Positions 1-64,000 of a DNA stretch of 64,000 nucleotides are shown here, one piece after another (position 1 is the first letter of the stretch; every line of letters starts with the position of its first letter). Source of the stretch: a virus (Duplodnaviria > Caudoviricetes). Location of the stretch: positions 706 to 64,705 of IMG/VR virus record IMGVR_UViG_3300037312_000542. One strand, 5' to 3'. A model generated the notes under the pieces. It searched no databases. It worked only from the letters and a program-made list of their open reading frames with translations, and was not told the DNA's origin. The position numbers and the translations under genes were made by a program.

Positions 1-22
1 CAAATATACGGAGTGGCATATA

Positions 23-289
23 ATGCTGACGGTAGCGTGGATAGTAACCGGAATGCTCGGCGGCGCACTGTTTTGGTTGCGCTGGCAGATTGATTTCGAG
101 GATGGAATATCGTGCCCGTCGCCAGCGGGGGTGCTATTCATCGTGCTTTTCGCCGCAGGTGGTCCGGTGCTTCTCGCCATCGCGATCATATTCTTCGTTA
201 TCAATTCCATCCTTAATCAGGAATGGTCTGACTCGTGGTGGACGCGTTCCATTTGCCGACGGCGCGATAAAGCGAATCCGGGAGCCTGA
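23..289 (+). CDS. hypothetical membrane protein
   Basis: 88-aa ORF with two hydrophobic segments; in the rightward operon. Confidence 0.6.
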   Translation: MLTVAWIVTGMLGGALFWLRWQIDFEDGISCPSPAGVLFIVLFAAGGPVLLAIAIIFFVINSILNQEWSDSWWTRSICRRRDKANPGA

Positions 290-290
290 T

Positions 291-392
291 ATGACACTCG
301 GCACCGCGCTGTTCTTCATTTTCTGCACGCCGCTCGGCTGGATCGGACTGCTCTGTCTCGCCGTGGTGATCGCGGTCATTCGGGCGACGTGA
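291..392 (+). CDS. small hydrophobic hypothetical protein
   Basis: ATG at 291, MTLGTALFFIFCTPLGWIGLLCLAVVIAVIRAT; abuts neighbouring ORFs. Confidence 0.5.
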   Translation: MTLGTALFFIFCTPLGWIGLLCLAVVIAVIRAT

Positions 393-393
393 G

Positions 394-531
394 ATGCTCG
401 TTTTCTATTACCAACTTGACGGCAAGACGCACCTGATTTGCGTGCGCGGCGCGATGCCGAGTGTCAAGAGCCCGATCTGGCGCGGCGGTAACACGTCCTG
501 CTGGATGGTGCCGGGGACTTGGAAAGAATGA
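394..531 (+). CDS. small hypothetical protein
   Basis: 45-aa ORF MLVFYYQLDGK..., stop overlaps next ATG (ATGA). Confidence 0.45.
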   Translation: MLVFYYQLDGKTHLICVRGAMPSVKSPIWRGGNTSCWMVPGTWKE

Positions 532-938
532 TCGTCGGTTTCACAGGAACGCGAAAAGGTATGACGGACGCGCAGAAAGGAACGCTGCGCCTCTTGCTGC
601 TCTCATTCGGCGGCGGTGAGTTTCACCACGGCGACTGCGTAGGCGCCGATTCCGAAGCGCATGACATTTCTATGGCGGAGTGCGGGTATTGTCCAGTCAT
701 TCATCCGCCCACGAATCCATCGCTGCGTGCTTGGCGCAAAGTGCCAGCGCATCTGATGAAACCAGAACGCCCCTACTTGACGCGCAATCGGAATATCGTT
801 GACGCGGCGCAGGTGATCATTGCGGCCCCGGCAGACCCTTTCGAGGGTAAGGGCGGCACATGGTCAACGATCCGATACGCGCGTCGGACCGGTAAGCCGC
901 TGCACGTTATCCAGCCGGACGGGCGGACGGTACGGTGA
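528..938 (+). CDS. SLOG-superfamily (DprA/Smf/YspA-like) nucleotide-binding protein
   Basis: N-terminal GFTGTR, HHGDCVGAD, RNRNIVD and GGTWSTIRYA motifs typical of SLOG fold. Confidence 0.7.
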   Translation: MIVGFTGTRKGMTDAQKGTLRLLLLSFGGGEFHHGDCVGADSEAHDISMAECGYCPVIHPPTNPSLRAWRKVPAHLMKPERPYLTRNRNIVDAAQVIIAAPADPFEGKGGTWSTIRYARRTGKPLHVIQPDGRTVR

Positions 939-2992
939 CCATCACTCGCGCCACCTACGACACCGAAACCCGCAGCCATTGCGACATCAGCCGCGGTCTC
1001 GACGTCTATGTGAACCACCCAACTACGCAACTGGTCTGCGCCGCACTCGAAACCGATCAGTGGAAATGCGCCGCCAGTTTCATTCCGTCGAGCGACGGGC
1101 GCGACGCCGTCGAAGCGCAAATGCGCTCACTTGGATTGACGGTCGTCCCGCCTGAAACGATGGTCGCGATGCTGCACTCGACCAAGATGGCGGTTGCGCA
1201 CAATTTCGCCTTCGATCAGGCGGTGACGCGTGTTCTCGCGCACGTCGATATTCCTGATGATCAATGGTCCTGCACCATGGCGCGCGCCATGCGGCACGGT
1301 CTGCCGGGCGGACTCGGCAACCTCTGCGAAGTGCTGGGGTTCGGCGATCAGGGAAAGGACAAGGAAGGCAATCGGCTCATGAAGCAAATCATGAAGCCGC
1401 GCCCGACCTGGAGCAAGTGGTCCCGAACGCGCGAAGGCGCCGAACCGCCAATGTGGTTCGAAGACGCCGATCGTATCGCTCGCGAAGTGCTTTATTGCGC
1501 TCGCGACGTGTCCGCCGCCGCGCGGGTGGACCGCATCATCCCCGAACTTGAGCCGGAAGAACGTGCAATCTGGTTGCACGTCCACGACATGAATTGCCGC
1601 GGTATTCCGCTCGACCCGCAAATGATCCAAGGCGCTATTGCGATCTCGGAAGAGGCGCAGCGCGACTTACAAGATCGGATCCGCACCTACACGGGCGGCA
1701 TGATCCAGTCGCTAAAAGCGCCGGCGCAGTTGTCCGCATGGTCGCGTCGCTACGGTTACGACATGGATTCGTGGAACAAGGAAGCCGTTACCGAACTGAT
1801 CGCGGATCCACGCTGCCCGGAGCCTGTCAAGGTTGTCGCGCGTGCCCGACAAGAGGCCGCGCGCGGCAGCGTCGCCAAGTATGAAACCGCCGCCGAAATG
1901 GTATCGCCCGACGGTCGGTTGCGACATCAGTTGCTGTACGCCGGTACGTCGACGCTGCGATTGGCGGGGCGGGGCGTCCAGCCGCTAAACCTGCCGCGAC
2001 CGAAGATTGAGGCTGACAAATCGGCGGCGCTAGCCGACATCAAGGCCGGTCGCGAAATCCGGGCGCCTCAATGGAAAATCGACTACGACCCGGAGCGCGC
2101 ACTCGACGCAATCCGGCGCGGGGATTTGACGGCGCTCCGCACGATCGGCGACCCTGAAGAGATTTTGTCCGATAACATTCGCGGCATGATCGCAGCACCT
2201 ACGGGAAAAATCATCACGTCGCCGGACCTAAGTGCCATCGAGGCGCGCGGCGTGTTTTGGTTGGTGGATTGCGAAAAGGCGTTGCAGGCGTATCGTGCCG
2301 GCGAATGCCTGTATTGCCAACTCGCGTCAACGATGTTCGGCTTTCCGGTAAAGAAAAAAGAAAACCCGGAAGAACGTCAGTATGGGAAGGTGGGCATTCT
2401 CCAGTGCGGCTATGGGTCTGGCGCGGCGAAGGTCGCCATGGCGAATAAACTTGATGACGAATTGGCGCAACGCATCGTTGGCACGTATCGATCCGACTAC
2501 GCCGAAGTGCCCGCCGCGTGGCGTGACCTGGAGCGGTCAGCGATCAACGCCATCCACAATCCGGGCTACATGACGACGGCGTGCAACGGCAAAGTGCAAT
2601 TCGTTTTCGAAGGCGGATGGCTGCGGCTGCGCCGCCCTTCAGGGACATGGATGTACCTGCCCGATGCTGGCGTCGATTACGAAGGGCGGCTCTATTACCA
2701 TTCGTGGATTAAGGGCGCGTGGCGCGAAGAGTCGATATGGGGCGGCGTGCTTATCAACTTCGTCGTTCAAGGAATGTGTCGTGAGTTGATGTTCAGCGCT
2801 GAGATGCGTCTCGCGCAGGATCCACGGTTCGAGTTATTTTTGCAGTGCTATGACTCGCTGTCCGCACTGGTGCCGGTAGAGCAGGGCAAAGAATTGTGCG
2901 ACGTGATGATCCGCGAAATGACCACGCCCCCCGCATGGGCGCCGGACTTTCCGCTTGCGGCGGAAGGCAAGCCGAAGTTGAGGTATTCATAA
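935..2992 (+). CDS. phage DNA polymerase, family A, with 3'-5' exonuclease domain
   Basis: Exo I DTETRS, Exo II HNFAFD, Exo III YCARD; motif A DLSAIEAR; motif B RQYGKVGILQCGYG; motif C variant YDS. Confidence 0.93.
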   Translation: MTITRATYDTETRSHCDISRGLDVYVNHPTTQLVCAALETDQWKCAASFIPSSDGRDAVEAQMRSLGLTVVPPETMVAMLHSTKMAVAHNFAFDQAVTRVLAHVDIPDDQWSCTMARAMRHGLPGGLGNLCEVLGFGDQGKDKEGNRLMKQIMKPRPTWSKWSRTREGAEPPMWFEDADRIAREVLYCARDVSAAARVDRIIPELEPEERAIWLHVHDMNCRGIPLDPQMIQGAIAISEEAQRDLQDRIRTYTGGMIQSLKAPAQLSAWSRRYGYDMDSWNKEAVTELIADPRCPEPVKVVARARQEAARGSVAKYETAAEMVSPDGRLRHQLLYAGTSTLRLAGRGVQPLNLPRPKIEADKSAALADIKAGREIRAPQWKIDYDPERALDAIRRGDLTALRTIGDPEEILSDNIRGMIAAPTGKIITSPDLSAIEARGVFWLVDCEKALQAYRAGECLYCQLASTMFGFPVKKKENPEERQYGKVGILQCGYGSGAAKVAMANKLDDELAQRIVGTYRSDYAEVPAAWRDLERSAINAIHNPGYMTTACNGKVQFVFEGGWLRLRRPSGTWMYLPDAGVDYEGRLYYHSWIKGAWREESIWGGVLINFVVQGMCRELMFSAEMRLAQDPRFELFLQCYDSLSALVPVEQGKELCDVMIREMTTPPAWAPDFPLAAEGKPKLRYS

Positions 2993-2993
2993 C

Positions 2994-3200
2994 GTGGTCC
3001 TCATGCAAATCGATCGCGGTATGACGCGCGAAACGGTCGTGCTCCGCGACGTCGACACGTCCGCAGAAATCGCTGGACAGTGCGATTGCATCGAATGCGG
3101 AGGCGATGGCAATTGGGGCAAGTTCGCGCCTGAAATAGTCGGTGCGGATTTCAAGTGTGTCGAGTGCAAAGGCACCGGCAAAATGTGGGTAGGGCTGTAA
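2994..3200 (+). CDS. hypothetical protein with CxxC pairs
   Basis: 68 aa, CIECGG and CVECKG zinc-finger-like pairs. Confidence 0.55.
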   Translation: MVLMQIDRGMTRETVVLRDVDTSAEIAGQCDCIECGGDGNWGKFAPEIVGADFKCVECKGTGKMWVGL

Positions 3201-3201
3201 C

Positions 3202-3711
3202 GTGGCGCCCGCCATCCAGGAATTTGATTACCAAAGGGCGCATGTGTTGTGGCTCCAGGGCAACCCTGACAAGTCAGGGCGCCCGCGCGTAACGCCTGCG
3301 CTCGCGCCGGACGTCGTGTTATGGCATACGCCCAACGGCGGCGAACGTCGCGATGCGTTCGAGGGCAAGCGGTTGCGAGAGATGGGGACACTCGCGGGGA
3401 TTCCTGATCTTCTATACCTGCGTCCCACGTTGTTCACCGAAGGGACGTTCGGGCTCTTATTCGCGCAGGAATGGAAACGGCCGGACGCGAAACGCATTCC
3501 ATTGAAGCACCGCAGCCCGGAGCGCCTTGCGATTCGCGCGGACTTGCTGCGTCGCGGGATTGCATCCGAACGCACGGTCGACATGCTGTCGGACGCTCAA
3601 CTCGATACCCACGCAAGGCTCATTCGCGCAGGGCTCGCGGCATCGATCGTCGTGGACAACCTTGCCGATGCGCGTGAGTTTTGCCGGCTGCATCGGTTGA
3701 CAAACATCTAA
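3202..3711 (+). CDS. VRR-NUC family endonuclease
   Basis: WHTPNGGER...GTLAGIPDL...EWK (PD-(D/E)xK) directly after PolA. Confidence 0.8.
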   Translation: MAPAIQEFDYQRAHVLWLQGNPDKSGRPRVTPALAPDVVLWHTPNGGERRDAFEGKRLREMGTLAGIPDLLYLRPTLFTEGTFGLLFAQEWKRPDAKRIPLKHRSPERLAIRADLLRRGIASERTVDMLSDAQLDTHARLIRAGLAASIVVDNLADAREFCRLHRLTNI

Positions 3712-3724
3712 GATGTAGTAGAGT
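3696..3724 (+). promoter_or_regulatory. motif promoter 1
   Basis: GTTGACAAAC...GTAG-TAGAGT, 16-nt spacer. Confidence 0.75.
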
Positions 3725-3752
3725 CGCATCCAACACAAACGGAGCGGCTCCC

Positions 3753-3914
3753 ATGGCGAAGCGTATCGGTATCGACGCAAATTCGGAACAACGGATCATC
3801 AGCGGCGCAAGGGTGGCGTTCGATACGCGCATCACTGCGGAAGTCGACGGCACGCGCGACATGACGAACCGCGTCTATCGGTCGAAGCGTCGCGCAAAGA
3901 AGGACGCGGAGTGA
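3753..3914 (+). CDS. hypothetical protein
   Basis: 53-aa ORF after GGAG RBS, first gene behind motif promoter at 3696. Confidence 0.55.
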   Translation: MAKRIGIDANSEQRIISGARVAFDTRITAEVDGTRDMTNRVYRSKRRAKKDAE

Positions 3915-4069
3915 TGTCCGACAAGTCCACCAGTTCCAACTACGCTTCTTTGCGTGTCGTCCCATTCACCGGACCGTTTTTCGCGGTGTGGGCGTTCTTC
4001 GGACCCGAGTCCTTCGGAACGTGGTTCGGTCGCGTCGTTCATGCGTTTCGAGTCGCTGCGGGGTTCTAA
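3914..4069 (+). CDS. small membrane hypothetical protein
   Basis: MSDKSTSSNYASLRVVPFTGPFFAVWAFFG...; TGATG and TAATG coupling on both sides. Confidence 0.5.
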   Translation: MSDKSTSSNYASLRVVPFTGPFFAVWAFFGPESFGTWFGRVVHAFRVAAGF

Positions 4070-4413
4070 TGCCAAGGCGACGAACACCGCACGTATGGAC
4101 CGAGGACCATCTGGCGAAGTTGAAACGCTTGGATGAGTTAGAAGCGGAGCACGGCGCTATCATGCGGTCCTTGCGTCAGTATCGCACCCTCAAAGCCATT
4201 TATAAAAAGCGTGCGAAACTCCACGGATGGAAACCTGAAAGTCTTGAATCGACGTGGGTGCATGATAATGCCCGGACCATCCTGTGCAGTCGACCGAGCG
4301 AGGCTGCGTTGCGCGAACGTGACCGTCGCCTCGCGTTGCCGACGTCAATGTTCGGTGATCCGCCGCCGGGGTATTCCGCACTGGATCGAATGCGTCGCGA
4401 GGTGACTGCATGA
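4069..4413 (+). CDS. GcrA-like/HTH-like hypothetical protein
   Basis: N-terminal WTEDHLAKLKRL resembles GcrA N-terminus; C-terminal FGDPPPGYSALD. Confidence 0.45.
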   Translation: MPRRRTPHVWTEDHLAKLKRLDELEAEHGAIMRSLRQYRTLKAIYKKRAKLHGWKPESLESTWVHDNARTILCSRPSEAALRERDRRLALPTSMFGDPPPGYSALDRMRREVTA

Positions 4414-4619
4414 CCCCGGCGCAGCGCGAAGCCCTGATGTGGCTGCAACAGCATAACGGTGACGGCGTGTTCGACAAGCACGGCGTCCTGCTCGCGGCCG
4501 GTGAAAGCGCGCCGTTCATGCGGAGCACCTGGAACGCACTGCGCGATATGGGGCGCGTGGAAATGTACGACCGCAAAAGGGTGCGCGTGACGCGGCCCGT
4601 GGAGAGGGAGACGATCTAA
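4410..4619 (+). CDS. hypothetical protein
   Basis: 69-aa ORF, ATGA-coupled. Confidence 0.6.
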   Translation: MTPAQREALMWLQQHNGDGVFDKHGVLLAAGESAPFMRSTWNALRDMGRVEMYDRKRVRVTRPVERETI

Positions 4620-4795
4620 TGGCTCGCACGTGGAATATCTTCATGGCGATACTCTTCGCGTGCAACGGTCTACGTTTCACACACGATTGGTACGTGGGAA
4701 ATCCTGCGGAGTGGTTCGTTTGGTTTAACGCGATCTTTGCCTGCGTCATCATGTTCCTGTGGTGCGTGAGTGACGCCATTCGAGGTGAGTGGTGA
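4619..4795 (+). CDS. small two-TM membrane protein
   Basis: MARTWNIFMAILFACNG...AIFACVIMFLWCV; TAATG coupling. Confidence 0.5.
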   Translation: MARTWNIFMAILFACNGLRFTHDWYVGNPAEWFVWFNAIFACVIMFLWCVSDAIRGEW

Positions 4796-5130
4796 GGTAT
4801 TTCATACTCGCCATGCTTCTCCCGCTCGCATCTTGCGCCGGCTCACCCGCCTTCGCAGCCACCACCATGATCGCCAGTTACTACGGCTCGGAGTCCGGCA
4901 ACCGCACCGCATCGGGCGAACGGTTCAATCCGAACGGACTGACCGCGGCGCATCGCACGCTGCCATTCGGGACGCGGTTGCGTGTCTGTTACCGAGGCTG
5001 CGTGGTCGTGCGGATTTCGGACAGGGGACCGTTCATTCGAGGCCGGTCGCTTGATTTGTCCAAGGGCGCGGCGAGGGCGATCGGAATGCTGCGCGTTGGC
5101 GTGGCGCGAGTTCATGTGGAGCGGCTGTGA
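4789..5130 (+). CDS. rlpA: RlpA-family (DPBB) lytic transglycosylase with signal peptide/lipobox
   Basis: ASYYG, TASGERF, TAAHRTLPFGT, SDRGPF, RSLDLSKGAA motifs; LASC lipobox. Confidence 0.88.
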   Translation: MVRYFILAMLLPLASCAGSPAFAATTMIASYYGSESGNRTASGERFNPNGLTAAHRTLPFGTRLRVCYRGCVVVRISDRGPFIRGRSLDLSKGAARAIGMLRVGVARVHVERL

Positions 5131-5456
5131 TGGGAGCATATTCTCGCACGTTATCACGGCGACTTCGGAACGGCGTGAGAAAGTCGTCGCTGATCAATCC
5201 AGACGTTGAACGCCTTGTGTCGGTTGCTATCCGGCGTGTCGGCGAGACGTATGGATATGGGTTCACATCCCACTATGCGTTGCGCTTGGCGCTATCCGGC
5301 GACGGGGACGATCGGCATCCCGGCGACATCGAAGGATTCATGACGAGTACAGGACGATTTGTCGAAAGGCGCGAGGCCGCAGATGTTGCGCTTCAAGCGG
5401 GACAAATCCACAGCGCGATGCAACGCGAACTGCTTTCGTCGGACGTGCATTGGTGA
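5127..5456 (+). CDS. conserved phage hypothetical protein
   Basis: GFMTSTGRFVERREAA segment typical of a phage hypothetical family; operon-coupled. Confidence 0.55.
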   Translation: MMGAYSRTLSRRLRNGVRKSSLINPDVERLVSVAIRRVGETYGYGFTSHYALRLALSGDGDDRHPGDIEGFMTSTGRFVERREAADVALQAGQIHSAMQRELLSSDVHW

Positions 5457-5463
5457 GCGCCGC

Positions 5464-5694
5464 ATGACCCCCAACGCTGACTGGCTCCCGATTTCCACGG
5501 CGCCACGCGACGGCACCAAGGTCGAATTGACCGACGCCGCATGGGGCGAGGTATGGCCTATGCGATGGGAGGTTTTCAAGGGCGGCAATGGCGGCGTTTG
5601 GGCCATGTGGGGGTTTTCCGGTTCGCTGCTCGCGACGTGGCCGGAAGGCTCGCCGGGGGAAGGTGGGCCGACGCATTGGCGGGCCGCGGCATGA
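5464..5694 (+). CDS. DUF551-like hypothetical protein
   Basis: WLPISTAPRDGT start and PTHW end. Confidence 0.65.
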   Translation: MTPNADWLPISTAPRDGTKVELTDAAWGEVWPMRWEVFKGGNGGVWAMWGFSGSLLATWPEGSPGEGGPTHWRAAA

Positions 5695-6029
5695 CTGAAT
5701 TCCTAACTTTGGACGAGGCGGCGCTACTTGTTCCGGGCTTCGACGCGGACGCGCTCAAACGGCTATTCCGCAAGGACAAATTGACATGCTACAGACCAGG
5801 CAAACGTCTGCTCACTACGAAGGCCGACGTACTGGAGGCTGTCAAAGTCAAATGTCGCGTAGAGCCAAGGGGCCGCGCCTGTGGCTCCGTCCCGCCCGGC
5901 GCGATAATACGGGCGCAATCACCCACTTCGCAGTGTGGTTCGTCCTCGACGGACCTGTCCAGCGCAGCACTGGACTTGGTGTTGGCGCGACTGCCGACGA
6001 AAAAGAAAAAGCGCTCAACGCCTATCTGA
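5691..6029 (+). CDS. excisionase-like HTH protein
   Basis: FLTLDEAA...YRPGKRLLTTKAD (HTH_17-like); overlaps integrase start. Confidence 0.7.
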   Translation: MTEFLTLDEAALLVPGFDADALKRLFRKDKLTCYRPGKRLLTTKADVLEAVKVKCRVEPRGRACGSVPPGAIIRAQSPTSQCGSSSTDLSSAALDLVLARLPTKKKKRSTPI

Positions 6030-7051
6030 CTGAAAAACACACGGACGTTCGTCAGGCGGGGCTCAAAGACCCGACTAGTATCAAAATCGACGAGGTGTTG
6101 ATCCTCTATGGGGCGGAGCGTGTCCCGCTTCACAGTGACCCCGACAAGACCAAAAGCCGCATCCGTTTCCTGAAAGCGTTTTGGGACGGAAAGATGCTGT
6201 CGGACGTGACCGGCGCGTCGTGCCGCGCGTATGCGCGCACCCGACCCGCGCAGGCGGCACGACGAGAACTGGAAGACCTGCGCGCGGCCATCACATATCA
6301 TCGTCGGGAAGGGCTGCACGATCGCATCGTGTCCGTGGTGCTGCCCGAGAAATCGCCGCGGCGGGAACGTTGGCTAACCCGCAAGGAAGCCGCGCATCTA
6401 ATCCGTACCGCATGGCGCCACAAAAGCGCTCCGGCGGGCAACGGGACCGTCAGCCGCAATTGGCGGCATGTCGCCCGGTTCATGATTGTCGCGCGCTACA
6501 TGGGCAGCCGTGCCAGCGTGATCGCTAGTGCCAGTATCGAGCCGAAGCGGCCAGTTAAAGGCCCGTGGATCGATCTGGAAACCGGAATGTTCTACGGCGC
6601 CGGCATAGGTGAACGCGAGACCACGAAACGGAAGCAAAAGACGCCAATTCCCTTCGAACTTCTTGGTCATCTGCGACGCTGGCGAAAGAACGGTCAGCGG
6701 TTCGCGGTCGAGTGGCACGGCAAGCCCGTCCAGAGCGTCAAGAAAGGGCACGCGGAAGCCGTCGCAGCCGCCGAAGTTGAGGGGCCTCGCAGAAAACGGC
6801 CCATTGAGTTCGCTCCTGGCGTCACGCAACACACCTGGCGACATACGGTCGCGACGTGGCTGCTATCGGAAGGCGTCGACGTTGAGAAGGCCGGCGATTT
6901 TCTTGCCGTGGATCCTCGCACGCTGCGCCGCGTCTATGGGCATCACATCCCCGAACGGACGGCGGAGGTCCACGCCGCATTCCGTGCGCACCGCAAGCGC
7001 GTCGCCAAGCGCGTCGCCAAGCGCGTCGCCAAGCAATCATTGGCGATTTAA
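5852..7051 (+). CDS. int: tyrosine integrase
   Basis: HTWRH (HxxR), catalytic Tyr in VYGHH; adjacent to att core. Confidence 0.9.
   Translation: MSRRAKGPRLWLRPARRDNTGAITHFAVWFVLDGPVQRSTGLGVGATADEKEKALNAYLTEKHTDVRQAGLKDPTSIKIDEVLILYGAERVPLHSDPDKTKSRIRFLKAFWDGKMLSDVTGASCRAYARTRPAQAARRELEDLRAAITYHRREGLHDRIVSVVLPEKSPRRERWLTRKEAAHLIRTAWRHKSAPAGNGTVSRNWRHVARFMIVARYMGSRASVIASASIEPKRPVKGPWIDLETGMFYGAGIGERETTKRKQKTPIPFELLGHLRRWRKNGQRFAVEWHGKPVQSVKKGHAEAVAAAEVEGPRRKRPIEFAPGVTQHTWRHTVATWLLSEGVDVEKAGDFLAVDPRTLRRVYGHHIPERTAEVHAAFRAHRKRVAKRVAKRVAKQSLAI
6995..7034 (+). repeat. 3.3 tandem copies of 12-bp AAGCGCGTCGCC
   Basis: Seen directly; encodes RVAK repeats at the integrase C-terminus. Confidence 0.95.
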
Positions 7052-7094
7052 TTGGCGGTAAAAAACGGATGATTCAAAAAGTGCCTGGTTTATA

Positions 7095-7143
7095 TGGTGG
7101 GCGGCTACGGATTCGAACCGCAGACCCTCTCGGTGTAAACGAG
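7095..7143 (-). mobile_element. attP core: 3' half of tRNA-Val(TAC)
   Basis: Reverse strand CTCG-TTTACAC-CGAG anticodon arm, TGCGG-TTCGAAT-CCGTA T arm, GCCGCCC-A-CCA end; no D arm or 5' acceptor strand upstream. Confidence 0.85.
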
Positions 7144-7408
7144 GGGGTTCGAAACCGCTTGATTGATTTTACTACCGTTTTCGATTGCTGTATGGGGCGG
7201 GTGTTGCCTCGCTGTTCTTGAATAGATTTGGCAAAGCATTGGCGGTGCGGATTTGTTCTGTTCCCCAATCGGAACAACTTTAACGATATGTTGCCCTTAC
7301 GTCACAACCCGCAGGTATTATAAGAAGTCCTGCGGATGTAACTTTTAACCGGCCACAAAACGGTCTTAATCGTTAACGGGGTAAAACGAAACGGGAAGGG
7401 TTATTCTA

Positions 7409-7618
7409 GTGAAAAGGGCGGCGTTGATGAGTGCGAAGAACGAAAAGCGTGGTCCGGTCGTCGTCGGTGACCAGGACGATGCGGAGGTGGGGTTCACGCA
7501 ACGGGTGTTGATGTCATTGATTATCGACGTCACCTGCCTTGCAGAGAACGTCGAGCGGGTGAAGGTGCAGGTCTACGCCATGGCGCGGGAGAACGGAATC
7601 GCGATCCCGAAAGACTAA
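7409..7618 (+). CDS. small hypothetical protein (paralog A beside attP)
   Basis: 69-aa ORF followed by a hairpin; shares ExxERVxxxVxAMAxxxG with 7749..7910. Confidence 0.6.
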   Translation: MKRAALMSAKNEKRGPVVVGDQDDAEVGFTQRVLMSLIIDVTCLAENVERVKVQVYAMARENGIAIPKD

Positions 7619-7625
7619 GGACGCG

Positions 7626-7665
7626 AAGGGGCGGTGCAGTCGGTCCCGACGCCGCCCCTGTTTCC
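7626..7665 (+). terminator. hairpin, probable intrinsic terminator
   Basis: AGGGGCGG...CCGCCCCT inverted repeat followed by GTTTCC. Confidence 0.5.
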
Positions 7666-7748
7666 TGTGGATAGCGTGTACAGGAAAGAATCCTATTGAC
7701 GCGGATAAAAGTCCTACGCATAGTTTCCGGAACAGAAAGGGAACTGCG

Positions 7749-7910
7749 ATGCGTAAACTGAAGAATACCGACCGCGACGACACAATGACACTGGTACTGG
7801 TCAATGAAATGCGTCGCATGGACGAAGCCGCTGAGCGCGTGCGCCTCGTGGTGAAGGCGATGGCGCTACGGGACGGCGTCCGTTACGAAGAGCCGGTCGA
7901 GGCGGATTAA
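7749..7910 (+). CDS. small hypothetical protein (paralog B beside attP)
   Basis: MRKLKNTDRDDTMTLVLVNEMRRMDEAAERVRLVVKAMALRDGVRYEEPVEAD, AGGGA RBS. Confidence 0.55.
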   Translation: MRKLKNTDRDDTMTLVLVNEMRRMDEAAERVRLVVKAMALRDGVRYEEPVEAD

Positions 7911-8704
7911 CCGGCGCGAGCGCCACGCGGCAACGGCAACCCCATCTCCGCTTCAAGTTCTTCCTGCAACAGCGCGAGCGCACGCCATGCAAGGGCGGCG
8001 CTGTGGCGCGTGTCCCCGTCAAAGCCGCCACGGCCGACCAGATGACGCAAGATGCAATCGGCATGGTCCATGGACTTGCCGCGGGCGTGGTGCATCGGTT
8101 CGCCCGGATTGTGCTTCTCATTGCCGATGTACGAGACCTGCGCCACGGCGGCGAGCGCGTCGGGGAAATAATCCAGGAGGCCACGCGCCATGGGGAACGT
8201 CTTGCGCGTGGCGCTGTCGGCGTCGATCAGGCGCTGGCGCGTGGCACAGGGAGGCGACACCGCCCCTGGAAATGCGCACCCGTTGTCGCAACTGTAGCCG
8301 TCGCAGCCGGGGCATCGTTCCGACTCTTCATTGGCCGTGGCGCCGTCACCCCGTTCCAGTTCTTCAATCGCCGCGATCGTGATGGCGTTCGGCACCAGCG
8401 ATGGACTTTCGACGCGGGCGGTCAGAGCATCGAAACGAATCTTTGCGGCTTGCGCCTGTAGAGAATCGGCCATTTTCGAATAGTCGCGCGACTTGTTACG
8501 GTACTCGGCGGCAACTTTCTCGATGCGGTCGGCTTCGAGTCCTGTTTCGACACGCGGAATCGGGGTATCGATCACGCAGTCGTAGGCGACGCGCGGTAAC
8601 GTCGCCCCTAGCGCGCGCATCTCCTGTGCCACCTGTTCGATACATTCGCCGGTCTGGTTGCACTTGCCGTTCGGGCATGTGGCGGGTGTGCAATCCGTGC
8701 TCAC
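7907..8704 (-). CDS. dATP/dGTP diphosphohydrolase-domain (DUF5664-like) protein
   Basis: C-terminal FPDALAAVAQVSYIGNEKH...DCILRHL...HSAALAWRALALL; GTG start coupled to upstream TGA. Confidence 0.65.
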   Translation of the reverse strand: MSTDCTPATCPNGKCNQTGECIEQVAQEMRALGATLPRVAYDCVIDTPIPRVETGLEADRIEKVAAEYRNKSRDYSKMADSLQAQAAKIRFDALTARVESPSLVPNAITIAAIEELERGDGATANEESERCPGCDGYSCDNGCAFPGAVSPPCATRQRLIDADSATRKTFPMARGLLDYFPDALAAVAQVSYIGNEKHNPGEPMHHARGKSMDHADCILRHLVGRGGFDGDTRHSAALAWRALALLQEELEAEMGLPLPRGARAG

Positions 8705-8928
8705 GCTATCCCCCTCTCTTGCCGCCCATATCGACTGAGCGTGCGGTTGCCCGCGGCCCATGCGCAGTTCAGGTTGCGCAGCGTGTCCGCATCCGGTGAT
8801 GCTTTGAATGCCTCGATTGCAGTGTTGAGTGCGCGCGACGCGTTGCGAAGATGCAGACGCGGCAATTCTTCGGCCGCGCCGGCGACCGCGGTTTGCAATT
8901 CGAGTAGGAGGTTGGGAGATTCGGACAT
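8701..8928 (-). CDS. hypothetical protein
   Basis: 75-aa ORF in the leftward operon. Confidence 0.55.
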   Translation of the reverse strand: MSESPNLLLELQTAVAGAAEELPRLHLRNASRALNTAIEAFKASPDADTLRNLNCAWAAGNRTLSRYGRQERGIA

Positions 8929-8950
8929 GAGCGGGGTGGCTCCTTATCAG

Positions 8951-9130
8951 TTAGCCGGGGTAACGACTGCGCTTCCACTGGGTAAATTCGCGAAGCAATT
9001 TCACATCGCGATGGCGTCGCCACCACCATTCGAGAACCGCCCATCCGGTGAGCCCGATAAGTAATGCGGTGAGTAGTATCGATCCGGTGACAACGACGAC
9101 GTAACCGATGACAAGCGCAAACGTGTTCAT
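8951..9130 (-). CDS. single-TM membrane protein
   Basis: Long hydrophobic N-terminus followed by basic tail; ATGA coupling. Confidence 0.55.
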   Translation of the reverse strand: MNTFALVIGYVVVVTGSILLTALLIGLTGWAVLEWWWRRHRDVKLLREFTQWKRSRYPG

Positions 9131-10347
9131 GCAGCGACCTTTCCGCGAATGCCTTTGCCGACGCGGTCCCATTCGCCAAACTCACGATGATAAGTGATCG
9201 CCTGGAGTGACCGACCGGAAAGGAAACCGGCGCCGAAATGCCATGCATCTTGCGGGATTGGCGCTTGATGCGATTCGCAGATCACACCAAGTCCTTCGCT
9301 TCCGAATTTCGATCGATGATGAATGTGGAAGCCGTGGACGTAACGGAATTCAGTCGCGCCCCAATCCGCTGCGCGGCGATGCGCCATGATCTGCGGCATC
9401 TGGTCTAGCTTGACGGTGTGCCCGTGGGTCGCGCCGAGTAGCACGTTACCGAAACGATACCACCAATAAAGCGACGGGTCCGTGTCGACAGTCACTCGCG
9501 CGTCGTTGCGATACCATGCCGCAAGGAAATGCGCGATGGCGACCGCACTATGCTCGTCGTGGTTACCCGGAAGAATTCGAACGGTGACGTGTTTGTGCCT
9601 TCGCAACGATGCATCAACAGTACGCACCATCATGCGTTGTGCGACTGCGAGGACTTTTTGATAACGTCCGTCGACATCGAGTGCGTTGTGCGATTTGTCG
9701 GTCTGGTTACGCTTGTTGTCGGCGTGCATCAAATCACCGCCGCCCAGCACCACGCATTCACCGGACGCAAGCGATCGTCGCAGCACGTTTTCAATGTTCG
9801 CGCTGATGGTCGCTTCCGCGATTTTCAAATCCCAATTCTCGCCGGTTTCCGGCCCCCAAGCGAACATGCCGACGTGCCAATCGTTGCATGGCAGTAGCGT
9901 CAACAGATCAGTGTCGACGACGTCCGGTTCGGGTGCGGGCAACGCGGCGGGCCGATAGTCTTCGAACGACTTTTTGAGTAAATCAGCGATCGCGAGCGGG
10001 TCGAGAACGCCTTCCTTCGTCTTGATCCACTTGACGACCTCACGACCGTCTTCGTCGACCAGGGCAGACACGCCCTTGATGACGTGGCCGGCGGGCAGCG
10101 CGAACGCTTCGCCACGGTCCGGTTTCTGCTCAACGGACTTGCCGTTCGGACCTTCATTGACGCGCGAGATGCGAAATCCCGGCATCGCCGCTGGATGGTC
10201 CAGCAGCATCCCGCGCACCGCAGCGGCTTTCAGGTGCCCTTGGAAAGTAGATCGTGCCAGCCCGGATGCCTTGGCCGCTGCACGCTCCGAGTTGCCATTG
10301 GCGCGGTATAGTTCGACGGCGCGTTGGAGGGTTTCGGTGTCGATCAA
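9127..10347 (-). CDS. calcineurin-like metallophosphoesterase with N-terminal HTH
   Basis: DWH, GDLMH, GNHD, THGH, HIHH metal motifs; N-terminal SERAAAKASGLARSTFQGHL HTH. Confidence 0.75.
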   Translation of the reverse strand: MIDTETLQRAVELYRANGNSERAAAKASGLARSTFQGHLKAAAVRGMLLDHPAAMPGFRISRVNEGPNGKSVEQKPDRGEAFALPAGHVIKGVSALVDEDGREVVKWIKTKEGVLDPLAIADLLKKSFEDYRPAALPAPEPDVVDTDLLTLLPCNDWHVGMFAWGPETGENWDLKIAEATISANIENVLRRSLASGECVVLGGGDLMHADNKRNQTDKSHNALDVDGRYQKVLAVAQRMMVRTVDASLRRHKHVTVRILPGNHDEHSAVAIAHFLAAWYRNDARVTVDTDPSLYWWYRFGNVLLGATHGHTVKLDQMPQIMAHRRAADWGATEFRYVHGFHIHHRSKFGSEGLGVICESHQAPIPQDAWHFGAGFLSGRSLQAITYHREFGEWDRVGKGIRGKVAA

Positions 10348-10628
10348 TGACTGCCTCTGAATGCCATGTAAATCGCGCCGAGGATGCCGGAGACGATAAC
10401 GCCGACGGCGACGATCAGGGTTTGCCGACGCACCGTCTCGACGCTGCGGCGCCAGTTGCGGACGTGCGCGAAATCGCGCTGCATCTCCAGCATCGCCTTG
10501 TCGTCGCTGGTATCGACGCCCATGGTCAGGAACAGCTTGCGCACCGCGGCGTCCGCCGACGCGGAGGCGATATGTTCGATTTCGCTGGAGGTCAGGGGCA
10601 TCATGATTGAATCGCTACCTTCGTTCAC
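10344..10628 (-). CDS. holin-like/DUF1515-like membrane protein
   Basis: Coiled N-terminus plus one C-terminal TM, within lysis cassette. Confidence 0.5.
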   Translation of the reverse strand: MNEGSDSIMMPLTSSEIEHIASASADAAVRKLFLTMGVDTSDDKAMLEMQRDFAHVRNWRRSVETVRRQTLIVAVGVIVSGILGAIYMAFRGSH

Positions 10629-10818
10629 TGCACCGCTCGATTTCCAGCCCGTTGCGCGCGCCGATCAGGCACGCGTCGCGCTCCGCGTGGTAGGTGGCGA
10701 TTGTCTTTCCGGCCGGTCCGATGACCAACGTGGCGAACATGAGCGCGATGGCAGCGAGCGCGATGACGCCTGCGACTTCCTCGATGAAGTCTTTCATGCG
10801 CGCGCCATCAAAAGGCAT
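10615..10818 (-). CDS. small membrane protein
   Basis: One TM segment, in lysis cassette. Confidence 0.5.
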   Translation of the reverse strand: MPFDGARMKDFIEEVAGVIALAAIALMFATLVIGPAGKTIATYHAERDACLIGARNGLEIERCSERR

Positions 10819-11471
10819 ACGGCGCTGGACGGGACGACGTAGCTGATCGCAAAGGGTGCCATCCCGCCGAACAGCGAACCCCGTGCCGCCAGTCCAACCG
10901 CGAGCCCGACGACATCGCCTGTTCGATCAAAGACCGGTCCGCCGCTCATGCCGGGCGCGACCGCGATGCTGGCGACGAAACTCGATTTCCAAGGTTCACG
11001 CGCGCCGTAATCGGAAGCGACGCGACCCCAAGTGCGAATGAATTTCAGGTTGAGCGGATTGCCGAATGCGGAAATTTCATCGCCGACGGCGAGGCGCGCG
11101 GTGCAATCGAGGCGGGACGCGGCGAGCGTCTTGGGCTGGTCGATCTGGATCAGCGCGACGTCATAGGCTTTGTTTGCCCAAAGGACGGCACCGGTCTGCA
11201 CGCGCCCGCGGTCGTCGGTGATCTGCATTGATGTCTGACCCTCGACGACGTGCGCGGCAGTCAGGATGAAGCCGTGCCCGATGTGGACGCCGGACCCGTG
11301 CCCCTCGTCGTTCGAAATGATGACGGTGGATGACGCCATGGGCGGGGCGGCGGGAGCGGGTCGGAAGGTGAGCAGCATCAAGCCGAGAACGATAGCGCAG
11401 GCGGCAAGGCCGCTATACGCGAGCCACTTGATGTCGCTGTCGTCGAACGGCTCATGCCAGAAGTGGGTCAT
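10794..11471 (-). CDS. membrane-anchored trypsin-like serine protease
   Basis: Triad: TAAH, DVAL, PGMSGGP; N-terminal TM anchor. Confidence 0.85.
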   Translation of the reverse strand: MTHFWHEPFDDSDIKWLAYSGLAACAIVLGLMLLTFRPAPAAPPMASSTVIISNDEGHGSGVHIGHGFILTAAHVVEGQTSMQITDDRGRVQTGAVLWANKAYDVALIQIDQPKTLAASRLDCTARLAVGDEISAFGNPLNLKFIRTWGRVASDYGAREPWKSSFVASIAVAPGMSGGPVFDRTGDVVGLAVGLAARGSLFGGMAPFAISYVVPSSAVCLLMARA

Positions 11472-11737
11472 GGCGCTTTTTTCCAGCATCGTTTGTTCAC
11501 ACCGGTTTGGTTGTGGGTGCGAATTTGACGAATGGTGTTCGGGGTGTCCCCGTGACTTTCGCCGGCGTTTGGATCGCCGTTAACCGTGAAATCAATAGGT
11601 CTCCACCCGGCGCAACGAGCTTTTTGCTCCGTTTTCTTACTTCCGTTTCCAGTTGTCGCGGTTCCGGGGGTCGTTGCGCACGCTGTCAGGAGGCTCGTTG
11701 CGAATAGTAGACTCAGCGTCAGTGCGAGCCGTTTCAC
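11468..11737 (-). CDS. o-spanin (Rz1-like lipoprotein)
   Basis: GTG start, lipobox LTAC, overlaps the 3' end of the i-spanin gene in another frame. Confidence 0.7.
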   Translation of the reverse strand: MKRLALTLSLLFATSLLTACATTPGTATTGNGSKKTEQKARCAGWRPIDFTVNGDPNAGESHGDTPNTIRQIRTHNQTGVNKRCWKKAP

Positions 11738-12005
11738 CACGCCCGGCTTCAACTTGAAGCGCGATATCCCATTCGGCTTGTTTTTCCTTGAGACCGGCAT
11801 CGTAGAATTTCCCTGCTACGAAGGAGGAATAGAAAGCAGCGGCGGCAACGCAGATCGCCGCGACACGTAGGTTTGGAATGAACCGTGCGATCAAAGGCGG
11901 GGTCAGCACCGCGATGGCTACAGCGCCGCAGCCGATCAAAGTGGTGATCGACGCCGAAGATGCCAGAAAGTGCCACGCTGCGGTCGGGGTCCAGCCGTAG
12001 AGCAT
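11637..12005 (-). CDS. i-spanin (Rz-like)
   Basis: N-terminal TM segments then coiled periplasmic part; follows endolysin with ATGA overlap. Confidence 0.65.
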   Translation of the reverse strand: MLYGWTPTAAWHFLASSASITTLIGCGAVAIAVLTPPLIARFIPNLRVAAICVAAAAFYSSFVAGKFYDAGLKEKQAEWDIALQVEAGRGETARTDAESTIRNEPPDSVRNDPRNRDNWKRK

Positions 12006-12817
12006 CACGACACCTGCTTTCGAATCCATGCGCGCACGTCGCCCGGCCCCATGAACAGAATGAACAGGATGGCGACCGCGACGATGCCGCCAAAGAGCAC
12101 GGCGACGACGCGCCAATCGGTCAGGTAGCCGAGCACGCCGACGCCGCCGACGCCCGAGAACCAGCCGGTGACGCTTTTCCACTTGCGGCGCAGCCAGCCG
12201 GTCCGGGTTTCGTTGTCAGCGGGTGCGGGGGCAGACGGCACTTCGACGGGAGCGGTCGCCGTGGCGGGCTCGGCGTCGGAATCCGAATCGGTCTCCGGAG
12301 CGTCAACGAACTTGGCGGGCACTGGCACCGACGGGCCGGGGTAGCCCGTAGCATCACAGGCTTCGAAGTGCATCGGGTCCGTCCGACCCCGGTAGTCGCC
12401 GCCCCAACGAAAGCCTTGCCGCTTGAACGCGTCGATGACCGGCTGCGGCATGGTGCCGTGGCCGGTGCCGAAGCCATTCTGCTCGGCGTTGATGTCGATC
12501 GCCGCGCCGTATGCGTGATTGGACCATTTGGTCGTGCTGCCGCGGATGTAACGCGGGTTGTAGCCGCCCGAATATTTGGAAATGCCGAGCGCGTCGATCT
12601 TCGTTTGATCGCGCCCGTAATAGTTCCAGATTTCATTGAAAGCGGCGCGAAGCGCGTCGGCGGCTTTACGGTGAAAGCGGATGCGACGGACCGGCTTGCC
12701 GTCGTAGTACATCTGGAAGGGCGGAATTACGTCGACGAGTTGCCGTTCGACATCCGGACCCGGAGTGCCGTAGAACTTTAGTAGCGCCGCTTGGTTATCG
12801 GCGGGCCACTTTCCCAC
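12005..12817 (-). CDS. endolysin, peptidase M15 family, with C-terminal membrane anchor
   Basis: YNPR, SNHAYGAAIDIN, WGGDY...DPMHFE zinc-peptidase motifs; hydrophobic C-terminus. Confidence 0.85.
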   Translation of the reverse strand: MGKWPADNQAALLKFYGTPGPDVERQLVDVIPPFQMYYDGKPVRRIRFHRKAADALRAAFNEIWNYYGRDQTKIDALGISKYSGGYNPRYIRGSTTKWSNHAYGAAIDINAEQNGFGTGHGTMPQPVIDAFKRQGFRWGGDYRGRTDPMHFEACDATGYPGPSVPVPAKFVDAPETDSDSDAEPATATAPVEVPSAPAPADNETRTGWLRRKWKSVTGWFSGVGGVGVLGYLTDWRVVAVLFGGIVAVAILFILFMGPGDVRAWIRKQVS

Positions 12818-12818
12818 G

Positions 12819-12932
12819 CTACACCGCCAGTGCGGTCAGGACGGACAGCACCCACAGGGCCAAAGTGTAGCCGGGGTGCGCCGAAATGAAGGCGGTAGCG
12901 GTCGTGAGTGCGGTTTTCAGGGCTTTTGCCAT
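12819..12932 (-). CDS. 37-aa membrane peptide, possible holin/antiholin
   Basis: MAKALKTALTTATAFISAHPGYTLALWVLSVLTALAV between motif promoter and endolysin. Confidence 0.45.
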   Translation of the reverse strand: MAKALKTALTTATAFISAHPGYTLALWVLSVLTALAV

Positions 12933-12938
12933 GATGCG

Positions 12939-12968
12939 ACTTTACTACGATTAATGCGGTTTGTCAAC
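12939..12968 (-). promoter_or_regulatory. motif promoter 2 (lysis cassette)
   Basis: GTTGACAAAC...GTAG-TAAAGT. Confidence 0.75.
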
Positions 12969-13033
12969 GACGCGACGAGCGTAAGGAGTCAGCAGGGTAA
13001 GGAAGTGAGGCGGTCCTCTGAATTGGAGGTGGG

Positions 13034-13300
13034 GTGGGTTTACTCGGATTGGTTGTGGAGGTATGGTTGTCCCATGGAACCACTGAGATGACATTCACGA
13101 TGTTATTGCCGTCGATAGCTGCCGTAGTCGGACTCGTGTTTTTGCTAAAGCACTTCGCGAGCGCAGAGCGCGCTACTGAGTGGCACCATCACAGCCAACG
13201 GGGAAAGCCCGTAAAGCGTCGGTGGCGAGCCGGTGAATGGCAGTACAGGGATTTGACCCCCGAAGAAGAAAACCAGCGCGTCATTGACCTGTCGATCTAG
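13034..13300 (+). CDS. opposite-strand membrane moron
   Basis: GGAGG RBS, one TM, converges on the SGNH gene. Confidence 0.5.
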   Translation: MGLLGLVVEVWLSHGTTEMTFTMLLPSIAAVVGLVFLLKHFASAERATEWHHHSQRGKPVKRRWRAGEWQYRDLTPEEENQRVIDLSI

Positions 13301-13869
13301 GCGATGAGCGGGCCAATCACGGCGCTCGCGTTCGGAACGATCACCCTGACCGCTTCATCATGCGTCGGATGGACTCCATCAGGTATCTGAGTGTCGGTTG
13401 GCGAGCCCCACGTCGGCGTGTTGTCGATAAGCGCTGTCGCTTTTGACGCCGCGAGGTCGCGCAGCTTTTGATAATAGTCGGGCAGCGCCGCGATCTGATA
13501 ACTCGGTGCCGGCGAGATGGCGGGGTTCATGGTCATCAAGGCCACCAACGTTGTCGCGTCGGCCGCTCTGACATTGTCGATGATAGTTGTCACGTCGTTA
13601 CCGAAAGACGTCAGGTCAACAGAAGCGTAGGCGTCGTTCATCCCAACTTCGATGACAACCAGCCTTGGGCGCATTCGAACGATGGCCGCGGAGTCAGCCA
13701 CGAGGTTTGCAGCTACCGCTCCCGGATGCCCGAAATCATAGAGCCGAACCGGCCGCACCGAAGATTGTTGCAAGTTTGCCCGAAACGTCGGTTGCCAGTA
13801 GCAGATGCTGTTGGCAGTCAGGCTGGTGCCAAGAAACGCGATATCGAATACGCCCCAACGCTCGCTCAT
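13297..13869 (-). CDS. SGNH/GDSL hydrolase (esterase/deacetylase)
   Basis: Block I GTSLT, block III GMND, block V DGVHP. Confidence 0.85.
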   Translation of the reverse strand: MSERWGVFDIAFLGTSLTANSICYWQPTFRANLQQSSVRPVRLYDFGHPGAVAANLVADSAAIVRMRPRLVVIEVGMNDAYASVDLTSFGNDVTTIIDNVRAADATTLVALMTMNPAISPAPSYQIAALPDYYQKLRDLAASKATALIDNTPTWGSPTDTQIPDGVHPTHDEAVRVIVPNASAVIGPLIA

Positions 13870-15074
13870 CGATAAACACTCCGATCGATGCGCCAGCCTT
13901 CGGTCGAGATTGATATCACTCCGGTTCCGTTTGCGTTGCTGTCGCCGGTCGAGACTTTGCCAGTGTTGCTTGTGAAAAGACGAGCACGAGTGGCGAAGAT
14001 GGTTCCCGGATTATAGAACCAATCACCCGTTGATGCTGATGGTGTGTATGGCCCTAGATCAGGATCCCGTATCGTGACGTTACCGCCAACAGTCCCGCTG
14101 AAGAACGCACTATCGTTGGCCTGTAGATAAACCTCGACTTCGCACTTTGCGCCAGGCGGGACTGCCAGAAGTCGCTCAGTCGCAGTTGTGGTGTTCGAGG
14201 CAGAAGAAACCGACGCCGGTCGCGACTTATAAAAGTGCCATTCCCCCAAAGCGACAAAGTCGTAAATATTATTGAAGTACGAGAATGCCCCGATCCAACG
14301 TCTCCGCGTAAATCCGGAGGGCATAACGGGCGCCGTCATCGACGTGCTGGTGAGAAAGTCAGATTCGCCTGTCGTCGGATTGAAGATCACATGGATGTGA
14401 TAAAATCCATTGGCGACGACACCAGCGTCGAGGCTCCCGCCATTCTGACCAGCAGACCACGCAAGCGTCACGTTCTTCGATAGTGTAGCCGAGATATCAA
14501 TCGTCACCTCGTTGAGGCTGTCGCGGCACGAGCCCGGTGCAACGTCAATTACGCGGTCGTAATACGTCGCGTTCTGGCTATACCCGAGCCCGCGAAAAAA
14601 GTCGGACACAGCGGTGAAGGAGTCATATGGGCTCTTTTTGAACACCCAGACTCCACCTTCCTTCTTCCACCACTTACCGGTCTCGTCCTGAAACGCTCGC
14701 TGGTTTTCGTCGCCTAATGAGGGGTCCGGAGCGGCCGCTCCATCCGGCACAGGGATGAAGTAATTGATCAGGTTGAGCGCAGCCACCTGCTTTTGCAGAT
14801 CTTGCGCGATCTGCACGTCGTCGAAGCGTAGCGAGGAACATTTGTACGCAACGTAGCTTTTGCCGCTGACCACACCGTCAGACCAACCCACCAACTGCCC
14901 ATGGGTCGCGTCCGTCACGGCGCTGACTAGCAGCGCGGGAGTGCCATCGACAGAAACCATGTCGCCATCGACGACGTTTGGCCCACCCCAGATGCCGCCG
15001 GATACGGTGACCCCCCCGTCTGTCGTTACAGCGACAGTGCCGGTTCGATACGCGGTTTCCTCCAGACTCGTCAT
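13866..15074 (-). CDS. tail fibre protein
   Basis: N-terminal YRTGTVAVT fibre anchor; position downstream of chaperone and tail tip. Confidence 0.7.
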   Translation of the reverse strand: MTSLEETAYRTGTVAVTTDGGVTVSGGIWGGPNVVDGDMVSVDGTPALLVSAVTDATHGQLVGWSDGVVSGKSYVAYKCSSLRFDDVQIAQDLQKQVAALNLINYFIPVPDGAAAPDPSLGDENQRAFQDETGKWWKKEGGVWVFKKSPYDSFTAVSDFFRGLGYSQNATYYDRVIDVAPGSCRDSLNEVTIDISATLSKNVTLAWSAGQNGGSLDAGVVANGFYHIHVIFNPTTGESDFLTSTSMTAPVMPSGFTRRRWIGAFSYFNNIYDFVALGEWHFYKSRPASVSSASNTTTATERLLAVPPGAKCEVEVYLQANDSAFFSGTVGGNVTIRDPDLGPYTPSASTGDWFYNPGTIFATRARLFTSNTGKVSTGDSNANGTGVISISTEGWRIDRSVYR

Positions 15075-15076
15075 GT

Positions 15077-15541
15077 TTATTGCTTTCTGTTTGATGAGAA
15101 CGCCCCACGCAATCGAAGATGCTCCGACGCATCGACGCCATCCGGCCGCGTTGGGAACACTTTCAATCGGTCTGATGCAGAGCCTGGCAACTTGGACAGA
15201 TCGCGTAATTGTTGACGATATGCGATCCACTGCTCCCGATTTGACACCATGCGATCAGGCATCATGAACTGATCGGTTGCTGCCAATTCCGCCGCGACAA
15301 GACCGAAAATGTCGTGATCTTTCGGTGCGAGAAACGCGGCGCGCTCCGCGTCGGTACGGAGCCGCAGTATCTTCGCATCGACATCAACGATGTGCGTTGC
15401 AATCGTGATGCTTTGGACCGACTGCCCGTCTTCCAGTTGCTGCACTATGCAATCGAAGCCTTCGAAAATCGGAGGAAGCGACGCGTTATCGATCTGCCGG
15501 ATTTCTCCGGTGACCGGGTGATAGCAAATGTTGAGATTCAT
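15077..15541 (-). CDS. tail fibre assembly chaperone
   Basis: WIAYRQQLRDL motif. Confidence 0.7.
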   Translation of the reverse strand: MNLNICYHPVTGEIRQIDNASLPPIFEGFDCIVQQLEDGQSVQSITIATHIVDVDAKILRLRTDAERAAFLAPKDHDIFGLVAAELAATDQFMMPDRMVSNREQWIAYRQQLRDLSKLPGSASDRLKVFPTRPDGVDASEHLRLRGAFSSNRKQ

Positions 15542-18500
15542 CGTTTGCACCCGAGAACAATAATCGTACTGCTGCTGATGCTCATGTTTGTCTGCGCCGC
15601 GTACTTCCCGGTGACTGTGAATGTGTCGGTCCCCCCAGTCGCCGTGAAGCTGAACGAGCACGCGGCCGAGAAAGCAGGCTGGAAAGTCGTACCGCCGAAA
15701 TAGCCTGATGCGTTTACTCCATTCACATCGATGCTGACGGACCAGCTATTTCCGCCTGATGTGCCTTGCTGCCCGGAAAATATGATGGCAAGCGTGATGG
15801 TTTTCCCGGCGAGGCCGGTCGTGTCAACCGAGATGCCGGCGGTGACAGCGGTTACCTCGACCGAACCTCCCGCTCCACCCACGCCGCCGCCGGTGGCAAC
15901 AACGGGAACGATGACGGCGTTATCCGCGATCTTTAGCGAATGGACAGCAAAGTCCTCGATGGCGCCGTTCGCCGCCGTGATGGAATCGGCAGCCATGTGG
16001 ACCGCTTCGATCTGGTCGGCGGCTATATGTACCGCTTTGATCTCGCCGGCAGCGATCATCCGGGCAAGCAACTCGCCATCGCCGACCATATCGCCACGCC
16101 AGACGATCTTCGGCGAACCGTCCACATTAGCAATGGTGAAAACTGGAACTGCCGTACCGCCAGAGTCGGGACTGCTAACCATGAAGGTGCTGGCTAGCAC
16201 TTCAAAAGCACTAGACTGATCGTCGCCAGTCAGACGAATGCGGCCAACGATGCGCCCATTAATGTCAATGGCTAGTGCCCATGACCCGGCAGCGTAATCG
16301 TCCAACGTAGCGAGTGCCGTCGTGTGTTCCGAGACGGTCGTTGTGATTGAACCGCTCGGTCCAATCTTCGCAGTTACTTCGTTGCCGAGTTCTCCCACGG
16401 CCTCGTTAGCATTTGCCGCCACGATCGCCGTTTGGTTGATCTGTCCTTCCGCGCCATTCGCTCCCGCAAATAGTCGATTGATATCCTCGGCCATTGCGGC
16501 GTCGGCGTTGGCTGCCGTCGTCTGGACTTTCTCAATGAACCCCTTGTTCTCCTTGTAAAGCGATGATTGCTGTGACCGAACCTGCGTTTTATCAATGAAG
16601 GTTCGTGAGAGAGCCTGCTGCGCGACAACGGCCGTGCGAGAGACGCGCATATCGATTGCATCAAGGCTCGATTGAAACACTTCCGTCACCTGCTTGCGAA
16701 CGGCTTCGGTGACAGACCTAAACGAAACCGTGTTGGACAGGACCTCAATGGTTGGCGCGCCGATCGAAACTTGCGACCACGGCCCCGGAAACTGCCCAAC
16801 GCCCTGCACCCGCAGCGTCAGCGCGCCCAGCGTGACGAATTTCTCGAACTTGGTATCGACGCCTTGATAGACCTCAATCCACGAATTGCCGCTGTCGTAG
16901 CTGACCTCGGCCCGATAATAGAATGCACCAGCCGTCGGAAACCAACTCGCCGTCAACTGCGGCTCGGCGACGCCTTGGCCGAACCGTGTGTTGAGCCCGA
17001 CGATCAAGGGGATATTCTCGTTCTGGGGAAACTGACCTGCCGGCAAGACTGGCGGATCGCCTAGGTCAGTTGCGTGAACTCGCTCGTCGTCTACGACGAT
17101 CGACAGCGTGAACGTCTCGCCGTTTGGCTGGCCGGTGAGCACCTTCACCAGTTTGGACTGGTTGTCCGCGGTGCCGAGTGCATAGGTTGGGTATTCGCCG
17201 CCGTCGGCGCGCAGTAGCGCGTTGTCGAGCGTGATTCCTTGCTGGCTTTCGACGGTCGCCAGATCACCGCTGTCGAGCACCGCGAAGTTGTCGTTATCGC
17301 CCTTGGCGACGCGGATAGGTCCGAACTCCTTTCCGTTCGGCCGGCGCAAACGGATGTAGTGCTGCTCACCGACTGCCCATTCCGGGGCCGGGTCGAGCGC
17401 CAGCGTGAATCCGTCGCGCTCCGTCACCGCGCCGGCGTAGCCATAATCCTGCGGCAATTCGGATTGGAGCCGCAGCGTCTGCCCCATGGTGATGGCGCGC
17501 CCCTCGTACTCGCAACCGATCGAACCCGCCTCCCGCCGGTAGATCGAACAGAGATAGTAGAACGCGCACTCGCGGTAGGCGTGGTTGCGGTTGACGATGC
17601 CGTTGACGCGTTTGGTCTCCGGACGGGTCGCCGTGAAAACCTCCGTGTTCGGCGGATACTGCACGGTCGCCGGCAGCCAGGTATTCTCGTCGATGTATTC
17701 GATGATGACCGCGTCCGGGTCTTCCTCGCCCAGCATCGTATATTCGAACGAGGTGCTGTCGCGGACGATCTCGCGATCCGTCAGCATCATCGCCGGGACG
17801 GTTTCCCACTGGTCGCGGACCAGCGACAGTGTATCACCCAGCCACATATGCCGGGCGCGCGACGGAATCAGCGCGGTATCGAATGCCTCCGGCACTGCAA
17901 CGGCCGACTTGAACACGTAATCGAAGCTATCGCCGCGCGAGACGCAGCCAGCCGCGTGATTGACGATGGCATTGAAGTCGGTCTTTGAAACCTGCACTTC
18001 CGCGCCGTACTGCGCATTCGTCGCCATATCGAGCAACGCCCATGCCGGGCTCCGGGTCGCCTCCGTGGCGAATGTCGCGTTCTCGGCATCCCATACCGGT
18101 AGTTTCCGGGTCCCGATCACACCGAACTTGTAGGAGCCCTGCGTCGTCTCGGTCGCCTTAATGCGGATCGCGATGGTGGAAACCGAAAAGGTGTTGTCGC
18201 CGCGGAGATAGGCGCGAAGGCCGGCCCAGACGACCTCGGCCGCGCCCTTGTTATCGGCCGGCACGTCGCTCAATCGACGAAACCGCACCTGATAACGGCC
18301 TTCCGGAACGTCAACCAGCAACGTTTCGCGGATGGGCGAGCGCGAGGCATAGGATTTTGTGATCGTCTGTAGAGCCGTCCAGTCGCCGATGGGCGTTCCC
18401 GCGTCGTCAACCTCTTGACGCTCTGCGGCGACGGTTACGCCGAACCCGACAGTCTCGCCGTCATCGTTCGTGGTATAGCAGCCCGCCGGAAAGACATAAT

Positions 18501-19407
18501 CCACGGCCAATCGATAGGCTTCGGTTGCGGGTGCGTTCGCGACATAGGGTCCGATCCAGCCATAATCGTGCGGAAGTTGCTGCCCGTTCACCTCGTCCGA
18601 CTGCGTGACGTTGACCGGGAACAGCGTGACCGGCGCGTTCGGCTCGTAAAACTCAACTTGAGCCGATGAGAACGCAGGCAGTACGCCATCGGTCGGATTC
18701 CAGAACGGCGTATCGCTAATCAACAATTGCTCGTAGTCCATGCTGCCCATCGTCACCGACAGCAGCACGTTCAAATATTGATCGTTGCCCTGAAACTCGC
18801 CCCATGGCGTCGCGGCGAAGTCGGGATAATCCTTGTTCCGGCCGTACCAGACCGGAAGCGGCTGACCGAGCCGCGCGCGATTGCCTTGCGCCGACGCGGC
18901 ATAAATCTGATCGGTCGGCGTGCCGTCGTTCGTCGCGCCCTGCTTCGGCGCGACGAGTGCGTTGACCAGCAGAGCGCCGCCAAGGCCGATAGCTGCCGTG
19001 AGCAAGCTGCCGGCGATGGCGGACCCGCCGAAATAGGAGGCAGCGAGGACAGGCCCCGCCCAAGCCGCGAATGCCGCAACGGCGACCAGTGCGACAAGCC
19101 CGAGGACTTGTTTGCCCTGTTTGCCGCCGCGTGGGACGGAAATGAAACAGACGTTGTCGTTCGCCGCAATGCGGGTCTTGCGCCAGTCTTTGCGAAGAAC
19201 CGCATCGCCATTAACAGTCAGGTACGTTGGCAGGCGCTTCCGGAATTGCCAACCGTAGCGCGGGTCGCGCGTGGCCCAACCGGTACGCCGCAGGAAGGCC
19301 GTGACGGTCTCGCCCTTGCGCGCGCCGGCCTGCGCGACCTCAAGACCCGGCGCAACGACGTGCAGCACCGGGCGGCGCGCGGACGCACTACGCCGTTCGC
19401 GAGGCAT
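15538..19407 (-). CDS. tail tip/host-specificity protein J-like
   Basis: ~1290 aa; GQPLPVWYG, FN3-like and coiled-coil segments; after NlpC/P60 gene. Confidence 0.85.
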   Translation of the reverse strand: MPRERRSASARRPVLHVVAPGLEVAQAGARKGETVTAFLRRTGWATRDPRYGWQFRKRLPTYLTVNGDAVLRKDWRKTRIAANDNVCFISVPRGGKQGKQVLGLVALVAVAAFAAWAGPVLAASYFGGSAIAGSLLTAAIGLGGALLVNALVAPKQGATNDGTPTDQIYAASAQGNRARLGQPLPVWYGRNKDYPDFAATPWGEFQGNDQYLNVLLSVTMGSMDYEQLLISDTPFWNPTDGVLPAFSSAQVEFYEPNAPVTLFPVNVTQSDEVNGQQLPHDYGWIGPYVANAPATEAYRLAVDYVFPAGCYTTNDDGETVGFGVTVAAERQEVDDAGTPIGDWTALQTITKSYASRSPIRETLLVDVPEGRYQVRFRRLSDVPADNKGAAEVVWAGLRAYLRGDNTFSVSTIAIRIKATETTQGSYKFGVIGTRKLPVWDAENATFATEATRSPAWALLDMATNAQYGAEVQVSKTDFNAIVNHAAGCVSRGDSFDYVFKSAVAVPEAFDTALIPSRARHMWLGDTLSLVRDQWETVPAMMLTDREIVRDSTSFEYTMLGEEDPDAVIIEYIDENTWLPATVQYPPNTEVFTATRPETKRVNGIVNRNHAYRECAFYYLCSIYRREAGSIGCEYEGRAITMGQTLRLQSELPQDYGYAGAVTERDGFTLALDPAPEWAVGEQHYIRLRRPNGKEFGPIRVAKGDNDNFAVLDSGDLATVESQQGITLDNALLRADGGEYPTYALGTADNQSKLVKVLTGQPNGETFTLSIVVDDERVHATDLGDPPVLPAGQFPQNENIPLIVGLNTRFGQGVAEPQLTASWFPTAGAFYYRAEVSYDSGNSWIEVYQGVDTKFEKFVTLGALTLRVQGVGQFPGPWSQVSIGAPTIEVLSNTVSFRSVTEAVRKQVTEVFQSSLDAIDMRVSRTAVVAQQALSRTFIDKTQVRSQQSSLYKENKGFIEKVQTTAANADAAMAEDINRLFAGANGAEGQINQTAIVAANANEAVGELGNEVTAKIGPSGSITTTVSEHTTALATLDDYAAGSWALAIDINGRIVGRIRLTGDDQSSAFEVLASTFMVSSPDSGGTAVPVFTIANVDGSPKIVWRGDMVGDGELLARMIAAGEIKAVHIAADQIEAVHMAADSITAANGAIEDFAVHSLKIADNAVIVPVVATGGGVGGAGGSVEVTAVTAGISVDTTGLAGKTITLAIIFSGQQGTSGGNSWSVSIDVNGVNASGYFGGTTFQPAFSAACSFSFTATGGTDTFTVTGKYAAQTNMSISSSTIIVLGCKR

Positions 19408-19440
19408 CTTAGTTGGGAGCTTGGGGAGAGTAGCTGTCAC

Positions 19441-19470
19441 GTTGACAAACTACCACACCAGTAGTAAAAT
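19441..19470 (+). promoter_or_regulatory. motif promoter 3 (antisense to tail genes)
   Basis: GTTGACAAAC...GTAG-TAAAAT, 17-nt spacer. Confidence 0.7.
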
Positions 19471-19478
19471 TGCAAGTC

Positions 19479-19727
19479 TTACGCCAACGGTTCCGACGAC
19501 ACCTGCGGCCGCTCCACCTTCACGACATGAACAGCCTCGCCCTTGAAGATGCGATAGGTGCCGTGATCCTGGATGGCCTCGGCCGCCTGGATGGCCGCTG
19601 CTTTGCAGAAATACGGCCCATCCACCACTGGCGCGCGTGACAGAACTCCAAACACAAAGCCTTGCGGGCTGATCTCCTGATCGCGCGCGACAAAGAACAC
19701 GCCCGGCTCATCAACAACGTCTGCCAT
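19479..19727 (-). CDS. hypothetical protein inserted in tail-tip module
   Basis: 82-aa ORF with GGAG RBS. Confidence 0.55.
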   Translation of the reverse strand: MADVVDEPGVFFVARDQEISPQGFVFGVLSRAPVVDGPYFCKAAAIQAAEAIQDHGTYRIFKGEAVHVVKVERPQVSSEPLA

Positions 19728-19736
19728 TTCAATCTC

Positions 19737-20150
19737 CTACTTCGGCTCGAAAAATCTCAATTGCCGCCAGCCTTGCTGACGAAGCGCAAGTGGCGTTTCA
19801 AAGCAAACACCCGCATGTTCGTCGCAATGGATGATCTTGCCTTCCGGCTTCATCCAGACGCCGATGTGGCCCGGTATCCGCAAATGCGCCATCAGGCACA
19901 GAGCGCCGTCCTGAGCGGTGACGATGCCGCCTGGACCGTTCGACACCTCGGTCCAGTTGGCACGCTCTTGGTGCCCGTCGAAGGCTTCCAGAACCCATCG
20001 CTTGGACAGGTCCGCCGGCACCGAGACGGAGGGCAGGGTGCGGCCGAATAACGTTGCCTGGACGTAGCAAGCGAAGTCCCAGCAGTTGCCGTCGCGCCAT
20101 GACCACGGCTGACCGATCAAAGCGGCGAGCAAGTTGGCGCGGGATGTCAC
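19737..20150 (-). CDS. NlpC/P60 tail-tip assembly protein
   Basis: GQPW...NCWDF catalytic Cys, HIGVW, IHC. Confidence 0.85.
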   Translation of the reverse strand: MTSRANLLAALIGQPWSWRDGNCWDFACYVQATLFGRTLPSVSVPADLSKRWVLEAFDGHQERANWTEVSNGPGGIVTAQDGALCLMAHLRIPGHIGVWMKPEGKIIHCDEHAGVCFETPLALRQQGWRQLRFFEPK

Positions 20151-20509
20151 GATTTCAGCGATGCAATCGAGATCGGGCCGTGACGTCGCGCGTCGTCGAC
20201 GACGACTTTACTCACGGCGTCGCGGATTATCTGATCAACACCAATACTATCAACCGCGAAGGCCGGTTCATCCGTCTTTCCGTTGATGACGCAGCCAAAA
20301 ACATCGGCGCTTCCATGCCGCTGCCGTTCTTTTTCGGCAGCATCTTCCGAAGAAAATATTCCGGCGCAGAAAATACAATCCTCGTAGTCTCTGACGATGA
20401 CCGTATACACCTTTCGAGAGCGAGTGAGCCGCAGCTCCTCCGTGAGTGCCTCGACAGCGGCAATCAAGCGATCCGTCTTAGCTCGCACTTCGTGTTCGTG
20501 AACACCCAT
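20147..20509 (-). CDS. hypothetical protein
   Basis: 120-aa ORF with GGAG RBS inserted in tail module. Confidence 0.55.
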   Translation of the reverse strand: MGVHEHEVRAKTDRLIAAVEALTEELRLTRSRKVYTVIVRDYEDCIFCAGIFSSEDAAEKERQRHGSADVFGCVINGKTDEPAFAVDSIGVDQIIRDAVSKVVVDDARRHGPISIASLKS

Positions 20510-20523
20510 AGTGGTGGCTCCTT

Positions 20524-21054
20524 TTATCCCGGCAACAGGCTTCTAAATTGCGTCGTATTGTAGTTCTGATCTGACCGCGGAAATCGCTTGTTCTGTAAGT
20601 TGCCGACCATGATCGTTCCGGCGAGCGTCGCCGCCTTCACCGTGACTTTCGACAGGATGAATTGTACGGGGCCGTAAGCCGGTTCGGACAGGTCGCTGCC
20701 AAGATACTCGCGATATGTCACCTTGACGTAAGCGCGAACCCCGAGCGCCGCGCGGATCTTCGGCAAGAGTTCGCGCTTGACGTTGTCGATTGACACCTTG
20801 CACTGCGGCGGTTGCCCCTCCCGTTGTTCCGGATATTCCGCCTTGAACGGGCAGGCGACGTGGTTGACCATTGCGCCTTGGTTCACGTCGCTCCCGGCCT
20901 CAATACCTAGTTCAATGTCGTCCGCCACATTGGCGACAACGTAAACCGGTTGATCGAACGACGGATGTTCCAGTTCCAGGGTGCAATAGAGCACTTCATC
21001 TGGCGGGCAACACGCGTTGGCTTCGAGTATCGCTTCGGAATGCGTTGCCATCAA
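20524..21054 (-). CDS. minor tail protein (DUF1833 family)
   Basis: TLELEHP, ACPFKAEYPE, IDNV; position between distal tail and NlpC/P60. Confidence 0.8.
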   Translation of the reverse strand: MMATHSEAILEANACCPPDEVLYCTLELEHPSFDQPVYVVANVADDIELGIEAGSDVNQGAMVNHVACPFKAEYPEQREGQPPQCKVSIDNVKRELLPKIRAALGVRAYVKVTYREYLGSDLSEPAYGPVQFILSKVTVKAATLAGTIMVGNLQNKRFPRSDQNYNTTQFRSLLPG

Positions 21055-21422
21055 ACACCGTACACGCGTAGTTGCATCTGCACGTCGACCAGTTCGTCGG
21101 TCACAGGGTCATATTGAATCGGGCTTGATAGGTTGAACTGGCACACCTTTGTTTCGAACGCAGCCCCGGTCCAAACGCTCATATTGAATCGTCCTGTCCC
21201 GCCGCCGATCGTGGTGCCGTACCAGGTTTTGAACGTCGCGAGTTCTGCCAGCGTCATGCGAATGCGTTGTGTAATCAGTGAGACGTTATCGCCGGGCCGA
21301 CGACGGGATCGGACGTTCCCGCCTTCCATCTCCGTGACGATCGGTCCCGGCCCCCAGCCTTGCAACTGGAATCCGTTGACCAACGGAGCGTCGGTGATCG
21401 CCGGCCAATTAGGAATTGCCAT
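21051..21422 (-). CDS. distal tail protein (gpM-like)
   Basis: Immediately after tape measure; TEMEGGNVRSRRR. Confidence 0.7.
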   Translation of the reverse strand: MAIPNWPAITDAPLVNGFQLQGWGPGPIVTEMEGGNVRSRRRPGDNVSLITQRIRMTLAELATFKTWYGTTIGGGTGRFNMSVWTGAAFETKVCQFNLSSPIQYDPVTDELVDVQMQLRVYGV

Positions 21423-24172
21423 TACGTTCCGAACCCCGCCTGCCGCGCCGCGAACGCCTTGCTGATGTCGCCGTTTTTGCTGGCGTCGTCGAGCATAACG
21501 CCTTTGACCGCGTCGCGAATGAACACGTCGATACTGCCGTCGGCATTCTGTCGCGTACCGCTTTGCTGAACCGGTGTACTGGTCTGGTTGATGATGTTGA
21601 TGGTCGGACCGCCGTTGTCATTACTCGCACCGCGCGGGATAACCCGTTCGCCACGTTGCAAAATTGCAGGCACTTCATCCGGCGCCAGTCCGGCAATACC
21701 GCCGTTATGATAGCGCGGAGCGCCAAGGAACATCGCAGGCATAACCGACCGCATGACGTTGCCGCCGCCTGCGACGCCTCCTGAGTGGTGGATGGCAGCG
21801 AGCCCGCCGACACCCATCGTGGCGCTTGCACCGCCGCCACCGAACAACGTCCCGAGAATGCCGCCGATACCACCGCCGCCGATGCCCCCAATTGCGCCCT
21901 TGAGCGCGTTGAAGATCGGCATGACGATATACATCTTGATCAGCATCTCTTCGAGCGCGCGAATCACCGTCTTGCCCAAGTCTGCGAAGCCCTGCGATGC
22001 AGACTTCGTGCCGTCGAAGATATCAGCAAGACCGGTCGTGATGCTGTTGAATGACGACGTAGCGAATTGGTCGATTTGCTTGTTCACATTCGACGCGTCG
22101 TTCAACGCCTGCTGCAACTGCGGCAAATTGGATCCTGCCACGCTCGCCGCATCCGCCATGTCGCGCGTGTTCTTCTTCAGAACATTCATCGCTGCCGCCA
22201 TTTGATCGGCGTTAGTCGGATCGAGCAGTTTCTTATCGATCCACATTTGCAGCGTATCGGCAGCGGCCTTGTTCGCCGCGTCCAGATTGAACACGCCGAT
22301 GGTGACCTGTTGCTGCACGCGCGACATTTCCGCCTGTGCGCGCACGGCGTTCAAAACGGCATCCTTATATTTGCCCAAGCCGACGCCGGTTTGCAGAAAC
22401 GCGGCTGCCAGTTCCAGTTCCTTGGACTTAACCTGATCCTCGACCGTCGCCATGTCGCCGAGCAGCGAAATCTGTTGCTGCTGGCGCATGATGCGGTTCA
22501 TCTGTTCTTCGCGCGTGACCGGCGAGGCGGGCGGCTTGCTCGCACCGGCCGCGCCAGGTTCGGGAACGAAACCGTTGCGCCAATTCTTCGCCCACTGATC
22601 CAGTCCCTTTTGCAGCGCGGAGTTGTCATTCGCCGGGTTGGGGCCAGCGGCACCGAACCGCGCGGAGAACGAGTCTCCGCTCGCCATATAATTCTTCGTC
22701 GCGGTCGCACCGGCGCTGACCGCCGCGCCCACCGGACCGAGTCCCATGGTCATCACGGCGGTCGCGACCGTCGCGCCGAGACTGAGCAGCGTTTTCAACC
22801 AGTCGGGGACAACGATCTTCGTCAGCGCGTCACCGATGGTGACCGCCGCCGCTTTGAACCCGTTGACGAGTTTGGTGACTGTCGTGTCCCACGCCTTATC
22901 GAATTCGCGAGCCTTCGCGATCATGTTCTCTTCGGCGGCGTCGTTGAATTTGACCGTCCCAGCAGTCGCGTTGTCGATGCCGCGCGACAGGTCGCGCATA
23001 TAACGGACCCATTGCTCATTCGCGGGTAAACCGGCCTCGACCAGCAATTTCTGTGCCTGCTGATCGTCCTTGGTGCGCGCGACAAGGTCCGCGACCTTTT
23101 GCATCGCGTCCTGCAAATCTTTGACCGGACCGATGCCATTCGCGCGGAACAAGCCGACAAGGTCGCCCATGTTGCGTTTCGCGAGATACACCTGATCGCC
23201 GAACGACTTCATGCCCGCGGCGAACTCATCGGTGTTGATGCCGCGACCACCGGCGACTTGTTCGAGTCCATGCAATAGTGATCGCGTGGTGTTGATTGAC
23301 TTCGCCAGGTCGTCCATTGCCTTCGAACTGTCGACGGCGTTCTTAATCAATGCGAGCAGACCGATAGCGATGCCGGCGACACCAACCGTAAGCAGCCGCA
23401 TCGGCGTCAAGACCTTGGCGATACCGGATCCGATTTCCGCGAATAGACCCTTGATGCCCTTTTCCGACGTCGCGGCAATTTGACCGATCTGGCCCGCCTG
23501 TTGCGCGAAGATCATCATGGGCGATTGACCCATGGCGAGACCCTGCGCCACGTCGACCAATTGGAACGACAGATTGCGCGCGTCGAAACTGAGCCCCTGC
23601 ATCGCCTTGCCGGCGCGACCGGCGCCTGCCGCGGTCTGGTCGAAAAAATCGTCCTTGGCAGAAACGCCACGAATCGAATTCACCTGCGACGTGAACGCGA
23701 CCTTCGTGTTCATGAGCGCGTCGGCGTATTCTTTTTGATCGATCGCGCCTTGTCGCAGCGCGCCGCGAAGATCGACCAATTCCTGCCGGTACTGGCGTTG
23801 CGCTGCGAACAGAGGGTTGAAACGGGCGCGGAGCGCATCCATCGCCTGGCCCTGCTGGATCATTTCGGCGATGCCGCTGCCGCCATTGACGCCGGTTGCG
23901 GCATTGATTCGCCGTTGCACGTCACTCAGTTGTCGATATTCGTTCGCAAGTCGAGTCACGGTCGCCGACTGCGCGCCGAGCGCTTGCCCGGTGCGGCCGG
24001 CGCTGGCGGCGAGTCCATCAGACGCAGGCTTGACGCGGTTGACCGCGTCGACCATTCCGTCGACTGCCGTCTGCGCGCCCTTGGCAGCCGGCACCATGCC
24101 CTGCATGGCGCCCTTGGCGCGGGCCAACGGACTGCTGTCGACCGCGAAACCGAGAGTGGCGAGATCAGCCAT
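21422..24172 (-). CDS. tail tape measure protein
   Basis: 916 aa Ala/Gly-rich helical; QLVDVAQGLAMGQ; C-terminal HSGG...YHNGG...DEVPAILQRGE. Confidence 0.92.
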   Translation of the reverse strand: MADLATLGFAVDSSPLARAKGAMQGMVPAAKGAQTAVDGMVDAVNRVKPASDGLAASAGRTGQALGAQSATVTRLANEYRQLSDVQRRINAATGVNGGSGIAEMIQQGQAMDALRARFNPLFAAQRQYRQELVDLRGALRQGAIDQKEYADALMNTKVAFTSQVNSIRGVSAKDDFFDQTAAGAGRAGKAMQGLSFDARNLSFQLVDVAQGLAMGQSPMMIFAQQAGQIGQIAATSEKGIKGLFAEIGSGIAKVLTPMRLLTVGVAGIAIGLLALIKNAVDSSKAMDDLAKSINTTRSLLHGLEQVAGGRGINTDEFAAGMKSFGDQVYLAKRNMGDLVGLFRANGIGPVKDLQDAMQKVADLVARTKDDQQAQKLLVEAGLPANEQWVRYMRDLSRGIDNATAGTVKFNDAAEENMIAKAREFDKAWDTTVTKLVNGFKAAAVTIGDALTKIVVPDWLKTLLSLGATVATAVMTMGLGPVGAAVSAGATATKNYMASGDSFSARFGAAGPNPANDNSALQKGLDQWAKNWRNGFVPEPGAAGASKPPASPVTREEQMNRIMRQQQQISLLGDMATVEDQVKSKELELAAAFLQTGVGLGKYKDAVLNAVRAQAEMSRVQQQVTIGVFNLDAANKAAADTLQMWIDKKLLDPTNADQMAAAMNVLKKNTRDMADAASVAGSNLPQLQQALNDASNVNKQIDQFATSSFNSITTGLADIFDGTKSASQGFADLGKTVIRALEEMLIKMYIVMPIFNALKGAIGGIGGGGIGGILGTLFGGGGASATMGVGGLAAIHHSGGVAGGGNVMRSVMPAMFLGAPRYHNGGIAGLAPDEVPAILQRGERVIPRGASNDNGGPTINIINQTSTPVQQSGTRQNADGSIDVFIRDAVKGVMLDDASKNGDISKAFAARQAGFGT

Positions 24173-24485
24173 TACCGAACAGCCTCTTGACCAGTGAAGG
24201 CGTCACAGGTTCTTCCGGCGGCGGCGGGCCATACACATAGCGTTGATCGAGCGCGCGAAGGGCAGCCAACTCCCAAGGTCGCAACTGAACGCCGGTCAAT
24301 GCACACCATGCTGATATTTCGGTATGATCGATCGGCTGCCACCTGTTGAACCCCTCCCGTCGAGCCGCACTCAATGCCCAAAACCAGTCCCATACGTGTT
24401 GCACGGAACTAGGAAGTTCGGGCGGTTCGGAGCGCGTGACCTGAGCGTCGAGGGCGACGAGTAGTTCGGCGATCAGGTCGCGATA
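24165..24485 (-). CDS. tail assembly chaperone extension (gpT-like, -1 frameshift product)
   Basis: Open frame from slippery site through HVWDWFWAL...EISAW...WE. Confidence 0.65.
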   Translation of the reverse strand, partial: YRDLIAELLVALDAQVTRSEPPELPSSVQHVWDWFWALSAARREGFNRWQPIDHTEISAWCALTGVQLRPWELAALRALDQRYVYGPPPPEEPVTPSLVKRLFGNG

Positions 24486-24862
24486 AAACCCGCCCGGTCA
24501 CCCACGACTGCGTCGATCTGCTCACGAATGAACGGAAAGCGCGTCAGAACGTCGGTCGCCGTCTCCGTCGAAAGTTCGATGGACTGTCCGTTTTCCTCGA
24601 CGCCGGACCACGAAATGATCGATGCGACGAGCACCTTGAGCCCATCGGCTTCCAATTCGGCGGCGGTCAACCGTTTGTTGCGCGACATTTGCAGGCGCGC
24701 ATTGTTGACGGCGCTGCGGGCGCGCTTTTGCCGGGCGCTGTCCGGCCCCGCCACGCGAACGACCATGCCGATCGGTTCGGCGGTCTTGGGATGCAGAATT
24801 TCGACGTCGATGCCGTCGTCTTGAACCTTCGCGAGATTCGCGAAGTCGGAAAGATCGGTCAT
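24473..24862 (-). CDS. tail assembly chaperone (gpG-like)
   Basis: Follows major tail gene; ends with G GGT TTT slippery heptamer. Confidence 0.8.
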   Translation of the reverse strand: MTDLSDFANLAKVQDDGIDVEILHPKTAEPIGMVVRVAGPDSARQKRARSAVNNARLQMSRNKRLTAAELEADGLKVLVASIISWSGVEENGQSIELSTETATDVLTRFPFIREQIDAVVGDRAGFIAT

Positions 24863-24918
24863 GTGGCCCCTTGGGTGGTGAGCGCCCGCCAGCGTCGGGC
24901 TGTAGGTGGTGCGGGTGG

Positions 24919-25419
24919 TTACGGGTTGGCGGCGACGTCCACGATGTTCGAATTGATTTCGATCGTGGCGTTGAGGTTCTTGACGGTGTTTGCGGCACCG
25001 CCGGCGCGCTGCGCACTGGTCACGAGCCCGACGAAATATGCCTTGGACGGCTGCGGCGTCGGGGAGGCGGGGGAGGTCGCGGCGTCGTCACCCTCGATCT
25101 TGAAGGCGTAATTGCTGGAAGTCTTTTCCGCCGCGATCAGCGCGGCTTGTCCGGCATCGTCGGCGATCTCGGCGAATACGTTCTGCATGGAGCCGGCGTT
25201 GCGGGTGCCCTTTTGCTTCACGTCGCGACCGCGGTTGATCAGCGAAGTCGTGATGACCTGCGCAGCGTCGCCGTAAGCGCCCATTTGCGACCAGCCGTCA
25301 ATTTCGACCCAGGTGACCGCTGCGAAATCCGATTCCGTGAAGTCGGCGGTCTGCGTGGCCTTCACACCACCGATATAGATTTTCGAACCAGCGACGGGGT
25401 AAAGGTCAGTTCCGGCCAT
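24919..25419 (-). CDS. major tail (tube) protein
   Basis: GSKIYIGG...WVEIDGW...GTRNAGSM...ATIEINS. Confidence 0.85.
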   Translation of the reverse strand: MAGTDLYPVAGSKIYIGGVKATQTADFTESDFAAVTWVEIDGWSQMGAYGDAAQVITTSLINRGRDVKQKGTRNAGSMQNVFAEIADDAGQAALIAAEKTSSNYAFKIEGDDAATSPASPTPQPSKAYFVGLVTSAQRAGGAANTVKNLNATIEINSNIVDVAANP

Positions 25420-25457
25420 CCGGCCCTCCAAATACGGGGTATAAATTCAACTTTGCT

Positions 25458-25487
25458 ACCTTACTACAGGCAAAGCGGTTTGTCAAC
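25458..25487 (-). promoter_or_regulatory. motif promoter 4 (major tail)
   Basis: GTTGACAAAC...GTAG-TAAGGT. Confidence 0.75.
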
Positions 25488-25490
25488 GTA

Positions 25491-25832
25491 TCAGAATGCC
25501 CCTGGATCGAACCCGTGCGCCTTGCACACCTGCGCGGCGTAGCCACGAAATGCGCGACTATGGCCTTTCCCACATGGTCCGGAATTGTGCTCGTGCAGGT
25601 GGACAAGTTCGTGCGCCATTGTCCGAATCAGCGTGTCCGTGTGCTTCACCGTGGTCGTGGATACACCGATGACGTGGCGGCCGGTGACCGGCTCGCGCAT
25701 GTACCAGCCGAACACGGTCGGGTCGCGGACCACGCGGAATTCGACGTCATCGCCGTCGGGCAGGTTCCATCGATCGAACGGACGCGTTTCGTTCAGGAAG
25801 TTGTAGCAGGCGCGGAGGGTGTCGGGGGTCAC
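25491..25832 (-). CDS. SprT-like zinc metalloprotease
   Basis: HELVH (HExxH) plus GHSRAF third ligand. Confidence 0.7.
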   Translation of the reverse strand: MTPDTLRACYNFLNETRPFDRWNLPDGDDVEFRVVRDPTVFGWYMREPVTGRHVIGVSTTTVKHTDTLIRTMAHELVHLHEHNSGPCGKGHSRAFRGYAAQVCKAHGFDPGAF

Positions 25833-25972
25833 CACGCACTCCGGATATCTTCCCACGCACAACACAGTCCGTCGACGGCATGAACCATCACGTGCGCGAT
25901 GACTGCAAATGGCGCGACTATCAAAACCGCTATGCGACGTTTGATAGGATTCTTGATCTCCCCGATCGTCAT
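25829..25972 (-). CDS. small membrane peptide
   Basis: 47 aa with a hydrophobic stretch; coupled to neighbours. Confidence 0.45.
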   Translation of the reverse strand: MTIGEIKNPIKRRIAVLIVAPFAVIAHVMVHAVDGLCCAWEDIRSAW

Positions 25973-26490
25973 TTCCCAAACACCCCCACCAGTTCGGCAG
26001 TCCAGCCCGACATTGATCGAATGCGCGACAGCAAACCTTGCGCCGCCGCCCATTCCCACGCCGCGCGAAACTGGTTCACGTCGCCCCATGGCTGCCCGTT
26101 GAAAAAGTGCGCGCGCTCCGCTTGCATCGGAACGCCGCAAAGCACTACGGGCAGGTCGGTGCGCTCCAGTGCAATCTTGGCGGCGAACAGCCCCGACGAA
26201 CCGGATCCGGGCTGCCCCGGCCACTGGTAATCGACAACGTCGGTGACGTGCGGGGCGGCGGTGTGCGCGATGACCGCGGCGGGTTCGGGGAGACTGGCAG
26301 TGCGGCGCGCGCCGAGCCATCCGGACAGCTTTTCCGGGTGCAAGGTCACGAAGGCGTCGAACGCGCCGGGGTAGTGCATCGCTGCATCATTAACGGCGCA
26401 CAAGTACCGCACCGGGGCTATTTGTGACGCACGGACCAGTTCATCCCACGCGCCGGCAGCGCCGCCGAGAACGACTGCGATGCCAGTCAT
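25969..26490 (-). CDS. Maf/GT29-like nucleotide-sugar transferase-fold protein
   Basis: VVLGGA, AVND, SGSSGLFAAKIAL, VVLCGVPM pattern. Confidence 0.45.
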   Translation of the reverse strand: MTGIAVVLGGAAGAWDELVRASQIAPVRYLCAVNDAAMHYPGAFDAFVTLHPEKLSGWLGARRTASLPEPAAVIAHTAAPHVTDVVDYQWPGQPGSGSSGLFAAKIALERTDLPVVLCGVPMQAERAHFFNGQPWGDVNQFRAAWEWAAAQGLLSRIRSMSGWTAELVGVFGK

Positions 26491-26651
26491 GCGTCCGCCT
26501 CCCGGACCACGCGCTCAACTTTCGCACGAAGCTGGAACAGCAATTGCAGCAGATCGGTTTTGTACGCGCCGTCAGGTATCAACCACAAACCGAAATTCAT
26601 CACCCATCGAGCGATGCGATACCGAACGTAGTAACAAAGGTAGTTCGTCAT
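26487..26651 (-). CDS. small hypothetical protein
   Basis: 54 aa, ATGA coupling on both sides. Confidence 0.5.
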   Translation of the reverse strand: MTNYLCYYVRYRIARWVMNFGLWLIPDGAYKTDLLQLLFQLRAKVERVVREADA

Positions 26652-27196
26652 GCGCGCCACACCGCTTGATGCGTCACGGTCCGTTCGACTACCAAACCCA
26701 TCTCGTCAATTGCCCGCTTCACGCCAGGGCAGCGGTGCCATTCGTAGTCGTCGAAAACGATCACGCCGCCCGGCGACATGCGCGGCAATAGCCAATCAAG
26801 CGCGCGCCGAGTCGATTCGTAGAAATCGAAATCCAGGTGGACGAAAGCGAAGCGTTCGCCGTCCAGTGAAACGCGAGCGGTCGACGCCGGGAATTCGCCG
26901 CGAACGAGTTTTACGTTCGGGCAGTCGACGAGGGCAGCGCGCACCGCATCGAAACTGGTGTCTGCAAAATCACCCGGCTGGTGAACTTCACCCGCGGACC
27001 ACATAGCGGCCGGTAAACCCGTGAAGGTATCGAAGCCCCAAGCCCGACGATCAGGTGCAGCCTTTGCCAGCATCCGCAACGTGGAGCCGCAGTAGACGCC
27101 GCATTCCGCGACCGCGCCGGGGACGCCATCGACAGCGCGAAGCCAATGGAGCAGGGACGCTTCGCGGTCGGCGGAAAGGATGCGCTTGATGGTCAC
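26648..27196 (-). CDS. TylF/MycF/NovP-family sugar O-methyltransferase
   Basis: AECGVYCG, GFDTFTGLP, FVHLDFDFYES, GGVIVFDDY. Confidence 0.88.
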   Translation of the reverse strand: MTIKRILSADREASLLHWLRAVDGVPGAVAECGVYCGSTLRMLAKAAPDRRAWGFDTFTGLPAAMWSAGEVHQPGDFADTSFDAVRAALVDCPNVKLVRGEFPASTARVSLDGERFAFVHLDFDFYESTRRALDWLLPRMSPGGVIVFDDYEWHRCPGVKRAIDEMGLVVERTVTHQAVWRA

Positions 27197-28086
27197 AGGA
27201 TGAACGCCTCCAGCGCCGCGCGCGCCGCGGGCATGTCGATTGCCTTGGTGCATCGCTTCCGACAGCCGCCGTCAAAGCAGTCGCACGGCTGCACCGGCTC
27301 AATCGCCAACGTCGGCGCATGGCGCGCACCAGTCGAGAACGACGTGCCCCGCTCGAACCCGCCGTACACCGTCACAGATGGCGTCTCGACCGCCTGCGCC
27401 AGAATGGTCGCAAAGCCGGGTGCGCAGAAAACTAGATCGGAGATGTAGGCGAGGCCGGCGAGGGTAGGGAAATTCAATTCGCCGTGGTGGAACGTGACGT
27501 CCGCCTCGATGCGCTCGCCGACAATCCATTCGCGGTTCGGCTCAATGTCTGCGACCGACACGACGAAATAGCGGTCACGAATCGAATTGAACAATCCGGC
27601 ATAGGCGGCGGGGTCGGGATTGCGCAGCGCGCCGGCGCGATATTCGATGCGCTCGACCAAAGGTCGATAGAGCATGATGGGCTTTCTGCCGTTCCATCCT
27701 GCCCTTTTCAATTCACCCCATGCTGCGCGTGCCCACCACGTCCACGGCACCGGCATCCAAAAGTTGGTCGCGTCGGGATAGCCCATGGCACCGAGCACCG
27801 AACCGGCGCGGCGGACGCCGTCGCCGTCGTAGCGCAACTGAACCCTGCGGGCGGCGCGCGGCACCGGCACCGTGGAGAACAGCGCACGCTCGCGCGCCAG
27901 GTTCTTCGCCTGCGTCCGCAGCGGCGAATCCTTGGGAACGCAATGGACCGGCAAATCGTGATAGACCGACGGCCACGGAGTTTCGATCCAGACGTCATAA
28001 CCGGAGTCGAGAAAGTGACGCACAATCGCGCGCTGGTGAATGCAATCACCGAGCCCGTGGTGGCCCTGAATAAAGAGGGATGGCAT
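27193..28086 (-). CDS. glycosyltransferase, GT9 (heptosyltransferase)-like
   Basis: GLGDCI N-terminal motif; C-terminal LAGLAYISDLVF...ILAQAVETPSVTVYG. Confidence 0.78.
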   Translation of the reverse strand: MPSLFIQGHHGLGDCIHQRAIVRHFLDSGYDVWIETPWPSVYHDLPVHCVPKDSPLRTQAKNLARERALFSTVPVPRAARRVQLRYDGDGVRRAGSVLGAMGYPDATNFWMPVPWTWWARAAWGELKRAGWNGRKPIMLYRPLVERIEYRAGALRNPDPAAYAGLFNSIRDRYFVVSVADIEPNREWIVGERIEADVTFHHGELNFPTLAGLAYISDLVFCAPGFATILAQAVETPSVTVYGGFERGTSFSTGARHAPTLAIEPVQPCDCFDGGCRKRCTKAIDMPAARAALEAFIL

Positions 28087-28109
28087 ATCGCTCCTTGGGT
28101 AGGAACGAG

Positions 28110-28139
28110 ACGCTACAACGTTGAAGGAGGTTTGTCAAC
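28110..28139 (-). promoter_or_regulatory. motif promoter 5 (GT9 cluster)
   Basis: GTTGACAAAC...GTTG-TAGCGT. Confidence 0.7.
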
Positions 28140-28141
28140 GC

Positions 28142-28185
28142 TTGACACCGTGCTAAAATCAAGTAAATTACTTAAAACTAGCACG
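28142..28185 (+). promoter_or_regulatory. divergent promoter with nested palindromic operator
   Basis: TTGACA-16-TAAATT; CGTGCTA...TAGCACG enclosing AAGTAA-A-TTACTT. Confidence 0.6.
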
Positions 28186-28194
28186 TGGTAAAAC

Positions 28195-28635
28195 ATGAAG
28201 CTCTCAGAACTCGTCATACACACATCCCAATCGTTGGGTTTGACCAAGCCCACGGTGACCGCCGTCGCGGGTTTCTTGCGCGGCGCGGGCTTAGTAACAT
28301 CAGGCGGACGCGGTCCGGGTGGTGCCGAAATGTCCAGTGACGATAAAGTGCGGTTATTACTCGGTACGTGTTGCGTCGGAATTGCCAGTAGAACCGCCTT
28401 TGAAGTTCGATCATGGACCGAACGCTGCCCCGGCCTGATCGAGCACATCGAAGTGTGCATCAAAAACCCGCCCGTCGATACAAGCGTGGAATTCGACGTG
28501 GATGGCTACTATGCGCGGTTCGTTCGAAAGGACGGGAAGGTCAAGACGTTCGGCAAACGGTCCGACGCTGCAAGTTATTTGACCCGAACGATTACCGCAA
28601 AGGCGTTTCGTGCGTGGCTGGATGGGCTCAAGTAA
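28195..28635 (+). CDS. putative DNA-binding regulator, divergent from GT9
   Basis: LRGAGLVTSGGRGPGGAEMS wHTH-like N-terminus; own TTGACA and palindrome upstream. Confidence 0.55.
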   Translation: MKLSELVIHTSQSLGLTKPTVTAVAGFLRGAGLVTSGGRGPGGAEMSSDDKVRLLLGTCCVGIASRTAFEVRSWTERCPGLIEHIEVCIKNPPVDTSVEFDVDGYYARFVRKDGKVKTFGKRSDAASYLTRTITAKAFRAWLDGLK

Positions 28636-29050
28636 AAGCCATCCACCTGATCACGACCGGAATCTCGATGTTCACACCGTCGCCGACGTCGCCTTGAATA
28701 GTCGGTTCGTCGCAGATTTTGACCATGCCGCCGTCGAAGTTGAACCGGGTGTTGAACTTGAACGCGTCCCGCACCTTCGCCGCCAGTTCGGTCGCAGGCA
28801 GGATACCCGGACCGACCGGCCACCCCACGACGACCAGCAAGATGCCCTGTCGCACCGGCTCGCGACCGCCGCTCAAACTGACATTGATCGGCGTGTTTTT
28901 CGCAAGGGTTACGCGGAGATATGGGTCTCCGGTCGGCGTGAATGGTACGCCCGGCGCGGCGATGGCGACCGATTCCGCCTGTGCCACGGAAAGCACCGCT
29001 TGCTCCAGTGCCAGCGTGATTTTGGCCTCTATTGAAACTGCGGTTGCCAT
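28628..29050 (-). CDS. tail terminator (DUF4128-like)
   Basis: PGVPFTP...YLRVT...QGILLVVV...VRDAF; position after gp10-like gene. Confidence 0.75.
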   Translation of the reverse strand: MATAVSIEAKITLALEQAVLSVAQAESVAIAAPGVPFTPTGDPYLRVTLAKNTPINVSLSGGREPVRQGILLVVVGWPVGPGILPATELAAKVRDAFKFNTRFNFDGGMVKICDEPTIQGDVGDGVNIEIPVVIRWMAFT

Positions 29051-29067
29051 GGGCTATCCTTTCCCCG

Positions 29068-29268
29068 ATGGTGAAAAAGTTAACGGATATACAGGCTTAC
29101 GACCGTCTGCATGACGCTGCGATGGCGCTTGGCAAAGATGGCGGCATCAGCCCTGCGGCGAATACAGCGCTCACGTCGGCGCGGCTCGCGCTGGTCGCGT
29201 TCCAGATGGCGCTTGTGCGCAGTATGGACGCCCCGCCGAAGCAAGACCTGCCGCCTCCGCCTTACTAA
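29068..29268 (+). CDS. small opposite-strand protein ending PPPPY
   Basis: 66-aa ORF between tail terminator and neck genes; weak RBS. Confidence 0.5.
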   Translation: MVKKLTDIQAYDRLHDAAMALGKDGGISPAANTALTSARLALVAFQMALVRSMDAPPKQDLPPPPY

Positions 29269-29795
29269 CCATTTGCCATCCGCCCCTTCAAATCCTGCAC
29301 CACGCCGTTGACGATTTGCGGCCATCGTTGCGTGGCGGTCGATACGAATAGATAGCCGTAAGAAAACTCGACTTTTCGCGCGTAGCGGGCGGAATAGCCG
29401 GCGAAGATGGTGTCGCCGAGATTCGCGTTGTTGATCGTCGCGTTGATCGGGCCAGGGTTGTAGGTGTACGTCTGGTCTTGTGAGGTCGGGTTGTCGCGGA
29501 GCAACGGCATCCCGTCGAGTGACACGACTAGTGAATGCCATAGAAAGCCTGTGTCGACCGGTAATCGTCCGCCACCGGTGCCGGGTCCGACCGGTCCCAT
29601 GGCTTTTTTGCTGTTGCGTCCGTTCTTGCCGAGTCCGGCGCCTTTCTCGATGGCCTTCTTCGTGGACGCTTTCGACGGGCCGGGCGTCTGCATGATGTCG
29701 ATCGTGCGTTGCGTGGATTCGCGCATGACGCCTTCCATCAGGTCGACCGATTGCGCGACCCACGCCTCGACCTGCGCTGCAAAATCGTTAGCCAT
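29265..29795 (-). CDS. HK97 gp10-like tail completion protein
   Basis: RLPVDTGFLWHS, YARKVEF, WPQIV. Confidence 0.75.
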   Translation of the reverse strand: MANDFAAQVEAWVAQSVDLMEGVMRESTQRTIDIMQTPGPSKASTKKAIEKGAGLGKNGRNSKKAMGPVGPGTGGGRLPVDTGFLWHSLVVSLDGMPLLRDNPTSQDQTYTYNPGPINATINNANLGDTIFAGYSARYARKVEFSYGYLFVSTATQRWPQIVNGVVQDLKGRMANG

Positions 29796-30706
29796 TATGC
29801 CGCCGCCTGGACCGAAGATATGGAGAGAAATAGTGCGAAAGTGGATGCGTTCGCTTTTTTCACGCCATACTGTCGATGATACGCAAGATGGCAAGGGGCG
29901 CACAAAGTTGCACCATTGTCGACGGCCCACCGAAGAACTTCGTTGACAGAGTAGGGCTCGATGTGGTGCGCATTCAAAAGGCCACGATCATCTCCCCCGC
30001 AGCATGTGCAACGATAATGGTCTCGCTTGAGCACTCGTCGTCGCCACCATCCTTGAGTAGATGCACGCGCGTGAGGATTTATCGGACGAACTGCTGAAGA
30101 TACAGGAGCCGCGCGCGTCCATCGTTGCTGTTTTACGATTTTGTCGACAGTCTGACGGAGGACGCCGAACATGCGACCAATCTGTTCGTGCGACGTTCGT
30201 CCGCTCAATTCACGGATCAATTGAACGTCCGCATCGGTCAATTTAACCATTCCGTTCCGCATCCCGTCGTTAGACGTGCGATGCGCTATTTTATCTTGCT
30301 CGTTTTCCGAACGTGTAGCCCATCGAAGGTGACGAGGGTTAATACACCCGCGATGCCCTTGCCCGCAGGAATGCGCGACGTGCACCTTATTAGGATCGGA
30401 AGGCGTGCCATGTGCTAGTTGGCACATTAATCGGTTAGCGTTCCTTATGGATGCCGACCCCAAGTTTGCGTATCCTTGCGGAGTTTTGGCAAACGGCCAC
30501 GGCAAGCAATCGTCCGAATCGTGGGAAACGTGCGCGCGCAACCAAGAAATAGGTTCGCCCCTTTTTGTGTGCGTTCGAGACGCGATAGGGTTTCCGGTAA
30601 CGCGCCACTGTCCGTAGTGGCGGCTGCACCAGCCTCGCGCATAATGCTTTCGAGAACACGTCTCGACGGAGCAGTATCGTTGGACAAAATTAGCTGCGCG
30701 AGGCAT
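29795..30706 (-). CDS. HNH endonuclease with two HNH domains
   Basis: HSCG...CINPRHLRWATRSEN, HTH linker, then CTCC...HHIEP...NGATLCAPCH. Confidence 0.8.
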   Translation of the reverse strand: MPRAANFVQRYCSVETCSRKHYARGWCSRHYGQWRVTGNPIASRTHTKRGEPISWLRAHVSHDSDDCLPWPFAKTPQGYANLGSASIRNANRLMCQLAHGTPSDPNKVHVAHSCGQGHRGCINPRHLRWATRSENEQDKIAHRTSNDGMRNGMVKLTDADVQLIRELSGRTSHEQIGRMFGVLRQTVDKIVKQQRWTRAAPVSSAVRPINPHARASTQGWWRRRVLKRDHYRCTCCGGDDRGLLNAHHIEPYSVNEVLRWAVDNGATLCAPCHLAYHRQYGVKKANASTFALFLSISSVQAAA

Positions 30707-30712
30707 ATTGTA

Positions 30713-30741
30713 ACTGTACTACGTTAATACGGTTTGTCAAC
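30713..30741 (-). promoter_or_regulatory. motif promoter 6 (HNH)
   Basis: GTTGACAAAC...GTAG-TACAGT. Confidence 0.75.
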
Positions 30742-31776
30742 TTACGGCGTCTCGCGTTCCTTCTTTTTCCTCAACGCCGCTCCAAGCCAATCCACAGTCA
30801 CTTTTTCGTAGCACCTACAACCAATGTCTGTTTGTGACGGCGCGTGCATCTGCGGCCCTGTCGGCGTGTCGAACGGCTCATTCCACTTTCGACCGTCTTT
30901 ATTCATGCCAGGGATGAGGCGGTGCGTATGCCGGACCCGTTCATCGCCAGCCGTGACCCAAAACCGCAAGAGTAAGTCCGCGTCGACCTTGCCGCGGTCG
31001 ATCTGCTGTTGCCACATCTCTGTCTGTGCTTGCCCAAGGGAGCGGATGGTTTCCGTCCGCGCGATATTGTCCGCGCGCCACTTCAAAGCGCGGTTCGCGT
31101 AAGCCGCGCGCATCTTCGCCTGTATGTCGGGCGGAATAGATGTTCCGTTCTTGATCGCCTTCAATACCGTGGCATCGAAACGCTTGTCGCGTAGACCGCG
31201 CTGGAGCAGGGCTTTAAGGCGCGTAGGGTCTTCAGATGCCAAGTCGACGCTATAGGACCGCAGCCACTCTTCCTGCGTCGAGTGCAACCCGATGACGCCA
31301 CCGGTGCGTTGCTTGGTACGCGGATCGATCCGGCCGACCAGGTTCAACGCCGTGGTGCGCGGGTTTTCACCGGCGCGCATCCCCGCTTCAAGCGAGTTGC
31401 GGATCGTCGTGCGCTGGTCGTCGGTGATCTCTTGAATGAGCGTGGACGACCGTTGACGGATCCATTGTTCCGCGCGCGGGTTGCGCACGTCGAATAGCAA
31501 TCGGAACGTGGCGCGACTCGCCGTACGCGCGAGCGCCATGCCGGCGTCGTGGAACGCGGAAGTTTGGGTCAGCGCGAGGGCGGAAAAATCAGCGGTTGAC
31601 ACGCCGACAGCGGCGAGCGCGCCTTCGATGTTGCCCGCCTGAATCAGCGCGGTGAGCGCGACGATGTCGACGTGCGTGACGGCAGCCGCGAACGCTTCAA
31701 GGAACGCATCACGTATCCGCGGCTCCCATGTCGCGGTAAGGCGTTCGATTTCGGAGGGTGCGGTGCGGGTGGGCAT
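30742..31776 (-). CDS. MuF-like minor head protein
   Basis: IARTET, WVTAGDERVRHTH, GCRC. Confidence 0.85.
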   Translation of the reverse strand: MPTRTAPSEIERLTATWEPRIRDAFLEAFAAAVTHVDIVALTALIQAGNIEGALAAVGVSTADFSALALTQTSAFHDAGMALARTASRATFRLLFDVRNPRAEQWIRQRSSTLIQEITDDQRTTIRNSLEAGMRAGENPRTTALNLVGRIDPRTKQRTGGVIGLHSTQEEWLRSYSVDLASEDPTRLKALLQRGLRDKRFDATVLKAIKNGTSIPPDIQAKMRAAYANRALKWRADNIARTETIRSLGQAQTEMWQQQIDRGKVDADLLLRFWVTAGDERVRHTHRLIPGMNKDGRKWNEPFDTPTGPQMHAPSQTDIGCRCYEKVTVDWLGAALRKKKERETP

Positions 31777-31989
31777 TTACAACGCCAGCCAAGGCTTGGT
31801 CGCGCTCTCCGCCTTCACGATCGCTTTCGCTTCAATCTTCGATTTCTTTTCGACGCGCAGGAGATGTTTGAGTCGGTTCGCCGTCCACTGAACTTCTGCC
31901 AGTGACAAGCCCGAGATATCCGCGAGCATCTGCACGCCGTTATATGTTCCGTTTGGGTTCTTCCACGCGTCGAATGTTGACGATGTCAT
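31777..31989 (-). CDS. hypothetical protein
   Basis: 70-aa ORF, ATGA-coupled. Confidence 0.55.
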   Translation of the reverse strand: MTSSTFDAWKNPNGTYNGVQMLADISGLSLAEVQWTANRLKHLLRVEKKSKIEAKAIVKAESATKPWLAL

Positions 31990-32354
31990 TTCCGCACCTG
32001 CAATTCCCACATCAACACCGTCCCCGCAGGCGACAGCGGCTTAACCGATACGATGGTCATGGCGGTGCCACCCACCACAAGTCGATCAGTCGTTTCCGGC
32101 GCGATCGTCAGTCCAGCCGTGGACAGGTAGGCCATCTGGTCCGTTTGCCTGATCAACGTCCCGTCGACCACGCTCTTCGCGTAGTCCAAAATCGCGAATG
32201 TACAGGCGTGGTCCGTGGTCGTTTGGCTGCCCGGATTGAACGGGTCGCCATCATCCGTCGTGCGACGAAGCGCGCCGGCTTGACCGAATCGCTCGATCAG
32301 ACGTTCGGCGGTCGATCGGGTGCGGGCGTAGTTGAAATCGGCCATGCGCGTCAC
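31986..32354 (-). CDS. head closure/head-tail joining protein
   Basis: AERLIERFGQ...VDGTLIRQTD...VKPLSPAG...QVR. Confidence 0.75.
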   Translation of the reverse strand: MTRMADFNYARTRSTAERLIERFGQAGALRRTTDDGDPFNPGSQTTTDHACTFAILDYAKSVVDGTLIRQTDQMAYLSTAGLTIAPETTDRLVVGGTAMTIVSVKPLSPAGTVLMWELQVRK

Positions 32355-32875
32355 ACTCGCAACAGTGTGAAGTCGCCCGCGCCGCTGTCGAGAAACGGGT
32401 CAATCAAATCCGAAACGATCGTGAGCGTCGGACGCGAAGATTCGGCACCTAACGATGCGTTCGCATACTCCATGCGGATCGGACCGATTTGTTCTGACGT
32501 GACCTTGTCCGCCAGCACGACCGTCGGATTGAGCGCGCCGGGCGTAGCGGCCTCGACCAATGCCAGTTCGCAGCACGCCGCGATGATCTCGCGCGGTACT
32601 TCATCATCCGCCACGTCATTGCCGTCGGCGTCGGTCAAATCGGTTCGCGGGAATGGCATCGTCTGCGCGCGACCGTTGATCTTGGCACCCTGCCAGCGAT
32701 AGGCGGTGCCGAGCAGCGCACTTGAGCGCACGATCGCGCCGCTCAATGCATCATCTGTGAACCCGGCGTAGGAGAGGCCCCGACCGTCCCAATATTCCTT
32801 GGCACTGTCCAGCGCGACGAGCGCATTCGCGTCATCCTTGCCGGTGCCATCCTCGACGGTCAGGGTGATCGCCAT
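32351..32875 (-). CDS. head-tail adaptor (DnaT-like ssDNA-binding family)
   Basis: LTVEDGTG, QTMPFPR, VPREIIAACCELA. Confidence 0.75.
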   Translation of the reverse strand: MAITLTVEDGTGKDDANALVALDSAKEYWDGRGLSYAGFTDDALSGAIVRSSALLGTAYRWQGAKINGRAQTMPFPRTDLTDADGNDVADDEVPREIIAACCELALVEAATPGALNPTVVLADKVTSEQIGPIRMEYANASLGAESSRPTLTIVSDLIDPFLDSGAGDFTLLRV

Positions 32876-32878
32876 GGG

Positions 32879-33097
32879 TTAGTCCTTCTTCGGCAGACCC
32901 AGCTTCGGCTTTTCAGCCGGGGCAGGAGCGGGCGGCGGCGGCAGTGGATTCGGCTGTTGCACAGACGCCGGTGCAGGGCGCGCGTCGCGCGGTGCGAACG
33001 CCGCGTCCACGATACGGTAGCCTTGCGCTCGCAACTCTTTCTTGCGCGCGGGCGACACGGGATGCGGTTCGTAGATGGTCTTAAGTTCTTTGGACAT
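32879..33097 (-). CDS. head completion-associated hypothetical protein
   Basis: YEPHPVSPARKKELRAQGYRIVDA; Pro-rich tail; directly after capsid. Confidence 0.6.
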   Translation of the reverse strand: MSKELKTIYEPHPVSPARKKELRAQGYRIVDAAFAPRDARPAPASVQQPNPLPPPPAPAPAEKPKLGLPKKD

Positions 33098-33112
33098 GAA
33101 ATCCCCGTTCAA

Positions 33113-33143
33113 GGAAGAAAGGGACGGGATCGCTCCCGCCCCT
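33113..33143 (-). terminator. intrinsic terminator after capsid gene
   Basis: Reverse strand GGGGCGGGA-GCGA-TCCCGTCCC then TTTCTT. Confidence 0.7.
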
Positions 33144-33157
33144 ATTCGTCTTGTGGA

Positions 33158-34147
33158 TTAGGCGGCGGACGCCTTACCGATAGCCATGACGCCAGCGGTA
33201 TTCTTGACGTCGCTGGCAACCTTGTCCCAATTCGAACCGGTAGCCAGTTCCGCGTCGGTCGGCGACTTGCCGCCGTTGGTCACGTCCCAGGTGTAGCCCT
33301 TGAGGCCGAGACCGAACGTGTAATCGATCTGCAGCGTAGTCTCGATGCGGGTCTGACCGTTGCTGGTTTCGATGTTCGAGATGATATCCCGCCCATCGTG
33401 GACCACGGCCGCGCCGGCGGCGAGGGACAGAACGCGACGCTTGGCAGGCGCCGACGGGCTGGCAACCGCGGCACTGTAGAGCGCCGGTGCATCGGTCACG
33501 ACCACCACCTTGCCCAGAATGTCGACAACGCGAACGCCGCCCGACTGGAAGAGGTTCTGCGCGTTGGTCAAGTTCTGACCGATGAACGCGTGGTAGCTCT
33601 GCCCACTCATCACTTCCGCGACGAGGTTCGAAGACGAGTCGCCGAACAGCGCATGGCTGTCATTGACCGTCGCATAATCGGCGACCTTCGTGGCGGAAAC
33701 GTCGACCACGGTGTCCGCACCCTGATTGCCGATCGCAGCCACCAACGCCGCAATCGCGGTGTTAAGCTGGTCCTGCAGCAAGCCTTCAGCGAGACTGCGA
33801 GACGCCATTTCGATGCCTTCCGCGGTCGGCTTCAAAAGCCAAGTCATCTGCGAGGGCTCGAACCGCACCGGGCCGAAACCGCCGGCGACTTTGACCGTCG
33901 ACTGCTTGAGTTGGGTCAGATCGGTCGGGGTCACCGAAGCCTGCGCGGCATACCGATCGACGCGACGACGCGCGGAAGCGAGCGACGCATAGAACGACTG
34001 CTGAAGAAAATCACCTTCGAAGCCATCCGTGGTCAGGGTGATCGCGCCGGCCGACGCGCCGTTGAACTTCTGGACCTGCTGAGCCAGCGTTTCGATCGTC
34101 GCCGGCATGACGTACTTGTTGAAAACTTCCATCTGCGAAAGAGACAT
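33158..34147 (-). CDS. major capsid protein
   Basis: 329 aa between scaffold and neck; ETLAQQVQKFNGAS, KGYTWD...GKSPTDAELATGSNWDK. Confidence 0.88.
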   Translation of the reverse strand: MSLSQMEVFNKYVMPATIETLAQQVQKFNGASAGAITLTTDGFEGDFLQQSFYASLASARRRVDRYAAQASVTPTDLTQLKQSTVKVAGGFGPVRFEPSQMTWLLKPTAEGIEMASRSLAEGLLQDQLNTAIAALVAAIGNQGADTVVDVSATKVADYATVNDSHALFGDSSSNLVAEVMSGQSYHAFIGQNLTNAQNLFQSGGVRVVDILGKVVVVTDAPALYSAAVASPSAPAKRRVLSLAAGAAVVHDGRDIISNIETSNGQTRIETTLQIDYTFGLGLKGYTWDVTNGGKSPTDAELATGSNWDKVASDVKNTAGVMAIGKASAA

Positions 34148-34257
34148 AGGGGACTCCTGTTGCTGTCTCGTTGAAACGAATAGCGAGGTGGCGCATCACG
34201 CCGTTGTGTGACGCTGCCACCTCGTCGAGGTCGCAGCAGGTAGTGCGGAGAGGGCGG

Positions 34258-35025
34258 TTACTGCGCCGCCAACTCCGGGAATTTGGAATTGAGCGCCTTG
34301 ACGCGCTCCGCTTTGTTGCCGCCGAAATCTCCAGCGGGGGTCTTGACGCCACGACGCTGACCGTCGTTGCCGTTTGGTGCGTGGCCGGTCGGCGGGGCGA
34401 GGTACGCCTTACCCTTGGTCTGCGCCCAATCCTTCACGAAGTCGGTCACGCCGATTTCGCCAAGATCGGTTTCAACGATCGCCTTACGGCTACCGTCGTC
34501 GGCGCGCTGCACTTTGACGCTGTTGCGCAGGCTGGCGATGGCGCCGTCGATCAGGTCCGGGTTGACGCCCACGGCCAGGAGCGAATCCTTGAGACCGCCG
34601 TCGCGAACAGTGCTGTCGATATAGCCGTCGCGCTCCTGCAACTCGGCGGCGCGCGCCGCCATGTCGGTTTCGTACTTCTTTTGCAGGTTGGCGAGCTTGC
34701 CTTCGTAGACCGCCTTCATCGACTGAAGCTGCTCGTCTTTCTTCGCCGGGTCGTCGCCGTTCGCATTGGCGTTGAGCGAAACCCACTTCTCGGCGTCGAA
34801 GTCTTCCGGAATTTCCGCCAGCTTGGCTTCCGCTTCAGCGGCCTTCGCCTTGTATTCGTCGCGCTTGCGAATGTTCTCACGGTTCGCCGTGATGACACCG
34901 CGGACCTTCGGGTGGTCGTCGATATCATCGACCGCCAACACGAACTTGCCTTTGTCCTCGGTGTAGTGGTCACGCAGAGCCTCCGGGACTTCGTCCATGG
35001 ACTCGTAGAATGCTTTCAAACCCAT
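34258..35025 (-). CDS. capsid scaffolding protein
   Basis: MGLKAFYESMDEVPE...YTE..GKFVLAV; charged coiled coil. Confidence 0.8.
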   Translation of the reverse strand: MGLKAFYESMDEVPEALRDHYTEDKGKFVLAVDDIDDHPKVRGVITANRENIRKRDEYKAKAAEAEAKLAEIPEDFDAEKWVSLNANANGDDPAKKDEQLQSMKAVYEGKLANLQKKYETDMAARAAELQERDGYIDSTVRDGGLKDSLLAVGVNPDLIDGAIASLRNSVKVQRADDGSRKAIVETDLGEIGVTDFVKDWAQTKGKAYLAPPTGHAPNGNDGQRRGVKTPAGDFGGNKAERVKALNSKFPELAAQ

Positions 35026-35073
35026 CGGGTCTGTTCTCCTATTTCATGCCACTCAACCGGGTGGCGGCGGCCG

Positions 35074-36480
35074 TCAAAGTTGCATGTCCGCAGGAAGTGC
35101 CGCCGGTTCAGGCGCCGGATCCTCCGCCATCAACTTCTTTTCGTCGTCTTCGGTGCGATCCATTGGCACGATGTTGCCGCGTTTCAGGCGGTCGAACATC
35201 GTCGAATAGGAATAGGCACCCTGTTGCCACCCGGCGACGAGCGCGGTCAGCGTCTGCGCGTCGAGCGGTTTGTCGAAGAACTCCAGGTTCGGAGTCACTT
35301 TCACATCGTCGGGGTTTTCCCCGATCCAGGTGGCAATATTCTTGAGCGCACGTTCCAGGCCGGACGCACTGTTTTGCGCGATCAGGTGGAGCAGCGAATA
35401 CTGGTTGCCAAGGCGCAATTGAATGGCGTCGCCGCTTTCAGCGGCCTTCGACGTGTCAACCAGTATTTGCGAGCCGAACGCGACCGCTTCCGTGAGTGCG
35501 TCGGCGATGGCTTCCTTCTGTGCGCTGATGCCGGCACCAGTGAATTCCAAAAACTCAGCGGTGCCTCCCATGGGCAGCACCCAAAGCGTGGCGGCGCCGA
35601 TGCCTTTCGGCAATTGTCCAGCCTTTCTTGCGGCCTCGGCGTCCGAGAACCCGGTAACAACCGGGGTCGGTTCGGACGTCATATGCAGAGAGGTCGTATA
35701 GTCGGCGTCAAGACGATAGATGCGGACGGCGAGACGACCCAGCCCGTAGAGCGGCACGTCATCCGGCTCGGCGGAAAGGTCGTTCGTGCTGAAAAAGACA
35801 AAGGGAAACACCTTGAGAGGCCGTTTCAACCGATCAGCGGCGATGGTCGCTTCCTGCGGAACGAACGTCTTTTCGTTCTGCAGCCATTCCTTGGTGTAGA
35901 AACTGCCATCTTCCATGCCGCATTCGAGGTACTTGCACTGCACCTCCCACGCGCCGTTGTCGCGGTTGCGAACGTAGCCCGACTCGTCGAGAACCACGTA
36001 GTCCGGCGAACTGTTCGTGCTGTCCCAATTGATGATCGCTTCGGCCGAATAGCCGGCGAGGTATGGCGTACCGTCAGCGTCGATGCCGGGCAGAACGCCG
36101 TAACGTCCGATTCCCATCAGTTCGATCGCGATGCGTCGGTGCAACGCGTCGATGGTCAGCCCGTCGCGAGTCGCGCGGGTACGCAGGAATTCCATGGACT
36201 TCGGCAATTCGACATTCGCCGATTGCTTCAGCATGATACCAACCGAACCGCGCACGGTCGGCGCGACCAGTTCGGGGAATTCGGCACGCAATTTATAGGC
36301 GTCGTATGCCTGTTTACGCAGCGCAATGTCCGAAATGGCTGCCGTGCCTGACTTCATCGGGAGGTACTTTTCGCCCTTGGCCTTGACGCAATCCTCGCCG
36401 TCGAACGCATCGCGCATCAACTCCCACGCGGGAGCGAACTGCGTGTAAGAAGGATGCTGGACGGTGATGTTGTAAGTCAC
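35074..36480 (-). CDS. portal protein (DUF4055-like)
   Basis: HPSY...W..MRDAFDGE...KGEKYLP...RAEF; after terminase. Confidence 0.85.
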   Translation of the reverse strand: MTYNITVQHPSYTQFAPAWELMRDAFDGEDCVKAKGEKYLPMKSGTAAISDIALRKQAYDAYKLRAEFPELVAPTVRGSVGIMLKQSANVELPKSMEFLRTRATRDGLTIDALHRRIAIELMGIGRYGVLPGIDADGTPYLAGYSAEAIINWDSTNSSPDYVVLDESGYVRNRDNGAWEVQCKYLECGMEDGSFYTKEWLQNEKTFVPQEATIAADRLKRPLKVFPFVFFSTNDLSAEPDDVPLYGLGRLAVRIYRLDADYTTSLHMTSEPTPVVTGFSDAEAARKAGQLPKGIGAATLWVLPMGGTAEFLEFTGAGISAQKEAIADALTEAVAFGSQILVDTSKAAESGDAIQLRLGNQYSLLHLIAQNSASGLERALKNIATWIGENPDDVKVTPNLEFFDKPLDAQTLTALVAGWQQGAYSYSTMFDRLKRGNIVPMDRTEDDEKKLMAEDPAPEPAALPADMQL

Positions 36481-36527
36481 GCCGGGCGGAATCCAATCGT
36501 TAACAAGGGTACAACCCTATCTTTGCT

Positions 36528-36557
36528 ACCTTACTACGAACGATGCGGTTTGTCAAC
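36528..36557 (-). promoter_or_regulatory. motif promoter 7 (portal)
   Basis: GTTGACAAAC...GTAG-TAAGGT. Confidence 0.75.
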
Positions 36558-36565
36558 TGCAAACG

Positions 36566-37864
36566 TCAATAGAACCCGGTCGGGACATATGCGGCAGAAA
36601 CCGCACGTCGCACGTTCTCGACCGCGTACCGGGCCGAGTCGATCGTGTGGTTTTTCTTGTCTTCCAGGATGTTGGTGATTTCGTCCGTGTGCGGGTCGAT
36701 CTTGAACGAATAATGCTCAAATTCTTGCGCGGTGTGGACGCAATCCGGATGAATGATGATGTCGTAGGATTTCAAGAACTCAATGCCATCCTCGATCGAG
36801 CCGGCACCCTTGAGCGCGGCTTGAATCTGCGAATAGCCGTGTTTCTGCATATAAGAGATGGTTTCGGGGCGCGCGCTGTCCGCAATGAACGGCACACGCT
36901 GACCCAACGATCGCCAGTTCGGGTCGCTCTTTCGACGTGAGGGCGTCCAGCCGGGGTCCAACTGGTCGAACAGCGCCGGCGTCTGGTCGATATCGCACCC
37001 GATCTTCCAGACCTCGCGCCAGAAATAGAGCGTACGGCCAACGATAAAGCAGATGAGACCGACCGTCGGATCCTGCGAAAAGCCCCAATCGGCGCCGCCG
37101 TAGAGAATCGTGCCGGAAGGCGGCGGGTCGAATTCCTCGACCTTCCAGTTCTTGAACACGCGAGCCTGCGAATTCTTTTCGTACTCGCCGCCCCAAACGT
37201 GCGCGTACATATCGCGGTCGCGCTTGAAGTCGTAGTCTTTATCGGCAGGCAGTTCGGTTTCATGAAACCACGGATTGTCCTGCCAGTTGGCCTGAATAAC
37301 GACCGATCGCGGCGGCGGGCTCCATGATCCTTCCGCTTTTGCCTTCAGGGCGTCCGGGGAATTGCCCCGCAGGAAATCGTCAACCGGGTCCGTCGCCTTT
37401 TTCGGATTCCATGAGAACCACAATTCGGAGCCTGGTTTGCGCAACGTCGGGCGCAACAGCCGCAACGAGGTTTGCGAAAGCGTCTGCGCTTCCTCGACCC
37501 ACGCCACATCATAGCCTTCCAACGATTTGATGGAGTCGGCGGTGTGGTTCTGCATCCCCTGGAAGATGATAAGCCCGCCGCCGGGCGTCTTGATTTCCGC
37601 CTTTTGCACGTCGAACAGCGGACCCACGCCGAGCGACTGTATCTTGCCCTCGATCGTGCGTTTGGCGGACTGTGCCAGGGATTTCTGGACTTCGCGGATA
37701 CAGACGGCGTGCGTGCCCGGCGATCGCACGCACTTGCGCACCAGTTTCTCGGCGAAATAGTGCGACTTTGCCGAGCCGCGCCCGCCGTGCGCGCCGATGT
37801 AACGACCGGGCTGTTCAAGCGGGACGAACACGCGAGCGAGATTGGTGTCGATAATTCGACCCAC
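36566..37864 (-). CDS. terL: terminase large subunit (PBSX family)
   Basis: Walker A GGRGSAKS, CIRE, Walker B WVEEA, FSWNP, DWGFSQDP, NHTIDSARY. Confidence 0.95.
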   Translation of the reverse strand: MGRIIDTNLARVFVPLEQPGRYIGAHGGRGSAKSHYFAEKLVRKCVRSPGTHAVCIREVQKSLAQSAKRTIEGKIQSLGVGPLFDVQKAEIKTPGGGLIIFQGMQNHTADSIKSLEGYDVAWVEEAQTLSQTSLRLLRPTLRKPGSELWFSWNPKKATDPVDDFLRGNSPDALKAKAEGSWSPPPRSVVIQANWQDNPWFHETELPADKDYDFKRDRDMYAHVWGGEYEKNSQARVFKNWKVEEFDPPPSGTILYGGADWGFSQDPTVGLICFIVGRTLYFWREVWKIGCDIDQTPALFDQLDPGWTPSRRKSDPNWRSLGQRVPFIADSARPETISYMQKHGYSQIQAALKGAGSIEDGIEFLKSYDIIIHPDCVHTAQEFEHYSFKIDPHTDEITNILEDKKNHTIDSARYAVENVRRAVSAAYVPTGFY

Positions 37865-38340
37865 TAAGACGCCTCCGCGGGCGGGTCGGAGGAGGGCGAT
37901 TTCGGGTCGACAATCGTCACCCGAATCTCTTCGATCGGTTCGGAGGGAGCCGTTGCCGGCGCTGCGGCCTTGCCAGCCGCTTTCGGGCCGATACCCTGTT
38001 CCGCCGCGATCTGTTGCATCACGGAGCGCGCTTCGGCCAACTGATTGTTGTTCTTGTAGCTGTCGACCATGTTGCTCAACAGGATCAACCGCGCCTTTTG
38101 TTCAGCGTAGGGCGCGGTTTCCGGGTCGTCGAGCACACGTTCGCGCTCGCGGCGAAACAGCATGAACAGTTCGGGTGCCAGCACATTCTTGCGCGGGTCG
38201 AACTTCATCACGTCATGTTCGTTGAACTTGATGCCGGCGAAGCGCGCGGCGAAAGCGGTAGCGATATCGCGCGGGGTATAGAATGCAGCGAGTTGGCGAA
38301 CCACAAATTCCTGTTGTTCCATCGTCAGAGCGTCAGCCAC
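37864..38340 (-). CDS. terS: terminase small subunit (DUF2280-like)
   Basis: FVVRQLAAFYTPRDIA HTH; directly upstream of terL. Confidence 0.8.
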   Translation of the reverse strand: MADALTMEQQEFVVRQLAAFYTPRDIATAFAARFAGIKFNEHDVMKFDPRKNVLAPELFMLFRRERERVLDDPETAPYAEQKARLILLSNMVDSYKNNNQLAEARSVMQQIAAEQGIGPKAAGKAAAPATAPSEPIEEIRVTIVDPKSPSSDPPAEAS

Positions 38341-38344
38341 TCGC

Positions 38345-38826
38345 CACTTCTAGTCCTTTCGCTAGTGCCAGCGACCATGCGCCTATGACCGCAGCGCCAC
38401 CCTCACTCCGGGGAGTCGCACGGCCGCTGACCTACTGCCCGGCCAAAAGTGGCGCGGGTTGTTCTTTTCGACCGGCAGGTCGCCCATGTGCCTGCATCTC
38501 TTCACGTAACTTTCGCTACTCACCACCTGCTTGCGCGCAGTGGCGCGGCGGAAGGCTTTCCGCCCCCGGTCGAATTAATATGGCCGCCGGGTCATCGCAG
38601 ACGTTCCATCAGGGGAACACCGCTACCCTTGCTTATCGCGCCTCGCGCGCGGCCAATCAGAACGCGCCCGAATAGGGTGACGGGCGACACGAGGGCCTAT
38701 CCATGGTGCCCGCGTTCTGATCCTAGCATTCTCGTCCGACGCGGCATCAGCAGGGACATAAGCACCCTGAATCCTGACTTGGTGGTGCGGTCGCCTTGAC
38801 GCGGCGGCGGGCGGGAATGCTCCCAG
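38345..38826 (-). ncRNA. candidate large structured ncRNA/leader upstream of terS
   Basis: ~480 nt with no credible ORF, downstream of motif promoter 38833..38862; 11-bp perfect stem, end-to-end pairing, GNRA loops. Confidence 0.45.
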
Positions 38827-38832
38827 CCGCGC

Positions 38833-38862
38833 ACCTTACTACGAAATGTCGTGTTTGTCAAC
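38833..38862 (-). promoter_or_regulatory. motif promoter 8 (terS leader)
   Basis: GTTGACAAAC...GTAG-TAAGGT. Confidence 0.75.
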
Positions 38863-38870
38863 GGGTAATT

Positions 38871-39158
38871 TTAAGCTGCGCGCCCCGTCGGTTTCCCCGC
38901 CTCGAACGAATCGGGGTTACTCGCCGACCCGATGCGCGGGGTCAGGATGCGCTTGCCGCGCTTCTTGAGATATCGGCCGCGCCCGTCCGCCGGCGGCAGG
39001 CCGTTGACCAGGTTCGAGCGGAGACCCCAAACGCCGTCCCACACTTCGTATTTCTCGACGCGGACGTTCGTGTAGCCTTGCGACGCCCAATAGTCGAGGA
39101 TGGTGTTGCGAAGACGTTCGGCGCCCTTGGCGGTATAGTTGTCGGCGATGTGCGGCAT
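38871..39158 (-). CDS. hypothetical protein
   Basis: 95 aa, GGAG RBS, behind motif promoter. Confidence 0.65.
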   Translation of the reverse strand: MPHIADNYTAKGAERLRNTILDYWASQGYTNVRVEKYEVWDGVWGLRSNLVNGLPPADGRGRYLKKRGKRILTPRIGSASNPDSFEAGKPTGRAA

Positions 39159-39182
39159 GATAACTCCCCGTTGTGTCGTGCG

Positions 39183-39211
39183 ACTCTACTACGTCACGTC
39201 GGTTTGTCAAC
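39183..39211 (-). promoter_or_regulatory. motif promoter 9
   Basis: GTTGACAAAC...GTAG-TAGAGT. Confidence 0.75.
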
Positions 39212-39422
39212 GGAAATCGCGCTTCGTTTCCTCGACCGCAGCCCGTTTAGCATCTAACAAAGCCGTCATCGCCGACCTGCAATCCTCTTCGACGGCAAAC
39301 GTGCGTTGCGCGTCACCGTAAAAGCAGCACGCCTCGAATTCCTTGAGTTTAGCATCCAGAAAAGTCTGCGCAGCCACCACGCGAAACGCAGCGTCCCTTA
39401 AGGCGGGCCTGGTATTCATCAT
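39207..39422 (-). CDS. hypothetical protein
   Basis: 71-aa ORF. Confidence 0.55.
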   Translation of the reverse strand: MMNTRPALRDAAFRVVAAQTFLDAKLKEFEACCFYGDAQRTFAVEEDCRSAMTALLDAKRAAVEETKRDFR

Positions 39423-39431
39423 TCGAACCTT

Positions 39432-39743
39432 TCAATACGGCGGCGGTGGCAGGGGCGGGGCTTGCAGCACTCGATAAACATACGTCCGTGACACTTCCAG
39501 CAATTCCGCGATGCGACCCGGCTTGACGCCGTTCGCGGCAAGCCCGCGAATCCGATAGGGCATGTCCGACGTCCTAGGACGGGCTTTGCGCGGGCGGTCC
39601 GGCCGCTCCGCGCGCAGGGTAGCGTAGACCGTGCCTACCGACACGCCAAGAGCGCGCGCGACCACTGCGGGGTCGGCGCTTGTCCTTTCAAGGGCGTCAT
39701 AAAACGCGACGATCTCGGCGCGGGTGGGTCGGGGGAGGGTCAA
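39432..39743 (-). CDS. double-HTH DNA-binding protein ending PPPPY
   Basis: VVARALGVSVGTVYATL and IAELLEVSRTYVYRVL. Confidence 0.7.
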   Translation of the reverse strand: MTLPRPTRAEIVAFYDALERTSADPAVVARALGVSVGTVYATLRAERPDRPRKARPRTSDMPYRIRGLAANGVKPGRIAELLEVSRTYVYRVLQAPPLPPPPY

Positions 39744-40009
39744 GTGCGCAACATCGCGAACAGGACTTTTCGCGTGATGCGTCCGGACCCGCAACACCAA
39801 TCGCAATGCCCGTTTTCATCTCGACCATTATCGGGGTGCGGGCATGGAACTAGCGATGCGACGCACGGGCCGACGGAATGCGCACCGCCCGGCTGTTTGC
39901 GGTTCCATATCTCTTCGCAAAGTTGCATGGTTCGACCGTAGCCGATTAATTCTCCGATTTGACGAACGGCGTTTTCTTCTTCGTCGTGGGTCATCTGCGT
40001 CAACTCCAT
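39740..40009 (-). CDS. hypothetical protein
   Basis: 89 aa, behind motif promoter. Confidence 0.6.
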   Translation of the reverse strand: MELTQMTHDEEENAVRQIGELIGYGRTMQLCEEIWNRKQPGGAHSVGPCVASLVPCPHPDNGRDENGHCDWCCGSGRITRKVLFAMLRT

Positions 40010-40021
40010 TTTGATGAGTTG

Positions 40022-40050
40022 ACATTACTACGATCAGGCAGTTTGTCAAC
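40022..40050 (-). promoter_or_regulatory. motif promoter 10
   Basis: GTTGACAAAC...GTAG-TAATGT. Confidence 0.75.
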
Positions 40051-40079
40051 GTATAAGCGCATTCAACCCGAAATTATTT

Positions 40080-41714
40080 TCACGCCGCGTTCGCCACCGG
40101 CGACGGCATCGGCACCGGCAATTGCACCACGCCAGCCGCGCCAATCGTCACCTGCAACACGGATGTTCGCGACGACCCATTCGGAATCAACACCGCGTCA
40201 ACCGCGCCCCCCGCACTCAACCGGATCCAGCGTGCCGCCTTCCCATAGGCCGCCAACGCTTCCGGCAGCGTCACCTGACCCGACTCGGTCGCCAGCGTCA
40301 CGACGCCGTCCTGCTCCCATACTCGCCACACCGGTAGCCATCCGCCCTCCCGAGCCGCACCCGTCTTATACGACGCAATCAGCGCGGCGCCTGACGGCCG
40401 TTCGAGCAGTTTCTGGCCCTTCGGTGAGGCTTCCTCGTCACCACCACCCACGCGCATATCATGACCGCACAGCGGGCAGTCGAGCAACCCTTTCTGGATC
40501 GGTTGGAGACATGCGGGGCAGTTCTTCGTCATAGGCGCATCGCACGCCCAGCATTTCATGGCTGCGGCAGGGACGCGAGCGCGACAGGCGTCGCAACTGA
40601 CAAGTTTGGAAACCGTCTCTTTAGGACGAATTAGATCGATCGGTCCATGAGTGCCGATATTATCAGCGTAGTCGAGAATCAAGCAGTCGGCTTTACCTGC
40701 GGCAATCGACGACTCTAGGTTGCCGCCGACGGTACGCATCCCGCGACCCAGCATCTGAATGAACAGCCCGAGTGACATTGTTTTACGACGCATCACCACA
40801 AGGTCGACTTCCTGAACGTCGAAGCCCGTGGTTAATGCGGCTACGTTTACAAGTGCTCGCAATCGCCCTGCACGGTACGCAGCGATCGTCGCGGTACGTT
40901 CCGCGTGCGGTGTCGTGCCCAGAACGAGTCCGGTCGGGATACCCCACTCGTTCATGTGCGTCGTCATCGCCTTCGCCGCTTTAGTTGACGCCTCAAATAT
41001 CAACCAGCGTTTACGGTCGGCTCCGATGACCCGCATCTGCGCTACATGAGAATTCATTAGCGCCAGCATTTGAGCGTCTTGCGACGACCCGGTGAATTCG
41101 CCCTTGCTGACTTTCAACCCGGACGCATCGATTTTATCGTCCACAGTCACCGACAGCGGTTGGACAAGGTATTTGTCGTAAATCCCGTCGAGCAACGAAT
41201 AGTTATAGACAGTTTTCTCAAACAGCGCGCCTTCGCCCTGGTCGAGGCGGCCACCTTGCAGTCGAAACGGCGTTCCGGTCAGACCGACAATCCGCTGCAC
41301 GCCAAGATCACGAATGATTTGACGATACATGCCCATCTCGCCGAAGGGAATGAGATGGCATTCGTCTATGATCAACAAATCAATTGGCCCGAAAGAACGA
41401 CCGTTATTATAGACGCTCTGGATGGCGGCAACAATATTTTGACCCCGCCAGACACGTTGGTGGAGCGATGCGGCGTTGATACCAACAGGAAGTTTTAAGA
41501 CGGCAAGCGCCGTTGCGACTTGCTCGACCAACTCGCGCACGTGCGATAGTATGAGCACGCGCCAGCCGAGCATGTTGGCGACGCGCGTGATTTCGGCGAT
41601 CGTCAGCGACTTGCCGGACGCCACACACATATGAAGCAGGACGCGCATCAAGCCTGCGCGAAACGAATCGTAGACCGCGTCTCGCGCGGCTTCCTGGTGT
41701 CGACGGAGAATCAT
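40080..41714 (-). CDS. SF2 DEAD/DEAH helicase (YejH/RadD-like) with C-terminal zinc ribbons
   Basis: VASGKS, DECH, TGTP, LTTGFD, QMLGRGMR, CxxC repeats. Confidence 0.9.
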   Translation of the reverse strand: MILRRHQEAARDAVYDSFRAGLMRVLLHMCVASGKSLTIAEITRVANMLGWRVLILSHVRELVEQVATALAVLKLPVGINAASLHQRVWRGQNIVAAIQSVYNNGRSFGPIDLLIIDECHLIPFGEMGMYRQIIRDLGVQRIVGLTGTPFRLQGGRLDQGEGALFEKTVYNYSLLDGIYDKYLVQPLSVTVDDKIDASGLKVSKGEFTGSSQDAQMLALMNSHVAQMRVIGADRKRWLIFEASTKAAKAMTTHMNEWGIPTGLVLGTTPHAERTATIAAYRAGRLRALVNVAALTTGFDVQEVDLVVMRRKTMSLGLFIQMLGRGMRTVGGNLESSIAAGKADCLILDYADNIGTHGPIDLIRPKETVSKLVSCDACRARVPAAAMKCWACDAPMTKNCPACLQPIQKGLLDCPLCGHDMRVGGGDEEASPKGQKLLERPSGAALIASYKTGAAREGGWLPVWRVWEQDGVVTLATESGQVTLPEALAAYGKAARWIRLSAGGAVDAVLIPNGSSRTSVLQVTIGAAGVVQLPVPMPSPVANAA

Positions 41715-42763
41715 ATAATCCGCGAATACGTTTCGCCCGCGATGAGGCGCTGAATTTGAGCGACGTTTCGGGCGCCAACTTGTGCCGCGATTTCATCTGC
41801 GGCGTGCCCAAGAGATGACAGAAAACGAGCATCGCGAATCTGTTGCGGCTTCAATCGATCCTCGCCGGCGCAGATGACTTTCTCGGCATAATCCGCGTTC
41901 AGCCAGTTCGCGGCGGCTAAGGGGTTCGGCAAACCCTTACGAGACGTTCGTTCAAAGAAACGATTGATAATATCCTGTCGATCGTCTGGCGCGACGCGCT
42001 CGTGGTTGCCGATTGCACCAATACGACGCAGATACGCAAGCCCCGCGTTGCCGCCGGGCACCATGTTGAGCCCGAACGGGTAGAGCGTACTGTTTTCTAC
42101 AAGTCGTTCCTCAAGATGCAGTGCTCTTTCTTCGCTGATTCCACAAGCCACAACTGAATGCCTGTGAATCGCAGATCCTTCGTGCTCTCGGATAGCTCGA
42201 TGAAACCGATAGTGTGATCCTAGCATGGCAGACCGGCAGTGTTCTCGCCAGCGGGTTCGCCATCCGCGTTTCGTAATTCCAATGTACTCTAGACCGCTGA
42301 ATCGGTTTCCCGAATAGTCACTCATGTAATGGTGATGATAGACTTGATACCCGTTGCAACAGGATTTCGCGGTCTTGATAATGTAATCAAACGGTACGGA
42401 TACCATCGAAGACATCGTAAAGTCGTCATCAGCAAGGGTGCATATCGTAAGGTTACGAACCGGGCCTCGATCAGAAAGCCCTTTGAACATCTTCAATCCG
42501 ATTTCATCTGACAGATCAAACGAGCCCGGATTAGGCCCTACGAAATCGGTCGTAACAGTACGTTTTTTCGGTAAATACCACACAACAAGGGTGCCGACTG
42601 GCAATGTGGTTTTCGTATTGTCCCCGGCTATCATCTGCATAAACGACGTGAAGCCGTAATTAAATCTAATATCTAACTTCTCCAGTGTGAGATCGATGAT
42701 GTTGCACGCTTCGCGACCGTGTCCGGTCAAGAATCGAAAATTATCACGATGAATGTATTTCAT
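41711..42763 (-). CDS. GIY-YIG nuclease-domain protein
   Basis: GYQVY...YIGIT...RWREH, E and N residues, C-terminal HTH; visibly more AT-rich. Confidence 0.7.
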   Translation of the reverse strand: MKYIHRDNFRFLTGHGREACNIIDLTLEKLDIRFNYGFTSFMQMIAGDNTKTTLPVGTLVVWYLPKKRTVTTDFVGPNPGSFDLSDEIGLKMFKGLSDRGPVRNLTICTLADDDFTMSSMVSVPFDYIIKTAKSCCNGYQVYHHHYMSDYSGNRFSGLEYIGITKRGWRTRWREHCRSAMLGSHYRFHRAIREHEGSAIHRHSVVACGISEERALHLEERLVENSTLYPFGLNMVPGGNAGLAYLRRIGAIGNHERVAPDDRQDIINRFFERTSRKGLPNPLAAANWLNADYAEKVICAGEDRLKPQQIRDARFLSSLGHAADEIAAQVGARNVAQIQRLIAGETYSRII

Positions 42764-42769
42764 GAACAG

Positions 42770-42798
42770 ACATTACTACGTAGTGACAGTTTGTCAAC
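42770..42798 (-). promoter_or_regulatory. motif promoter 11 (GIY-YIG)
   Basis: GTTGACAAAC...GTAG-TAATGT. Confidence 0.75.
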
Positions 42799-42849
42799 GC
42801 ATATTTTTAGGAGCAGCAACCAAAATCGCAACGGAGCGCAGATTATTTT

Positions 42850-42951
42850 TCAGGAGCCGGTCATCTCCCGCGCCACCTGAACCGCTTCGTCCCAATCGAG
42901 CCCGGCGACGCACAAGAACGTCAACCATTCGTCGAAAGTGCGTTGGCGCAT
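42850..42951 (-). CDS. small hypothetical protein
   Basis: 33-aa ORF coupled to upstream stop. Confidence 0.35.
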   Translation of the reverse strand: MRQRTFDEWLTFLCVAGLDWDEAVQVAREMTGS

Positions 42952-43190
42952 CACAGCAGTCCTGCCTTTTTCAAGCCCGCGACAATGTGCGCCGATTGCG
43001 CCGCAGTCGCGTGTCGCTCTATGATCTCCGTGGTGCGCTGCTCAACCGTTTTTGGTTCGTCCAGCTTCAGGACTCCGAGGGCGACCCATGAATCGATCTG
43101 GTCCGCTGCAATCACTTCGGCACTGCATGAGGAAACGCCTTGATGGAGATAAACCCGCATTTGAGTGCTGATTGCTTCGTCTCTGGTCAT
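42951..43190 (-). CDS. hypothetical protein
   Basis: AAGGAG RBS, 79 aa. Confidence 0.6.
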   Translation of the reverse strand: MTRDEAISTQMRVYLHQGVSSCSAEVIAADQIDSWVALGVLKLDEPKTVEQRTTEIIERHATAAQSAHIVAGLKKAGLL

Positions 43191-43375
43191 TGGAAAGACT
43201 CCTTGGGTGGAATTAAATGCCCGTGCGCGACAGATGGTCGGGCTAGTTGAAGTAATCCGTGGGTTGACGCGCTTGGCCGCGATGAACACCATCCCCGAAC
43301 CAAGGCACGGAGCGCGCCTTTCGACGCAACTGCACGGAAAGCCCCTTGGCTGGGGTGACTGCTAGAAGGAGGGGC

Positions 43376-43561
43376 TTACGCCGCCACTCCGAACCCGCCT
43401 TGCCAAACCCCGACAAGTTGACCGTTCGTAGTCTCGCCTGCGATACACGCAACAAAGTCAGACGCGCCCACTTGGCGAACTTCGATTTTGATCGCAGACG
43501 AGTGCTTGCTGTAGTTCACTGCTGCTGCCTTAGCGGCAGGAAGGCTATTGAATTTGGTCAT
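43376..43561 (-). CDS. hypothetical protein
   Basis: First gene after motif promoter 43594; CAGGA RBS. Confidence 0.65.
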   Translation of the reverse strand: MTKFNSLPAAKAAAVNYSKHSSAIKIEVRQVGASDFVACIAGETTNGQLVGVWQGGFGVAA

Positions 43562-43593
43562 CTGCGTCGTCCTGTTTGCGTTCCGATATTGCT

Positions 43594-43622
43594 ACCTTAC
43601 TACGCCACGACAGTTTGTCAAC
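43594..43622 (-). promoter_or_regulatory. motif promoter 12
   Basis: GTTGACAAAC...GTAG-TAAGGT. Confidence 0.75.
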
Positions 43623-43881
43623 GTATAATCTTAGGACGCGGCGAAAAAATATCCGGTGCCAACGCTGACACGAAAGGCGCTTTGCCGGGCCGGTCGGACT
43701 CGCGCGGCAACCGCTCCTGCTCATCCCGCGTCGCCACCTGAACCGGCGCATCGCCCGGCACGATCGAAGGGCATTCCAGCCCGCACAACGGCGGTTCCGG
43801 GTCGCTGACGTCCCATCGCAAGTGACAAGTGGCGCAGTGCATTTCGTCGACGCCAGAGTGGCGGGCTTGGCATTCGGTCAT
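43618..43881 (-). CDS. hypothetical protein (Cys/His cluster)
   Basis: MTECQARH...CATCHLRW. Confidence 0.5.
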   Translation of the reverse strand: MTECQARHSGVDEMHCATCHLRWDVSDPEPPLCGLECPSIVPGDAPVQVATRDEQERLPRESDRPGKAPFVSALAPDIFSPRPKIIR

Positions 43882-44315
43882 TTTCCGACCCTCAGTGAAA
43901 CGACGCGACCGTGAGTCGAATCGTCGAACGCCATGGCGGCACGAACGGCATCGACGGGGTGCGCTCCTGCGAACATAGCGCCGAGTGCAAGTCGACAACC
44001 CGATCCGATGGCGTAATATTTTGCGCGAATGGGAAAAGAACGGACCTTACCTGCGTCACTTTCGACAACAGTAATGGTCCGTTTGGTAACGATGACCCCC
44101 GTAGAAACCTCGCAAACAGGCAGATCGGAAATCGGTTTATCCGCTTGGCTGAACCATTCGAGAAAAGCGGCCATCCACCATGCGGTGCCACTGGCGCCAG
44201 CGACACTACCGTCGGCGCGTTTGACTATTTTGTCAGCAAAACAGTCCCGTAAGCCGTTTCCGACGAGTCCGGTATCCGCGGCGATTATACCGTTTCGATA
44301 TGCGATGGTCGTCAC
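43878..44315 (-). CDS. Ntn-hydrolase, HslV/proteasome-beta-like protease
   Basis: GTG start gives mature N-terminal TTIAY; AAD, K, AIGSG, ALGAM motifs. Confidence 0.75.
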   Translation of the reverse strand: MTTIAYRNGIIAADTGLVGNGLRDCFADKIVKRADGSVAGASGTAWWMAAFLEWFSQADKPISDLPVCEVSTGVIVTKRTITVVESDAGKVRSFPIRAKYYAIGSGCRLALGAMFAGAHPVDAVRAAMAFDDSTHGRVVSLRVGK

Positions 44316-44563
44316 AAGCAATCCCTTTCCGCTTTGATCTGACCGACGACGACCGCCGACCCGCGCAGCGCCTGGAGCCGCCGTTCTGCATCGGCCGCAT
44401 CACGCGCCCATAGGTGCGTCGTGTAGGTGCGTCCGTCGCATTGCCAATCGATGGCGAATCGCAACCAGGTGTGCCCGAGGTCGTCACGATGGATGCAGTC
44501 AGCGTCGGGTCCGCGCGTCTCGGCGCGGTGCATGGCAAGGGATATTTCGCCGCTGGAAATCAT
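44312..44563 (-). CDS. hypothetical protein
   Basis: 83 aa, coupled. Confidence 0.55.
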   Translation of the reverse strand: MISSGEISLAMHRAETRGPDADCIHRDDLGHTWLRFAIDWQCDGRTYTTHLWARDAADAERRLQALRGSAVVVGQIKAERDCL

Positions 44564-44829
44564 CAAATCACCTCGTCTGACCACTGCGCCATCTTAGATC
44601 CGACCAATGCGTCTGCAACTTCCTTGCATCGGTCGCGCGTCGGGAACAGCAACACGGTCCAGTCGTCCGGCAGACGTTCCAGTTCGAGCGGTCCTTGCTC
44701 ACTCAAAGGAATCAATTCACCGACTGGTCCCGGTTTATCCTTCGGAATAATGAACACGCACGGCTCGTCGCCAAGTGTGCCAATGTCGACGCCGTAGTTA
44801 CCGAGTCCGAATCGTATAGTTGCACTCAT
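44563..44829 (-). CDS. hypothetical protein
   Basis: AAGGAG RBS, 88 aa. Confidence 0.6.
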   Translation of the reverse strand: MSATIRFGLGNYGVDIGTLGDEPCVFIIPKDKPGPVGELIPLSEQGPLELERLPDDWTVLLFPTRDRCKEVADALVGSKMAQWSDEVI

Positions 44830-44905
44830 GTCGACTCCTTCGTGTTTCCCGGCGGCGGTTCCCAAAACCACCAGCCGCCCCAAACTGGCGCAGGTTGTCG
44901 TTCCA

Positions 44906-45499
44906 TCACGCGACCTGTTGTGTATGCGCCCTCGCCAGAATCGCCAGTGCCGCATTCGCCGCGCGCGTCTGCCCGATCGCGTCATTGAGCGCGACGTGCG
45001 GCGGCGGGACGGCGTATTCTTTGGGGTTGACGCCCGCCAAGTTGTAGAGTGTTCGGGTGCATTGAACGCGCCAGAACTGTTCGGTCCAAGGGCACGCGAT
45101 GCCCTTGAGAGTCGCGAATTGCGGGTCGGCACTTGTAGCCGCGCGTCGATACACTTCACCCAGGATCGGCGCATCGAATGTCGCCCCGTGACACCAGAGC
45201 AAGAAGTCGCCATCGGGCGCGGCCCATCGGATCCATTCGAGAAAGTAGGGCAGAGCGACGTTGAGCGGGGTAGGGTTCGTGGTCGCCGCAGCCCATGCGC
45301 CGGGGTGCTTCGCTTCCTGATCGTTCCACCACGCCATCGTTTCCGGGTCTTTCTCAAGGCCCAGCGCCTCTTGGTCGGGGATACTCAAATTGAGCGTGCA
45401 GTGCGCCTCGTCGGAGAAGCGGACGAATGCCGCGGCGAGTACAACGCCGCCGGGGCGCTTACAGATGGTTTCCAGATCGCACATGATGTGGGTGGTCAT
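44906..45499 (-). CDS. DEDDh 3'-5' exonuclease (DUF5051/Rv2179c-like)
   Basis: MCDLET, WCHGATFD, CTRT, HVALND. Confidence 0.85.
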   Translation of the reverse strand: MTTHIMCDLETICKRPGGVVLAAAFVRFSDEAHCTLNLSIPDQEALGLEKDPETMAWWNDQEAKHPGAWAAATTNPTPLNVALPYFLEWIRWAAPDGDFLLWCHGATFDAPILGEVYRRAATSADPQFATLKGIACPWTEQFWRVQCTRTLYNLAGVNPKEYAVPPPHVALNDAIGQTRAANAALAILARAHTQQVA

Positions 45500-45771
45500 A
45501 CGGCACGCTCCTGTAGTGAATGGAAGAAGTTGTATCCAGCGGGCGTGCATGAATAGCCACTGCCACGGATGGTTCCGTCGTCGATGTCGAACGCTGCGGT
45601 TCGTTCTGCGAAGCCTTTGCGGGCCAAGGCGCGAACAGCCAACCTAGCGACGCGATGCTCAAGGCCGGTAGATTCAACGATGCCTTTGAAAAAGAGCACG
45701 TTTCGTTCCGACTGATATCTGTCGGCAAGCGCGCGCAAAACCTGGCGTTGACGGTCGCTGATTGCGGTCAC
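45496..45771 (-). CDS. winged-helix-like hypothetical protein
   Basis: RQRQVLRAL...VARLAVRALARKGF...GSGY..TPAG. Confidence 0.55.
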   Translation of the reverse strand: MTAISDRQRQVLRALADRYQSERNVLFFKGIVESTGLEHRVARLAVRALARKGFAERTAAFDIDDGTIRGSGYSCTPAGYNFFHSLQERAV

Positions 45772-46124
45772 AGCGCTTCCTCCACAATTTCCAGCAAACG
45801 ACGCGGCATGATCTGCAGCGGTTTGTCCAAATAGATGATGTCGTGCAGCGCGTACTTGACGGTTTCAAGTGCGCCGCGCATTCCGTCGCCGACGATCTCA
45901 TCCAGTGTGGATTGCAGCGCGTTGCGCTCGTCGGTCAGTTTCTCGATCGCGTCCGACTCGTCCGCTTCCAATGAGTCAACTTCCTCTTGCAATTCTTCCG
46001 CGCGGTCCGCTTCCTTCGCGTGCTGCTCGACCAGGTTCTCGAAATGGCCCTTGATGTATTCCGGCGCACCCGCTTCCTTGAGCCAGTCGCGGACCATCTG
46101 CATGTCTTCGTCGAGGATATCCAT
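45768..46124 (-). CDS. acidic coiled-coil hypothetical protein
   Basis: 118 aa, behind motif promoter. Confidence 0.6.
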   Translation of the reverse strand: MDILDEDMQMVRDWLKEAGAPEYIKGHFENLVEQHAKEADRAEELQEEVDSLEADESDAIEKLTDERNALQSTLDEIVGDGMRGALETVKYALHDIIYLDKPLQIMPRRLLEIVEEAL

Positions 46125-46130
46125 GGTCCG

Positions 46131-46159
46131 ACCTTACTACGACTCAGTAGTTTGTCAAC
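46131..46159 (-). promoter_or_regulatory. motif promoter 13
   Basis: GTTGACAAAC...GTAG-TAAGGT. Confidence 0.75.
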
Positions 46160-47036
46160 CGTTCAAGCGACGAAACGCGGCGAGAAATTCAAATTCCGCC
46201 TTGTCTGGCGACCAGAAATGCAACGTGACGCCGAGCGGCGGTTCGGACAGGCACCAATCCTGCGGCGGTGTAGCCATCGCCTGATCGCGTTCATCCGCGA
46301 GGATGGCGTTGTCCAGTCGCTTCACTTCCGCCGGTATCGGATAGACCAAATCGAATCGACGAGCGATGACCGCTTCCAGACGTTCCTCGATGGCGCGATA
46401 TTCCGGCAGGCTCGACTTCACCGGGCGGATGACGTCGGACAGGTACGCTTCGCTGGCGTCGTGCATCAGTGCCTCAAACGCGACCGACGGCGAGGCTGCA
46501 CGCGCCATCAGGACACAATGCTCCGCGACGCTATAGAACCGCTTGCAGTGCCCGCCGTAGCGGCACAGCTTGGACAGCGCAGCGGCGATGTCCTCGATGT
46601 GAATTTCCTCGATCTGTGGATCCAGTGGATAGAACGCGCGACCGGTCGCGGTCTGCATCCAGTCGCCGCGGTCGGTGCGGCGGTGGCTAATCCGACACCC
46701 CTCTACATACCCTTGATCGTCGAGCCGGACTTTGTAGCTCGCGGCGGGTATGTAACGCGCAACGTCGTCGGCAAAATCGGACATGTGCTGAACCTCTTTC
46801 AATTTGGTGTGGACAGCGTCTAGCGCACTGGTGTCAATTTGTAGGGTTAGAGTCTCTGTCGCGTGACGTCGGGACGTGAGGATAGTTTCCGGCCCAATGT
46901 CGCCAGAACGCCACGCCAAACCGCTCACATACCCGCCCTGCGCTAATCGAGGTGCGCTCGCAGCCGTTTTGATCGCAACGGGTAGCGCCACCGGCGCAAG
47001 TCCGAGCAGGGTTAAAAAGGCGCGGCGAGTTGTCAT
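46155..47036 (-). CDS. HD-domain 5'-deoxynucleotidase (YfbR-like) with in-frame Tat-like N-terminal extension
   Basis: RYGGH, YSVAEH, LMHDASEAY; N-terminal TRRAFL; internal RBS+ATG at 46784. Confidence 0.8.
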   Translation of the reverse strand: MTTRRAFLTLLGLAPVALPVAIKTAASAPRLAQGGYVSGLAWRSGDIGPETILTSRRHATETLTLQIDTSALDAVHTKLKEVQHMSDFADDVARYIPAASYKVRLDDQGYVEGCRISHRRTDRGDWMQTATGRAFYPLDPQIEEIHIEDIAAALSKLCRYGGHCKRFYSVAEHCVLMARAASPSVAFEALMHDASEAYLSDVIRPVKSSLPEYRAIEERLEAVIARRFDLVYPIPAEVKRLDNAILADERDQAMATPPQDWCLSEPPLGVTLHFWSPDKAEFEFLAAFRRLNG

Positions 47037-47037
47037 G

Positions 47038-47151
47038 TCAGCACTCGATCAAAAAAACGAGAAACAGGCACCAGCCCCAGCCGTCGTGCCCGCTGAAACC
47101 GATGACACCCGCTGCGATGGCAAGTGCAAAGGCAACCCAATGCTTGTTCAT
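47038..47151 (-). CDS. 37-aa membrane peptide
   Basis: MNKHWVAFALAIAAGVIGFSGHDGWGWCLFLVFLIEC directly behind motif promoter. Confidence 0.5.
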   Translation of the reverse strand: MNKHWVAFALAIAAGVIGFSGHDGWGWCLFLVFLIEC

Positions 47152-47396
47152 TCGGCAACCTTACTACGCAATTCGGGTTTGTCAACGACGCGCATCGCGA
47201 ATCCGACACCGCGTTCCATCAACCCCGCGTGTATCAGTTCGTCCAGATCGGTCCGACGAATCGTGGCGCATTCACGATCGGTGCAGGCGCGCAACATTGT
47301 CTCGCCGAAACACCATTGCCAGGACGTGACCAGATGATGGCGGTGCAGGTCGAGGAAGCGGCGGGCGTCGGGAGTAGGGGAATCAACTTGTAACAT
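47148..47396 (-). CDS. hypothetical protein
   Basis: 82-aa ORF. Confidence 0.5.
   Translation of the reverse strand: MLQVDSPTPDARRFLDLHRHHLVTSWQWCFGETMLRACTDRECATIRRTDLDELIHAGLMERGVGFAMRVVDKPELRSKVAE
47158..47186 (-). promoter_or_regulatory. motif promoter 14
   Basis: GTTGACAAAC...GTAG-TAAGGT. Confidence 0.75.
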
Positions 47397-47905
47397 TATG
47401 GGTTATCTCCCGCCCGGATGGCGGCGGCGATGAACCTCGCGTGCTTATAGAAGTCAGGCTCGTAGCCGACTTCTTTCGCTAAGATTGATCTAGAATCCCG
47501 TTCCGCCACCTTCGCGCACTTCTCCCGCTCGTCGACCCTGATCGCCGCTTCGTCGGGCACAAGGCCCGTTGCGAGGATGGCGCGGGCACTAACGCGGACG
47601 CTCTCCGCCGCTGACTCTGTCAGTTCGGAGGTTTTTCTTCTGTAGCCAATCCTTGTCATCCAATCGCGTGGCCCGTCGCCGGGCATGTGATAGATGCGGT
47701 AATTCGGATCGGTGCAAACCAAGGCTCGCGCCGCCCTCTCGACCGTATCTTCGCCTTGGAGAGAGGCGAGGGCTTCCTTAGCCATATCTCCGAAAGATGT
47801 TTCATCGTAAAAATCTGGCACTCTTACACTATCTTCAAGGTCGTGTTGCTTTTTCCAAGCAATCGGGTCGGCGTAAAATTCCAGCGCTTCTTTCGGTGTG
47901 GTCAT
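47396..47905 (-). CDS. hypothetical protein
   Basis: 169 aa, mosaic early-gene type (EREKCAKVAE...AAAIRA). Confidence 0.55.
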   Translation of the reverse strand: MTTPKEALEFYADPIAWKKQHDLEDSVRVPDFYDETSFGDMAKEALASLQGEDTVERAARALVCTDPNYRIYHMPGDGPRDWMTRIGYRRKTSELTESAAESVRVSARAILATGLVPDEAAIRVDEREKCAKVAERDSRSILAKEVGYEPDFYKHARFIAAAIRAGDNP

Positions 47906-48132
47906 GGGCGGGTGTCCTTAACGGCTGCAATTGCGGTAACCGTCGATGACAGAATGCGAACGCCGGTTTTGGCTTCGCGGAAAATCCTTTCGACGTGATT
48001 GCGGGTTTCCTCGCCAGCCTGTCGATAAATCTGGTCGAGAGAGGCGTCCGCGCCCCACGAACTGCCGGCAGGAACTTCAATGACGAGCGTTACCTTTGCG
48101 GTCGCGGATGACAGATCGCTTTTTGCCATCAC
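47902..48132 (-). CDS. hypothetical protein
   Basis: 76 aa, coupled. Confidence 0.55.
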   Translation of the reverse strand: MMAKSDLSSATAKVTLVIEVPAGSSWGADASLDQIYRQAGEETRNHVERIFREAKTGVRILSSTVTAIAAVKDTRP

Positions 48133-49115
48133 TTCCTCCTGATCTCGAATTGGTCGAGCAGCGCGCGGGCGAGGTCTATGGTGCTGTGTCGCCCCGGATT
48201 GCTTAGTGCGGCCTTTGCGATCAAACTGCCGCGTTTGTTAAGCCAATCGGCAAGGCTCTCAAACGTCACCTCGCTGCGGGTGGGTGAAGGGTCTGACGGC
48301 TTTAGACTGTCGGCAAGTGGCGTTTCGTCGAAAGAACGCTCGACATCGTCGATATAGCCTGACGGTTCCAGTTTGCCGCAGTAGATGCACTGAAATTCGC
48401 CGTTCGGCCCGTCACCTGCGTAGATGCAGGACCGTCCCGATGCAGCGCATTCATCGAGAGCGTCAGCGTCAGATTTCGTCGTCGCGCCAGGCGCGGTGAG
48501 GGCTGGTAGCCGTTTCGGCAGTTCAGTCTTGATCGCTTTGGCAATCGCGCCCGCCAGATTTCGCCCGAACTGTTCGGTCGCAGCATCCCACCCATAAGGC
48601 AGCAACCCGTGCCACAATGCGTGATGCGCATGGATCGAGGCGAGGTAACTTGCTTCGTCGATTGCCTGCTGCACAGCCTCTCGCATCCCGGCGTCTGCCG
48701 GATGGGCGGGGACGGTATCGGCAACACAAGGTAGGCCGTAGTAGCGATACTTATCGACAATCCGCGCCAGCGAGTTGAAGTTGATACCGAGCACCATTTG
48801 GTGGCCGGGATATACCTTGTCGCTGAATTCGAAATCGGCTCGACGCCCGAACGTCGCATCATTCACGTCGCGTCCGAGTTGGGCCCACGGAATTTGACCG
48901 TAAGTTGGCAGAGGTCGCTCGTCTGGGCGCTTGATAATGTCCCGCCACGCCACAGGCTCAGGCTCGCTCTTCACGCCGCCATCAGATGAGGCGAGACGGC
49001 GGAATAATTCGCAGGCAGCAATTACCGTCACTCGGTCCTGCTCATACGAAAGGCGCATCGACATCGCGCCGAGTTCGGCCGCCAGCTTCACCAGTTCCTC
49101 GCGATCAGTCATCAC
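48129..49115 (-). CDS. mosaic hypothetical protein
   Basis: 328 aa, EPVAWR and C..CGK segments typical of phage mosaic early proteins. Confidence 0.55.
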   Translation of the reverse strand: MMTDREELVKLAAELGAMSMRLSYEQDRVTVIAACELFRRLASSDGGVKSEPEPVAWRDIIKRPDERPLPTYGQIPWAQLGRDVNDATFGRRADFEFSDKVYPGHQMVLGINFNSLARIVDKYRYYGLPCVADTVPAHPADAGMREAVQQAIDEASYLASIHAHHALWHGLLPYGWDAATEQFGRNLAGAIAKAIKTELPKRLPALTAPGATTKSDADALDECAASGRSCIYAGDGPNGEFQCIYCGKLEPSGYIDDVERSFDETPLADSLKPSDPSPTRSEVTFESLADWLNKRGSLIAKAALSNPGRHSTIDLARALLDQFEIRRK

Positions 49116-49218
49116 AGCCCCGCTCCCTTAAGTAGCGCAACCAGCGCCATCGCGGCGATTGCGACGACCAGATACCCGCGAATTGAAACTAGTTGCATTT
49201 TGCACCTCTCGGAAAACA

Positions 49219-49247
49219 GCTTTACTACATCACAGCAGTTTGTCAAC
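49219..49247 (-). promoter_or_regulatory. motif promoter 15
   Basis: GTTGACAAAC...GTAG-TAAAGC. Confidence 0.7.
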
Positions 49248-49248
49248 A

Positions 49249-49533
49249 TCAGCGGACCAAGTAAACCGGCAGTCCGTCGACCGTGATCATGTCCCCATCG
49301 TCCGACTCGACGCACCCGACCTGATCCGCATCCGCACCGCATTCATGCGCGACGGTCTCGCGGATCCAATCCCACTTCGCGCCGGGCTGATACGGCGGCA
49401 GGAAGCCCGCCGATGCCCACGGGCGCCCGTCGAGGTGGAATAGGCGGACGGTGACGCAACGGCTGTAGGAGGCACGCTGCCACGTTGAAAGGGTAATTAG
49501 GGCCGAGTCGGCGATGAGGTCGGGGCTACCCAT
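49249..49533 (-). CDS. hypothetical protein
   Basis: 94-aa ORF. Confidence 0.5.
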   Translation of the reverse strand: MGSPDLIADSALITLSTWQRASYSRCVTVRLFHLDGRPWASAGFLPPYQPGAKWDWIRETVAHECGADADQVGCVESDDGDMITVDGLPVYLVR

Positions 49534-49536
49534 CTA

Positions 49537-49773
49537 TCATTCCTCGTCCGGGTGTTTCCAATAATCGGCGTAATACCATGGGCGGGTCGCCATATGTGTC
49601 ACACTTCCTGAAAGCGCTAACATGGCAAGCATCCAGATGAACATGATAGCCGCTTGACGCATCGCCCCGGAAAAGAGCATCGCGAACACGAACGTCAATG
49701 CGATCAGGAGCACGAAACACAACGCGACGATCTGGCAATACTCCCGCCAATACATTCGGTTTGATCTTTTCAT
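49537..49773 (-). CDS. two-TM membrane protein
   Basis: Two hydrophobic segments. Confidence 0.6.
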   Translation of the reverse strand: MKRSNRMYWREYCQIVALCFVLLIALTFVFAMLFSGAMRQAAIMFIWMLAMLALSGSVTHMATRPWYYADYWKHPDEE

Positions 49774-50018
49774 TTCAACGCCTCCGTCAATCGGTCCAGC
49801 AGTTCGATCGTTCCGCTGTGGTGGTACTCACTGTAGCGGTATTTCACCTGTTCAATCGCGTCGAGCACATCACGACGCCGCAGCGGTTCGTCCAGTCGTT
49901 CCTCGGCTTCACGTTCCTGACGTCGCGCGGACGCTTCATCTTCGCGTCGGGCGCGCTCCGCTGCGGCGAGATCACGCGCCACCTTGCCGAACATCTGGTC
50001 CGTGGTGCGCCGGGTCAT
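49770..50018 (-). CDS. charged hypothetical protein
   Basis: CAGGA RBS, 82 aa. Confidence 0.55.
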   Translation of the reverse strand: MTRRTTDQMFGKVARDLAAAERARREDEASARRQEREAEERLDEPLRRRDVLDAIEQVKYRYSEYHHSGTIELLDRLTEALK

Positions 50019-50212
50019 ATCCTGGTCTCCTTGCCTTGTTGCCCCGCGCGCACTTCGCGCCATGCGTCGTCGAGCCATTTCGATACGTCGCGGTCGGCGA
50101 GTTGGGCTCGGATGGCGCCGACGTCCAGTGGCGCATTGAGTGGGGTCGCGTCAATCGCCTGCAGCAGCGAGGCGACCTTGACGAGGACGATGTGTGCGGG
50201 GAGGGCGGTCAT
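50015..50212 (-). CDS. hypothetical protein
   Basis: 65 aa, coupled. Confidence 0.5.
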   Translation of the reverse strand: MTALPAHIVLVKVASLLQAIDATPLNAPLDVGAIRAQLADRDVSKWLDDAWREVRAGQQGKETRI

Positions 50213-50415
50213 GATGCAAACGCCACGGGGCGGAACGCTTCGACGATCTCCGCAGCGTCACGATTCACGAAACGATGCATCTGCGCCATATGACGCTCGA
50301 TAGCCTGGTCGAGCGTGTATCCTTTTGCCAGCCACACGCGGAGACAGGCGACGAAGCCCACAACGTCGGCTTCAGTGGCATTCACCAACTTGGCGAGGTC
50401 TGCAATCGTGGTCAT
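50209..50415 (-). CDS. hypothetical protein
   Basis: First gene after motif promoter 50448. Confidence 0.6.
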   Translation of the reverse strand: MTTIADLAKLVNATEADVVGFVACLRVWLAKGYTLDQAIERHMAQMHRFVNRDAAEIVEAFRPVAFAS

Positions 50416-50447
50416 CTGCGTCGTCCTGTTCGCGTTTCGATATGACG

Positions 50448-50476
50448 ACTCTACTACGCCACAGCGGTTTGTCAAC
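50448..50476 (-). promoter_or_regulatory. motif promoter 16
   Basis: GTTGACAAAC...GTAG-TAGAGT. Confidence 0.75.
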
Positions 50477-50489
50477 GTGAAAAGTGACA

Positions 50490-50830
50490 AAAATTACAGG
50501 TTGAATCGACGCTGACCGACTGGACGTTTGGACGTTTGCCATTGGCTAATTGTTCCGGGAATAGTCTTTATTATTCAATGCGTTGGACTGCTAGAACACG
50601 AAATGACTCTTTTTCTATAGAAGTTTCTTAGTGGTAAGAGGGTCAATGTAAATAGTATTAACATTGTAACATATTGCAGTGCAAAAAGCCCGCTGGAAAG
50701 TATATATAGGGAATCACGCGTTCCAGACGTCCAAGCGTCCAACTCATTGATATTTCTAAACAATTACTGGAACACGAAATTACAGGTTGACCAATCAAAA
50801 GTAGCGAAATTATATGTTCTACAACCTAAA
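50490..50830. other. AT-rich non-coding region with direct and inverted repeats, candidate replication origin
   Basis: AAATTACAGGTTGA x2, GAACACGAAAT x2, TGGACG repeats in inverted orientation, CAATGT/ACATTG palindrome. Confidence 0.4.
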
Positions 50831-51036
50831 CTAGAACGTCAACTCGTAACCGCAGAGATCCAACCTCTAATTTGATCACGAATTGTTACAAAGCGGCTGA
50901 AAAAGTGAATGCACTTGCATTGAAATGGTGCGATGCGAAGACACTTTTTCACCACATTTGGTCCGCCCGTTTGTCAACTCGTAATAGCAGAAAAGCGACC
51001 TTGCACCACGACCGAAACGGACGCTACTTTCGCGCC

Positions 51037-51384
51037 ATGAAAAGCACAACCCTGGTCCTGATGACCCTTGCCGCCACGACGCCCGCTCTTGCCGCACCGC
51101 CGGCCGTGGCGCCCGAACACGCCCGCGTTGCCAGGGACGACGTCGCGCCCGAACACGCCCGCGCCTGCATTCTAAAGGCCGCTGATACGCTGCCGAAGAT
51201 TGCGGGGATGAAGATAGGCAAGAGCCGCACCGCACCTATCCCGCGCCCCGCGGGCTGGGCGAGCGCGGTGGATCCGATCCAGGTGGACATAGACTTTACC
51301 GCCGCGGGACAGCGGGATTCGTGGCGCTACGCTTGCTCAATCCTACCGGGCGGCTCGGCGATCGTGCAGCGGGTAGCGAAATAA
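51037..51384 (+). CDS. secreted moron protein with VAPEHAR repeat
   Basis: Sec signal MKSTTLVLMTLAATTPALAA; two Cys; opposite strand; terminator after. Confidence 0.6.
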   Translation: MKSTTLVLMTLAATTPALAAPPAVAPEHARVARDDVAPEHARACILKAADTLPKIAGMKIGKSRTAPIPRPAGWASAVDPIQVDIDFTAAGQRDSWRYACSILPGGSAIVQRVAK

Positions 51385-51420
51385 AAAGCCCGCCAGCCGG
51401 GATACGGCGGACGGGGCTAG
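51384..51420. terminator. hairpin between convergent genes
   Basis: AAAAAGCCCG...CGGGGCT. Confidence 0.45.
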
Positions 51421-51450
51421 GGTGGTCAGGGAATGGCCGGATCGCTCTAC

Positions 51451-52410
51451 CTAGTAAGGCGGCGGGCCTAGTACGGGGGCGGCGGTAGCGTGATCTGCTT
51501 CGGCGTCGAGGAACGCTTTGATGACTTCCGACGCGAGGACAGGTGAGATTGAATTCCCCGCAAGGCTCCATAGGTCACTTCGTCCCGCCATCCCATCAAC
51601 CAGCATGGGAATGCCGGGTTTGGCGCGCCGCGCTTTGCCGTCGTGACAGGTGATCCATTCGGCGTCTGCGTACCAGGAGCCGTTACGGAAGGAGTCGACG
51701 CCCTGTACATCTGCGCCGGTAGCGGCATTCCGCCCGCGCTGAACGATTGGTTCGGGCCACCTTTCTCCCCGTCCGTCGCCCGTGGCGTCGCCCACTGAGC
51801 GCCCCGCATCAAGCCGCCCATCAGCGGTTCGTCCTTCCGATCGCCGCTCCGACTGCTGTTGCCCGCCGCGCTGCTGGTAGGAGTCGGCCACTGCGATCCA
51901 GTAGAGTCGGTTCCGTTCGTGTGGCGCGTCGACCGCGCAAGCCGGGATATCGACTGTCCGGCTGGCGATTCCTTTTGTCGCCAGATCAGCGCGAACTCCG
52001 TCGAACCAACCATAGCCAGCCTTTTTCGCAACCTGCTCTCCCATGAGAACAGGAGGGAGGAATCCGCCGTCGCGGGCGGCACTGATGATTCGAAATAGGT
52101 CCGGCCACAAATGCCTTGGATCATCGGCACCGAGTTGTTTTCCGGCTCCGCTGTAGGGCTGACAGGGGCAAGAGGCGGTGAGCAATGGTCGACCGTCGGG
52201 CCATCCGGCATCGCGGGCTGCAACGGACCAGATTCCAGCGCCGGCAAAGAAGTGCCATTGCGTGTAGTCGCGGAGGTCATCAGCGGTCAGATCCTTGATT
52301 GAGCATTCGAGCACGTCACCGGACGCGATCGTTCCTTCGGCGATCAGTTGTCGCAACGCGGCGCACGCCTTCGCATCGATCTCGTTGTAAGCGGCGCGTC
52401 CTACCGGCAC
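51451..52410 (-). CDS. C5-cytosine DNA methyltransferase (alpha subunit)
   Basis: FFAGAG (I), SCPCQPYS (IV), EQV (VI), APHERNRLY (VIII), AGNSI (X); no motif IX. Confidence 0.88.
   Translation of the reverse strand: MPVGRAAYNEIDAKACAALRQLIAEGTIASGDVLECSIKDLTADDLRDYTQWHFFAGAGIWSVAARDAGWPDGRPLLTASCPCQPYSGAGKQLGADDPRHLWPDLFRIISAARDGGFLPPVLMGEQVAKKAGYGWFDGVRADLATKGIASRTVDIPACAVDAPHERNRLYWIAVADSYQQRGGQQQSERRSEGRTADGRLDAGRSVGDATGDGRGERWPEPIVQRGRNAATGADVQGVDSFRNGSWYADAEWITCHDGKARRAKPGIPMLVDGMAGRSDLWSLAGNSISPVLASEVIKAFLDAEADHATAAPVLGPPPY
51468..52280 (-). CDS. overprinted methyltransferase beta-subunit-like ORF
   Basis: 270-codon alternate frame inside the MTase with WPTP/WATP repeats and NPAFPCWLMGW motif-IX-like segment; true start uncertain. 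Confidence 0.65.
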   Translation of the reverse strand: MTSATTRNGTSLPALESGPLQPAMPDGPTVDHCSPPLAPVSPTAEPENNSVPMIQGICGRTYFESSVPPATADSSLLFSWESRLRKRLAMVGSTEFALIWRQKESPAGQSISRLARSTRHTNGTDSTGSQWPTPTSSAAGNSSRSGDRKDEPLMGGLMRGAQWATPRATDGEKGGPNQSFSAGGMPLPAQMYRASTPSVTAPGTQTPNGSPVTTAKRGAPNPAFPCWLMGWRDEVTYGALRGIQSHLSSRRKSSKRSSTPKQITLPPPPY

Positions 52411-52419
52411 CCGTGGTCC

Positions 52420-52515
52420 CTACGTATTCGAGAGCAGCGTCGCGCCGGTCACCATGGCGACGATCGCAACGATGGATATGAAAGCGGCGAGGGTGAGTTT
52501 GACGTCGTCGGTCAC
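52420..52515 (-). CDS. small membrane peptide
   Basis: MTDDVKLTLAAFISIVAIVAMVTGATLLSNT, GTGA coupling. Confidence 0.4.
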   Translation of the reverse strand: MTDDVKLTLAAFISIVAIVAMVTGATLLSNT

Positions 52516-52745
52516 AACGGCCACTCCACATAAGACGGCGACCATCCGAGCCGCGCATCGGCTGCCGCCCGAACATCGTCGGGCAATTCGTCACCCGCGA
52601 CCGACCCCTGGCGCATGTCCCAGTTCGGCTGTGCCGGGTTCACTTCGCACCAGCGGTAATTGCCGGGTTCGCCCATGACCGCGCGGACGTACCGGCGGTG
52701 CGCGATGGCGGGGTCGTAGCGTTTGGCTGTGTAGGTGACGATCAT
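52512..52745 (-). CDS. hypothetical protein
   Basis: 77 aa, coupled. Confidence 0.55.
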   Translation of the reverse strand: MIVTYTAKRYDPAIAHRRYVRAVMGEPGNYRWCEVNPAQPNWDMRQGSVAGDELPDDVRAAADARLGWSPSYVEWPL

Positions 52746-52990
52746 TCGGCCGCATCTGCGCGAGACGCTGCGATCATGGCGTCGGCCAGTTCAAGCGCCA
52801 ACGGCACCACTTGACGCCACGGTACGTCAGCGCGATGCCGGGCGATAAGTGCAGGTAGCGCCGCTGCAGCGAAGTAATCGCGCTTGGTGAGACCGGACGA
52901 CACGTCCTGACCGTATCCGTTCGTCACCGGGTTTATTGCGTTGTCCGCGCTCAGGGGGAACGCTGGCCCGCCGTTGTCGATCTTGCTCAT
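52742..52990 (-). CDS. conserved phage hypothetical protein
   Basis: DNGGPAFP...GLTKRDYFAAAAL. Confidence 0.7.
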   Translation of the reverse strand: MSKIDNGGPAFPLSADNAINPVTNGYGQDVSSGLTKRDYFAAAALPALIARHRADVPWRQVVPLALELADAMIAASRADAAE

Positions 52991-53021
52991 GTCCGCTCCA
53001 TGGGTGGATGCTACAGTCGCA

Positions 53022-53050
53022 ACCTTACTACATCAGAACAGTTTGTCAAC
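53022..53050 (-). promoter_or_regulatory. motif promoter 17
   Basis: GTTGACAAAC...GTAG-TAAGGT. Confidence 0.75.
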
Positions 53051-53052
53051 GC

Positions 53053-55692
53053 TTAAAGTCGCGGCAACGGCGGCAACCCCACTGCGCTATTCGGTACGCT
53101 TCCTCCCGCCGCACCCGTGCCCGGCACCATCCGCATCTCGATCGGCCCGTTGACCTGCGGTTGCGCCGGCGCGAGACGGACGCATTCCTGCAGCTTGTTA
53201 TTCGGATGGCGCACCCATACGCGACACTTGCGGCCGTCGGTCGGGATGACCAGGTTCTCCGCTCGCCAGCCCATCTTGTCCATAAACCCGGAATAGCGGG
53301 CGAAATGCCCTGCCATCTTGAGCGCGCGCGTGATGTCGGACGCGGTGATATAGTAGGAGCCGGGCGGACGGTCGAACCATTCGTAACAAAGTTCCTCGAC
53401 CGGCGTCATTGACCGCGCGGCTTCCTGGTGCCGCTTCGTCTCGGCGTAGACTTCCTTGGGGATGGCGAACGACTCGCCCGTCGCCTCGCGCGCCGCGGCC
53501 TCGCCGATGATCTGCTCGACGTTTGCACGCAGCCAATCGAGGTTCACTTCGCCGTTGATATGCACCGGGTTGAACCGGCGGTTGCCCGTGGAATCGGCGA
53601 GCGGGCGCTTATCGTTACTGGTGCCGATAAACACGCAGCGCCTTGGATGCGTTGTCGCGAACGCCTCATATTTCTTGGTGTAGTTGTCGGACGTCGCCGA
53701 CATGAAATTCTTGATGTCCTCGACTTCGGTTTTCTTCATGCCGGCGAGTTCGGACAGTTCGATGACCCATTTGCCCGCGAGTTGCGGGATGGAGTTTTGC
53801 TGCGACCCGCCGAACTTGAAGCTGTCCGTGTGCCATTCGTCATCGAGCGCGAGGATCTTGGTCAAGGTGGACTTGCCGGTGCCCTGTTCGGGCGAGATGA
53901 AAATCACGGTTTCGGTCTGCACGCAGCCGGGATGCCGCGCGCGCCGCACCATGCCGCCGATCAGATTGCGCCCGACCGCGACGTGATACGCATCGGCCGG
54001 CACGCCGCACGCGTAAGACATCCAATTGTCGAGACGCGGCACGCGGTCCCATTTGTCGGCGAGCGAGTCCAGTCGATCGAGCAGGGGGTCGTACATGACG
54101 CGACGCGCGCTACTGATGAGACCGCGACGGAAGCGGCCTTCGGACGGGTGATAGTTGAAATGGCTGTTCTCGGCATCCATCAATAGGTCGCCGAAGACGT
54201 GGTCGGACAGTTGCAGGAATGCATTCTTATCGGCGTCCGACACCTCCGCATAATCGCGCCATGTGTTCCAGCGCAGCTTGACTCCCCGCTGACGAATGAA
54301 AACGTGGACGTTGTCGGAATTCTCCGCCGCCGGGTTGCCCTTGCTGTCCAGGATGAAGCCGGCCGCGGTATTGTGCTCGACGCGCACGCGCCATTCGAAA
54401 TTCTTGATCGCGGAGTCGAGCGACCCGACAGAGATGACGCCGCCGCACGCGATGATCCGCTGGCACAAGTGCTCGCACACCGTCGGGTGCATGGCGTTCA
54501 GGACAGCGAGGGCGGGCAGCACGCGCGTTTGCCGGAAGCCCTTGGACCCTTCCTCCGCCATTGCCATGATACGCTCGATCGCGGTGCGCATCTGTTCGTA
54601 AAGCGGGTGATCCGAATTCGATTCCGGCAGCGTCGGGTAGTCGGACGCGCGCGGCGACAAGGGCGCATCCGTGGTGCCGGCGAGGAAGTTGTCCAGGATC
54701 GGCTGCCCGAGCGCGGCAACGGTGCGCTGCGTATCGAGCAGCGGCATTGCTTGCCCGGCGGATGACAGCGACGCACCGGCGGCCTGTGCCAGTTGCGCGA
54801 CCGTGTCGGCGACATTGCCGAACATGGATTGGGTGGACTTGCGAATTTGCCCGGTCCAGCCCATTTGCCGGGCGCGTTGCATCAGCGAGCCGAGCGTCTG
54901 CGAATCGGCGGTCGCATCACTGGCGAACGATTCCCACTTTTGCTGCTCGATATCGGGCGTCACAGTGTCGTCGTGGGTCATTTCCCACAACGGCAGCCCG
55001 GCGTCGCCATACTCGACCTTGGCGATCATCCCCGCGGCGAGCCAGTCTTCGTATGCGGCAAACGCATCATGCTGCACCATCCAGCGATACAGCGATGTCA
55101 CGTCGGCGAAATCGAACGTGCCGACCTTGGCGGCGGATTGGGTTGGCGCGCGCCGGGAACAGTGTTCGACAAGCGCAGCGGGGGCCGGGTGCGGTGCGCC
55201 GACACCGGGCATCAGGAGATAGGGATGCCCTTCGAACGCGCTCCCCGCCGTGACCGTGTAACCTATGCACCGGATGTTGATGCGCTTCTTTACGGCGTCC
55301 GGCTGACGCAACGACGCGGCGTCGACGCCTTCCGGAATGCGACAGTAGACGTGCCATCCGCCGGACGGGCTCTGGCAGTGAGGCGCGAGCGGTGCGTCCA
55401 GTCCCCACGACTTGCATACCTCCGCCCATAACGCCCATGCTTCCGCGCGCCCGTTCTCGCCCTTGGTGTCGATGTCGACGATGATCAATCCGGATGCGAA
55501 AGCGACGATTCCAAAATTGCAGCCGGGATGCGCTTCGGCCCAGCGGGACCATTGCGCTGGATCTCGCGACCAGTCGTGTTTGAAACTGGAAATGATTCCG
55601 GTCGGCGCTTTGCTGCCCGCGGGAATCGGGAATAACGCCGCGCCGATGCGTGCGTAGTAGTCCAGTGCGGAGGCGAGTGCGGGTTCGGTCAA
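53053..55692 (-). CDS. bifunctional primase-polymerase / PriCT-2 / VirE(VapE)-type helicase
   Basis: NFGI, IVDID, SPSGGWHVY (Prim-Pol); YEDWLAAGM (PriCT-2); EQGTGKST, ELSEL, GNRRF (VapE). Confidence 0.9.
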   Translation of the reverse strand: MTEPALASALDYYARIGAALFPIPAGSKAPTGIISSFKHDWSRDPAQWSRWAEAHPGCNFGIVAFASGLIIVDIDTKGENGRAEAWALWAEVCKSWGLDAPLAPHCQSPSGGWHVYCRIPEGVDAASLRQPDAVKKRINIRCIGYTVTAGSAFEGHPYLLMPGVGAPHPAPAALVEHCSRRAPTQSAAKVGTFDFADVTSLYRWMVQHDAFAAYEDWLAAGMIAKVEYGDAGLPLWEMTHDDTVTPDIEQQKWESFASDATADSQTLGSLMQRARQMGWTGQIRKSTQSMFGNVADTVAQLAQAAGASLSSAGQAMPLLDTQRTVAALGQPILDNFLAGTTDAPLSPRASDYPTLPESNSDHPLYEQMRTAIERIMAMAEEGSKGFRQTRVLPALAVLNAMHPTVCEHLCQRIIACGGVISVGSLDSAIKNFEWRVRVEHNTAAGFILDSKGNPAAENSDNVHVFIRQRGVKLRWNTWRDYAEVSDADKNAFLQLSDHVFGDLLMDAENSHFNYHPSEGRFRRGLISSARRVMYDPLLDRLDSLADKWDRVPRLDNWMSYACGVPADAYHVAVGRNLIGGMVRRARHPGCVQTETVIFISPEQGTGKSTLTKILALDDEWHTDSFKFGGSQQNSIPQLAGKWVIELSELAGMKKTEVEDIKNFMSATSDNYTKKYEAFATTHPRRCVFIGTSNDKRPLADSTGNRRFNPVHINGEVNLDWLRANVEQIIGEAAAREATGESFAIPKEVYAETKRHQEAARSMTPVEELCYEWFDRPPGSYYITASDITRALKMAGHFARYSGFMDKMGWRAENLVIPTDGRKCRVWVRHPNNKLQECVRLAPAQPQVNGPIEMRMVPGTGAAGGSVPNSAVGLPPLPRL

Positions 55693-56177
55693 GCGGCTAC
55701 CATCAGGGTTCCAAGTCCACGCATTTTTGCATTCACAAGTGCATCGACCGCTAAATTACCGGCAGCCAATAGGCACGTTCCTTGCGCCGGTGACGTCCCT
55801 GGTTTGCCGTCTGCACCGATGAATTTGAGCTTAGGAGCGACAAACAAGATTGCGTCTGCACGAGACGCGAATTGTTGCCACCACGGCGCAGAGGTGCGGT
55901 CCGGCACTAGAGCAACCCCATTGCCGTGATCGAAGAACTTTTGCAGCCACGGTACGAGACCGTTCCGCGCGCCAAAGGGTGGGTTCATCCATACGAAACC
56001 GCGCCACGTCGCGTTTAATGCATTTGCGCACCAAAACTCTTCCGCCGGAATCCATGGTGTGACTTCGGCACCGGGACTAGCAACGTCAAGATCGAAACGA
56101 GTGTTGAGCGCGTCGAAAACATGAGGTGGCGTATACCACTCGTCGGTTGCACCGACGCATTGTTCATGAAGCGCCAT
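55689..56177 (-). CDS. phage N6-adenine methyltransferase (Dam-like)
   Basis: DEWYTP, FDLDVAS, WMNPPF. Confidence 0.85.
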   Translation of the reverse strand: MALHEQCVGATDEWYTPPHVFDALNTRFDLDVASPGAEVTPWIPAEEFWCANALNATWRGFVWMNPPFGARNGLVPWLQKFFDHGNGVALVPDRTSAPWWQQFASRADAILFVAPKLKFIGADGKPGTSPAQGTCLLAAGNLAVDALVNAKMRGLGTLMVAA

Positions 56178-56794
56178 TATGCAGCCGCCCTGTAACGTGC
56201 GACTGCGGCGTTCCAGCGAAGCAGGCGCGCAAATGGATGCGGCGCGTCAAACTTGCCGTGCTCGTTGCCCCATCCGTCGAACCCGTCGCGACGTTCGCGA
56301 CTGAACAAATCGCACCTACGACGCCCCGGCGTGCGCTCGCGCAGCAGGTCATAGAATGAGTCAGGCTTGCGGCTGTGCTCGCGTCGAACGCCATCGAACA
56401 GCGACGGGAACGCCTTGTCGAGTTTCGGTTTGCCGCGAGTGAAAATCAAGACATCCTCGTGCATCGTGCGGACCCAATAGCCCGGCCCCATGGCTTGCTT
56501 GCCGCTCGGAAACACCTTGCGCCATGCGGTGCGGCTGACGTACTTCGGAAAGCCCCAGCCCTTCGCCACCTCCCACCCGTCGAACAGCATCGGCGCGGAT
56601 GTCCAAAGCAAGAGGATGCAGTCGGGAGCGGCGAGCGACTCGACGGGCAACGCGGTAACGTCGGCAGTGGTCATCAAGTCGTAATAACGAGCCGGGGACT
56701 TGATGAGGTTCACGTTGCTACGCAGTTTGAACTGCCACGGCGGGTCCGCCACGATCACGCCATACGGCGGATTGAGGGTCGCGAAAGTGTTCAC
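56177..56794 (-). CDS. MT-A70 family adenine methyltransferase
   Basis: ADPPW, LLLWT, WGF, REHSRKP, LFSRE. Confidence 0.88.
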   Translation of the reverse strand: MNTFATLNPPYGVIVADPPWQFKLRSNVNLIKSPARYYDLMTTADVTALPVESLAAPDCILLLWTSAPMLFDGWEVAKGWGFPKYVSRTAWRKVFPSGKQAMGPGYWVRTMHEDVLIFTRGKPKLDKAFPSLFDGVRREHSRKPDSFYDLLRERTPGRRRCDLFSRERRDGFDGWGNEHGKFDAPHPFARLLRWNAAVARYRAAA

Positions 56795-57582
56795 GCCGCA
56801 TACTCCCTAACCCGCGCATTCCACTCGACCACGCGCCGGAACGCGGCGAGGTCAATCACCGGGCGCGGCGGACGCGCCTCGGCGATGCGTTTGGATGCGA
56901 TCTGAAAATAACTGGCGTCGCGTTCGATACCGATAAAACGTCGACCCGACTGGACCGCTGCAACGCCCGTGGTCCCGCTGCCCATCGTATTGTCCAGAAC
57001 CAGGTCGCCGGGGTTGGTGTACGTGCGGATCAAGTACTCCATGAGGGCGACGGGTTTTTGAGTGGGGTGGAATCCTCGGTCCTGATTGAATTCTAACGTG
57101 CAGATCGGGTAGCGTTCGCCGTTGCTTTCCGAAACATGGTTCTCGTCCATTGCGCCGTAGTTGCTGGACTTGATTCCTTGGCGCGACTTGTAGGGCTTGA
57201 ACCCTTGTCGCATTTGCGGATTGTATGTCGGCAAATTTCGATAGAACACGAGCGCGTTCTCGACGTTCTTCATCGGCATCTTTTTGGCATTCAGAAAGCC
57301 GGTCGCGTTGGGCTTAATCCAAAACCATTCATATTTTAGGAATTCGAGACACGACGCACCGAGCGCCTTATCGAACGGGCACTGCGCCGTCAGCACCACA
57401 GCGCCGTTCGATTTTAGCACGCGCCAATACTGCTCCCACAACGCATCCAGTGGAATCATGCTGCCCCACTTGTTCTGCGTCGTCCCATACGGCAAGTCGC
57501 AAAGGACCATATCGACCGACCCGGCGGGCAACTTTGCCATTTCGGCGAGGCATTCGCCGTGTATCAATCGGACCTGCTGCAT
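56791..57582 (-). CDS. N6-adenine/N4-cytosine DNA methyltransferase (beta class)
   Basis: DLPYG, HPTQKP, VLDNTMGSGTT. Confidence 0.9.
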   Translation of the reverse strand: MQQVRLIHGECLAEMAKLPAGSVDMVLCDLPYGTTQNKWGSMIPLDALWEQYWRVLKSNGAVVLTAQCPFDKALGASCLEFLKYEWFWIKPNATGFLNAKKMPMKNVENALVFYRNLPTYNPQMRQGFKPYKSRQGIKSSNYGAMDENHVSESNGERYPICTLEFNQDRGFHPTQKPVALMEYLIRTYTNPGDLVLDNTMGSGTTGVAAVQSGRRFIGIERDASYFQIASKRIAEARPPRPVIDLAAFRRVVEWNARVREYAA

Positions 57583-57583
57583 A

Positions 57584-57802
57584 TCAATACGGCGGCGGGC
57601 AAAGAGGAACAGGCGTTTCACTTCTACTCGGCGGTGCCAGCCGCACCTGCTTGGGACCATGCAGCCGCATCGCCTTGGCGACCGCCTCGGACGGCGTCGA
57701 CGCGAATTCATAGGGTGACTGCTCGCCACCTTCGAACCGAACGGAAGCGTTGAAACCGGTGTGGACGTTGGTGATCATGATTCCCTTGACGCGGTCGAGC
57801 AT
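57584..57802 (-). CDS. small protein ending PPPY (paralog 1)
   Basis: GFNASV...TPSEAVAKAM...CPPPY. Confidence 0.55.
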   Translation of the reverse strand: MLDRVKGIMITNVHTGFNASVRFEGGEQSPYEFASTPSEAVAKAMRLHGPKQVRLAPPSRSETPVPLCPPPY

Positions 57803-57810
57803 GGCGGGGC

Positions 57811-58065
57811 TCAGTAGGGCGGCGGTGCTAGTGGCCGGGGTAGGTCGAATGCGGCACGAACCGCAGCTTCCGGCGTCGGTTCGATGCAGACGTGCCACGC
57901 GGAAACGTCGCTGATGGACACCGACGCCTGCCAGCCCTCGGCGGTTTCAAACAGCGTGAAATGCTGGAATTGTTGGGTGTCGAGCAGGGCGAGTGCGCCA
58001 CTCGTAGGAACCGGGGTGGCAGATGCGAACGCGAGTGCGCTTACGATGGGCGGTGATGTCTGCAT
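57811..58065 (-). CDS. small protein ending PPPY (paralog 2)
   Basis: GWQASV...TPEAAVRAAF...APPPY; first gene after motif promoter. Confidence 0.6.
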   Translation of the reverse strand: MQTSPPIVSALAFASATPVPTSGALALLDTQQFQHFTLFETAEGWQASVSISDVSAWHVCIEPTPEAAVRAAFDLPRPLAPPPY

Positions 58066-58073
58066 GGCCTGCG

Positions 58074-58102
58074 ACTTTACTACGTTTTGACGGTTTGTCA
58101 AC
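58074..58102 (-). promoter_or_regulatory. motif promoter 18 (MTase/primase operon)
   Basis: GTTGACAAAC...GTAG-TAAAGT. Confidence 0.75.
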
Positions 58103-58152
58103 GTAGTTGTGCGCACCGCTACACCTAGCGCCACGCCAGCCCTCGCGCTACC

Positions 58153-58548
58153 TTACTTAGCGCGTTTCGGCAGCGGGGCGAGGTGAGGGCGCCATTCGAG
58201 GCCGTCCCGTTTCAACTCTTGCGACAGGCGCGTGTGCAACCCCAACTGCACATCGATGCCCATGGCACCAAGCCCGCGGACCGTCTCGGCGATCTCGCGC
58301 GCCTCTGAAATAGGCATATCAGGCCACTCGCCGATCTTGACGTGCATTCGGGTTTGAATGCCAGGGATCCGGTATTCGACGCTGAATGCGACTTGCCCTT
58401 CCGGATAGATGTTCAGGCGCAGCCCTGGTGCGAGCGGGTCGGACAGACGCTGTCGGACCTTCAGTTTCCGCGCGTCCTTCATCGACGCCTCGATCAGGCT
58501 GTCCGTTAGTTGCGTCTGCGCGGTAGCGGCGGGTTTCTTAGGACTCAT
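58153..58548 (-). CDS. stand-alone integrase arm-type DNA-binding domain protein (paralog 2)
   Basis: SD..APGLRL...FSVEYR...KIGEWPDMPISEARE...GIDV; no catalytic domain. Confidence 0.8.
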   Translation of the reverse strand: MSPKKPAATAQTQLTDSLIEASMKDARKLKVRQRLSDPLAPGLRLNIYPEGQVAFSVEYRIPGIQTRMHVKIGEWPDMPISEAREIAETVRGLGAMGIDVQLGLHTRLSQELKRDGLEWRPHLAPLPKRAK

Positions 58549-58964
58549 GGCTTCGGTGCCATCCCGCCGCGCCACATTATGCCGTCGCGTTTCAATTCTG
58601 CAATCAGCCGATCCATCAATCCATCCTGCACGTCCATGCCCTTTTCGCCAAGGTGCCGGATGACGCGTGCCAGTTCGCGCGCTTCGGTGATCGTCATGAC
58701 CGGATGCTTTCCGATCGTGATATGCGGGCGCCCGTCACGTCCCTGGACCTTGTATTCGACAATATACGCCCAATGACCACTCTTGAAAACATTGGCGCGG
58801 AGTCCCGGCTGAATGTCGTCGGACACAACGATTCGATTGTTCGCGATCTTCTCGCCGTATTTGCCCTTCGCCATGTCATCCACAATTTTCTGCAACGTAA
58901 TCACGTTGAACTTGGACGGCTTGGCTACGGTCGTAGTCTTGGGAATAGGGACCCGCTTACGCAT
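58545..58964 (-). CDS. stand-alone integrase arm-type DNA-binding domain protein (paralog 1)
   Basis: SD..QPGLRA...YIVEYK...TIGKHPVMTITEARE...GMDV; no catalytic domain. Confidence 0.8.
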   Translation of the reverse strand: MRKRVPIPKTTTVAKPSKFNVITLQKIVDDMAKGKYGEKIANNRIVVSDDIQPGLRANVFKSGHWAYIVEYKVQGRDGRPHITIGKHPVMTITEARELARVIRHLGEKGMDVQDGLMDRLIAELKRDGIMWRGGMAPKP

Positions 58965-59007
58965 TTTACTCGCCTCCTGTTATACCTTTTGCGTAGAATC
59001 AAGGACT

Positions 59008-59036
59008 TCCTTACTGCAAGCGTGTTGTTTGTCAAC
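59008..59036 (-). promoter_or_regulatory. motif promoter 19 (leftward, arm-domain genes)
   Basis: GTTGACAAAC...GCAG-TAAGGA. Confidence 0.7.
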
Positions 59037-59088
59037 GATTATTTTTGTTGAGGGCGGCGGGAACGAATTTGAGTGACGCTATTTCGTC

Positions 59089-59117
59089 GTTGACAAACGG
59101 TGAAACCGTAGTAAGGT
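59089..59117 (+). promoter_or_regulatory. motif promoter 20 (rightward, divergent from 19)
   Basis: GTTGACAAAC...GTAG-TAAGGT. Confidence 0.75.
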
Positions 59118-59153
59118 CGCATCGTTTCCAACCCATGCATGAGGTTAACTATC

Positions 59154-59741
59154 GTGACATTTACCGTGAAGATCGCACTGCAGCCCTTCGAAGTGGCATT
59201 CGAAGCGGGCTCCATCGCCGAAGCGGTTGCCATCCTGACCGAACCCGACAACGAACTGTCCAAACTGGCGGCACTCGCCAACGGCACCGCGATGGAAGAC
59301 GCCGCGGAGGACGAACCGGCCGCCACGGACGCGCCCAAGGCCAAGCGCGGTCGCAAGTCGAAGCAAACCGTGGAAGCGGTCGCACCGCCGCCGATGCCGG
59401 TTCCCGACGCCGCCCCGCCTGCACCCGCACCGGCTCCGGTCCCGGCCGAGACCGCGACGTTGGCACCGCCGCCACCCGTGGTTGCTGCCCCGCCGCCGCC
59501 AGCGCCCGTTGCACCGGCTCCGGTCGCCGCTACCCCGCCCGGCGTGCTCGCGCCCAAGGTCGTCGCCGAACTGAACCGGCGCAAGGAAGGGCAGCCGGAC
59601 AACGGCGCGGGCCTGATCGCGTGGCTCGCCGGCGCGGGGCTGGTCGTCCCGACCGCGACGTGGGACGAAGCGCTGCTCTGCATCCAGTTCCTCGACGACG
59701 CCAAGCTGGGTCCGGTCGCACAAGGTTTGCAAATCGCCTAA
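59154..59741 (+). CDS. Pro/Ala-rich hypothetical protein
   Basis: First rightward gene; central PAPAP low-complexity linker. Confidence 0.65.
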   Translation: MTFTVKIALQPFEVAFEAGSIAEAVAILTEPDNELSKLAALANGTAMEDAAEDEPAATDAPKAKRGRKSKQTVEAVAPPPMPVPDAAPPAPAPAPVPAETATLAPPPPVVAAPPPPAPVAPAPVAATPPGVLAPKVVAELNRRKEGQPDNGAGLIAWLAGAGLVVPTATWDEALLCIQFLDDAKLGPVAQGLQIA

Positions 59742-59757
59742 CGCTTTCTAGAAGGCG

Positions 59758-59786
59758 GTTGACAAACAACGAAAGCGTAGTAACCC
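59758..59786 (+). promoter_or_regulatory. motif promoter 21
   Basis: GTTGACAAAC...GTAG-TAACCC. Confidence 0.7.
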
Positions 59787-59859
59787 TACAAGGGTCGCCC
59801 GACGCTCGCAAGCAAAGGGCGGCCCTTTTTAACAGCAGCCCGCGCGGAGGCGGAACACC

Positions 59860-60558
59860 ATGTACGGCTGGAACGAGCGACCCACGAAAGCGGAAATTAA
59901 GCACTTCATCGGCGGTGATTCGCCCGCCGCTGTGCTCAAGATTGGTGAGTACCTGGTCACCTTCCCGTGGAAGGAAGGCAACGACGCGCTCGCGGTGACG
60001 TATCGATCCGAACATCGCCACTCCACGAACCCACGCGAAACGCTTCCAAACATGGAAGTGTGCGACGGTCAGATTCGTATTGAATTGACCGACCTAGTCG
60101 GCCTTGTCCTGTCGCGGCTCGAACCCGCTGATCTCGCGCAGACGCTCTGGCAAGATGAAGAGGTTCGGCGCGAATTCATGGGTTGCCTTATCCGCCGTTA
60201 TAACGAGCAGGGTATTGGCGATAAAGAGCGCCGCGAATTCCTAGCTGGCGTGAAAGAAACGATCCACGACGAGTCGGTCGACCGCGCGGCGGCGGCGCTT
60301 GCATCCGGCGAATACAATTTCGCCAAGGAATTCTACACGCACGACACCATTGATCGCGTCAACCGCTTTCTGCGCGACCGAGAAGTGCGTCGGGAGGACG
60401 GCGAAGTCGTGCAGTTCAAATCCGAGAGCCAAGTCGACCAGTTCAAGATCGGCGGAGCCGCGTGGAACGAGGCTCGCGACTACTGGCGCGAAAAGATCGC
60501 CGAGAGGTTTCCGGCACCGGTCGCGGTTGAGAGTGAGACCGCAGAGGATTTGAAATGA
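59860..60558 (+). CDS. hypothetical protein
   Basis: 232 aa, GGAGG RBS, behind motif promoter. Confidence 0.7.
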   Translation: MYGWNERPTKAEIKHFIGGDSPAAVLKIGEYLVTFPWKEGNDALAVTYRSEHRHSTNPRETLPNMEVCDGQIRIELTDLVGLVLSRLEPADLAQTLWQDEEVRREFMGCLIRRYNEQGIGDKERREFLAGVKETIHDESVDRAAAALASGEYNFAKEFYTHDTIDRVNRFLRDREVRREDGEVVQFKSESQVDQFKIGGAAWNEARDYWREKIAERFPAPVAVESETAEDLK

Positions 60559-61634
60559 GCATCAACATCGACGAACACGCGCAACATGCCGTCTATGCGC
60601 CTTCCAGCGCGCATCGCTGGACCCATTGCACCGCAAGTGCGGAAGCGATCGCGAAACTCCCGGTGCAGGAATCGGGCGAAGCGGCCATCGCGGGCACCGA
60701 GGCGCATGAAGAGTTAGAGCGCGTGCTTGGCGGCGGTGTCCCCAATCCGGACCACCCGGCGGCGTATATCGTCGCGCTCGCGGTCAACTACACCAAGCAG
60801 TTGCCTCCCGGCAAAGTATGGGCCGAGCAGCGCGTGGCGTTGAACGAACAGATTTGGGGTCGGTGCGACGTGTCGCATTGGGACGACGCGACGTCCACCT
60901 TGACCATTCTGGACATGAAAAACGGGTTCATCGACGTGGCGGTCGAGGAAAACGAACAGTTGATGATTTACGCAGCGGCGTCGGTTTACACGCACAATCT
61001 GCCGGTGAAGTGGATCCGTCTCGTCGTCGTCCAACCGAATTCCTTTATCCCAGGCGTTCCGAAGGTAAAGCAGTGGGTGACCGATGCCGATACGCTGTTT
61101 GCGTTCGCGCAGCGCGTGGCGGTGATTCCGCGCGCGCCGAAGGAATTCAGAGCCGGGGAATGGTGTCGCTACTGTCCGTTGTTCGGCAAATGTCAGCCGA
61201 CGATCGATCTGCTGGCGCATCTGTCCGTCGCGCTACAGCATTCGCCGAGCGAAGTGCCCGCCGCGTCGCGCGCTCAATTCCTGACCGTCAAACGCCCGAT
61301 CGAGGACTGGTTCAAGTCGGCCGATAAGGCATGGACAGCGGACGCGTTGAAGAACGGCGCACCGGAAGGAATGAAGATCGTCACCGCAACCACGCGGCGC
61401 GCATGGAAAGACGAAACGGCTGCCAAGGCGGCGGTGCTGGCGAAATTCGGACCGGACGCCCTCGACGTTCCGACGCCTGCTGCAGCGGAGAAGTTGGGGC
61501 TCGATGTGTCCGACATGGTGACGTCGCCGGAAGGTGCGCCGGTGCTCGCGTTCGCGTCGGATAAGAGGCGTCCGTTCGAGAGGAAATCGGCGGCGGAGAT
61601 GTTCGCGGGTGTGACAGCAGGAGCGGGGAAATGA
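60555..61634 (+). CDS. DUF2800 (Cas4-like PD-(D/E)xK) exonuclease
   Basis: HAVYAPSSAHRW..C..S, GTEAH, GRCD, DMKNG, QLMIYA, GEWCRYCP. Confidence 0.85.
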   Translation: MSINIDEHAQHAVYAPSSAHRWTHCTASAEAIAKLPVQESGEAAIAGTEAHEELERVLGGGVPNPDHPAAYIVALAVNYTKQLPPGKVWAEQRVALNEQIWGRCDVSHWDDATSTLTILDMKNGFIDVAVEENEQLMIYAAASVYTHNLPVKWIRLVVVQPNSFIPGVPKVKQWVTDADTLFAFAQRVAVIPRAPKEFRAGEWCRYCPLFGKCQPTIDLLAHLSVALQHSPSEVPAASRAQFLTVKRPIEDWFKSADKAWTADALKNGAPEGMKIVTATTRRAWKDETAAKAAVLAKFGPDALDVPTPAAAEKLGLDVSDMVTSPEGAPVLAFASDKRRPFERKSAAEMFAGVTAGAGK

Positions 61635-62584
61635 CAACTATCACAGCCAAGACCATCCTTCGCAGCCGCAACGCCGCATCGCCGGACAAGGTGTTGAGCA
61701 CCCTGTTGCTCCGTCTTCCCCGATGGATTCACGCCGAAGGGCGCACTCACCGGCTGATTGAAATCTTCGAGGGTTACGGCATCACGCCGTATACGCCGGC
61801 TCTAATGGACTGTGACGATCTCTCCCGCAACGCCGGTAGTTCGCGCGCCATTCCCATCGAGAAGCTGATTCAGGACGTCTTGGATGATACGGCTGTCCCG
61901 CTCTATTGGGGCAAAAACATCGCCGGGATGCAGGCGCACGAGGAATTGCCGCCCCATCTGATCGAACTTGCGAAGGCTGAGTGGTTCGGCGCACGAGACG
62001 ACGCGATCAAGAGGGCACGGAAACTCGCTGTGCTCGATCCTGAGTTGAAGATCGGCGCTCACAAACAGATCGTCAATCGGCTGCTCGAACCCTTCAGCCA
62101 CATCACGGTGCTGGTTTCAGCGACCGAATGGTCTAATTTTCTCGCCCTGCGCGATCACCCCGACGCTGAGCCCCATATTGCCATGCTGGCGCGCGAAGTT
62201 CGGAAGTGCCTGGATCGAACGGACGACATTCAGACGCTCCAGCCGGGTGAGTGGCATTTGCCTTTTGCTGCCGAGGGTGCCGGAAAGCAACCGTGGGCCG
62301 GCTCCGATGCTATCTCTGATGCGATCAAACTCTCCGTCTCTCGCTGCGCCTCGACCTCCTACAAGACCGTCGACGGCTTCGAAATGACGCTGGAACGCGC
62401 CATCGCCCTCCATGACAAGTTGGTCGCCTCGACGCCGCTTCACGCCAGTCCTTGCGAGCACGTCGCGCAGGCGGATGATGGTATGTCACTCGGCGCCGGA
62501 TGGCATTGGGCGTGTCCCGAGCAGCACGGCAACTTTTCGGGCTTCCGTCAGTACCGGAAGATGCTCCCGAGCGAGTGTTTGTAG
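61631..62584 (+). CDS. thyX: ThyX-like flavin-dependent thymidylate synthase
   Basis: PRWIHAE..THR...SRNAGSSRAIP; HKQIVNRLLEPF; HASPCEH. Confidence 0.7.
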   Translation: MTTITAKTILRSRNAASPDKVLSTLLLRLPRWIHAEGRTHRLIEIFEGYGITPYTPALMDCDDLSRNAGSSRAIPIEKLIQDVLDDTAVPLYWGKNIAGMQAHEELPPHLIELAKAEWFGARDDAIKRARKLAVLDPELKIGAHKQIVNRLLEPFSHITVLVSATEWSNFLALRDHPDAEPHIAMLAREVRKCLDRTDDIQTLQPGEWHLPFAAEGAGKQPWAGSDAISDAIKLSVSRCASTSYKTVDGFEMTLERAIALHDKLVASTPLHASPCEHVAQADDGMSLGAGWHWACPEQHGNFSGFRQYRKMLPSECL

Positions 62585-62589
62585 TAGCA

Positions 62590-62618
62590 GTTGACAAACA
62601 GCGGAAACGTAGTAAGGT
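62590..62618 (+). promoter_or_regulatory. motif promoter 22 (SSB)
   Basis: GTTGACAAAC...GTAG-TAAGGT. Confidence 0.75.
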
Positions 62619-62669
62619 AACGATATTCAACGATCTCAATGACCCCAACGTAACCAGGAGTTCAACGAT

Positions 62670-63644
62670 ATGACTGCAGTACCCGCCAAGATCAAATCGC
62701 AGCGAAGCGAGCCCGCGAACAGCCCGAACGAAGTCGTCGCCGCTTATCCCTATTTCCACGAGAAGCGCACCAAAAACGCCGCCGGCGTCCCGTTCGTCAA
62801 AAAGGATGGGACTCCCAACCCGCGCTACAGCGCCACGTTCATGTTCCCGAAGTTGTCGAACGACGCTTCGCAGTGCGCCAACTATATGTTCCTTTGGGGA
62901 CTCGCGCAGGAAGCGGCGAAGAAGATGTGGCCGCAGAACGTCGACGCGGCCGGAAATTGGGTCTGGCCCGCTGGCGCTCAGTTCGCCGTCAAGGACGGTG
63001 ACGTTCCGTTCGTCCCCAAGCCAAAGCCGGGTGTGCCGGCGCCGACCGCGGAAGAAATCGCCAAGAAAAACGCGTGGCGCAAAGGCCATTGGATCGTGGA
63101 GGCGGAAAACTTCCTCGACCCTGGACCGCGCATTGCGAAAATCATCGGCGGAGTTGCGGCTGACTTGCCGGCGAAGATCATCAACGGCGTTGAGCAATAC
63201 AAGTCCGGCGATTTCGGCTACGTCAACATCCACGCTTACGCCTATCAGAATGAGACGTTCGGCGTAAATTTTGGATTCGACGGGTTCTGCTTCACCCGCG
63301 AGGGCGAACGGATCGGCGGGGCAGGTGGCCCGAAGTCGACGCAGCAGATGTTCGGCGCCTTGGCTCCGGTCGTCGCACCGTCCACCTTGCCGCCGGGAAT
63401 GCCCGTCCCAGCCCCGTCCGCGCCTCCCATGGCACCCGCTGCGCCAGTCGCACCGACGTACCAGACCAGTCCCGCAATCGCCCCGCCGCCGCCCGCAGCC
63501 CCGCCTGTTGCGCCTGTGGCGCCGGTTGCCGTTGCACCGGCTCCGCAATACGCCTCGGCGCCCGTGGCACCCGCTGGCGGTCCGCCGATGCCGCCCATGG
63601 CACCTGCCGGTGCGCCGGGTCTGCCTCCGTTTCCGGGACGGTAG
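62670..63644 (+). CDS. ssDNA-binding protein (DUF2815/gp2.5-like) with Pro/Ala-rich tail
   Basis: YPYF, PRYSATFMFPK, VKDGD, YKSGDFG...GVNFG. Confidence 0.75.
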   Translation: MTAVPAKIKSQRSEPANSPNEVVAAYPYFHEKRTKNAAGVPFVKKDGTPNPRYSATFMFPKLSNDASQCANYMFLWGLAQEAAKKMWPQNVDAAGNWVWPAGAQFAVKDGDVPFVPKPKPGVPAPTAEEIAKKNAWRKGHWIVEAENFLDPGPRIAKIIGGVAADLPAKIINGVEQYKSGDFGYVNIHAYAYQNETFGVNFGFDGFCFTREGERIGGAGGPKSTQQMFGALAPVVAPSTLPPGMPVPAPSAPPMAPAAPVAPTYQTSPAIAPPPPAAPPVAPVAPVAVAPAPQYASAPVAPAGGPPMPPMAPAGAPGLPPFPGR

Positions 63645-63650
63645 GATCAC

Positions 63651-63692
63651 GGGGCGCGTCGGCGCCTTGCCAAGCCGCCCGCCGGGAGCGGT
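63651..63692 (+). terminator. GC-rich hairpin after SSB
   Basis: GGCGC...GGCGCCTTGCCAAGCCGCC region can fold; weak U tract. Confidence 0.3.
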
Positions 63693-63729
63693 GTGAAAAT
63701 CCCGGCACCTTTTCAAGGAGCACCATCCC

Positions 63730-64000
63730 ATGATCAAACGTATCATTTCAGGACTTGCGCTTTTCGGTGTCGCAATCACCACAGCCGGTTGCGCTCGCGA
63801 TGCTGACGTAGCGTCGCAGAACCTGTCCTACGCGGCCGACAATTTCGAAATCAATCGACGCATCGTTTTCTACAACGGCATCACCGGCGGTTACATCCTG
63901 ACCATCGAGGGACTGTGCGCACAGAAGCCGGAGGATAGCAAGAAGCTGTCCGTCACCTGCAAGACCGGTCCGGGGCAGTACAAAAAGCACTTTCTCGGCT
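63730..64000 (+). CDS. conserved phage lipoprotein-like protein (truncated by window end)
   Basis: TAGC lipobox; DADVASQNLSYAADNFEINRRIVFYNGITG. Confidence 0.7.
   Translation, partial: MIKRIISGLALFGVAITTAGCARDADVASQNLSYAADNFEINRRIVFYNGITGGYILTIEGLCAQKPEDSKKLSVTCKTGPGQYKKHFLG

Follow-up and report, generated by a model that had tools for sequence, protein, structure and literature searches.

ArmA and ArmB, two proteins encoded side by side at the divergent junction of a phage genome, represent a known domain, the arm-type DNA-binding domain of tyrosine integrases, in a previously uncharacterised, stand-alone, and predicted dimerising family at a conserved control position. Their function is best explained as that of a dimeric sequence-specific regulator of phage transcription, of either sign, a reading on which our judgement is evenly balanced. 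We infer DNA binding by the Arm proteins, their target sites, and the sign of the regulation.

The window analysed here, the whole stretch of 64,000 nt, spans a virus record of 64,705 bp except for 705 bases. The two ends of the record (1–278 and 64428–64705) overlap by 278 bp with two mismatches, and the genome is therefore complete. The source classes the record as linear despite this overlap, which is either a terminal repeat or arose when a circular genome was assembled from a population with slight polymorphism. The host group of the phage is soil alphaproteobacteria (Nitrobacteraceae and related soil bacteria), and the clade is uncultured. Minus-strand genes run leftward from around 59,000 down to around 7,900. 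Plus-strand genes run rightward from 59,139 and continue, across the junction of the record's two ends, to around 7,900.

Arm Genes, Domain, and Fold

ArmA (58545–58964, minus strand; 139 aa) is composed of an N-terminal basic tail and helix, the Arm-DNA-bind_3 domain, and a C-terminal helix predicted to mediate pairing. The sequence AGGAGG stands 8 nt upstream of its ATG. ArmB (58153–58548, minus strand; 131 aa) is a paralog of ArmA and begins with MSPKK. Its ATG at 58548 overlaps the stop codon of ArmA as ATGA, corresponding to translational coupling. This start is the best choice for ArmB and is the same in close relatives. ArmA and ArmB are 42% identical over 131 residues (E = 1e-31), including the shared C-terminal tail. 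The initial annotation had described two coupled paralogs with a common tail here, and this description holds.

Both proteins match Pfam PF13356 (Arm-DNA-bind_3) above its curated gathering cut-off of 27 bits: ArmA with 32.6 bits and ArmB with 42.7 bits. The arm-type assignment, originally made from sequence motifs, thus passed the HMM check. In a six-frame scan of the whole genome, PF13356 matches only ArmA and ArmB (33.1 and 43.1 bits). The catalytic domain of tyrosine integrases (PF00589) has no match at the Arm locus. As had been noticed earlier, the two proteins contain no catalytic domain, because they end at 131–139 aa.

The single-chain fold was predicted with AF2 for ArmB, with a pLDDT of 76.5 overall and around 90 within the domain. 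The model consists of a helix, four strands, and two helices, with the strands at residues 33–75 and a helix at residues 80–95. This is the beta-sheet plus helix fold of solved arm domains. The best three Foldseek matches of the model are 3ju0, 3jtz, and 3rmp_C, all of them arm domains of the HAI7 and HPI P4-like integrases (probability 1.00, 28–30% identity, rmsd 2.6–2.8 Å). The Arm family profile also finds the solved arm domains by sequence (E = 2e-7). ArmB, as modelled, carries the arm fold of P4-like integrases.

A Stand-Alone Family of Arm Proteins

The search with the Arm profile covered 1.8 billion representatives and returned 729 matches, 80 of them at E ≤ 1e-10. The strong matches are almost all 100–190 aa long and are aligned through the C-terminal tail. 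Many of them stop just past the conserved Trp of the tail. Full-length integrases match the profile weakly, over the arm part only. The strong, short matches that include the tail therefore constitute a distinct stand-alone family. The family corresponds to phrog_3423, which is of unknown function in PHROGs, and NCBIfam contains no family for ArmA or ArmB. No paper on stand-alone arm proteins was found in the literature on arm-type binding domains and P4-like integrases.

Among isolated phages, no stand-alone Arm homolog was detected by tblastn: ArmA matches nothing, and the sole matches of ArmB (27%) are N-termini of integrases from Campylobacter CJIE4-type phages. Relatives of the nuclease gene among isolated phages are at most 29% identical, so the phage has no annotated close relative among them. 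On plasmids, Arm matches are integrase N-termini only. Plasmid matches seemingly extending into the Arm tail were rejected as a weak gapped alignment. A scan of IMG/VR with a single Arm protein gave no match. The protein library also contains five large proteins (P0060, P0063, P0094, P0117, and P0120; 670–1612 aa) that contain between 3 and 13 copies of an arm-domain-like stretch, and P0060 looks like an integrase with three tandem N-terminal arm domains.

Predicted Pairing of ArmA and ArmB

Complex prediction for ArmA and ArmB with both family alignments gave a score of 0.63 (0.64, 0.63, and 0.59 in the three runs), against 0.00 for the best of three controls. Solved complexes reach the mark applied to this score in 58 of 80 cases, and mismatched pairs do so in 2 of 110. 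At least 80% of the contacts are common to the three runs, and the partner pLDDT is 80. The predicted interface lies between residues 94–135 of ArmA and residues 85–121 of ArmB, that is, in the last domain helix and the family-specific tail. According to this model, ArmA and ArmB would pair via their family-specific C-terminal helices, which makes the tail the likely dimerisation element, probably serving homodimers in the phages with a single copy. For paralogs, the model does not tell a heterodimer interface from a homodimer interface.

The idea of an ArmA–ArmB heterodimer had been raised in the initial annotation. It gains support from the complex model and from P0009, an ORF of 257 aa in the protein library in which an A-type unit and a B-type unit are fused; this is a single case and may be an assembly artefact.

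Conservation of the Arm Locus

The first gene at the divergent junction is an Arm gene in every relative examined. The tandem pair of ArmA and ArmB is located at the same junction in L004, L005, L006, L007, and L009, and the identity of ArmA is 91–94% in L004, L006, and L009. In L011, L013, L015, and L016, a single Arm gene is seen at the junction, and its product is around 40% identical to those of the window. The Arm gene is upstream of methyltransferases and PrimPol-VapE in every locus examined.

The divergent partner gene (59154–59741, plus strand) encodes a protein of 195 aa with a small N-terminal domain, an AT-hook-like KRGRK sequence, a Pro/Ala-rich linker, and a C-terminal domain. It has no family match. 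The partner gene stands opposite the Arm gene in L004–L007, L009, L011, L013, L015, and L016, where the proteins are 195–276 aa long. Most homologs of the partner protein (seen in L006, L009, L011, and L016) contain the motif IPPFLDR or VPAFLDR, resembling the conserved C-terminal peptide of FtsZ. The motif is missing from the partner proteins of the window and L004. The partner may be an early protein directed at host cell division or binding to DNA.

Promoters and the Switch Region

The 10-mer GTTGACAAAC is present in 23 exact copies, compared with 4.1 expected, and none of 100 shuffles reached 23. It is followed, 9–10 nt downstream, by GTAGTA and a −10 hexamer, TAnnGT. The sigma70-like TTGACA-N16/17-TAnnRT sites carry the G...AAC extension in 19 of 19 cases in the window. 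Only one divergent pair of motif copies exists, at 59027 (minus strand) and 59089 (plus strand), and the gene orientation flips between these two copies. Both the motif and the unique divergent pair at the change of direction had been pointed out before and were reproduced.

The leftward copy, P_arm (59008–59036, minus strand), has its −35 box TTGACA at 59030–59035 and a deviant −10 box, TAAGGA, at 59008–59013. This −10 box is preceded by GCAG, not GTAG, and GCAG is also seen in three of four relatives. The −10 box of P_arm in relatives is TAAAGC, and the final T is missing in all four close relatives. The rightward copy, P_R (59089–59117, plus strand), is a consensus promoter with the −35 box at 59090–59095 and the −10 box TAAGGT at 59112–59117. 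The next leftward copy (58074–58102, minus strand) is located 51 nt past the stop codon of ArmB and heads an operon encoding small PPPY proteins, methyltransferases, and PrimPol-VapE. A search of the stretch from ArmB to this promoter for an intrinsic terminator found none.

The two −35 boxes of the divergent pair are separated by a 52-bp spacer, in which no repeated or conserved operator was found. Within the intergenic alignment, conservation is lowest in this spacer. Two weak items, an ACGAA/TTCGT dyad and the word CGAAAW, which recurs, were considered as operators and dropped, as they are not conserved among close relatives. The candidate operators left are the boxes embedded in the promoters themselves. 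The alphaproteobacterial LexA-box pattern has 3 matches against 3.2 expected, which is the chance level.

Promoter copies near the switch (58093, 59089, 59758, and 62590, and the early promoters of L004, L006, and L009) often contain a second (G/C)AAAC, around 10 nt after the first one and directly before GTAG. Many promoter copies of L006 and L009 contain ACTAC-N6-GTAGT dyads in place of the second (G/C)AAAC. The promoter motif may have sub-classes.

L004, L006, and L009 share the exact promoter motif of the window, including GTAGTAA. Four distant lineages, with Arm proteins around 40% identical to those of the window, have each their own extension after GTTGACA: ATAC, TTTGG, ATCnGCA, or WTTCG. 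In L006, PrimPol-VapE (35%), SSB (49%), and the nuclease (DUF2800, 54%) are as diverged as those of distant phages. Despite these diverged replication genes, ArmA of L006 is still 91% identical, and the promoter motif of L006 is the same as in the window. The conservation of ArmA and the motif across mosaic relatives, with other extensions in distant lineages, indicates that a single regulatory module, made up of the Arm locus, the AT-hook protein, and the promoter extension, is inherited as a unit. Among the relatives with a single Arm gene, the symmetry of the promoter boxes differs: it is inverted in L011 and direct in L013.

Temperate Lifestyle and Search for Repressors

The window encodes a tyrosine integrase (5852–7051, plus strand; 399 aa) that belongs to phrog_1 (E = 1.2e-18) and has more than 2,500 homologs, many of which are named integrase. 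Its AF2 model (pLDDT 83.6) contains N-terminal strands (residues 9–39) and a helix (residues 48–64) of its own. Directly after the integrase gene is the candidate attP core (7097–7150, minus strand), the 3′ part of a tRNA-like sequence including the T-arm, the acceptor stem, and CCA. ATTGGCG(G) repeats at 7039, 7051, and 7238 are candidate arm-type sites. The integrase, the tRNA-like sequence, and the flanking repeats together form a candidate for the classical attP layout. ARAGORN found no full tRNA at this site, and the remnant of the anticodon loop reads TAC. The 3′ end of the integrase gene (6994–7034) contains a perfect 12-nt tandem repeat of 3.4 copies, encoding a KRVA repeat in the C-terminal tail. 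An ORF overlapping the start of the integrase gene in another frame (5691–6029, plus strand) shows a weak match to HTH_17 (excisionase/AlpA-like; 12.6 bits) and is a possible Xis.

A 139-aa homolog of ArmA, 93.5% identical, is found in the same neighbourhood inside a 4.97-Mb Nitrobacteraceae chromosome (the L009/L010 prophage). Host genes follow the integrase of this prophage. Its end was once placed at tRNA-Gly, a placement rejected in favour of a tRNA-3′-like fragment around 900 bp nearer the integrase. Further relatives are present in the chromosome of Bradyrhizobium oligotrophicum and in a Rhodoplanes MAG. Based on the integrase, the attP layout, and the chromosomal relatives, this phage group is therefore temperate.

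The complete genome (64,705 bp), read in all frames, matches neither HTH_3 nor Peptidase_S24, the domains of CI and Cro, and around 30 small ORFs were scanned singly for Pfam domains. The initial annotation had seen no classical cI/Cro repressor in the window and recommended looking beyond it; the complete genome contains no conventional cI either. Its statement stands for these two domains, but three other weak HTH candidates exist: a double HTH at 39432–39806, close to the genes for packaging, a LexA-like winged helix below the threshold at 45496–45771, and the weak HTH_17 match just upstream of int.

Alternative Functions of the Arm Proteins

It is practically inconceivable that the Arm genes are non-functional remnants of truncated integrase genes. 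Many short proteins in databases are named Arm DNA-binding domain-containing, and some of them are probably fragments. Against three relatives, however, dN/dS is 0.03–0.04 for ArmA and 0.06–0.16 for ArmB, both at dS values above 1 and near saturation. The starts, the ribosome-binding site, and the coupling are intact, the family-specific C-terminal tail is conserved in around 80 clusters, and the synteny is conserved. By these sequence comparisons, ArmA is under very strong purifying selection, and ArmA and ArmB are to be regarded as functional, not as integrase debris. The initial annotation had also suggested a recombination directionality factor. Free arm domains would then bind the arm-type sites of Int, shaping attP or steering integration versus excision, just as the same domain reads arm sites in P4-like integrases, and this phage does have an integrase and a repeat-flanked candidate attP. 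The comparison with the L009/L010 prophage speaks against this proposal: the integrase that accompanies the ArmA homolog there is unrelated (BLASTP E = 15), and the tRNA-like att fragment (near 14,650–14,700 in L010) differs as well. Besides, the Arm genes are not adjacent to int but more than 50 kb away in window coordinates, or around 12 kb round the circle, and the ATTGGCGG repeats of attP are absent from the switch region. The excisionase-like HTH_17 stretch lies just upstream of int, and the Int of the window has its own N-terminal sheet-plus-helix domain. Neither linkage nor co-variation of the Arm genes with a cognate integrase and att was found. Since the integrase and att were swapped while ArmA was conserved, and since Int has its own domain, a dedicated excision or arm-site partner is extremely unlikely.

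Another possible role is that of an origin-recognition partner of PrimPol-VapE, in which Arm, bound to iterons, would load the replicase that its operon encodes further downstream. PrimPol-VapE is always encoded downstream of the Arm gene, as its immediate neighbour in L015; short direct repeats are what arm domains recognise, and three CACATCACAC repeats are seen in the divergent spacer of L013. The divergent spacer of the window, however, contains no iterons. Iterons are instead found in an AT-rich (36–42% GC) non-coding block at 50416–51036, in which two tandem TTGGACGY 8-mers on each side, inverted, surround a conserved centre (TGTTACAATGT...TTTACAT), accompanied by repeated TCAACCTGTAATTT words. 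Counterparts of the block are present in L006, L009, and L013. Among the window, L006, and L009, the iterons differ although ArmA is 91–94% identical. The iterons of L013 resemble those of the window and its primase is the closest (64%), but its Arm is only around 43–46% identical. The iterons thus follow the primase, not Arm, in all four genomes, which makes this role very unlikely. Because the iterons differ and track the similarity of PrimPol-VapE, the block is likely a replication origin; it is intact inside the L009 prophage and thus is not attP. A third alternative is a DNA binder aimed beyond the promoters of the phage itself. It might block the arm sites bound by P4-like integrases from satellites or islands in the host, or act as a host-directed or nucleoid-type early protein. 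The early position of the genes, the extreme conservation of ArmA, which fits a fixed outside target, and the lack of an operator in the switch region of the phage agree with such a role. We nonetheless consider it rather doubtful, as the deep conservation of position and the co-inheritance with the promoter motif fit regulation in cis better.

Beside the origin-like block is a gene on the opposite strand (51037–51384, plus strand), whose 115-aa product matches no family and has an N-terminus resembling a signal peptide. From these two features, it may be a moron or lysogenic-conversion gene.

Regulation by the Arm Proteins

The reading of ArmA and ArmB as a transcriptional regulator draws on the domain, the fold, the selection, the synteny, the temperate lifestyle, and the co-inheritance of Arm with the promoter extension. 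In this reading, an integrase arm domain was domesticated, duplicated, and joined to a family-specific C-terminal helix. ArmA and ArmB would pair through this helix, and the dimer would possess two non-identical beta-sheet DNA readers. It would regulate transcription at the divergent early region and most likely act also on the phage-specific extensions of every promoter copy. The favoured sub-mechanism is prophage or global repression, in which the dimer would occupy the −35-proximal and −10-proximal boxes and P_arm would escape via its altered −10-proximal box. Relatives with a single copy would use homodimers.

Among the regulatory roles, that of a lysogeny repressor is tentatively proposed. 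The temperate lifestyle without a CI-like protein favours repression, as do the approximately 22 near-identical, strong-looking promoters that have to be silenced in a lysogen. The lack of the final T in the −10 box of P_arm and the change from GTAG to GCAG are as expected of a promoter that must stay on. A more specific version, in which the heterodimer is an immunity repressor and each half reads one of two boxes in every one of the approximately 22 promoters, is unlikely. An early lytic regulator, either Cro-like or an activator, is likewise an improbable though conceivable role.

Several facts speak against the repressor. No operator was found in the spacer, and the symmetry of the promoter boxes differs among relatives with a single Arm gene. 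Both divergent operons carry lytic replication functions. As no terminator follows ArmB, transcripts from P_arm may extend into the methylase and primase genes, an unusual arrangement for a maintenance repressor. The co-inheritance does not separate Arm from the equally conserved AT-hook protein, and it also fits a simple descent of the promoter copies. There are also dozens of unannotated small ORFs, any of which could encode a novel repressor. The real regulator could be the AT-hook protein or one of these ORFs instead.

Comparison with Known Systems

The closest known relatives are the arm domains of P4-like integrases (HPI and HAI7; PDB 3JTZ, 3JU0, and 3RMP; PF13356), which are homologous to Arm in sequence and share its fold. 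The Arm proteins differ from these integrases in lacking the core-binding and catalytic domains; instead, they have a C-terminal helix ending in a W-R-P-type motif. The Arm genes are also far from int and attP and do not co-vary with either.

The location resembles that of the lambda-type CI/Cro switch, in that a gene for a small putative DNA-binding protein is found at divergent early promoters of a temperate phage and its own promoter, here P_arm, is weaker than the others. In contrast to CI and Cro, Arm has neither an HTH nor an S24 autocleavage domain, no operators are defined, and the Arm gene is co-oriented with replication genes with no terminator after it.

Cox of P2 and Apl of phage 186 are small helix-turn-helix or winged-helix proteins that serve as both excisionase and switch repressor, and they act at att too. 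They are a precedent for recombination-type DNA binders that work as transcriptional switch proteins in temperate phages. Arm differs from them by its beta-sheet fold, and a link to att was tested and not found.

AlpA-type regulators are small, HTH_17/MerR-like proteins whose genes precede those of primases in P4-like satellites and PICIs. The Arm gene is similar in that it encodes a small putative DNA-binding protein and directly precedes a primase-helicase operon, again within an integrative element. Arm is, however, an arm domain and not HTH_17/MerR-like, and no co-variation was seen between the Arm locus and the primase.

To our knowledge, arm-type domains are otherwise known solely as accessory DNA readers of integrases. 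Here, the arm domain has become an independent, predicted dimerising family at a fixed place of early control, and its genes are among the most conserved of the region. The idea of a switch regulator is testable because the host group includes cultured Bradyrhizobium. If Arm is truly a switch regulator, the few known types of phage repressor would be joined by one with a new fold, and Arm would explain how approximately 22 near-identical strong promoters are silenced without a CI-like protein. If the heterodimer is truly an immunity repressor, it would represent a new structural class of phage repressor, together with a promoter-embedded global operator scheme, in which the whole genome is shut off directly by one pair of proteins. 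The tandem duplication, from homodimer to heterodimer, would also be a clean natural case of the evolution of operator asymmetry.
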